DNA from: Podospora anserina
Lineage: Eukaryota
Direction: 5' to 3'
Assembly: GCA_017654855.1 (NCBI GenBank)
Contig: CM030336.1
Location: 1,550,001 to 1,614,000 of the forward strand
DNA length: 64,000 nt
The position numbers and the translations under genes were made by a program. Shown here piece after piece: positions 1-64,000 of this stretch (position 1 is its first letter; the number at the start of each line of letters is the position of its first letter). Under the pieces are notes generated by a model that had not been told where the DNA came from, did no database searches, and worked only from the letters and a program-made list of their open reading frames with translations.

Positions 1-2
1 CT

Positions 3-809
3 TCTGGCTTTCGGGATTGGAGAAGAGGTTCAATCCGCGCAGTTCAATCATTCGTCACATCTCCAGGAGACGAAAGGGATGTAGTAGGCCACGGCACACA
101 TGTAGCGTGGCTTGCTCTCAAGACAGCCCTCAACGTTGAAGTATACATCGCGAAGGTCTCCGCCGGCAAACAGTTCGATGACAACACAGCCGTGGTGAAA
201 GCAATCGATTGGGCCATGGATCAAGAGGTGGACATTATGGTCATGTCGTTCGGCTCTGCATACATAGATAAGCGGGTGAGCGACGCCATTGACCGTGCTG
301 TAACCACTCGACCGCACCCAACACTTGTCTTTGCGGCGGCGTCAAACTCGGGGCTCAACAGCCGGCCATCGTTTCCTGCCACCCACGACAAGGTTATTGG
401 TGTATATGCCTTGGATGGATACGGAAACGATAACGGGGGCTTGAACCCGTCTCGACAACCAGGAGGCACTTATTTTGGCACATTAGGTGTCGGAATAGAG
501 ATGCTGTGGAACAACAAAAAGGAGGCCCGATCCGGAAGCTCATATGCTGCGCCAATAGCCGCTGGTATCGCCGCGAATTGTCTGGTTTGGCTGGAACACA
601 TGCTTAAGAAGGGGTACTTCAGCCAGGACCAGTACACGTGGCTAAGGACGATTGAGGGGATGCGTTATATGCTCAGGAAGCAGGCTATGGGCTCTAACGG
701 CGATAGAGTGGGGATACTATCATTGGCTCCATGGGTACTATGGAGGCGCGATCTTACTGATGTAGAGGTGTGTACCATTTTGAAGGAAGGCATGCCGCTT
801 TTTCGATAG
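3..809 (+). CDS. Subtilisin-like serine protease (peptidase S8), C-terminal catalytic part; 5' end lies outside the window
   Basis: Frame open from base 3 (same frame as ORF 192..809): catalytic-His motif D-V-V-GHGTHVA, MSFG, oxyanion motif FAAASNSG, catalytic-Ser motif SGSSYAAPIAAG; stop TAG at 807-809. Confidence 0.92.
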   Translation, partial: SGFRDWRRGSIRAVQSFVTSPGDERDVVGHGTHVAWLALKTALNVEVYIAKVSAGKQFDDNTAVVKAIDWAMDQEVDIMVMSFGSAYIDKRVSDAIDRAVTTRPHPTLVFAAASNSGLNSRPSFPATHDKVIGVYALDGYGNDNGGLNPSRQPGGTYFGTLGVGIEMLWNNKKEARSGSSYAAPIAAGIAANCLVWLEHMLKKGYFSQDQYTWLRTIEGMRYMLRKQAMGSNGDRVGILSLAPWVLWRRDLTDVEVCTILKEGMPLFR

Positions 810-1077
810 CCCCATGGGACTTTTAGAATCGTTGAAACACAAGGTAATGAAGGGGAGCGGGGTTTCTCCGTTGTTACGGTAAGGTATTTAAGCTGCGCTT
901 AATCGATCAAAGTCTGAGGCGGGTTAATGGAAGGTGCTTCATTGTGGAACAAGTCATATGAAGACCTGGAACATGTTGAAGCGATCAGTTCATTGCGCAG
1001 GGATACCGCAGAAAGACACGAGAACCTACAAACAATATTGTATCAAAGTGTCGATGTATCGGGCAGAACCTTACTTA

Positions 1078-1890
1078 TCAGTCCTCAAACTCCCTAGCAA
1101 CCGCCCACTGAACCCCATCCGAATCCTCAAGAACCTCAACCTCATCCTCCTCACCCACAAAATCATCCACCGACTCCACCTTCCACTCTTGCACATCCTC
1201 CCTCTCATCACCCAACATACTCGTCCCCTTCAAACTCAACTCATGTTGCATCCTCCCCCTCGCAAACTTAATCCTCCTCACCTGAAACGCCAGAACAAAC
1301 TCGCTCGCTGTATCAAAAGCGACACCCTGGAGTCTATTCCTCCCAATTTGCAGCAACGGCTTCACCTCCGCCACCCCCTCCGGCCCCGACACCCCCACTC
1401 GCGCATCTACCTCCAGTGTCCTCTCCAACGACACCGACGCCCCCCTGGCAATCTTGACACCAGTAACGATATACACCGGCACGCGGTATTTTCTCTCCGT
1501 CAAATACCCCTTTACATCATCCTGCTCCGATACCCGCTGTATATACTCCTCCGTCGCGACAAACTCTCCTGTTTCGAGCTCGGGGACTTGTATCACGTCG
1601 TTGGAGCCGCGCTCGAGAAATAAACCGAGGTCGGCGCCCATCGGGAGGTTGAGGCCGGCGAGGAGGGTGGTCCAGAGGCCGAAACGGCCGGTGAGGAGGT
1701 CTTTCCGCATGGAGGAGAAGGAAGTTACTGTTGTTGGGGGTAGCAGGTCGTCGGGGTTGATGGGGAGTCGCGATTTTCGGTTTAGGGGTATCAAGTCCGG
1801 GCTGAGGGGGTCGGGGAGGATGTCGCCGAGGCGGAGGGAGGAGGGGGAGGTGGTGAAGTTGGGGGCTAAGATGTAGGTTTTCTTTGCCAT
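1078..1890 (-). CDS. Fungal gasdermin (RCD-1/HET-Q1-like pore-forming cell-death protein), 270 aa
   Basis: Intronless ORF with the fungal gasdermin signature blocks: N-terminal TYILAPNF...LRLGDILPDPLSP..PLN, central VPVYIVTGVKIARGA, FVLAFQVRRI, then KGTSML followed by a 44-aa acidic tail; adjacent to an S8 protease gene as is typical for this family. Confidence 0.88.
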   Translation of the reverse strand: MAKKTYILAPNFTTSPSSLRLGDILPDPLSPDLIPLNRKSRLPINPDDLLPPTTVTSFSSMRKDLLTGRFGLWTTLLAGLNLPMGADLGLFLERGSNDVIQVPELETGEFVATEEYIQRVSEQDDVKGYLTERKYRVPVYIVTGVKIARGASVSLERTLEVDARVGVSGPEGVAEVKPLLQIGRNRLQGVAFDTASEFVLAFQVRRIKFARGRMQHELSLKGTSMLGDEREDVQEWKVESVDDFVGEEDEVEVLEDSDGVQWAVAREFED

Positions 1891-2718
1891 TGGTGCGGTG
1901 GGAATGGTGATGGTGAGCGAAAGTTGGTTGGAATGGAGGTGGTAAGGGGGGGCGGTAGAGCGTTTGTTGTGAGGAGTCTTGACGGTGAAATCGTTTGGTG
2001 CGGGGTGTTTTCTCGTCAGCTTTGGGGCTTACACCAATGGCGCTGTATGCCGAGCCTGGGTGAGCTTCAGGTCCAGCTTCGCGACAAGTCATGGTCGGGG
2101 ATGGATGAATGGCCAGTAATTGACTGCTAGCCATTCTTGACCTGAACGATGTAGGTACTCATTATCCCCTCAGCTGAGTACCGAGGCAAACCAGACCAGG
2201 CGATCATATTTGCGTGCTTATTTCATAATACACGGGAGAGTTGGTCTTGGCTCCTAAAGGCTAAGGCAGCGGACGGCTGTTACACCGAGCTTGCTGTAAT
2301 ACTGCTTATTTTCGATATTAGCCTCGGACTTGTGGTTTCAAGTTGTTACCTCCTGTGTTACTGTCGTTAGATACTCGCCATGCTCGGATAATTGCGCTTA
2401 TGATCAAGATGAGTGATCATCTCTCCGAGATCATCATGGTGATCGCTGTTTTGGCAAAGAGATACCGTCTACGGCGACACCGTGTGGCTTGCAGTCTTAC
2501 ACCAAGAACTAGAGAAGATTTCGAAGCCATCAAAAATAGCAAAAGATCAGAATATAGAGAGAATGGAGATAACGATGCTGTCAAAGCAAAGTATAAAGAC
2601 TCATGGTTCTCCATCCCATCCTTTCGTCTCTCATCATCACCACCAGCTCATTCACCAACCCAGCTTTGACAACCACTTCTCAAGACACCCCAAGACAACC
2701 GCTTCAACCAATCTCAAA

Positions 2719-3402
2719 ATGAAGTTCTTCACCACCCTCCTCTCCATGGTAACCCTCACCTCCGCCGCCGCAGTAAACTACGATTTCTACGCCCCTGTCG
2801 ACGCCCTCGCCAAACGTGAAGCCGCCGCAGCCCTCAGCTTCGACCCTGCCCACGACCCCCTCTCCGCCCGCGGTGACGAAGACGTCAACATCATCACCGC
2901 TTCTCTCGACGACGGAGCCGAAAAGGTTGAAATCATCGTCGACGGTGTTTCCCAGGGGTATCTGATCGTCAGCCCCGATGGCGATGGTAACCCCACCCCT
3001 TTTTACCCCCTTAAACTTCCAAATGAAACTAACCCATCCCTCCCACAGTCCAAGGCTTCGACGGCAACGGCACCTTGGTCGACCTCGACGCCGTCCTCGC
3101 CGCTCGTGACGTCGAGCACGTTGACAAGCGTGCTCTTGGCTGGCTCCAGGTTCTGGCTAGACTTGCTCCCATCATCACAAAGTTTGGCCAACGGGTTGTC
3201 AACTGGTTGAGGTGTGTTGGTGCTTGGAGTTTGATTTTGGATTGTGCTCCCAAGGTACGAACCCCCGGTGGTGTACGTTGAGATGTGATGGCTGACAGTT
3301 TGGATTTTTACCTAGCTCATCAACTGCGCTACTTATGGCAAGGCACCTTGGGAGTGCATTGCTGGGATTAACTGCATTGGAAAGGCTGCTAGGAACTGCT
3401 AA
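2719..3402 (+). CDS. Secreted pre-pro-peptide; KR-processed 69-aa cationic, 6-Cys C-terminal peptide (3 exons)
   Basis: ATG 2719 with signal peptide MKFFTTLLSMVTLTSA; introns 2987-3048 (GTAACC..CTAAC..CAG) and 3255-3315 (GTACGA..CTGAC..TAG) join the frames; AKR and DKR dibasic sites; ends ...CIGKAARNC-TAA at 3400-3402. Confidence 0.8.
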
Positions 3403-3860
3403 ACAGACTGTCGAGGTTGCTCTGGAGGGAGACTGAGATTTGTGGGCGAGGTGTTATGAGGTGTTTGCTTGGATGGTTGGACTGCGTGGTTTTGTTAGTT
3501 GTCTTTGGCTTCGCTGTGTGTTTAAGATATGATATTCTTCAGGCAGGTGGTGCGGTGGCCTGGTCAAGACATGTCAGCTGAGTGAGTTGAAAACAGTTTA
3601 TCGTTGTGATGCCATACCGGTCCTTCATCTTGTGAGCTGGGCTGCCCAATCAGAGCTTTTCCCCTCTTGTGACTGAGACCTTTTCATTGGGGAAGAGCAC
3701 AGCCACATCTCGATCGTGAGCGTTAGCCCCGTATTCAGGGGCTAGTAAGCAGGGGTAATGTTTCCCCGCTGGAACATAGATATTCTTTGAAGAAGGCTTG
3801 TCACTTTGAAAGCTTTCCACATCCTCAAAAAAACAAAGCAAGATCACTTCAGAAGACATC

Positions 3861-6254
3861 ATGAAGAAGCTATTCCGAAAGCTCAAAGACAAAAAACCCA
3901 CTGGCAATGACCAGGGTCTCTCGGAGACAACCTCTCTCCGGGAAGCTCTCCCCTCCATTGCTCAAGACATCACACCGCCTGCTCCCATCCAAACTCCGGT
4001 TGCTCAACCATCACCCCCTACAACTACAGCACCACCCATAGAAGTCCTCCCATCAAGCAACATCTGTCAAATCTGCTTCCACCTCGACGCAACACACGCC
4101 CCTAGAGATGGCAACCTCAACACCAAAGACCCTTCCTGGGCCGAACTTGAGTACAATCTCCCACCGGACACACATGCCGCCAAACTTGTCCCCAAATCAG
4201 AGGATCTCATCAATTCGGCAAACGGCGGCTGCATGCACTGTTTCATCGTGCGCACAGCGTTGAATGCCATCCATCCAGGCTGGGAGAATGAAAAGACCAT
4301 CCTCCACGTTTTCCTGGCGCCTGGTGTGCCCGTGGTGGTGCGACTAGAGTTCGGAAGCTTGATCACGACGCATATGAGCCGGGAGGAAGCGTTGCAGACT
4401 TATGGCTTTGATGTCCCGGTCAAGTTCACGGTCATTGTTCGTGATCCTGAGAAGCCCAGTGTTGATGTCGAGATTTATCGACCACTGTCGCCAAGCCCCT
4501 CTGGAGGCTCTGGCACCCCTGGACCAGGTAAATACCCCTCTTCCCCGTATTGTCAGAAGCTTTATCTGTTCTGTTTGCCGATTCGTCGTGTGTTAGGCTT
4601 CGACTTGTCATCCCTTGTACGGCACGTCGGCTTCGGCGAGGAGATCCCACAGTGTGCCGGTAATGAGGACTCGTTAAATTTCATCAACCAACGAGTGAAC
4701 GAGTGCATCACATCCCATAGCTGTGAAGGCAACAACAAGCTGCTTCCACAGTTGCCTAGCCGGGTGATCTGGGTTCAGGCGCACACGCCGAGCCGTATTC
4801 AGCTTGTTGAGCCCACTGGAATCCGCGCCAAGTACATAGCTCTCAGTTACTGCTGGGGTTCCGTCTCGCCAGATACCTATCTCACTGATGCACGCAACCT
4901 GGAGTCAAGGAAAGCGGGGATCAACTACGATGAGCTTCCGCCGCTTCTGCAAGACGTTGTAACGTGTGTCCGCGCCCTCGGGATCGAGTATCTGTGGGTT
5001 GACCGGCTGTGTATCGTCCAAGGCGATGGTGGTGACTTTTCCACGCAGGCACCCAAGATGGGTGACATTTACGGGGATGCCACACTCACCATCGCAGCCG
5101 CCTCTGGGGAGTCTGAAAATGATCGCATTCTTCTTGAAAGAGACACCAAGGCCGGCCCGTTCTCGCTTGACCTAAAGCTCAAGGGCATGGGTACGCTAAC
5201 GCTGAAGGTCCGTCAACGAACGCACAAGATTGAAACCGAATATGTGGGAGGAGACTATGGTCGGGTTTCAACACGGGCCTGGATCTGGCAGGAACGTCTT
5301 CTCTCGTCTCGCACCGTGTTCTTCACCCCCCGTGCTCTCAAGTTTGAATGCCATCACCACTCGGTTTGGCAAGGTTATGCCCCTGGCGTTGTTGGAAACT
5401 CGTGGTCAACACACGTCGAGTTGGCCTCCAGCTCACACAACGCATGGCTACGGTTGCTCATCGAGTTTATGAAGCGCAACATTACCAACGCATCGGACCG
5501 GCTGCCCGCCATCGAGTCCGTCATGAAGCGAATCGCAGTCAACACCGGTTGGAGCCCTTTTTGGGGCGTCTTCGAGGAGAAGCTTGTCGAAAGCCTTGGC
5601 TGGAGCGCCATAGACCTGAAAACATCTTCGGGGCAGGCTAGCTGCCGTATGAATCCTGGACACTATGCTCCGACGTGGAGTTGGGCGAGCGTTGATGGTG
5701 AGATTACGTATATCCATGTGTTGACCGACCAGCACTACGCGCCCTTGCACCAGGTTGATCCCCTCATGTACGAACTGCAATGTCGAGATCTTGATCGTGC
5801 CACTGGCGCTATTACAATGATCGGAAGCTATCTCATTGGCGGCATTCGATGTACCATCGAGCCGAACGCATCGTACAGCGAAGAGAGTGAGATGACCCGT
5901 GAGGTGGGCAAGTACCGCTACACCCACAACGTCCGGGTATCTGGACAGCATCCGGACTTCCTCTTCAATCCTGATGTCCCATTGATGTCGGTGGAGGGTG
6001 ACCCAAATCAGCCATACTCGGGCTCGGCGGTAAGAGCGCCGTACGGGGTCAACAATGCAACAGAGGAATGGACCGGAAATTGTTTGGTCTTGTTGGTTGC
6101 GAGACGAAACAAAAGGTCACTGGCTCTTCTGCTGGGAGCTTCGCTGAGAGATATCGATGGAGCGGCGTGGGAACGTATTGGACTATCCACCTCGATTGAT
6201 GTGTCTGTCTGGGACGAGGAACATGTCAAGACGGGGCCAGTTAGGGTTGTATGA
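3861..6254 (+). CDS. HET-domain (PF06985-like) protein
   Basis: Motifs KYIALSYCWG, YLWVDRLCIVQGD, MGDIYGDATLTIAA, TRAWIWQERLLS, DRLPAI, APTWSWAS; probable in-frame 69-nt intron 4528-4596 (GTAAAT..TTAG). Confidence 0.93.
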   Translation: MKKLFRKLKDKKPTGNDQGLSETTSLREALPSIAQDITPPAPIQTPVAQPSPPTTTAPPIEVLPSSNICQICFHLDATHAPRDGNLNTKDPSWAELEYNLPPDTHAAKLVPKSEDLINSANGGCMHCFIVRTALNAIHPGWENEKTILHVFLAPGVPVVVRLEFGSLITTHMSREEALQTYGFDVPVKFTVIVRDPEKPSVDVEIYRPLSPSPSGGSGTPGPGKYPSSPYCQKLYLFCLPIRRVLGFDLSSLVRHVGFGEEIPQCAGNEDSLNFINQRVNECITSHSCEGNNKLLPQLPSRVIWVQAHTPSRIQLVEPTGIRAKYIALSYCWGSVSPDTYLTDARNLESRKAGINYDELPPLLQDVVTCVRALGIEYLWVDRLCIVQGDGGDFSTQAPKMGDIYGDATLTIAAASGESENDRILLERDTKAGPFSLDLKLKGMGTLTLKVRQRTHKIETEYVGGDYGRVSTRAWIWQERLLSSRTVFFTPRALKFECHHHSVWQGYAPGVVGNSWSTHVELASSSHNAWLRLLIEFMKRNITNASDRLPAIESVMKRIAVNTGWSPFWGVFEEKLVESLGWSAIDLKTSSGQASCRMNPGHYAPTWSWASVDGEITYIHVLTDQHYAPLHQVDPLMYELQCRDLDRATGAITMIGSYLIGGIRCTIEPNASYSEESEMTREVGKYRYTHNVRVSGQHPDFLFNPDVPLMSVEGDPNQPYSGSAVRAPYGVNNATEEWTGNCLVLLVARRNKRSLALLLGASLRDIDGAAWERIGLSTSIDVSVWDEEHVKTGPVRVV

Positions 6255-6814
6255 GTGTGACGGAGGGGGCTCTGTACAACGAACTGCATTCGGCTGGCTT
6301 CTTCTGGGGTGCTCGTACTGGCCGATTTGTGAGTCATCTACAAATGATCAACATCAAGTACTGGAAAAGGTGGACTCACCAAAACAATGACCCGATTGTG
6401 ATTTGCAACTGAGCCGCGGATAAGTCAACGGAGGTGGTTTATAAGAGAGTGCCTCCGGAAACAAAACAACGAGAGATTTTAGTGAAATGGCGGAATCCAG
6501 CAGAGCGGGGTAGGTAGAGTGTAATAAGGCAGGCAGGGCAGGAGCAACATTGACAATAGAAGCATGACGCAACGAAGAGCCGCTGCAGCCTTGACATGCT
6601 GCCTGCCTTGTGAACTACTACTCTGGCACGTAATGACTGGTCTTTTTCTGCCCACTGTCTGACAGTAACTCGCGACCTGGAGCGAAAGCTGAGGAGTGAA
6701 CTTGAAGGACCAGTGCCCAACACCAAACAACACCTTCTTCCCCTCGCGTTTGCCCTTCACCCAACTTTCCCCCGCCAACACGCCGCTTCGAGACAACTAC
6801 GTCCAGCAAACAAC

Positions 6815-7339
6815 ATGATATCTCCGGTTCAGGCACCATCTCAAGCCCATGGCATCGGTCTTCGCCGTCTGCCCACTGAGCTTCGGTACCAGATCTACCG
6901 TCCGGTTTGGGAGCCGCGGGTCATCTTTCTGGGAGACAAAACATGCTACGAGTTCCCTGACAACCTGCCTGGTAGATCGCGATGCGACACACAAAGGCCA
7001 CCAGTTACATTCCACATCAGCTACGAGGCCGGAGAGGAAACGCTGAGACACTATCACAAGTATTTCATCATCGCGCATGATCCGTCTAGAAGGCTCAAGT
7101 TGTATGGATATGTTAATCCGCACCTCGACATTCTACATTTTGACCAATCCATAACTCCCGAACACTGGTCTTCGTATTTGTTCCAGGACCTCGAACTTCC
7201 TCTCAACTTTCGAATCGAACCCCCTATTACTCGCCCCATCCTCCGCCTCTCGCTCAGTCCCAGCGTCCCTGCCCGTGACAAGAAGAAAAAGCCAACGAAT
7301 ATGCTACGTTCAGGAAACTCTTTGACCCTTGGTAGGTAG
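6815..7339 (+). CDS. 2EXR-domain protein, short/truncated paralogue
   Basis: LRRLPTELRYQIY...PRVIFL...PPVTFHISYEAGEETLRHY...YVNPHLDILHF; aligns by eye with the N-terminal third of 7599..9125 and ends soon after PILRLSL. Confidence 0.65.
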   Translation: MISPVQAPSQAHGIGLRRLPTELRYQIYRPVWEPRVIFLGDKTCYEFPDNLPGRSRCDTQRPPVTFHISYEAGEETLRHYHKYFIIAHDPSRRLKLYGYVNPHLDILHFDQSITPEHWSSYLFQDLELPLNFRIEPPITRPILRLSLSPSVPARDKKKKPTNMLRSGNSLTLGR

Positions 7340-7598
7340 TTTAAAGCGTTTGCAGCCTGAAGCTTAATGTTTGACTTTGAGTTGCTAGTTAGACTTTAGA
7401 AATCATAAAGAAAAGAGACAACTGTTTTGCCTCAGTTGACTCACATTGATAGTTTGCGTTGTGCCTTTCATTGGCACTCTGACCTTCATGAGTCAACATT
7501 AGACTTCACTTGGTTTTATAAACCAGCTCTTCCCGCTGCCATCGTGTCATTCATATAACCTTCTATTTGCATATATGTCATATTTCCGCATTTGAACC

Positions 7599-9125
7599 AT
7601 GCTACCGCGAAGGAACTCAAACCACCAGCGACCGGTGCTCTCTCAGCAATTAGACCTCACGGGACAGTCTGGCCTGCCGTCTGGTTTCAGGTTTCGTTCC
7701 CTACCAGTTGAGTTGAGATTGCAGGTTTATCGAGAAGCATGGAAGTCTACCATCATCCTGGTGTCGTTCCACGGATGTTGGCAGCCGCTTCAAGTTATGA
7801 AAAGGGGCAAAATGCCTGCCACCTTACATCTATGCTTGGAAGCAAGGCAAGAAACTCTGAAATATTATCATCTGTACAAAGCATCAGCAGCAAAACTCGT
7901 TGCCCCGAAGATTTCTTTTACTCAATGTGGCTACATTAACCCAAATCTCGACATCATACATCTCGACGTTCCCTTTGGATCAGGCCCTGTGGAAGGGCAC
8001 ATTCAGATTGAAAGACTTAGTCCGGCTACCCTGAGATTGACATTGGGCCGTGCCCTAGTACCAAGTGCAGTACTGAAGTGGTTTGCTGAGAAACCCCAGC
8101 TGTTCGCGGGGCTTAAGACCATTGATTTCTGGGTCTGGACCCCGTCTCGAATGTTTGAAAACGGAGTTACGGAACGATACCGAATCTGCCGTGTCCCGCC
8201 CTCAACACCACTTACTCCGGTGGTTCATCGAAAAAACATCGTTTACAAGCCAGCAGCAGTCGATAGTCGCTTGTGCCCAAATTCCCACTGTCAGACGCCA
8301 ATCTGGCACTGGAAATACGACCCTGAAGCCAGCTATTGTGTCGCCTCTACCGGCCCTTATATCATCTCGCAGCGCCCCTTTGTTCGCGGAGAGGAAATTA
8401 AGCTTCCTGATCCAGACGGCTCCGCCAGGGTTGTGATGCCCTCCATCAGCTTTGATTGGAAAGCCACCCGCGCCCGAGCTTTGTTGCGGGAGACAGACGT
8501 GCTCCTCTTTGACCCGGGCGATGGGATGAAGAGGCGTGAATGGGTCATTTGCAAGGTTGTTGATCCATCCGAAATACCCAACAAACTCGTTATACAGCTG
8601 GGCGCCCGATACCTGCTATATTTGGACTGGGATTTGGCCCACTACGCGACACTTCTTCAACAACGGGAGATCACAGCCCTAATGGAACAACATCCTGATA
8701 CAAGTCAATTTCTGACCGAGATGCTTCCTATGTTGGACCATTTGAGCATAACTAGGTACTCCAGGTCCCCGCCGCTTGGTCCAGATTGGTATTACACTAA
8801 GTACCGTGACTGGGAGGGTTGTAAAGATGTTGCGCATGGTGTCTGCGGTCCTGGGTGGTTGTATGCGGCAGGCCAGAGCTTCCCTTTACAGGGTCTGCAT
8901 CAAAGCGGTGTGGAAGAGCTTTATCCAAAAGCAAGGGAGAACAGGATCCGCAAGGTGATGAAATCCCGGGAAGTTATTGACAACGGAGGAAAGGGATGCC
9001 AGATTTGTCAAGGGTTTCTACCAATTAACTCACCTGGAAGACCTTGTCAGATGTGCTGGGAAATTGTTCCATCAGTGCGAAGCTGGGAAACTGAATGGTC
9101 AACTTGGAAATGGGCACCTTTGTGA
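7599..9125 (+). CDS. 2EXR-domain protein with Cys-rich C-terminal region, 508 aa
   Basis: FRSLPVELRLQVYREAW...MPATLHLCLEARQETLKYY...GYINPNLDIIHL = 2EXR-type motif set; C-terminal CxxC pairs (CQIC, CQMC). Confidence 0.75.
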   Translation: MLPRRNSNHQRPVLSQQLDLTGQSGLPSGFRFRSLPVELRLQVYREAWKSTIILVSFHGCWQPLQVMKRGKMPATLHLCLEARQETLKYYHLYKASAAKLVAPKISFTQCGYINPNLDIIHLDVPFGSGPVEGHIQIERLSPATLRLTLGRALVPSAVLKWFAEKPQLFAGLKTIDFWVWTPSRMFENGVTERYRICRVPPSTPLTPVVHRKNIVYKPAAVDSRLCPNSHCQTPIWHWKYDPEASYCVASTGPYIISQRPFVRGEEIKLPDPDGSARVVMPSISFDWKATRARALLRETDVLLFDPGDGMKRREWVICKVVDPSEIPNKLVIQLGARYLLYLDWDLAHYATLLQQREITALMEQHPDTSQFLTEMLPMLDHLSITRYSRSPPLGPDWYYTKYRDWEGCKDVAHGVCGPGWLYAAGQSFPLQGLHQSGVEELYPKARENRIRKVMKSREVIDNGGKGCQICQGFLPINSPGRPCQMCWEIVPSVRSWETEWSTWKWAPL

Positions 9126-9410
9126 ATTGTACTGTCCTTACTCCATTGACGGCGTGTGGAGACAAGCTATCGAAGAAGCTTACTTCTTAAGAGCTGACGA
9201 GTTTGGATCGGATAATACGTCAGATACCAACTCTGAGGCTGGAGGATGAGCCTTGACCTGCTTGAAGGGACAGAGCCTTTAACTAAAAGTGTAGCGCGGA
9301 GAGAGTGGCAGAAATCATCTACTTTAACTATCCTGAATCTGTTTAAGCGTGGCGTTGACTCCAAAATAGTGAGGTACTGACGAGGCACGCATTTCCTTTC
9401 GTTGTGCAGC

Positions 9411-21478: not shown

Positions 21479-22768
21479 TTACTCCCTCCGATCATAATCC
21501 TCATACCCCCCCGCCCCCCTCAAAATCCACCCATCCCCCTCCCTCTCCCCCTTAGCATTCTCCCCACCCCAAATCACCACCCCCCTCCCCCCCGAACACG
21601 CCCCAAACCCAAACCTCCCCCTCGGTCCTGGGTGCACCTTCCCCTGGCTCTCCATCTGCTCCATAGCCACCAACTCCACCTCCGCCCACGTCAGTTCCCC
21701 ACTGCTCATCTTTGGAAGCTTCTCTCTCACATAATCCTTCACCTTTGCCCCCGTGAACCCCCTTGATGGGAGCTGCAACGTCCAGATATCCGCTTGGAAA
21801 GCCAGTGACTCATCGACAGGAAGGCCGAACATATAGACAAGATACTCCCTCCCATAACCGGTCGTTATCGGAACCAGCGCACCACCAACCCGTGGCTGTG
21901 GGCGGGGAGAGGGAGCGGTGAATGAATGCGTTTCCCAGGGGAGGGGTTTTTCCCTGTCTGTGGCGTTGTTGTAGAGATACAATGACAGCAACTCCACTGT
22001 GTTGGGGTCAGAGGGGGATTTAGCCAGGACGTAAAGCGTGTTCCCTGCGTAGGCTCTCGCGTCTAGCAGCTCGACCGAAGAAGGAAGGTCAGGCAGTGTC
22101 GTCCAGACTGCCTGGTTCAGGTCGTAAAACCAAACCTCGCGTTTCGTTTCGTCGTTGCTACCGCCGACGGAGACGAGAAAACCTTGCTTGTCGTCGATGA
22201 ACAGGGAGTGACCAGAGCGAGGAGCCATGTTCTTGTATAGCTGAGTTGCACCCCGGAGTTTTGTCCATGCCAGGGTCTCCGAGTCCCACTCCCAGATGAC
22301 GTTCCCTTCATCAATGGGATTTCCAGAGGCGTCTTCACCTCCGTGGATCAAGACGTAGCGGTTGCCCCTGGCGCAGGCGGCGTGGTTTTTGCGTGCGGAG
22401 GGGACGTTGAGTTCCCCTGTGGAGATGTCCTTTGTTGGGAAAGCGGGATAGTCTGCTAGGGAGGTGGATTTGGAAGTCAAGGGGTCGGCTTGGGATTTTT
22501 CTTGGGGAAGGGAGATGGCGTGCACTGTGGGAGAGCAGAGGTGGCCGGAGGCATCGATGCCACCGAAGAGGTAGGCTTTGTCGTCGATGACTGTAAGAGA
22601 ATGATTGGAGCGAGCTATGTTGCCGTCATCGCCTTCGGGCTTGTCAAGCTGGGCGAGGGCTACTTTGAGGGGGGCGGTAGGAGCTGCGATGGCGACTGCT
22701 GCTGCGGCTTCGACGCCTGTCATGATGACTTGCTCGGCCGCGATGGCTGCTGCTACGACGCCGGCCAT
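21479..22768 (-). CDS. Kelch-repeat / galactose-oxidase beta-propeller protein, 429 aa
   Basis: Repeated RxxH..x.GG...W motifs: ARSNHSL..AYLFGG, ARKNHAA..LIHGG..WEWD..W, PRSGHSL..VGG..WFYD..W, PRVGGAL..MFG..W. Confidence 0.85.
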   Translation of the reverse strand: MAGVVAAAIAAEQVIMTGVEAAAAVAIAAPTAPLKVALAQLDKPEGDDGNIARSNHSLTVIDDKAYLFGGIDASGHLCSPTVHAISLPQEKSQADPLTSKSTSLADYPAFPTKDISTGELNVPSARKNHAACARGNRYVLIHGGEDASGNPIDEGNVIWEWDSETLAWTKLRGATQLYKNMAPRSGHSLFIDDKQGFLVSVGGSNDETKREVWFYDLNQAVWTTLPDLPSSVELLDARAYAGNTLYVLAKSPSDPNTVELLSLYLYNNATDREKPLPWETHSFTAPSPRPQPRVGGALVPITTGYGREYLVYMFGLPVDESLAFQADIWTLQLPSRGFTGAKVKDYVREKLPKMSSGELTWAEVELVAMEQMESQGKVHPGPRGRFGFGACSGGRGVVIWGGENAKGEREGDGWILRGAGGYEDYDRRE

Positions 22769-23052
22769 GCTTATCGTTGGTCAATTGGAAGGTAGCCTAG
22801 GTATAGCTGAGTGGAAAAGAGATGACTTGCGAATACAGTGATGTGTTTTGAACAGGTGAGATATGCTAGGGGACGTCGAAAGACCGAGTGTTTGGGAAGC
22901 TGAGGTTGGACAATGACGTAGGTGTGGGGCGGGGACCTTGCTGGCCGCAAAACGTTCCTGAATGACACACCGGGTGGTCCCTGCACCTTCGACCCATCAG
23001 CATCATCTCACATCCAAAAGATCGCGCCCTGATAGACACGTGGCTGCGTTCA

Positions 23053-26000
23053 TCAGCGCACCTCCCTAACTCGCCCCTTTCGTTCAACCCCAGAATCAGC
23101 GACAAAGTAGTCAACAACCAGCCTCCCACCCTCACCTCTTACCACCTCGCCCGCCCTCTTAACCGCTCCCAAATCATACAACCTCCCCATCTCACTCACC
23201 AACCGATCCCTCTCCTTCCTCCCCAACACCCCCATCCCCTCAAAATCACTCAACATCTCAGACTCGGCGAGGTAGTACATACACCCGACCATCGTATCGG
23301 TTTTCACCGGCAAACAACACCGCGGCTGCTTCCACCCAAGATACACCATCACCACAAGCACAATCACCATATAGCTTAGTACTGCAGCAGCCAACCACGT
23401 ACACGCCTCATGCATCTTCCAGGTAACGGTATTCCGAAACGGGATGCTGGAGAACAAAATCGGTGTGAACTTTGCCAGCAGGGCGGCAAGGGCGATGTTG
23501 AAGAAGAGGACATCTCTTGAGCGGGCGAACTGCCAGAGACCAGTGAAGATGTTGGAAGGAGGGGACAGGAGGATGGAGGTCCGGGCTAGTTGGGGGGCGG
23601 TGGAGAGGCGGTGGTGGATGCAGGAGTGGGATACTTCTAATGACGGCGGTTAGAATGTGTCTTTGATGGCAGACGGGGAAGGTGTGGACTAACGAGAGAA
23701 GAAGTAATCCCAGCATCCGCTGACAATGGTGCCGAAGGAGGTGAACAGAATCCGGACACCGAAGGATTGGCTGTCCATGAACCGTTCGAAGGGCGTGTCG
23801 AGGATGGTGTTTTCGTAATAGAGGATGAGGATCAGGAGGCCGATGACGAAGATTAGAGTCGTTGCCCGGGCGAGAAACTCTTTTGTGGTTGGTTTCATGT
23901 GCCAGAATCTCTTCTTTGGTGTGGAAGACACAGGTGTGCGGGTTGGGGGTTCTTTTGTCGTGGGTTGTATCGGCGAGTCGTCCTCCATCGCCGGACAGAC
24001 TTCAATCCCATATTCTGAATCATCATCTCCCAGGAACCCCAAACGGTACCGCCTCCCTGTCAAAACACTGGCAATCTGATCATCCCTTAGATATCCTCCT
24101 TCAGTACACCCGGGCAACGACCGCACCAACCCCCTCACTTCAGCATCGGACAATAGCCCAGCCATGGAAGCAATACTCCACGGCTCTGTAGCAACCCGAC
24201 TCTTCCACCGTGAGAGCAGAACCCCGATCGCGATAACAAGCACAGAAATAGCCACCAACACACCCTCCGCGGCTCGCATGGGAATTCCAGCCTTTCTCAA
24301 CCCAAAGGCACATACCCGACTGAAGACCTTGCAGTTGATCGAGGTGAATTCCAGACGGATTGTCTCGGCCGATAGAGGGATAAGAATGGTGGATAGGAGT
24401 CCAAGGAGCACGTTGAGAAATGGGAGGGGATCTTTGAATCGGTGCAGGAATCTGCATGCTATCCATGGTGCTAGCCAGCTATTGGAGGGCAAATGGAGGG
24501 AGTCTTCTGGCAGTGTTCCGGCTTCATGACCTAGTGCCCTGAAGGGAAGCATTGAATTGAGGGAACTGACTGCGATCTGGACGGGGATGCCTAGGAGTGT
24601 TGCCAGCAGGACTGGAATGAGGGAGGCCATGAGGTAGTCGGTTTCTGAGCGGAGGTTGAAGAAGTTTCCTCGGACTTCTGGGGGAATTGGGCCTATAGGT
24701 GGGTTTGGTGGGATGGGAGGTGGTTGAGAGGTGTCGGTGCTGGTTGAAGAGGCATCAGAGGTGAGTGTTGAGGCTTCTTGCGAGGTGGTGTTTAGTGTGG
24801 TAGGTTCATTGGTGCTGTTGATCTCCTTCTTAGTGGTATGCTCTTCCTGGATCAATAGTAAATGACTTAAGGGGTGTGCGGTAGGATCTTTGGCTGAGAT
24901 TGCGGACGAAACCGAGCCAATGTTGAGGTCAAACGCTGTCCTGGAATCTTGTTTTGGAATCTGAGAAATGCTAGTTTCAGCTGAGACCATAGGTGTGGTC
25001 TCCAGAGCAGAGTCAAAGGTAACGCTGCTGGCTCGAACAATCGCGGCGCTAACTTCGTCATGATGGAGAATATCTCCGTACTTTGTGAGAATGGTCATTG
25101 GCAACTTGGATAGGGAGTTATCTGGTTCAGACACGGCGCTGCTTACAAAGACCAGAGGAGGCAAGTTCGTTCCACTAGAATGGCCCTGTTCGCCTTGTAG
25201 ACTGCTGGCGGTGAAAAATAATTGGGGAATGGATAAGGAGTAACCGCTACTGACTGAGGCAGTTGTCTCAGACTGAGGAGCAAGTGGCGTTGAATCGAAT
25301 CGTGCTGGAGTTACACTACCGGTAGATGTGACTTCACCCTTTGTTGAAGAGATAGTGACTGGCCCCTGAATCTCCGTTTCTGATGACGCGGACTGCGTTG
25401 ATTTGTTTTTGGTGTTTTCTGTCCTCGATATCGGCTTTGCATCAGGACCACGACCACTCGTGGGCCCTGGAGATGGTGTCACAGTCTCAGTAGTGGTCAT
25501 GACGTTGAGGGTTGTTTTCGAGGGCTCTTCCTGCTCTGTGATGGCGCCAGAGGGCTTGGGCTCGTTGCTGTGGGTTTGTATATCGTTTGAGGTGTCTATA
25601 CCCAGGCTGGCATAGACCGGGATGGCACTGTGCGATTGTGTCTCTGATATGTCGGAGGTCACTGGCTTGCCAAACGGGAGGGTCCACCAGACAGTCGCGT
25701 AACTTGACGGTGACCCCGTACAAGTCCCCAGAGGATCCTGATACCACCAAACCTCCATCATATCCGTGCTGCATGGGGTGACCCCATCTGAAATTTCAGT
25801 GCTTAGCAGCGTGTCGGCCATCCAGCGGTAGTTCACTGGAAAAGACGCAATCTCGTCCCCTCCCACCTTATTGCCGAATACGTCCTGCTGCTCGAGCCTT
25901 GCTGTCCGTACTTCTAGCGGAAACATGATGTTGCTGTCCGAATCGGTGAGGGGATACCCCCAGAAGGCGCTATGTGATGACGGCGGTGTTGTCATAGGAT

Positions 26001-27312
26001 CCAAGGCGCGGTGTGAAAGGGCAATTCCATACATGCCTCTCTCCTTTCTGCTGGAGACCAGGTTCAGATCAGTCCGAAATTGATACCCTGACGGCCCTTT
26101 TGGACTCCAAGTGTGGACTTTGTAGTAGTTGAACGAGCAAATAGCATTCATCACCGACTTGCAGCCTTCGTCGTGGGTGTCCCACATTGGCAAGTCGGGC
26201 CAGCCCCAGGGCCAGTTTCCTTCGTACCCAGCACTCACCGTGCATGGACACCAAGAAGGGTCCGTGGTGGTGAACACTGGGATCAATTCTTCCAGGGCTA
26301 CATACCACTGGGAGAGAATGACGGTGTCCCAAAGGTTGTAGTATTGATACTCGGACATGTTCCAATACGGACGACCCCAGCCACAGAACGCAGTCACGGG
26401 CGGCTGAGGGAAAGGATAAAGGGTCTTGTCAGGTCTCGGGACCATTATCCTTAGTTTCGGGGTTGGCTCAGGACTGTCACGGGCGTCGACAGTTGGCTCC
26501 AGTCTGACTAGAGTGGCGGGAGTAGGTGCCACCAGTGGGCTTCGAGGAAGTGGTTTGGCTTCGATAGACAGTGTATTGAGTGAGAAGACAACCGTGCTTG
26601 TGGTGAGCAGGGCATCTCTTGACTCAGCAATTTCTTGCTGACCCATTTGAAGAGCCTTGTAGCGGAGGGGTGGTAGGTCGTGGATTTGATATTCCAGAAA
26701 CGCAAACATGCCAATAACAATGGCCAGGAGGAAGACCTGAAATGGCCATGTCAAAGCAATTGGCTTGTAGTTGGGGAGAGATCTCTCGGGTTGTGACTGG
26801 CCATCAGGACTAGAGGCAGAAGGGCTCTGATGCTGCTCATCAAGGGGAGAGATCGCAGGCGCTGGTAGATCTGGGGGTGCAGTAAGGTGATCTGTGCTCC
26901 CGGTTCCGCTATGTGGTCCTGTGAAATCCTGTAGCTCAATATCTTCTTCAGACACTTGCACTGGAGAACAGGCCTCAATGCTCTCACAGCTGTTATCGTT
27001 CTCGGACCCTGTAAGATTGACTTGCAGTTCTATATATGGGGTATGCGTGAGGCTGTTCCCGGTCACTGTCTCCTCGAGGAAAATGTTAGCTGTCTTGACG
27101 TGTTGGGTCTCGTCATCACTACTTGATATCGATCGAGCCTCAGTGATCTCCAATTCACATGTTGCAACCGAAGCCTCGTCGGCATCCGAAAGGTTCTCCA
27201 GTAGAAGGAGTACGTCTAGACTTCCCACGTGGGAAAGATGACGTGGGACATCCAGGCCAGTTGTTGCATATGGTTCATGGTGATCCGTGATCTTTGATCT
27301 AGGCTCAGACAT
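23053..27312 (-). CDS. Large DUF3433-like integral membrane protein with Ser/Thr-rich insert
   Basis: 1207-aa ORF plus intron 23637-23693 leading into the 23053 frame; PNYKPIALTWPF, SMLPFRAL, EPWSIASMAGLL, FMDSQSFGVRILFT, LPVKTDTMVGCMYYL motifs. Confidence 0.75.
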
Positions 27313-27951
27313 AACTGGTCAATTAATGTTGACTCTGGGCAATTGAGTAAAGGGTGTTAGTGATGACAGACTTGCCTCAGCAGAAGGAAGAGCAGTTGAT
27401 AAAAGGCCGAGATTTATATGGAGCTCAATGAAATCTGTGCCTTCACGCAATACACTCACAGCCGAAAAGTCCTTATCGAAATCTGATGTAGTACAGAATC
27501 TCTGGAGTTTGATACGCTCATTGTAGTCGTATTGCCACCCTGTGCCATGCGGATAAATAGCTGTTCATATGTTCGTTGCAGTGCTTTGGGGGCTGTAGCA
27601 AGTGCTGTTTTGCAACCCTCCAGCACTTGGTAGTATTTCTTTCGGTGAGTTAATCAGCACATTGCGGGCAGCGAAGAAATTGCTACCGACCTACCTGATA
27701 GGCGGGCTGGCCGTCATGAGATGCCCTCTTCCGTGCCGTGTCACCGGCATCTCGTGTGGCCAGACTGGATTGAGGGTACCGTGGCAATTACTGTTGACAG
27801 CCGACTTCCCATGTCATGACGGAAACACCCACCTTGCCAACCAAGGCCTGTTGTTTCCCAACAGACAACCAGCTGTCATCTACCCCGGCAAACAACTGAC
27901 GAAGCTTTCGAGCAAAAAAAGAGAAAAAAAAGAAAAAAACGCAAAAAGAAC

Positions 27952-28088
27952 TGGACGTACCAGGATTCGAACTTGGAATCTTCTCATGGAGCATACTTGT
28001 ACATTGGAACCCTTTCACCTGTCTTGTAACAGCTTCGAGGCAACGAACTTTTTGCGACTGAGATGCTTTACCACTGGGCTACACGCCC
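27952..28088 (-). tRNA. tRNA-Ala(CGC) with 65-nt intron, degenerate (possible pseudo-tRNA)
   Basis: GGGCGTG/TACGTCC acceptor stem with G3:U70, TCTCA/TGAGA anticodon stem with CGC, GTTCGAAT T-loop, downstream oligo-T; D-stem (GCCC/AAGC) and T-stem (CCAAG/CCTGG) contain mismatches. Confidence 0.75.
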
Positions 28089-29504
28089 TTGGTTTAGTGT
28101 TACCCTATCCTCCAGTTCTGCATCTTATAAGCTTGAACTCGACGACGGAAATTCCAACGGCCCGGCAGCCAGCTGCCGTATCATGCGCCAGCTGAGTTCC
28201 ATGTCTCTCGTGCTGGGTATGTGTCATCCCATCGCTCAGCGTTGCAGGTGCTGTCTGGAATTGCCGACTCAGAAAGTAGAGATCTCGTCAAAGGCCTACG
28301 AGAGTGGTCAGCAGAGTCCTCTACTCATCATGACACCACGCAAAAAGAGGCAAAAGGCACCTCGTATTTGTTGGTGGCCATCGTCCAACTGACTCGGTGT
28401 TGGGTTGCCTCAGTAACCAAGCAATTTGCTTGTTCTTCGGAACAGCAACTATGGATACGGACCAGTAACAAAGAGTTCATGGAAAGACAGAGTTCATCTC
28501 ACCGTTTCGCTCTTCTTCGAGTTCAAGATGAGTCGGTTGTCGTCGGCGAAGAAGGCGTGTTCTAAAAATTGCCCGGATGAGGCCCCACAAATTAAACGAT
28601 GTCAGGAAGGCTTGGTGGCTTGCCAAGCAAAGGAAACACCAGGGAATGCTTGTTGTCAGTGCCTAAACGCTAGCGCTTATTTATTTCTGGGGCATCTGTG
28701 CAGCGCTGGCATTATCACCGTCGGGATTTTCAGTGCTGTTCTGACAAGACCCTGAAAGCATTTCGCTTCAAATCCTTTGACACGGAAGAAAAAAGTGGTT
28801 GAGACGATGGATGCGCGCCGCAGGAGGTCTCTGCCCTATCGAATGGTCCGCCCGCCAGGGAGTGTGGTCTTTTGGCTTGTGCGTGACGTAGCACAGCATT
28901 GCTTCTGGACTCCCAGGTTGTTCATCATCGGGATAGGGAGCTGAAACCCGCGTGGCTGCCCCCCGCCAGGGCATCACGGCTGCCAATGGCTCCCATTGCG
29001 AAGGATTTCTGATCTTCGACCATCACATCAGCCCTCCTCCCCGACGGAAAACTAAACACCTACAAGAAGCTTCACCGATCCATGATAACCAGCCACAGGG
29101 CTTCTGCTCACAGGCCTGTTGGATGACCTCAGATCGGAGTCTTGCCCAATTTATCCTAAGCTAAGCGTTTAAGGCACAGGCACCGTTTGACCCCGGGACC
29201 CTGAGCTGTGGATGCTTTTCGGGCTGAGTTCGCCCCAGCTGTGTGGCTGAAGCAGCCGCTGGCTGATTGCCATTGGCCATCTCTGACGACACTCCCCGTT
29301 TGGGGAAGATGACCCAACAGGGGTCCGACAGGGGTTGGGACTTTTTGCATCACTGCCACACCTGCCCGCATTTAACAATCGTGGAACTCGCACTTTTGCA
29401 ACTGGCTGGATTTCCAGTGTCAACTCTCCAGCAACCTTACCCCATATCGAGATCGCTCGATCACGACGGGCGACAACGACGACGACGACAACGGTCTCGC
29501 AATC

Positions 29505-30324
29505 ATGAGCAAACAGTACATCATCGGCGACTCGTCGCCATTCCTCAAGCGGGTGCTCATCCCCTTCTGGATCATCCGCATCTTGATCATGCTTATCCAG
29601 ATTGGTGTCTACGCCCTCCTCGTTGCCGGCTTGGGGGTGTACAAGGATGACGCAAGGCGGATTATTGACGAGTACAACACCCACCTCACATACGAAGCCA
29701 TCATGGCCACCTCGGTCATCATCATGGTCATCATCCTCGTCTGTCTGATCTTCGATCTCGTCAGCATCATCAAGCGCGCCAGACGCACCTTGGGCCCCAA
29801 GTTTTTCTTCTTCACCAACATCTTCCAGACACTGTTCTACGTCGTCAGCTTCATTCTTTCCATGATTGGCGCCAGGCCAAGCGCTCTGTACGCCGTTATC
29901 AACGTTATTATCCTGTAGGCTATTTCCCACTTGTCCATCTCTTCCCACAGTCGCTAACCGCTGTCGTTCCAGGCTCTCCTTCCTCGGTCTTCTTGTCTAT
30001 GCTTCCATCATCTTCCACCAATACCGCAAGGGCTCTCTCGGTGACGGCTCCGGTGGCAACCGCGGCACCTACGTGCCCGCTAGCAACCCCGCCGCTGTTC
30101 CCTTCAACCAGACCGCTGGTGTTGACACGGCTTATGCCCCTCAAACTACTGGATACGGCCAAGACTATCCCCAAGAATACCAGAAGCCCGCCTTTTACGA
30201 CCACCAGGCGGCGAACCAGGCTGGGTATGCCGGTCAGGGTTACGAGCCCTACTCTGGACAGCCGCAGCAGGTCATCCAGCCCCCTCAGCAGGGGTATGAG
30301 ATGCAGGGTCGCCAGGCTGTTTAA
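29505..30324 (+). CDS. Four-TM (MARVEL-like) membrane protein with Q/Y/P/G-rich tail
   Basis: LKRVLIPFWIIRI start, four hydrophobic helices, intron 29915-29972 joins ORFs 29505.. and ..30324. Confidence 0.75.
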
Positions 30325-30975
30325 GCTGTCTACATGAAGGGGGATAACGGGGGTTTTTTTTTTTTTTGGTTCAGCGATTTGGCAACACAGGTGCTATTGG
30401 CGTAGGGATCTGGAATAGGATGGTATATACCGGGGCGTGCACATACATACACACTTTAGAAGCGTTGCGATATACCCATAATGATCAATGTTGAGTTTTT
30501 GCTATCTTTGTCTCGCAATTGCGGCGACGGCTGGTTACCTACTTAATGGGAGTTGGGCGTTGGTGCCAAGGGCTCGGCTGAGAGATTTATGCAGTGGCAA
30601 GACATGTCAAGACTTGATAGTGGGCACGTAATTGAGTTGGGACAGTTGTCACTGTGGCTGGTGATTTGGCCGTTTGATAACATTGAATTTGGGCAGTCAG
30701 GTCAGAGCGTAGTCCATTGAAGAATTGTTAGACAAATTGGCGAATTTGCGTGAGGCTATGATGTTGGCACCAGTCAGCGGCTCAGGGGTCACTCACCACT
30801 ATGGCGACAATGAAGTCATCGTCGCACCTTTCTGATAGCGTTTCCAACTAATTTCTTGGCCAGATTCTATTCAGTTGTCTTGAATCTCTGTAGAGCCTTC
30901 CCGTTCGTCTCTAAACAAGCATTGCTATCCCATGCATCTCTAGACAAAGCACTGCTACTGAAAACCACCACAGCC

Positions 30976-33012
30976 TCACAAATCACTATTCCTCGGCCAC
31001 TCCCCCCCCTCCGCCCGATACCCTCTCCCTTTATCCCTCCCACCACGATCCTCCTCCTCCACCCAGCTTACACTGCTATGTCCAGGGTGGACCCTACCCC
31101 CGACATGAACCCGACTCCCATCCCTCCCCTTCCCCTTATCCTTCCCCATCACAAAACCTGACACCGCTCCCCTTGCCGGCCCAAACCCAACCTCTCCACC
31201 ACCTACAACCCCAAACCTCACGCTTAACCCCCCCAGCTGAGAGGGTAAATGACTCTTTGCCCCATCAGCCCCAGCTTGCTCCCTCATCCAAGCTGTCTGG
31301 GAGCTTTTTGTCACCTCGGATACGGACATGCCTCTCATGACGGGGATTTGATATTTCTTGTGCATGACCACATCCCACAGTGCCATGAAGATAATAAAAA
31401 AGGTGTACAACAGTGGGGGGACAAGCAGCAAAAACGCTCGTTCGGTGCTGAGCTTTTTGGTCTCTATTGCTGAAACAAGCTTTTGCTGATGGGTTGGGGT
31501 TTGAGAGGGGGAGCTGCTGAAAAGGGATGTAGCCATTGCTGCTATGGAAAAGTGGAGGAAGGACTCAAGACCGGGGATAGTCCACTTGTTGGAGTCGAGG
31601 CGGGTGAGGGTGGAGTTGGAGAGTATTGCTTGGGTGACGAGGAGAGGGGAGGCGGTGAGCCAGAGGAGGGTGGAGGTTAGGTTGAGGTCCGAGAGGGAGG
31701 ACAATACTGGGCGAGTTGGGTTAGGGGGCGCGGGGCCAATGGTTAGGACATCGTCGTTGACGGAGAGGAGAACTGAGCAGCTGATTGCTGAGACGGATTT
31801 GATGTTGCCTAGGGTGAGGTTGGTTGTTTGGCCGCCGGAGATGGTGCCGTTTATGGCGGCGAGGATGATTGTTGTGTTGATTATGTTGGTCGAGTGGAAG
31901 TTGACGTCGTCGAGGAAGACCGTGAGGTGAGGTTGGGGGGTGAACCATACTTCCCCGGAGGGCTTGTGGCGGCTGCTGGAGAGGTTGGTTGTTGTTTTGA
32001 AGGCGTTAATGGGGGCATTGTTCCTGTGGAGTTGTTGCAGCTGCTGGCCGTGGCAGGTGATGTTTGTGTCGAGGTGGACGGCTTTTGCGGTGAAACTACC
32101 TCTGGTGGCAAGGATTGACCTGTCAAAGAGCCAGTTTCTGAAGGATGGTAGTGGTTCAGATGCTGGGTTATTGGCGTAGGTGTTGTATGCTGATAGTGCT
32201 GGGATGAAGGCTGGTGAGGGTGGGTTGGTCTGTGTGAAGGGTCTGTCCAAAACAGAAGATGCGGACGAGCTGATGTTGCTTGATATCGTCACCGCCTCCA
32301 GAATGGGCGTGCATGCATACCCTACAAGCGGAGGGGCAGCCAGGGGAAGCAGGATCGCAAGCAAAGATACCACAAAGACCACAGCCGCAGACAGAGAGCG
32401 TATCCCTGTGGCGGCTTGAGGTAGCGACATGATATTGCCATGGTTAAGAGCCAGGAAACCCCCTAGGGCCGAGATGGTGAGTGTTTGAGTGTGTAACAGA
32501 GGCCATAACGCTGCTTCGCAGAGTGCTTGACAAACATATGCAAAGGCAGATAGACCGATGAGATAGACTGCTGTGATAATCCCTTGTATCGCACCCAGAT
32601 TTTCTGCCGTCCAAAGATCAAGCGAACGGCAATCATTCGCCCAAGCTGGACATTGCAACAGCTGCTTGCTTGCTGCCACGGTGTAGGCAATGGCCACAGC
32701 CACCGAGATAATACCAGCAATTAGTGCAACAACAAGAGAGAGCTGCTTTCCTATGAATGACAAGATTCCCAACCGTCTGGGGGCGGGATCAGTGGCGCCG
32801 AGAACAAAGTTGTGATCAGATGCTAGTCGGCGAACCTCCCTTGGAGTTGGGAATGCCGCCATGTTGGTGGTGTTTGCACTGTTGCCGTGGTGGTCCTCTG
32901 CTGCGGGTAAGCCGAGATTGAGATGAGGAAGAGTATGCTGCGAGCTGAATTCCTCGCGAAAAATGGACCTGCGGGATGGTGCTAGCGATGGAGGTTTCGG
33001 TGAATGAGACAT
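30976..33012 (-). CDS. Hypothetical fungal membrane protein (N-terminal TMs, lumenal domain, C-terminal TM)
   Basis: Long ORF; likely ATG 33012 (MSHSPKPPS); three N-terminal hydrophobic segments, many NxS/T sites, C-terminal TM LLLVPPLLYTFFIIFMALW. Confidence 0.7.
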   Translation of the reverse strand: MSHSPKPPSLAPSRRSIFREEFSSQHTLPHLNLGLPAAEDHHGNSANTTNMAAFPTPREVRRLASDHNFVLGATDPAPRRLGILSFIGKQLSLVVALIAGIISVAVAIAYTVAASKQLLQCPAWANDCRSLDLWTAENLGAIQGIITAVYLIGLSAFAYVCQALCEAALWPLLHTQTLTISALGGFLALNHGNIMSLPQAATGIRSLSAAVVFVVSLLAILLPLAAPPLVGYACTPILEAVTISSNISSSASSVLDRPFTQTNPPSPAFIPALSAYNTYANNPASEPLPSFRNWLFDRSILATRGSFTAKAVHLDTNITCHGQQLQQLHRNNAPINAFKTTTNLSSSRHKPSGEVWFTPQPHLTVFLDDVNFHSTNIINTTIILAAINGTISGGQTTNLTLGNIKSVSAISCSVLLSVNDDVLTIGPAPPNPTRPVLSSLSDLNLTSTLLWLTASPLLVTQAILSNSTLTRLDSNKWTIPGLESFLHFSIAAMATSLFSSSPSQTPTHQQKLVSAIETKKLSTERAFLLLVPPLLYTFFIIFMALWDVVMHKKYQIPVMRGMSVSEVTKSSQTAWMREQAGADGAKSHLPSQLGGLSVRFGVVGGGEVGFGPARGAVSGFVMGKDKGKGRDGSRVHVGGRVHPGHSSVSWVEEEDRGGRDKGRGYRAEGGEWPRNSDL

Positions 33013-34042
33013 AGCAGAGATGAGGTCAACGCTGGGAAACTTGAAGAAAAGAAATATGAAGGGCAAAAGCAGTCTCAGAGAACATGAAGTTGAGAGGAAC
33101 TGGGCATAGAAGTGCAACAACTGGAGACACGCACTTCCAACCATTGCCAGTATCTGAAGCCTGTGGTGGGCGGTCAAACTGACCAATGGTAGCCAAACAC
33201 TGGGATTCATCAACGGACCAGTGAGAGACTGACAACACCTAGGGACAGCACGTTGATAACTACCCAGCCTAGTCTCTTGAAAATCTTATGATTCCCCGTT
33301 TACACCGAGTAATTGTATAGCCTGCATGCATAGCTGTTCATAACCAGAGCACTCTCAGCCTTTGCACAACATCGAAGGAATAAAAGCCGACTGTGGTCGA
33401 GATTGCTGTCGTTCTGTGGTAGCACCTCGGTTGAGTAAGCCACCAATTTGATCTTCTGGTTGAGTCAGCCTGGCATGTCCCACTGGGGTAGTCCTGTCCC
33501 TATCTATGTCGAAGACAACGCTTAAAGGGAAACACTCAAAAATGGGCAATAAACTGTAAACATTTGCGGGAAAAGGGTGCATAGTTACAGACCTGACTCC
33601 TTGGTTCCTGTTCCCACCACATTCCTTCCAAAGGTCCTATCCATCCTCGCCGTCAAGCTCGACCTTTGAAGCTCATTCAGGGATGGGACGAGACGTTAAG
33701 GAACGGCATAGAACACCCTCGGATGCCTGGGCAAACTTCCCATCATTTTCTGCAAAATACATTAACAAAACTTGACTATTGCAGGTCTTGGTGAGATATT
33801 GCGAAGGGGGATGGATGTCTGAATATGTGGGTACATAAAGCCACCTCAATTACCCCTGAGACCTTCTGCATTCTCATTCTGACTTGTCATGTGAGCACCG
33901 ACCCCTCATTTCTCGCATAATACACATCAGAAGTAAAATAGTACGCACAAGCTCTCCATAACGCAATATAGCGGGGCACGCATGGAAACGCATTAGGTGC
34001 ATTTCATTCTCGATTGTAAATGGATTGCCAAGTCGACTTGTC

Positions 34043-34153
34043 CCTCATCAGTGAGGAACAAAGGGATTGGGCACCGTGCTCCTCATTCATGAGGACCAAA
34101 GCTTTGGGCACCTGTTCCTCAACCATGAGGACCAAGGGTGTTAGGCACCGTGG
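34043..34153. repeat. Three degenerate 36-38-bp tandem repeats, each with a CCTCA-N4-TGAGG palindrome
   Basis: Units start 34043, 34081 and 34117: cctca-n4-tgagga(a/c)caa..ggcacc. Confidence 0.7.
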
Positions 34154-34313
34154 AAGACAGCGTACAAGGACGAAGATGCTGATTGAGGTAGTTATCTAGC
34201 TGCTGCCAGGTGTCAGTGTCTTAGTGGCTTGGATTTGGGCCATTCAGGGGCCTACCAGATGGTCGTTTGACGTATGATCTTATTGGCTTGTATTTGTCGA
34301 TTGGACCCTTCGC

Positions 34314-45225: not shown

Positions 45226-47142
45226 TCATGGCCTATATGGAGGAGGAGCCTCGTCTGGCTCTTCCTTGTACACAGGTGGTGTCGCCACTCTGTTTGAAGT
45301 CGGAGCCGCCGCTGGCGGTGAGGCCGTAGTAGCAACTGGCCGTGAAGCCGTAGCAGCAGCTGGCCGTGAAACTCGGCCACCAGCTGTCCCATTCTCAGAT
45401 CGTATAAGCTCCCGATCCAGCTCCGCGAGCTTCGCTCTCCGTTTATGCCGCACATAAAACGCGCACCCCACCGTGATCACCACCAGACAGCCCGCCACGA
45501 TCCCAAGGGCGGGCCCAGTCATCTCCCTCCTACCACTGTCCGAGGAGCTGCCCGACACTCCTGTGGGGCCAGTTGGACCTCCTGAACCTGTCGACCCAGA
45601 TCCTCGGTCATCGTCATCGCGATTCCAGTAGCTGGCCCAATACTGAATCCACTCCGCGTCCCTGTCGTGCTTCCCGGCATGCTCCTGAAATTCAGGGCGG
45701 AAACTTATTAACCTCTCCTTGGGGTCAAATACGTCGGGACCAATCGTCTGCGCCATGTAAAACAAATTGTCGTCGTAGTTGACGCCGAGAAAGGCAGACT
45801 GAAGAAAGGCGCGGCCTAGCTTATAGTAGCCCTCCCTAGCTTCTGCTGACTTGCAGGGGAAGTACCGAAGTTTCGCGTCATTGCCATTGATCCGGGTGTC
45901 CATTTCGATGTCGAGAAGCCACAGGGGTACCTGGATCGTGAGCGATTTGACCTTGACAGATCCGGGACTGAACGCGTTCTGCAAGGTAAACCCCATATAT
46001 GCCGGAGCCTTCATGAGGCGTTTATACCCGGGGTCGGACGTGTCCCACAGCCAAAGCTTGAGCCTGTCATCCCAGTGAATCGGAAGATCCTTCGCCGCGT
46101 TGTCACAGGTGTTCGGGGGCAGGTACATGTGGGGTATCGTCGGGTCCGGCATAACCAGCGCAGCGCCAGGTATGTGTCCTTCGACTTCAAAAAATTGCCT
46201 CCTCTCGGGTGCTGCCGGTCGGGGAAGTTGCAAGAGACTCAAATTGGTCATTCGACTGGACTCGGATATCTCGCCCATGATGGTCCGGTTGGGGCTCTCG
46301 CGGGTGGCCCAGTCAAAGGCAAACCCGTCTCGAGATTTCTCAAAGGAGCCCAATGTTACGTCACTCAGGTACAATCGCGGAAGATAGCCCTGGTGGACGA
46401 ACTCGGGCTGGTCCATGGTGTCGAACATGAGAAAGTCCCCCTTTATCCGGTTACTGTCATATCCTCCCAGGAACATCTTGCCGGGCAACTTCCAGTCCGG
46501 TCGTCCCACGTATAATCCAAAGGAGTTGCTGCGGATTCGGCCGGCGTCTTTGACCTGCTGGATAATGCTGCGCGAATCAGGTTCTCCATCTCCAGGGGGC
46601 GCAAGAGCAAGCATATCTCCGTGTGTAAACTCGATGGCAATCTCGGCTTCTAGGTACAGCCTGGAGTGGTTGAGGGCAATAAGAGGGGTTTTGACGTGGA
46701 GGAATTCTGTAAGGTTGCCGTTGCCATATGGCATAGATAGGTCCCAGTCCGGCAGCCTGGCACCCGCTTGGATGGAAGGATCCCAACTTGAGGCAAAGTA
46801 ACCTGTTACCCAGCGAGCCTCTCGGGCAAACTCTTCCATCTTCTGGTAGTCAACGACTCTAGTCCACCAGATTGTTGAGATGTTGGTCCACGGTGAGGGA
46901 TACATTGGCAAGATAATCTGGTCTTTTGTAATGTTGGACAAATCGTAAGTCCCCAACAGGGTCGAGAGCTGCTCCCATGGTCCGTTAGTGTTTTCGAGAA
47001 AATGTGCGGTCAGTTCTTTTCGTGGAGCAGTCCATTGAAGCTTTTCGACGAGGATCTCGGTGGTGTCCTGGCAGCATCCTGATTGCACCAGGGCAAGTAG
47101 GGCTACAGGCAGCTGGATTGCCCGCAGGTTGCAGAAAAGCAT
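45226..47142 (-). CDS. Type-I membrane protein with aspartic peptidase (A1) fold, catalytic motifs degenerate
   Basis: Signal peptide; SNSFGLYVG, GKMFLGGYDSNR, DPTIPHMYLP, LGRAFLQSAFLGVNYD; G/S/T linker; single TM GIVAGCLVVITVGCAFYV; basic stop-transfer sequence and PPPY tail. Confidence 0.8.
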   Translation of the reverse strand: MLFCNLRAIQLPVALLALVQSGCCQDTTEILVEKLQWTAPRKELTAHFLENTNGPWEQLSTLLGTYDLSNITKDQIILPMYPSPWTNISTIWWTRVVDYQKMEEFAREARWVTGYFASSWDPSIQAGARLPDWDLSMPYGNGNLTEFLHVKTPLIALNHSRLYLEAEIAIEFTHGDMLALAPPGDGEPDSRSIIQQVKDAGRIRSNSFGLYVGRPDWKLPGKMFLGGYDSNRIKGDFLMFDTMDQPEFVHQGYLPRLYLSDVTLGSFEKSRDGFAFDWATRESPNRTIMGEISESSRMTNLSLLQLPRPAAPERRQFFEVEGHIPGAALVMPDPTIPHMYLPPNTCDNAAKDLPIHWDDRLKLWLWDTSDPGYKRLMKAPAYMGFTLQNAFSPGSVKVKSLTIQVPLWLLDIEMDTRINGNDAKLRYFPCKSAEAREGYYKLGRAFLQSAFLGVNYDDNLFYMAQTIGPDVFDPKERLISFRPEFQEHAGKHDRDAEWIQYWASYWNRDDDDRGSGSTGSGGPTGPTGVSGSSSDSGRREMTGPALGIVAGCLVVITVGCAFYVRHKRRAKLAELDRELIRSENGTAGGRVSRPAAATASRPVATTASPPAAAPTSNRVATPPVYKEEPDEAPPPYRP

Positions 47143-47914
47143 CTTGTAATGCGGCGCCAACAGAGGCCTAATGTCAGAAAGATTTGGTGTGCAGGACAGA
47201 CATTCGTTCAGCAGTGACAGGTGAGGGAATCAACAGCTTTTGATATCATCTTCTACTTTCTGCCTCACGTTCTGGTGACAGACTGCGCCTCAACACTGCA
47301 CAGCGCTATCGTATGACTTGCCAATCAGCAGGTGACCCAAGCCTCGCAGCAGGTCCGCAGCAGCTTGGCATGGCAGCCCAACCAAGAAAACACCACCATC
47401 GTCAATGCCGAAATCCGTTTCTCCCAGCATGGTGTTTACACAAGTTCCATGCAACCACCCGCCTGACCCCTGAAGATTACGAGCTACCACAAACGGCAAC
47501 TACATGTCGACTACAAAGACATAACATTTTACGGACAACTACATATAGGTAATTGGAGGATATCGAAACAAGATAAAAAGTTCACATCCTCAAAAAAAAG
47601 AGGTACATGATGGTCGTGATAATCTTTCCACAACACCACAACACCATCAAGGGGGTATATCCATCCAAATTGAGAAAAATCCGCAAGCCATCCAAACCAC
47701 CACCCGCCGTATACGTATCCCGTCCTCCTCCGTCTCCAAAGTGTGTTCAGGGGAAAATATGTTTAACGAAGTGAAGAGAAAAGGGCAGGAAGGAGAAAAG
47801 ACAAAGAAAACCGACAAAAGAAAACCATCATCCCCCCTCCCCTCCTCAAACCATGTTTCCCCCTCAAGCCCATCAAGCATAAGGTAGATCAGGGTACCAT
47901 GATGCACCCCTTCA

Positions 47915-49352
47915 TCACCAAGTCTCCTTCGGCTTCGCCGGCGCCGCCGCCTCACTATGCTGCACACTCCTCGCATCCTCACTCACATCAAACTCGGTCA
48001 ACACCACAATCCCCTTGTGGTCCGTCTCCTTGGTATGCATACTCCTCGCGCCCCCCGAAACATCAGTCTTCATGTTCTGCATCTTGATCTCATTCACGAT
48101 CCTCTCCTCGCTCTCGGTAAAGGTGACATTGGTCAAAATATTCGAGTTGTTTCCGTTGCCCCTCCTGAACTGGGAGTGCGAATTGGAGCCGCCGCCGCCG
48201 CCGCCGCCGATGGAGCGGAAGCCCTCCGGGGTCTTGTACTTGTTGTCGGTGGTGCGCTGCGAGGTAGAGCCGAAGAGGGGTCTGAGCCAGGATTTGAAGA
48301 GGGGGAAGACCATGGGGAGGTTGGTGGTTACGACGGCGACGAAGGCTTCGCGGGTACCCCATGCGCCGGCGAGCTCGGCGCCGTTGACGTCGTCCTGGGG
48401 GCGGGTTAGTGGTGGGGACTACACATGACATATTGGGGGACTCACAGTGATGACAAAGATGGTCTTCAAAGTGGCGCAAACGAGGACAAAGATGCCGGCG
48501 CTCAGAACGAGGGTGGAACCGATCTTCTCGACGAGACGCAGGCGGGAACCCCAGAGAAGAGGAAGGGGAATGACAATAAGGTAGATGTCGGATGTGACGT
48601 TCGCGGCGAAGGAAGCCCAGACGATGGGACCGGCGATGGCGGGCTGGCAACTGTTGCCTGGGTTGGGGTTGATCTGCCAGTATTTGTGGAAGGGCATGCA
48701 GCCGACGAAGACGGCCAGGACGGAGGCGAGCCAGCCGGCGATGATGATCACGAACCCAGCGTGGACTCGCATGCGGTAACGACGACCGAGGCCGTTCTAG
48801 ACAGAGTCAGCAATCGTCGTTCGTACCCAGGCGAGCAACCTGGGTGAAGAAGGGAGGCATACCGTCAACCGCAGGTAGAAGAACAACATGGCCAGCTTGA
48901 GGACCAGCATCAGGGTCGAGTAGGAGGTCCATCCCATCACCTGGATCTTGGAACCGATGACTCTCCTGTCCCATTCTGGGTCACTGGGAAGCAGCGACAT
49001 CCGCTGCTCATCCGTCATGCCGTTGTTTGCCAGGCCTTGGGCAAGGTTGCCGATTTGGTAGCCCAGACATGCTTGGAGGGTGTAGAGAAGCTGGTGTTGG
49101 GCAGCGATGATCAGTATCGAGACGTAGCTGATGTTGGGTTCATGTTGGGAGGTGACCTACAACTGCCACCCACACGAGGTAGTCGTCTGTTTCAAAGTTG
49201 GAGAAGCCAACCTGGTCAAAGCGAGAGTACGTACGCAGAGCCGTGGTGCATACGCCTATCGCATACAGCGTCCAGAGAGTGATGTTGAATGTCCGCGCAG
49301 CGGCCACCGCCGCCGCGATGGCCTCGGGAGATGGTGGGCCTGCGTCTGCCAT
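47915..49352 (-). CDS. PTH11-like (fungal rhodopsin-domain) GPCR-like membrane protein, multi-exon
   Basis: LRTYSR..DDYL, GLANNGMT, GSKIQVMGW, LKLAMLFFYLRL, CMPFHKYWQINP, NVTSDIYLIVIPLPLLW, WGTREAFVAVVTTNLPM across several GT-AG introns. Confidence 0.88.
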
Positions 49353-50810
49353 CGGGTCTCGATATCAGGGGCCGGCGATTCAGCTATCTGTGGAATCTGG
49401 GGAATCGCAAAAGCCCGGATGTTGAGACCCGAAGGTAAAAAACGAAAAAGGCGAAAAGACAAGAAGATCACAGTTCAGGAAGACATGGGACCCATCACGG
49501 ATTTGTACATCGGGGGAAACATTGACTAGCTATCTGCACATGGAAGGGATCAACAAGGTCACCCTTTCGGCAGCTGAGGAACCCATCGGAGACGAGGCTT
49601 TGTGCCACGACAAAAGGTGTAGGGGGTCTAAGGGGTGACGTGCATGACTCTTGTTTGCTTTTTTACTTGGTGAAAAGATATGTTTTTCATGCACATTGGC
49701 AGACGGAACTTTCCTGGAACACCCTCGGGTCAGTCTGGCCGATAAGCACCCCTCTGGGATGCAATCTCGCAACTCTCTTGGGACCAATGGCGGCAGTTGG
49801 GTCGGTCAGAACTTGTCGTCGGCAAAGCTGGAATTGTTTAGCTGCATGGGTTAGCAGTCTTGGAAGACCCAAGCCCCCACGCCGATGTCCACTGTTGCAT
49901 TTTCAGGGGCGACTTACGAAGTGTTGAGTTCCATCACTAGTGAAGCTGAAGTGTCAGGTTGCTCCGAGAGTTCAGGCGGCATTTACAGTATGTACATACC
50001 CTTACCCTTGCCTCTCCACCTAACAACTTCAGCGAGGCACTTGGGAATATCTCGACTTGACCGGCTCTCACTATCCGTGCGATAGCCGTTGAGGGATGTC
50101 AAAGTCAGCATCGGTCGATGGAATCCAACCGTTATCGATTGCCCCGCACTCATTACCGGATTATCCACGAGAAACACCGTGGTCGGCGTTCTGTTGTACG
50201 ACGAGGTGGAGGAGGAGGTGGAGCTTCTATGCGGACGGCATGGACTAGAATGGGACACTAGACCGACCCTCGGAACAACCCCCGGCTCGGCTAGTGGATG
50301 GGGTTGGTGTTTAGTAATTTGGACCAGACCCCAGACTCCACCGCTCTTCAAATGAAATCAAAGACCAGTCTCCCTCTTACAGCACCCCCGTCCGGCCGCC
50401 TATTCCCGTCCCAGCAGAACTAACGCCAGCTAACAGAAACACTCGGGTTTTTGCCAAACATTTGGCAATGGCTTGGTGGGAAACTGGGAATGGGGTGCCT
50501 GTCGCCAAGATGATGCGACTTTGACAATAGTCCTTCTGCCGGCAGAGATGGAAGGGGTAAGGCCTCGCGGCCGAGAAGGAGTGGCGCGCATCAATGCAAC
50601 AGGCTATTTGGTTCCGGGGGCTTGGGTCCAATAAACAAACAGCGATTGGACCCGACGGCTTGGACCGCCCGCCCACACATATAACACCGCGGCACCGCAC
50701 GTTCTCGTGGAGGCTTTTTCGGCGTTGCTTTTTGCAGGGCAACACTCTCGGTTCTCCTCTCTCCAGTCCCGTCCAGTCCTCGGCCACCCCATCCGTCGCA
50801 TCAAATCACA

Positions 50811-52429
50811 ATGCGCTGGCTCAAGAGCACTCTTGTCGCCGCGGCCTCGTGGTCCGTGGCTTCTGCCCAGCTCCCGGAGCAGGAGGACCCAGACTTCGCG
50901 CCTACTCCCATCGAGTACGCCGTCGACACCTTGTCCCGCGCTCCGGGATGCAACATTGCTGACTTTTGGCGTCTTGCCCGTCAACTGTCCCCCGGAACCG
51001 AGATTCGTTATCCCAACACCACCGAATTTGACGCCGCCACCGAGAGATGGTCCAACGTGGGCGGGGGTGTTCCCTACGTTGACATTAGCGTCGCCCCCGA
51101 GACTGAGCAGGATGTGATGAAGCTTGTAGGTCTTCCTTGCCGCAAGCAATATTCTCCCACAAATGCTAACTTGATCGCCAGGTGCGCATTGCCAACAACT
51201 GCAATGTTCCCTTCTTGGCCTACAACGGCCGCCATGGTGCCATCACCACCTTGGGCCAGATGAACTGGGGTATTTCCATCGACCTGAAGAAGTTGTCAGG
51301 TGTCAGCATCTCGGGTAATGGGCAGACTGCTACTGTCCTCGGTGGCACCAACTCCAAGGTCCTCATCGACCACCTTTGGGCTGCCGGCAAGCAGGCCGTG
51401 ACCGGTACCTGCGAGTGCGTCAGCTACATGGGTCCCGCTCTCGGCGGCGGCCACGGATGGCTGCAAGGCCACCACGGCCTCATTGCTGATCAGTTTGTCT
51501 CGGCCAAGATCGTCACTGCCGATGGCCAGCTCCGCACCATCAACTCCAACTCTGACCTGTGGTGGGCCCTCAAGGGCGCTGGCCACAACTTTGGTATCGT
51601 CACTTCTGTCACCATCAAGATCTTCCCCATTGTCCACACCAACTGGGCCATCACCACCTTGATGTACACTGGTGACAAGGTCGAGGCTCTCTACCAGGCC
51701 GCCAACGACTACCTCCTCCAGAACGGCACCCAGCCTGTTGACATCATCAACTGGTCGTACTGGATGAACATTCCCCCCATTGACCCCACCGGCCCCGTTG
51801 TTGAGTTTTACATCATCCAGGAGGGTGTCACTGCTGTCGACACTGCCTACACCGCCCCCTTCATTGCTCTCGGTCCCATCTCTGTCACCAACAACACTGG
51901 TACCTACAAGGATGTCTCCAGCTGGGTCGGCATCTCCCTCGATGGACCCCCGTGCCAGAAGACCGGTGCTGCCAACCCCCGCTTCCCTCTGTACCTCCCC
52001 GAGTACAACCCCTCCGCCATGGCCGAGGTCTACGAGGCCTTCAAGGAGGGCACCAACTCCTCGTCCCCCTTCGCCAACTCCCTCTTCATGTTCGAGGGTT
52101 ACTCCATGCAGGGTGTCAAGGCTGTCGATGCCGCCTCCACCGCCTATGCTTTCCGCGAGGACAACCTCCTCACTGCTCCTCTTGTGCAGTACACTCCTGG
52201 CAATGCCGCTCTTGATGCCCAGGCCCAGGCCTTTGGCAACCAGCTTCGCAACATCCTGCACGCTGGCAGCGGCCGCAGCCAGAAGCACATTTACCTCAAC
52301 TATGCCTATGGTGATGAGACCAAGGAGGAGATGTACGGCCACGAGAGCTGGAGAAGCGCCAAGCTTTTGCAGTTGAAGGACAAGTACGACTCTAGACGTC
52401 GTTTCAACTTCTACGGTCCTGCTGCTTAG
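50811..52429 (+). CDS. Secreted FAD-linked oxidoreductase (FAD_binding_4 / BBE-like)
   Basis: Signal peptide; intron 51126-51181; NGRHG flavinylation-type motif, GPALGGGHGWLQG, DLWWALKGAGHNFGIVTS, YLNYA, LKDKYD. Confidence 0.93.
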
Positions 52430-53517
52430 GATGCTGCAGAGGGATAACAGAGGAGGATAACCTAATGAAGTAATATATATCATCAATTTTGTGTTTAGTA
52501 TATAGTAATGTCATGTAACGACCGTCCTCGTTAGCGTTCCATTTGATCAGAATAACGGCCGTCAATTCCATTTCGATTCATCATTCAACCTGTGGTCGTT
52601 CGCTCAATGAACAGTTTATGTTTGCTTTTCATCGTGCTGTGATTCAATTTCTTCAATCCACCCACTCATCCCGCCTTCGTCTTCAAGAATCCCCATCCGC
52701 AATCGATCGATCAGCATCAAGTCAAGCTTTTTCTCGTCGCCATTTCGCTCCCCACATGCCACGATCTCATCTCCAAAAGCAGGTAGCCACTTCCCACATG
52801 GCACACACATGGCACCACACATGGCAGTTCCATCTTATCTCGCTGATGGATCTCGACCAGGTCCCCGAGTGGATCGGACCAAACTCCGTACCCAGCGAGG
52901 AAAAGAAATCACCCAGTCCCACCTGCATGTGGGCTTTAGCTTCACCCCCATTCACTAGCGAGAGGTCCCCTGTTAGTCTTAGAATGTGGAAAAACCTAAA
53001 AGAGACGAATGCGGTGGAAGATCCAGGGTCTTGCCGATAAAAGTAAAGCAGACGCTGATCTCTTCTAGCTCACGCCATTTTCGATTGCCCGGTGGAAAAT
53101 AGAAGCTGCCTTCCCTGCGTGCAATTACGGATGTAGCGAGGATTGCGTGGTCACGATGGCGTGTATGGCGGAATGTCACGGGGCAAAGGGGGATCAAATT
53201 GGGTTAGGGTTGAGAGATGGCCCTGAAATCTTAAACTGACCTTGTGTGGCGGGAGGGGCGGCATGTGGGCGGTCAAACAATCCGGCGGGAGTCACCGATA
53301 TGCAATAGGTCTTGGGGATGGTGCTGAAGATATCTGGATAAAAACGTAAAATTATTAGCAATGTCTTACGGACTGATAAGTTGCACAACCTCGCTGTGTC
53401 TCCCGCAGTGACATGGTCCTCATCGCTTCCCCACTTCCTTGGCACGGAAACACCACTCGCATTGCGTCTTGCCAATTAAGAAGCTAGCTTGCGACCATTC
53501 TTTTAACAACTTCTAAG

Positions 53518-53601
53518 GGGCAATTGGTCTAGGGGTATGATTTTCGCTTCGCATTCAATTGCCAATGTGAAAGGTCATGGGTTCAATTCCCATATTGTCC
53601 A
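53518..53601 (+). tRNA. tRNA-Ala(CGC) with 12-nt intron
   Basis: Acceptor GGGCAAT/ATTGTCC with G3:U70, A-box TGGTCTAGGGG, anticodon stem TTCGC/GTGAA with TT-CGC-A, T-arm ATGGG-TTCAATT-CCCAT, downstream TTTTT. Confidence 0.88.
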
Positions 53602-54207
53602 TTGTTTTTGACACTTTTTAACCCACTCTCCTCCCCACTTTCCGTCTCTAACTGTGACTGTTGCGCCCCCCGGAAAGCTTCTCACCTCCTCCTTTCCACA
53701 AAGTGGAAATTCCCTTGATGATGTGAGTGGAGAGCGAGGGATGGGTTCTTTTTGTCAGCTTTCATTTGTTGGCATGTGATTACGGGCTCTCTCTCTCTCT
53801 GTCTCTCTCTCGACACAGGCAGACATCTATCTCTGTCAACGCCTGAGTTGGAGCCTCCTACTTGGGAAGACAAATATAATACTGGGACGTCTTTTCTTTT
53901 TGCTCCGAATTTTCCTTTTTATCCTAGTTTCTTCCCCGGGAGTAAGTGAATATTGTTGTATGCAGGTTTGTTATATGTGAACTCGCTGTCGATGTATTGA
54001 GACAGGATCAGAGACGGAGAGTTGGGATGGACAATTGGATGTGTTGATAGTCTGTCTTGAAAGGCCTTTTCAGACCATATTGACGATTGAGCCGTCGTCT
54101 AAGTATTACCACTCACTGGCTGTGTTAAAGGAACCCGTGGTGCTGTGGTAATGAACTCGATAATCTTTCATGAGACGATACTGTTCTGACGCTTAGCTAT
54201 CTAGGCC

Positions 54208-57200
54208 CTACACAAACCTGCTGCGATAACGTATATCAACAGATTCGTCACTAGAAACCGATCTCGCGGGTCTCTCTGGATTATACGTCGGCCTGCGTTC
54301 CGGACCGATAGGATACGCCGGCTGCATATGACTTGGCAGACCCAGCGGAACCGGGTCCGTCTGTCCAAACCACCTGTCCACTATCTTTCGTCCCTTTTCG
54401 CGGTCTCCCGCCACTTTACGGAATATCCAAGATCCCAAACTCCAAAACACCCACTTGAAGGTATTTCCCAGCTCACCCATCCAGTAAAGACCGAACAATA
54501 TCACAGCGAGCGTCACCGGGATGGCCGTGGCCCAATAGATCCTCTGGCTATCCTCCATGTCCCTGATATCGGCCGTGTTCATGCCAAAGATGCTGGATAT
54601 GGCGCTTAGGGGGAGAAAGATGACGGTGACAATAGTGAAGGCGTAGATGGCTTTGTCTTGTCGGAATTTTGTCGTGTCTGCGCCATATTGGCTCTGATGT
54701 TGTTGTTAGTTGAGAGTAAGTGTTCAGGAGAGTGGAACAAACTTGCCATCGCCCTCAGGTTCGCCCACCTGGCTCCCAGCTGATGGAACTCTTGCTTCAA
54801 AAGGTCAGTCTTGGAGTGGCATTCGAGAAGAAGAAGCTTTCGATATCCGCCGGGATCGGTCGGTTTGACTTTGAACAGGCTATCCTCGCTGGCCAGGTCA
54901 AATGCGAAAGGGTTGTCGTACATGTCGAACTTTGAATGCTCCCGACCATACTCCCAAGCCCGAACCTCTGTCTCTCGGTGTTGATGATCTCGATAACCAG
55001 GCTCACGGTCGCGGCTCCACAACTGGATGAACACCAGCATAGACCTGGAGTGACCGGCAGCCTGGACAATCGGTTTTTCTTTAAAAGTGGTAGTATTGTC
55101 GATCGCATGATTCGCATTCTCCAAGAGCAGAGAAAAGATGACATATTGCTGGAGGAGTGTCTGCAATATGACTTGGATTTCCTCACCGACGAGTTTGAGG
55201 TTCTCTTCATTGGCCCTGTCACTTGGTCTCTTCGATATGTCCGTCTCCTGGGGGGCAGTTAGCGTCTCTGGATAATACCCAACGGGGCACACTTTCCACC
55301 CCAACCTCTATGCTCACTTACAATTTTGTCGAGACGGTTGCGGTAGATCTGAGCAACGTCGCTGTATGTGTTCGCTTTTTCCTTGTTCGAGGGTGAATCA
55401 GGTACATTGGGGGCGCTTTGTATGAGCTTCAAGCTAATCAAGGAGAATATCTCCAGGGGCAGGATGACGGAATTCTCAACGAGAGACTTGGGGGAGAGTG
55501 AGGTGATGATTATGTTGGCGCCCTCTGTTGCAGCTCGCCTCGCATCGCCAATCAGCCGCTCGGAACGGTCACTGTCTCTTGGGAAGCTGGCCAGGCCCAG
55601 AAGTAGATGGATCCAGGCGTCGATAATCTGGGTCGGCACGGTGATCTGAGCACAATCGGCGCCATGGGCGGCAGAGAGAATCTCGCTGAGCTGACTCAAG
55701 TCCAAGGCTTGCATTCTCAGCTGATGTCTCATGGTATACATGGAAGCTTGGTACCGATGTTGACCCTCGCGTTTCTCCTAGTGTCACAAAAAATGTTAGT
55801 AACAGGTCCATCGTTCTGGGATCAAAGACATTTTGTCAGGTCTTACTCCGATGATGGTCCTGACAGCCCCCCAATATCTCCTCACGGTCGGCCCATCAGA
55901 GTCTAGGGAGAGGAAGAAGGCAAAGATTGTTTCGGCAGCATTGAAGATGTCGATCCTGTCCTCAAAGTCCCGCTGGGCACGCTGGTCTTTTCGACCTTGC
56001 GACTCGACAGAACTCAGCTCCGCCGCCCGTTTCTCCAGGTAGCGACGCACAGAAGCACGCGTATCTTTAGTACACGACTTGTAGGCTTTCGCGTCACCGA
56101 AGCTCGGCATGTAGAGCAGCCAATCACGGATTTCCACAAGCTGCTCGAGTAATGCATCTTCAACGCTGTCATCGGAGTTTGGGGTCGATACGCCAGTCAT
56201 ACAAGTAAAGATAGCAAACCCGTTAGCGTTGGTGAATCTTCCGTCTGTGGTCTCGACAGTTGCAGAGGATGAGCCGCCATCTCCTGCAGTACCGGGTTTC
56301 GTTGAAGTGTCTTCATGCGCGGTACTTGTTGAGCTCTGCATATTCCCTTTCCCTTTGCTCGCAATGTCAGGGAGTAGTCTTCCGCGCTGTGGCGCCATAA
56401 GTCGTGCACTCAGCAAGTCAGTCACTCGAGACCTGAATATAGAACGGTAGATCCAGGTCCCTAATACGTACCCCAAGTAGAGTTCCAGCTTAACATGATT
56501 TTTGACATGTCGAGCGCGGTCCCAAATTGCCGGCCAGTCTTTTGCCGTGATCTTCCGTTTGTTGTGAAGGAGCTCGAACTTCTGAGGCCAGAACTTGCTG
56601 AAACAAGATGTCAAAGCCTGTGGCATTCCCAATCATGTCAGCTAGCTGGCCCATGTTTCAGACAGACCCTTATGATACTACAAGCACTCACAAACCATGT
56701 CTGGCATTCATGTAGCGGTATCGACCACATGACACAAGTTCCAAAACAGACCATAATCTTCTTGGTTCGTGAAACCCCCGCGAGAACGTCCAATGACCCG
56801 GTTGTGTTGATGACATAGTCACCAGGGAAATATTTGTCCGGCAGGTTGATATATGTGACGATGAGCGCTGATAGCAATCCAATCCGTCAGCTTCAAATCT
56901 GTGTATGCAGATGTAACTGAGGTAACAGTCTGAAACCTACCATTGTCAAATATCAGACACCAAAGTTGTGGGACGTGAAGGCAAACCTCCTGCTGTAGAT
57001 TATTTCCAATCCCGAAAACGGCCTGTCTTAGATCTCGACTTTTGGCGACGTGGGAGAACTGGCTTTGTAGCAGGGTGGGGGCTGGGACGGCGGAGGCACT
57101 TCCGGCACCGGCTTCGAGGCCTGAGTACGGTTCAACGCTGAAATACGGAAGTGCGATCCAGTGCAAAGTTCGAGCTTGTGTGCCCTTGTACTGGCTGTCT

Positions 57201-58328
57201 GCTGGGATCTCTCCACGGAGATAGGATGGCTTCATTCGGTGTACATCTCGGCCGTCCGAGAAATGCATCGACCGAAAGTTGTCGTTCCCCTAGCTTCGAG
57301 AACATCTTTGCCGCTGCCATCTTCTCTCCAGTCGAGAGGCTCTCGATTCGAAAGACTTCTCTCTGTTTACAACAATGTCAGTAGAGTCTCTGGTACTTTC
57401 AAGGGCAGATGAATTTGCGGAAAAATGCTCAAAGTCCAACATAGGCCGTGATCCACGGGGCGTTATGTGACTTTTCTCAGGGTCAGCCAAATCGAGGTCC
57501 AACTGGTAATTCAAGATTTGTATATAGATAAAGATCAAGGGCCTTCTCACAACCACCGAAAAAGAGGATGATATTTCATATTCTTGTCATCCACAACTGA
57601 CAGTCTCGCGGCATGATGCCCTTCCCGAACTCCGTCACCGATGTACTGAGACTCGAAGACATGGGACACGGAAGGTGCCCCTATAAGGTCGTGGGACTTT
57701 TCCTGGGGTGCGACGTCTTCATCTTCATCATCTCCTGAAACGGCCCCGGGGCCCTTTGCTGACACGCCGCGGGAGATGCGAGAAGGTGTGAAGGAATACA
57801 GGGTGGATGATCCAAAGTCCTCGTCGCTATCGGAAGCACTATATCGGGACGAATGTCGGAATGGTGTCTCGTAGGCGGGCTGTCCCGGCCTGAATCCGAT
57901 GATGACGACGACCTTGATCTCGCCCGACTTTCTACGTCTAGTGATTCTTCTCTGATGCTGTGGCGCTCGGGGTTCCTGCTCCTTCTCTCTCGTCCGATAC
58001 GCGCACGTAGTTCGCTCAATGACTTGCCAGGAACCGCTACTGGGTACCCTTGAGGTGCCACATATTGATAGACAGGCGTCTGGGAGTTTGGGAGAAAATA
58101 GTGTGGAAAGGGAGGGGGGAAGGGAGGGATAGGGGCGCTTTGTGGGACCGGGATGTACTGTTGCTGTGCAGCCTGAGGTTCAACATGGGGCGGGCGAAAG
58201 GTAGAAGAGGGGTCGGGGCCACGAGATGCCGATAAGTCATTGGGGCTGAAGGACGGCAGGCGCACCGGCACTGTCCCTCTTCTGCGTGGTGGCTTGGGAG
58301 TGAAAATATCGGGATTTGGAGCCGACAT
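54208..58328 (-). CDS. Large multi-exon protein with C-terminal CorA/ZntB-like two-TM (GMN) domain
   Basis: QDKAIYAFTIVTVIFLPLSAISSIFGMN..YWATAIPVT; internal WIALPYFS, LHVPQLWCLI, RYWGAV blocks; several introns including a GC-AG intron; N-terminal exon structure uncertain (frame change near 57860). Confidence 0.7.
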
Positions 58329-60797
58329 GGTCAACAATGATTCTCCGAACTGTGGGTGGAGCCTGGAAGGAGAGAGCATGTTGATGCGGGGCAGCCTGAG
58401 CTGAATCACAAGAATAAGATCGGACAGAGTAGGTAGGTTCTGGCCAGTTGGGGTGGCAGATGCAACCTGGAGGCAGTACCGTAAGCCGCATATTATCCAT
58501 CCATAATAGCGCTAGCCATGACGGGAAAATTGAATGCTCTTATCATACGATGATGTGTGTGTCACAATGGATGATCTGAATAGGTATTTTACCTACCGTA
58601 CTTCAGGTTTCCTTCTTGTGTGATATATGTGCTTTGTCCATTCTCTTCAATTACTACTTTGCATTAACTAACTGCCTGGATTTTAGAACTTAAGCTTACA
58701 GCCAAAGCTGATTGATGAGCTATCGATACTTGCTGGTCCTAAACAAGATGAGCAGAGCTACGTATGTCCAAAAGCATCTCTCCAGATGCCATGTTCTGAG
58801 GCAAAATATCCCCACAAGCATGAGACTCGCGTGGACCTTCCGCCTGGACGTGGTTCAGAGCTACTCCGACAAATGGTTAGCACATTGGCATGTTGAGATG
58901 AGAGCATCAACCTTGCTCTGCTGAGTTTCAACGCCTCTACTCCCGCAAGAGGACGACAAAGAACATGACAGCCCTAGAGTGTCCGGGACTATTCTTGATG
59001 GCGAAAGCCTTGCGGGTTTCGGGTCACCTGATTCAGAGCAGAAATATTCTCAGCCATGTGTCATACACTGAAGGCTTATTTTCTGGTTTCATTGCATGGT
59101 GAACATCAACACTGGCCCAAATTGGTGTCTTGAGTCACACTCTAGCCTCATCTAGAACGAAACAACCAGAGACGCAGTCTCCTCTTGGAATTTGGTGTAT
59201 TCACTCACAATCGTTCCCCAGGATAGAGACAAGGGTTCATAGTCCGAGAATAAAGTCCGACTCGTTTTCGCAAGTCCTATTTTGGCATGCTGCATTACGC
59301 TATCGTCTTGCAATGCAAATGCAGCGCTAAGAAAAGTCCCATGAAGACGAAAACAGGTGACTGGACGTACCTCACAAGACTGAGCATTGTCTTTATGAGT
59401 AACTTTGACTAAGATCAACCTGTGGTCTCCGATCCCTGCCAAGTTGTCATCCGGTTAAATGCGGGGAAGCATGCCTATTCATCCCTAGGGCTGACTCCTG
59501 TGGTGTCTAGGTTGTTCATTCGGTGTGATGTTGCTGCCTGTGCTACGGGTGCACCATGCCCCCATGGTAAGGTGCGGAGAGCGTGCCAAACTTTGGTCGA
59601 CTTTCCTCTCGTTCTTATGAGAGTTCTCTTTCTCTGGAGAACTTCCGCTGCAGCAGAAGCCCATCTACCAGCAAACGTGTTGAGCCGGCAGCTACGTAAA
59701 CTTGGCAACGTGGTGCTCAAACGCTTCTGAACTCTGGGATGCTAGCATAAATGCCTTATCCATCCTCATGGTACCAAGCTTTGTAGACACTCGGTGAACC
59801 GGGCCCCGGTCACTCAACCCCCACATGCTTGCTCCGAGAACCGGGGAAAGCTTCTATTGCCGGGGGTGTATAACGATGCCAATATGCATGGCTCGAAACA
59901 GTGAACCCCGCACGTTACCTTGCTGTCAGACTAAGGTACTTGCCCTAGAAGACATGCAGGGGACCGCCACTCATACTAGTAGGGACGGCGCGGCACGAAA
60001 ACTATGCCCGTTGTGTCTGATACCTACCTTGTAGGGTCTTTCATCACAGTCGAGGATTAACTGCTGCAAAAAATGAAACAAAAGGCAATCTGGGGCGACA
60101 GAAGACAAAGTCGTACGCCAAATAATTGAGACTCGCTGAGCTGATGAATGGGGGCCTGTTGAGGCTCTGTCAACCGTCGGCTCCCAAATAGTCCAGCGCT
60201 GATATACGTGACAGCACAGTCGTATAAGTGTACCAATCGGATGAAAACCCCCCACTTATGAGCAACATGGTCTAGTGGGGGTTTGGACAACAACGCCCTA
60301 CCAAACATTCCTCCAGCTTGGGTTTGGTCAGTGCGATGTTTCTCCTACCTGCAGGTTGCAGACTTCTTTCCTACCTTTATGCGTGGGCGAGACCTGGTTC
60401 GCCACGACAAACCCCTACTCACCGTTCACCGATCCTGGAATAGCCTCATTTCCGCATGCACATACCTTACCTAGCTCCTTCTCACAAGCATTAGTCGAGC
60501 TCCTACCCAAACAAACCTCCCTTTTATCAATCCGTCACAGGCTCACAGGACATCATCACGCCAAGCCCGATGGCGACAGAGCTGCTCAACAGAAATGCTC
60601 CCATGATCAAAAAGGGTCAACGGAGGTTGGAAGTGGCGAAAGCTCGTCTATAAAAGCCACGAGGTATCCTCCAACATTTCAGCCTGAATCTTCTTCACCA
60701 CCACCACCACCACCACCACCACACCTCACCTTCATATCGTTACTCAATCTCAACAAAAAGTTCTGAACACCTCAGTTCTTTCTTCACCACCACCAAA

Positions 60798-61265
60798 ATG
60801 AAGTTCACCATCACCGCCGCCGCCCTCAGCCTCCTCGGCCTCGCCTCCGCCGCTCCCGCCGAGGTAGTCGCCAAGCAGGCCCACGGCGCGACCAGTGCTC
60901 AAGTCACCAACTTTTCCGTCACCTGCGGTTCCTCCTCCTGCTCGTAAGTCAAACTCCTCTCGACCCGGACCTTTACTGACAGATTGATTCCCAGCTACAC
61001 CGCCCGCGCGGTGATCCTCCCCGAGAACGTGGCCGTCACCTTCACCCACACCACCACCGGCTCCACCATCCCGACCAACACCGGCTTCTTCACCAGCAGC
61101 GACCCCGCTGTCTTCTTCCGCATCAACAAGGCGCTCAGCGACTACCGCTTTGTGTTGAGCGACGCTCATGTTGTTGGTTCGGCTGTCAACTTGGATTATT
61201 TCAGCCCTGGGTCGCAGTGGACTGCTAGTTCCTACAGCGGGCCTTCTTCTTTTACTCTTTCTTAA
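60798..61265 (+). CDS. Small secreted protein, Alt a 1 / Hrip1 elicitor-like
   Basis: Signal peptide MKFTITAAALSLLGLASA; VTNFSVTCGSSSCSY with intron 60944-60994; C-terminal YSGPSSFTL; TATAAAA near 60648. Confidence 0.65.
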
Positions 61266-61855
61266 GCAGGGTGGTGGGTGTGTTTTGGGCGGGTCTGTGG
61301 AGGAGGGGGTGTGTGAATGGAAAGAGGTGAAGGGTTCAATGTTTTAACTGGAAAGGGTGTGTGGACTTCAAAGTAGTTTCATAGCCCGGATATGACAAAG
61401 AAACAGACTTACATGGGTGCCTCCTTTATCTCTTGGGTAGCTCTGGAAGCTGTTGTGTTTGGTTAAGGGCGTCTGCTTGAGGTCAAATGATGAGACACTG
61501 TTGTATACCATCCACTCTTTACTCATGTCATCTCTCATTCGGTGAGGTCGTGGTCTTGCCGGCCACCCCCTAAGAATCGGCAAAGATTACATACACCGAG
61601 GCCTTTCATACTCTCTGCATTGTATGGGTAGGTAACTGCACAGGCATCTTCAACACGGGCATCGGATCACCGTCTCTATGATACCCTCCAGTAGGTACCC
61701 TATACTATTCAAAATTTAAACCAACCCGGACTCAGACCGCTCACCACCTCGCATTCCCCCTCTTAACAGTACTCTCACGGTTCCCCTCCCCCAACTCCTC
61801 CCACCCGCCATTACTCTTCTTCCTCCTTGCATCACCATCTCCCCCAGTCTGGCCA

Positions 61856-62580
61856 TCATTGTTTCTCAGCCCTACTCACATTAACGCCCATCGTCTTCTG
61901 GATCGTCTTCAACGGATACTCATCCATCCCGTCCTCCTCCCCCACAAGCTCCCTCTGCGACCCAGTCCTGAACGACGTCTTGGAGATTGACTCGTTCTGG
62001 AACGTCGGCGGCGGGTACGTTCTCGCGGTGGGCATGCTGCCACTGACATTGCTATCGCCCGTCCTGCGGGAGCGAGACCCCAGAATGCGGGAGCGGAGGG
62101 ATGAAAAGAAGGCTGATTCGCTGAGGACGTTGCTCCAGAGACCCGGGAGGGCGGGTGTGCAGGCCACGATGACGGTGCCAAAGACTTCCATGTAGCTGTT
62201 TGTTGATGTTAGTGATTTCTGTTTGTTGGGAGGCACGGGTGGGGGGAAAGACATGCGCTGTGATGGCTACATTGCCGCCGTCCCAGATGGGATCGATGGT
62301 GTAGTAGGATACCCTGACTCTGTAGACCAGACCGACGACGCTGGTGACCACGACGCTGTGTGTTGTCCAATTCAGTAAATATACATGCGCCCTCCAAGTC
62401 CGAGGTACCAAGTGCCCACTTACAGGAACCCAACCAAAAACACAACCAGCAAACCCTTCTTCTTGGGCCGACTCAACGTCAACCCGGCGATGATGGGGAA
62501 GGGCATGATGAAAAGGGCCAGATCGGCCACCACGGCGCAGACATTGACTGTCTGCTTGTCTGCTTGCAGCCCCTACAAAC
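61856..62580 (-). pseudogene. 3' part of a PTH11-like membrane receptor; N-terminal half apparently missing
   Basis: Exons VNVCAVVADLALFIMPFPIIAGLTLSRPKKKGLLVVFLVGF / VTSVVGLVYRV..DPIW / EVFGTVIVACTPAL; the upstream region is occupied by an opposite-strand gene and I found no N-terminal TM exons. Confidence 0.55.
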
Positions 62581-62784
62581 AGCTAACCGCTCGTGGCTTT
62601 CCCCCGCCTCCCCTCCTGCCGCTCGGTGCATATCAAGACTCGTGTTTCGCCCGTCTTTAGCTTTGCTTGCCTCCTTGCCCACACCTCCAATACCTATCTT
62701 TTCCTTCCTTCCTTCCTGCCTACCAGAGATCGACAAAAAACTAAACCCTTTCCAAGAAATCCGCGCCTCCGCTGGCAAATCACA

Positions 62785-63180
62785 ATGTCGTATCCTTTCT
62801 CTCTACGCCACATCCCCGCGCTTATTCTCGCCGCCAGCAGCACCTTTGGCGGCATCTGGCCAATCTTCAACGCCGAGGGGGCCATGCTCGAGTTTGGCTT
62901 CCCTCCCAACGTCGCCCAAGCACCCGAGACAAAGCCTGTCATGGTTCAAGGCCAGTCTCGCACCACCATCATCGGTCTTGTCGCCTTCCTCTTTTACTTT
63001 AGGGGGAAATTCGCCGAGTTGGACACCATCATGACGGTGTATGGGTTTTATGCTGGCATTCTCGACACGTATATCGTCTACAAGGGGGGCAACCCCAGCT
63101 GGGCGCTCTTCCGTCTTGCGGCGTCGTGGGTCTTTGGTTTCTGCGGGATCGCGGGGTTAACTGCTTCCTCCCTGTCTTGA
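62785..63180 (+). CDS. DUF4267-like small membrane protein
   Basis: MSYPFSLRHIPAL..FGGIWPIFNAEGAMLEFGFP..SRTTIIG..AGILD..ALFRL; four hydrophobic helices. Confidence 0.75.
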   Translation: MSYPFSLRHIPALILAASSTFGGIWPIFNAEGAMLEFGFPPNVAQAPETKPVMVQGQSRTTIIGLVAFLFYFRGKFAELDTIMTVYGFYAGILDTYIVYKGGNPSWALFRLAASWVFGFCGIAGLTASSLS

Positions 63181-63879
63181 GCTGGGTGTATCTTGGGTGT
63201 GTTCGTTGTGTTCGTGGCTTGGCGACACCTCTTGTTTCGGTCTAGATTATCAGATATCAAAAATAAGGCGGCTTCTTCGGCCTCGGTTTCACATTGTTGG
63301 GCTGTTGGTTCCTATGCGCAGAGACGCGGGCTGTCAGGCAGTCAACAGTCTGACTTGTGTGGATGGGGGCAGGGTCCTCTGATTTGATATCCAGTATGTG
63401 TTTTATATTAACACCCGGGGCACTGTACGTGTGCTACCAGCTCAGCCTGGCCACGCTACCACACCCCCCTTCATGCAAGGTAAACGTCCCGACGTGCATG
63501 CAACCCCCCTGGGACGCCTGGAAAGCGACACACTGTGTCGACTTGAACCTGTCATCAGCTTGTCGTTTGTTTGAGCGATGATCTCCCAACGCAACATCCG
63601 AACAGTTGGTTCGCATTTTTTATGACTTGTCAAGGCAGCCTGGCCCAACCGACAGACATTTTATTTTTCTTTCCACCTTCACCCCTTCCCCCCCACCATT
63701 CTCCTCCTCTCATTCCCTCAATCCTCCTCCCCTCCCACATCTGCCGGGGTTGTAACATGTACGGACTAGCTCAAACGGCTTTTTGAACGCCGTACCCGCT
63801 TGATCCTTCTCCGTCCTCTGTCTCGACTTCACCTCTTTCTTACAGTCAGCTCCATTATCACCAGAGCTCACACCAAATC

Positions 63880-64000
63880 ATGGCGGCTCCCCTAGGCCCA
63901 ACAGCCTCCCCCGCCGACCCAGGCTCCCTCCTCCAAACCCCCTCCCACCACGACACCGCCGAGAAGACCTCCCCCACAGTAGTCAAAGAAGCGGACAAGT
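63880..64000 (+). CDS. 5' end of an unidentified gene running off the window
   Basis: CAAATCATGG start context; open frame MAAPLGPTASPADPGSLLQTPSHHDTAEKTSPTVVKEADK to the window end. Confidence 0.45.
   Translation, partial: MAAPLGPTASPADPGSLLQTPSHHDTAEKTSPTVVKEADK

What the first reader, a model, noticed from the sequence alone, without database searches (positions are those of the whole stretch)
2719..3402. Kex2-released cationic 6-Cys peptide with a bacteriocin-like amphipathic N-terminus, next to the gasdermin
Seen (requires two introns, so it is absent from the ORF track): signal peptide, acidic pro-region, DKR, then the 69-aa mature peptide ALGWLQVLARLAPIITKFGQRVVNWLRCVGAWSLILDCAPKLINCATYGKAPWECIAGINCIGKAARNC (8 K/R versus 2 D/E, 4 Trp, 6 Cys). 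Inference: the first ~27 aa form an amphipathic helix reminiscent by eye of leaderless bacteriocins such as lacticin Q/aureocin A53 (G-[WF]-L-x-V...K-[YF]-G-x-[KR]-x-V-x-W). This suggests a membrane-lytic antimicrobial or toxin. It is transcribed divergently from the gasdermin across ~830 bp, so the two may be co-regulated as a defence unit.
Basis: partly seen in the sequence, partly recalled or inferred. Interest (0 to 1): 0.72.

Follow-up and report, generated by a model that had tools for sequence, protein, structure and literature searches.

The report
Secreted cationic six-cysteine fungal peptide gene
This is a real, expressed Podospora gene for a secreted precursor that probably releases a 69-residue positively charged, disulfide-stapled helical peptide, the first look at an unnamed family found across filamentous ascomycetes, while its claimed kinship to bacteriocins and partnership with the neighbouring gasdermin are not supported.

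Summary
Exons 2719-2986, 3049-3254 and 3316-3402 (+) give a 186-aa protein: signal peptide, acidic pro-region (net -14), D-K-R, then a 69-aa domain (8 K/R, 2 D/E, 4 Trp, 6 Cys, net +6). Both introns appear as GT..AG joints in RNA-like assemblies, beside intron-retaining contigs, and two annotated relatives use the same splicing.

An exhaustive profile search found 40 cluster representatives. Named ones come from Sordariomycetes, Dothideomycetes, Leotiomycetes, Lecanoromycetes, Penicillium and a bdelloid rotifer. The six Cys are invariant. Sixteen of 24 aligned members have K-R at the site and 22 of 24 have a net positive C-terminal domain. There is no Pfam family, no relative of solved structure and no fold match.

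Best reading: a Kex2-type-processed secreted peptide, probably membrane-active. That activity is inferred, not shown. Kinship with leaderless bacteriocins found no support. The neighbour is the known gasdermin Q1-5, whose described partner is the S8 protease on its other side. Peptide-gasdermin linkage was seen only in Podospora and probably Cercophora samala.

The parts
2501..3611 (+). Approximate transcript of the peptide gene. Contig ends cannot fix a true 5' end.
   Evidence: RNA-like contigs begin at 2501/2502 (X2, X1) and 2547 (X3). The X1 contig ends at 3611 followed by a loose A10. No RNA-like cover in bins 2264-2387 or 3628-3751, while DNA-like run X15 covers everything.
2563..2718 (+). 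5' leader holding two in-frame upstream ATGs (2563, 2575) and an out-of-frame 39-codon uORF (ATG 2603, ending at 2722). It is probably non-coding.
   Evidence: P0004 is annotated from the 2563-type ATG. The leader-encoded stretch is 47 of 52 identical with a 4-residue length difference, against 184 of 186 in the CDS. The P. comata, C. samala, A. backusii and T. verruculosa models start at the M-K-F Met.
2719..2772 (+). Signal-peptide-like N-terminus (18 aa): M-K, an uncharged hydrophobic core, then A-A-A.
   Evidence: A simple hydropathy test finds such an N-terminus in 20 of 24 aligned family members; the other 4 are fragments. No dedicated signal-peptide predictor was available.
2773..2986 (+). 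Exon 1 part of the acidic pro-region. It includes an early A-K-R (residues 31-33) and the first strands of a predicted beta-sheet domain.
   Evidence: In the AF2 model the strands are at P0004 112-118, 124-130, 133-140 and 146-150, with pLDDT about 90-92.
2987..3048 (+). Intron 1 (62 nt, GT..AG, CTAAC at 3029).
   Evidence: Joint in X3, one 59-nt contig; same junction in P0004 and P0008. Retained in other contigs of X1, X2 and X3.
3049..3131 (+). Exon 2 part of the pro-region, ending in V-D-K-R (K-R codons at 3126-3131), the proposed Kex2-type cleavage site.
   Evidence: The Arg is nearly invariant in the alignment. The two residues before the site are KR in 16, RR in 2, KK in 1, and GR, QR, TR or DR in 5 of 24 members.
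3132..3254 (+). Mature domain, first 41 residues: amphipathic cationic helices, the invariant Gly of the [KR]-[FYW]-G motif, and Cys 1 and 2.
3255..3315 (+). Intron 2 (61 nt, GT..AG, CTGAC at 3292).
   Evidence: Joint in X1 (534-nt contig) and a loose end in X2. Retained in contigs of X2 and X3.
3316..3402 (+). Exon 3: the last 28 residues of the mature domain (Cys 3-6, the A-P-W-x-C motif) and the stop codon.
   Evidence: tblastn places distant members on it, including the rotifer protein P0047 at 53.6% identity over 28 aa.
1081..1890 (-). Neighbour, not shown to be part of the system: a gasdermin-like gene (270 aa), the counterpart of P. anserina Pa_5_3510 'Q1-5'.
   Evidence: 98% identical to QC764_503510. 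A profile of its relatives matches Neurospora RCD-1 gasdermin-like chains at E 1.7e-7. Passages in PMC8851545 name Pa_5_3510 as a distant het-Q1 homologue. Equating the two locus tags is my inference from the tag numbering.
3..806 (+). Neighbour: the C-terminal part of an S8 subtilase gene, convergent with the gasdermin. It is the likely het-Q2-like partner of the gasdermin.
   Evidence: Pfam Peptidase_S8, E 1.2e-15; PMC8851545 passages.

Best explanation
The locus is a three-exon gene for a secreted prepropeptide. It belongs to an unnamed family that is spread through Pezizomycotina. Proposed mechanism, step by step. (1) The N-terminal signal peptide takes the precursor into the ER; this is inferred from the sequence. 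(2) The C-terminal domain folds into a small all-helical bundle held by three disulfides; this rests on the prediction and the six invariant Cys. (3) A folded, strongly acidic beta-sheet pro-domain accompanies the cationic domain and probably keeps it harmless or soluble; this is inferred from charge complementarity only. (4) A Kex2-type convertase cuts after the conserved K-R in a low-confidence linker and frees the 69-aa, +6, Trp-rich domain; this is inferred from the motif and its conservation. (5) Outside the cell, the amphipathic N-terminal helices of that domain bind and perturb the membranes of competing microbes, so it acts as an antimicrobial or killer-type peptide; this is inference and no activity was tested. 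The position next to gasdermin Q1-5 is taken as neighbourhood within a region rich in non-self-recognition genes, not as a required partnership.
For: Gene and expression: exon translations, canonical introns, spliced RNA-like contigs, a poly(A) end, and uncovered intergenic bins. Family: 40 cluster representatives at E<=1e-3, 20 of them at <=1e-10, out of 1.84 billion proteins. Named members come from five ascomycete classes and one bdelloid rotifer (the class of Penicillium is from general knowledge). Several unnamed members sit on contigs of about 950 nt whose proteins run uninterrupted across the window's exon junctions. Conserved design in 24 aligned members: 6 invariant Cys plus one invariant Gly; K-R in 16 and another dibasic pair in 3; a net-positive C-terminal domain in 22 of 24 (median +7, median length 69); an acidic stretch before the site in 18 of 19 members with at least 60 residues there; a signal-like N-terminus in 20 of 24. 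Structure: pro-domain strands at pLDDT about 92 and an all-helical mature domain at pLDDT 84-92, with blocks of 69-71 around the K-R site. The mature domain modelled alone gives five helices at mean pLDDT 78.5. Amphipathicity reaches a moment of 0.71, and GRAVY is +0.56.
Against: No activity, secretion or cleavage data exist here. No homologue of known function was found, so the antimicrobial role rests on composition and analogy. RNA-like contigs that retain intron 1 or intron 2 are as common as spliced ones, and intron 1 splicing rests on a single 59-nt contig. The runs are only guessed to be RNA. The leader contains two in-frame upstream ATGs in good context. If those were used, the hydrophobic segment would be internal and secretion uncertain. 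Two of 24 members have a mature domain with net charge 0 or -2, and 5 of 24 lack a dibasic pair. The structure models rest on shallow alignments of 22-24 sequences.
Confidence: 0.45

Rival explanations
1. It is a secreted small cysteine-rich protein with a non-lytic role, for example a surface-active or cell-wall-associated protein, a signalling ligand, or an effector-like binder. In this reading the two domains may stay together after cleavage.
For: The pro-domain is predicted as a confidently folded unit (pLDDT about 92), which is more than a spacer would need. Weak fold-search alignments of the whole model span residues 102-222, across both domains. No similarity to any known toxin or antimicrobial was found. 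Small secreted Cys-rich proteins are common in Podospora and have many roles (PMC3689799, PMC4835503; passages only).
Against: The opposite charges of the two parts, the near-invariant basic site between them and the strongly amphipathic Trp-rich helices are the usual hallmarks of pro-forms of membrane-active peptides. Rotifer-type members keep only the C-terminal domain.
Confidence: 0.3
2. The peptide gene and gasdermin Q1-5 form one co-regulated defence unit driven from a shared bidirectional promoter.
For: The start codons diverge 828 bp apart. The RNA-like contigs of the two genes leave only about 320-560 bp uncovered between them, and both genes are present in all 3 RNA-like runs laid. 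The genes are adjacent in P. pseudoanserina by locus tags 503510 and 503515. In Cercophora samala both orthologues are listed on a single contig of the same length, 51,565 nt.
Against: The described partner of fungal gasdermins is the adjacent protease. For Pa_5_3510 the paper reports clustering with a het-Q2-like protease gene, and an S8 gene lies on the gasdermin's other side here. No orthologue of this gasdermin was listed for T. verruculosa or A. backusii, which have the peptide (a word-based search with 12 hits, so weak evidence). The gasdermin's next relatives are in Fusarium, Xylaria and Hirsutella. None of the named peptide-family members came from those genera (30 of the 40 were looked up). 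Contigs cannot measure co-expression.
Confidence: 0.1
3. The main product starts at the upstream in-frame ATG (2563), as annotated for P0004. That would give an N-extended protein whose hydrophobic segment acts as an internal anchor or is not used for secretion.
For: RNA-like contigs begin near 2501, so the mRNA contains ATG 2563 in an A(-3)/G(+4) context, in frame with no stop before 2719. P0004 is annotated that way.
Against: The extension diverges about ten times faster than the CDS between two sibling species and differs in length. Four other species' models and the distant family members start at the Met before the hydrophobic core.
Confidence: 0.05
4. The helical N-terminus is a true homologue of leaderless class IId bacteriocins (the aureocin A53 / lacticin Q type), acquired from bacteria.
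For: Only the by-eye [KR]-[FYW]-G-x-[KR] motif within a cationic amphipathic helix, plus my own recollection that those bacteriocins carry a similar K-Y-G-x-K stretch.
Against: None of 24 members matched a bacteriocin Pfam model at E<=1. No bacteriocin chain appeared in three PDB sequence searches at E<=10. tblastn against 72,556 plasmids found nothing at E<=10. The 40 hits of the exhaustive search include no recognisable bacterial peptide. An unrelated enzyme matches the motif at E 1.5. The fungal protein has a signal peptide, a pro-domain, introns and six Cys.
Confidence: 0.02

Closest known systems
Candidalysin / Ece1p of Candida albicans (abstracts seen in the search listing: PMC5784256, PMC12153327; the rest recalled)
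   Same: A secreted fungal precursor cut by Kex2 after K-R to release an amphipathic alpha-helical, membrane-damaging peptide.
   Different: Ece1p is a polyprotein of several short peptides without a disulfide framework (recalled). Here a single 69-aa domain with six invariant Cys follows a folded acidic pro-domain. No sequence relation was seen, and activity is unknown here.
Yeast and virus-encoded killer preprotoxins such as K1, K2 and zygocin (recalled, not read here)
   Same: The pre-pro layout, Kex2 processing, and a cationic or hydrophobic helical product that acts on target-cell membranes.
   Different: No match among predicted viral protein structures (best Foldseek E 2.5). This is a chromosomal gene with introns, and the size and Cys pattern differ.
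Fungal defensin-like peptides such as plectasin and copsin (recalled)
   Same: Signal peptide, acidic pro-piece, K-R, then a small cationic peptide with three disulfides (plectasin).
   Different: Those have a cysteine-stabilised alpha-beta fold. This domain is predicted to be all-helical and is about 30 residues longer.
Leaderless class IId bacteriocins, the aureocin A53 / lacticin Q type
   Same: A cationic, Trp-containing amphipathic helix with a K-[YF]-G-like turn.
   Different: They are made without any leader and lack cysteines (recalled). No sequence or fold match was found.
Victoriocin of Helminthosporium victoriae and IDI-2 of P. anserina (passages of PMC3689799 and PMC4835503; details of victoriocin processing recalled)
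   Same: Small secreted Cys-rich fungal proteins. Victoriocin is antifungal, and idi-2 (157 aa, with signal peptide) is induced during the non-self response of the same fungus.
   Different: I could not obtain either sequence with the tools, so a relationship is untested. No Bipolaris/Cochliobolus protein was among the 30 of 40 family hits whose names I looked up.

Membership tests
Leaderless class IId bacteriocins (aureocin A53 / lacticin Q type) | Made without a leader or signal sequence and used unprocessed (feature recalled) | tested here: not met
   The precursor has a signal-like N-terminus and a 99-aa pro-region before K-R.
Leaderless class IId bacteriocins (aureocin A53 / lacticin Q type) | Detectable sequence relation to the family | tested here: not met
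   0 of 24 members hit a bacteriocin Pfam model at E<=1. No bacteriocin chain among the 5, 1 and 2 hits at E<=10 of three PDB sequence searches. No plasmid tblastn hit.
Leaderless class IId bacteriocins (aureocin A53 / lacticin Q type) | Compact saposin-like four-helix fold (feature recalled) | tested here: inconclusive
   The model is an all-helical bundle, but no bacteriocin was among the rows shown. Best VIA Z was 4.4, to a designed protein, and best Foldseek E was 5.2.
Kex2-processed secreted fungal peptides (a functional class, not one homologous family) | N-terminal signal peptide | tested here: met
   M-K, an uncharged hydrophobic core, then A-A-A. 20 of 24 members pass a hydropathy test. 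No dedicated predictor was run.
Kex2-processed secreted fungal peptides (a functional class, not one homologous family) | Conserved dibasic K-R or R-R immediately before the released peptide | tested here: met
   D-K-R in the window. KR in 16, RR in 2 and KK in 1 of 24 members, and the Arg is nearly invariant.
Kex2-processed secreted fungal peptides (a functional class, not one homologous family) | Actual cleavage by the convertase and release into the medium | not testable with these tools
   Needs proteomics or a kex2 mutant.
Cysteine-stabilised alpha-beta defensins (plectasin type) | A helix pinned to a beta-sheet by disulfides | tested here: not met
   Both models of the mature domain contain helices only.
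Saposin-like proteins | A SapB-type Pfam match or a saposin fold with its six-Cys pattern | tested here: inconclusive
   No Pfam hit in 24 members. No saposin among the listed fold matches. The Cys spacing here is C-x9-C-x6-C-x9-C-x5-C-x7-C, all in the C-terminal 42 residues.
PepSY domain (the name UniRef gives to the two Coniosporium apollinis members) | A match to a Pfam PepSY model in the pro-domain | tested here: not met
   0 of 24 members at E<=1. The whole-model fold search gave nothing above Z 3.7.
Fungal gasdermin / protease cell-death cluster (het-Q1 / het-Q2-like) | A gasdermin gene next to a protease gene | tested here: met
   This applies to the neighbours, not to the peptide: a gasdermin-like ORF convergent with an S8 gene, and the paper's passages on Pa_5_3510.
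Fungal gasdermin / protease cell-death cluster (het-Q1 / het-Q2-like) | The peptide gene is a conserved third component of such clusters | tested here: inconclusive
   Adjacent in P. pseudoanserina, and on a contig of the same length in C. samala. No gasdermin orthologue was listed for two other species that have the peptide. Fungal genome context could not be fetched, because two metagenome scans found nothing.
Victoriocin / IDI-2 | Sequence similarity to victoriocin | not tested
   No sequence was obtainable through the tools. Only passages of the papers were read.

The most novel reading that the evidence does not exclude
This gene is the first examined member of an undescribed family of Kex2-released, triple-disulfide, all-helical cationic toxins found across Pezizomycotina. 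The family would have a fold unlike any solved structure and a folded acidic pro-domain that acts as a built-in inhibitor. Its toxin domain alone would have been captured by bdelloid rotifers through horizontal transfer, which would make it a new class of eukaryotic host-defence or killer peptide.
Probability: 0.3. Interest if true: 0.7.

Novelty: new variant of a known kind. Interest (0 to 1): 0.5.

Why it matters
Fungal gene-encoded antimicrobial peptides of known type are few: defensin-like peptides, AFP/PAF-type proteins, killer toxins and candidalysin. A conserved family with no Pfam model, no homologue of solved structure and no fold match would add a new scaffold for antimicrobial discovery, and a new example of a pro-domain that may neutralise a peptide. 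It has a clear pro-peptide design, expansions in some fungi and copies in rotifers. For Podospora biology, it adds an unannotated or mis-annotated secreted gene to a locus studied for gasdermin-based cell death. It also shows that three of five listed orthologue models lack the last three cysteines because intron 2 was missed.

Tried and rejected
- Whole genome of the window: not held.
- Sequencing runs: no listed holder is on record as RNA. X1-X14 are only guessed to be RNA.
- ESM Atlas look-alikes for the mature part and for the pro-domain: no usable hit.
- Pfam on the exons and on 24 family members: only sub-threshold noise, such as DUF5961 at E 0.014-0.15.
- PDB sequence searches with the family profile, P0045 and P0002: only chance-level hits at E 0.87-8.5.
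- Fold searches. Whole model: VIA wide best Z 3.7, Foldseek best E 0.12. Mature domain: VIA wide best Z 4.4, Foldseek PDB best E 5.2, BFVD best E 2.5. A family that was not listed is not thereby excluded.
- Complex prediction, pro-domain against mature domain: no verdict (median score 0.27, mark 0.34, alignments not used). This counts neither for nor against binding.
- tblastn of P0045 against plasmids: no match.
Scans of metagenome contigs with A2 and with P0037 found no relative. Intron conservation and synteny in distant members therefore remain untested.
- Paralogues in the window: none; tblastn with 10 family members found only this locus.
- Earlier findings of this scan: nothing by place, sequence or words.
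- Literature: full-text searches for Pa_5_3515, 3520, 3500 and 3505 gave only unrelated papers. A search on Kex2 / cysteine-rich / antimicrobial peptide / PepSY / fungi listed nothing on this family. I therefore found no description of this family in print with those two searches; supplements were not read.
- Depths were not used to compare expression, because contig depths cannot rank genes.
Full report
**1. The observation**

The window is from a fungus of the Podospora anserina species complex. The best database match to exon 2 is a Podospora pseudoanserina hypothetical protein at 100% identity. The neighbouring gasdermin-like ORF is 98% identical to one from the same species.

Joined in a script, the exons form a 561-nt CDS of 186 codons plus stop.

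The last 69 residues follow D-K-R. They hold 8 K/R, 2 D/E, 4 Trp and 6 Cys, with net charge +6, pI 9.34 and GRAVY +0.56. The 99 residues between the 18-aa signal-like N-terminus and the site have net charge -14 and pI 4.05.

Both introns are short (62 and 61 nt) and GT..AG, with CTAAC or CTGAC 20-24 nt before the acceptor.

**2. Is it spliced and expressed?**

Twenty public runs of one organism hold the stretch. Fourteen are small assemblies (16-29 million letters), guessed to be RNA, and hold 0.79-0.92 of the sampled words. Six assemblies of 31-36 million letters hold all of them.

I laid three of the RNA-like runs, from three studies, and one DNA-like run on 900-4600. The results were:
- **Intron 2.** The joint 3255-3315 is in a 534-nt contig of X1 that ends at 3611 followed by loose A's. 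A 10-letter loose end in X2 fits the same joint.
- **Intron 1.** The joint 2987-3048 is in one 59-nt contig of X3.
- **DNA-like run.** Neither joint is in X15.
- **Cover.** The RNA-like runs leave bins 2264-2387 and 3628-3751 uncovered, while X15 covers everything. This fits RNA rather than DNA.
- **Against a simple picture.** Contigs that retain intron 1 (X1, X2, X3) or intron 2 (X2, X3) are present too.

Independent support for the model comes from proteins. P0004 (P. pseudoanserina) and P0008 (Triangularia verruculosa) are annotated with exactly these junctions. Distant family proteins that run uninterrupted across the junctions map onto the three exons by tblastn.

**3. The start codon**

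RNA-like contigs begin near 2501. The leader therefore contains in-frame ATGs at 2563 and 2575 and an out-of-frame 39-codon uORF from 2603 that overlaps the main ATG. P0004 is annotated from the upstream ATG.

I take 2719 as the start for three reasons:
- The leader-encoded stretch is 47 of 52 identical with a length difference between the two sibling species, against 184 of 186 for the CDS.
- Four other species' models begin at the M-K-F Met.
- In 20 of 24 aligned family members the protein starts with a Met followed by an uncharged hydrophobic core; the other four are fragments.

This remains an inference.

**4. A family, not an orphan**

Word-based searches found only close Sordariales relatives: 5 hits, then 8. 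A profile of three correct models, scored against 1.84 billion representatives, found 40 proteins at E<=1e-3, with 20 at <=1e-10 and 6 at <=1e-30. One hit is the window's own unspliced ORF. Another, a 3,084-aa protein at E 8.6e-4, matches only part of the pro-domain and is probably unrelated.

I looked up names for 30 of the 40. The named ones are:
- Verticillium longisporum and V. albo-atrum
- Parathielavia hyrcaniae (two proteins)
- 'Thermomyces stellatus' (two proteins; the taxonomy places it as Microascus stellatus, Sordariomycetes)
- Clonostachys rosea
- Dactylonectria macrodidyma
- Torrubiella hemipterigena
- Coniosporium apollinis and C. tulheliwenetii (Dothideomycetes)
- Pseudogymnoascus (Leotiomycetes)
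- Pleopsidium flavum (Lecanoromycetes)
- Penicillium capsulatum and P. cataractarum
- Rotaria sp. Silwood2, a bdelloid rotifer

The others come from unnamed environmental or run-derived contigs. Several of those contigs are about 950 nt long, close to the size of this mRNA.

**5. The conserved design**

In a 24-sequence alignment the only invariant columns are the six Cys and one Gly, the Gly of a [KR]-[FYW]-G turn. The Arg before the mature domain, three more Gly and the Pro of A-P-W-x-C are nearly invariant.

Other features of the 24 members:
- The two residues before the site are KR in 16, RR in 2, KK in 1 and non-dibasic in 5. One of the five is an alignment shift of an R-R.
- The C-terminal domain has a median length of 69 and a median net charge of +7, and is positive in 22 of 24.
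- The 80 residues before the site are net acidic in 18 of the 19 members that have at least 60 residues there.

Many members, including this one (A-K-R at residues 31-33), also have a basic or dibasic site shortly after the signal peptide. The acidic domain may therefore itself be released as a separate piece.

**6. Structure**

AlphaFold2 on the 24-row alignment gave mean pLDDT 72. This figure is lowered by the 56-residue annotated extension of P0004.
- The pro-domain has four strands and a helix at about pLDDT 92.
- Confidence drops to blocks of 69-71 around the K-R site.
- The mature domain is all-helical at 84-92.

A second model of the mature domain alone (first row P0045) shows five helices at mean pLDDT 78.5.

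Neither model matches anything solved or any predicted viral protein:
- Whole model: VIA wide best Z 3.7, Foldseek best E 0.12.
- Mature domain: VIA wide best Z 4.4 to a de novo designed helical protein, Foldseek best E 5.2, BFVD best E 2.5.

Given the tool's own calibration, these are chance-level values. They do not prove that the fold is new.

No Pfam model matches any of the 24 members. This includes PepSY, the name UniRef attaches to the Coniosporium proteins. No PDB sequence is related.

**7. How it most likely works**

- **Shown:** a transcribed, spliced gene; a conserved precursor design; opposite charges on the two parts; a conserved basic site in a low-confidence linker; and a predicted disulfide-rich helical domain with a strongly amphipathic N-terminal part (moment 0.71 for residues 10-27).
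- **Inferred:** ER entry, disulfide formation and cutting by the Kex2-type convertase; shielding of the cationic domain by the acidic pro-domain until cleavage; and action on the membranes of other microbes.

The closest working analogues are candidalysin, released from Ece1p by Kex2 (abstracts in the listing), the killer preprotoxins, and the pre-pro forms of fungal defensins (both recalled). None of them is related in sequence or fold.

I put 0.45 on the full chain, about 0.9 on 'real secreted-precursor gene of a conserved family', and about 0.75 on cleavage at K-R.

**8. The bacteriocin idea**

The amphipathic helix is real. The proposed kinship with leaderless bacteriocins found no support:
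- No bacteriocin Pfam hit in 24 members.
- No bacteriocin among the PDB hits at E<=10 for the profile or for two single sequences.
- No plasmid tblastn hit.
- No bacterial peptide among the exhaustive-search hits.

The best chance hit of the window's own exon 2 was a hexosaminidase helix with the same kind of K-Y-G..V-V-x-W stretch at E 1.5. This shows how little the motif means.

The defining traits of that bacteriocin class, no leader and no cysteine (recalled), are the opposite of what is seen here.

**9. The gasdermin neighbour**

The ORF 1081-1890 (-) is a genuine gasdermin homologue. A profile of it and eight relatives matches the Neurospora RCD-1 chains at E 1.7e-7. Its P. pseudoanserina counterpart carries tag QC764_503510.

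Passages of Clave et al. 2022 (PMC8851545) name Pa_5_3510 'Q1-5' as a distant het-Q1 homologue clustered with a het-Q2-like protease gene. The S8 gene at 3-806 (+) fits that partner. Equating the two tags is my inference.

The peptide gene (tag 503515 in P. pseudoanserina) lies on the other side, with its start codon 828 bp from the gasdermin's.

Evidence on linkage beyond the Podospora complex is thin:
- In Cercophora samala both orthologues are listed on a single contig of identical length, 51,565 nt.
- For T. verruculosa and Apiosordaria backusii, which have the peptide, no gasdermin orthologue appeared among the 12 hits. This was a word-based search, so the evidence is weak.
- The gasdermin's further relatives are in Fusarium, Xylaria and Hirsutella. 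None of the named peptide-family members came from those genera.

I could not fetch fungal genome context. Contigs cannot show co-expression. The 'defence unit' is therefore an open but unsupported idea, at 0.1.

The window as a whole is rich in genes linked to non-self recognition, with two HET-domain ORFs and two 2EXR ORFs. Neighbourhood alone is weak evidence there.

**10. Novelty and verdict**

The kind of thing, a convertase-released secreted cationic Cys-stabilised peptide, is known. This family, its predicted fold, its folded acidic pro-domain and its presence in rotifers are not described in anything I could find (searches, no supplements read).

A possible relation to victoriocin / IDI-2 could not be tested, because no sequence was obtainable.

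I rate it a new variant of a known kind, with interest 0.5. It is a good candidate for bench work, but its function is still only inferred.

Noticed in passing
Proteins P0047/P0068 (Rotaria sp. Silwood2), P0046 and P0053 (unnamed sources): Bdelloid rotifer proteins carry the six-Cys C-terminal domain, 40-44% identical to fungal members. They lack the beta-sheet pro-domain and have G-R instead of K-R before it. P0068 is listed on 7 contigs, the longest 777,455 nt. This looks like a horizontal acquisition from fungi, but no tree was built and contamination was not excluded.
   Followed up: partly
Proteins P0055, P0069, P0070, P0071 (Torrubiella hemipterigena): At least five gene records of the family (VHEMI10701, 10704, 10713, 10718, 10719) lie on one 197,936-nt contig. 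One model (473 aa) is named as containing a reverse-transcriptase domain. This suggests a local expansion in a repeat-rich region of an insect pathogen.
   Followed up: no
Proteins P0005 (P. comata), P0006 (Cercophora samala), P0007 (Apiosordaria backusii), P0024, P0025, P0039 and others: Many annotated models read through intron 2 and end in unrelated tails, so they lack the last 28 residues with three of the six Cys. P0004 instead starts at an upstream ATG. The gene is systematically mis-modelled in public annotations.
   Followed up: partly
window 966-1029 (-): A 64-nt GT..AG intron on the minus strand lies 49 nt downstream of the gasdermin stop codon (1078-1080), so it is a 3'-UTR intron. 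It is joined in 3 of 3 RNA-like runs and not in the DNA-like run.
   Followed up: partly
window 4528-4596 (+): Loose ends in X1 and X3 at 4528 continue with the sequence that starts at 4598. This indicates a 69-nt in-frame GT..AG intron inside the HET-domain gene (ORF 3810-6254), which otherwise reads as one open frame.
   Followed up: partly
window 2603-2722 (+): A 39-codon upstream ORF overlaps the main start codon of the peptide gene, in addition to two in-frame upstream ATGs. Translational control of the peptide is possible.
   Followed up: no
window 2809-2817 (+), residues 31-33: A second basic site (A-K-R) lies about 13 residues after the signal peptide. It recurs as K-R, R-R or x-R in many family members. 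The acidic beta-sheet domain may therefore be released as a separate product rather than discarded as a simple spacer.
   Followed up: no
window 6614-9122 (+), 37542-39278 (+) and elsewhere: The window holds two 2EXR-family ORFs, a second HET-domain ORF, an MFS transporter, a Kelch-repeat ORF, a DUF3433 ORF and an FAD-binding ORF. This is a variable, recognition-gene-rich neighbourhood.
   Followed up: no
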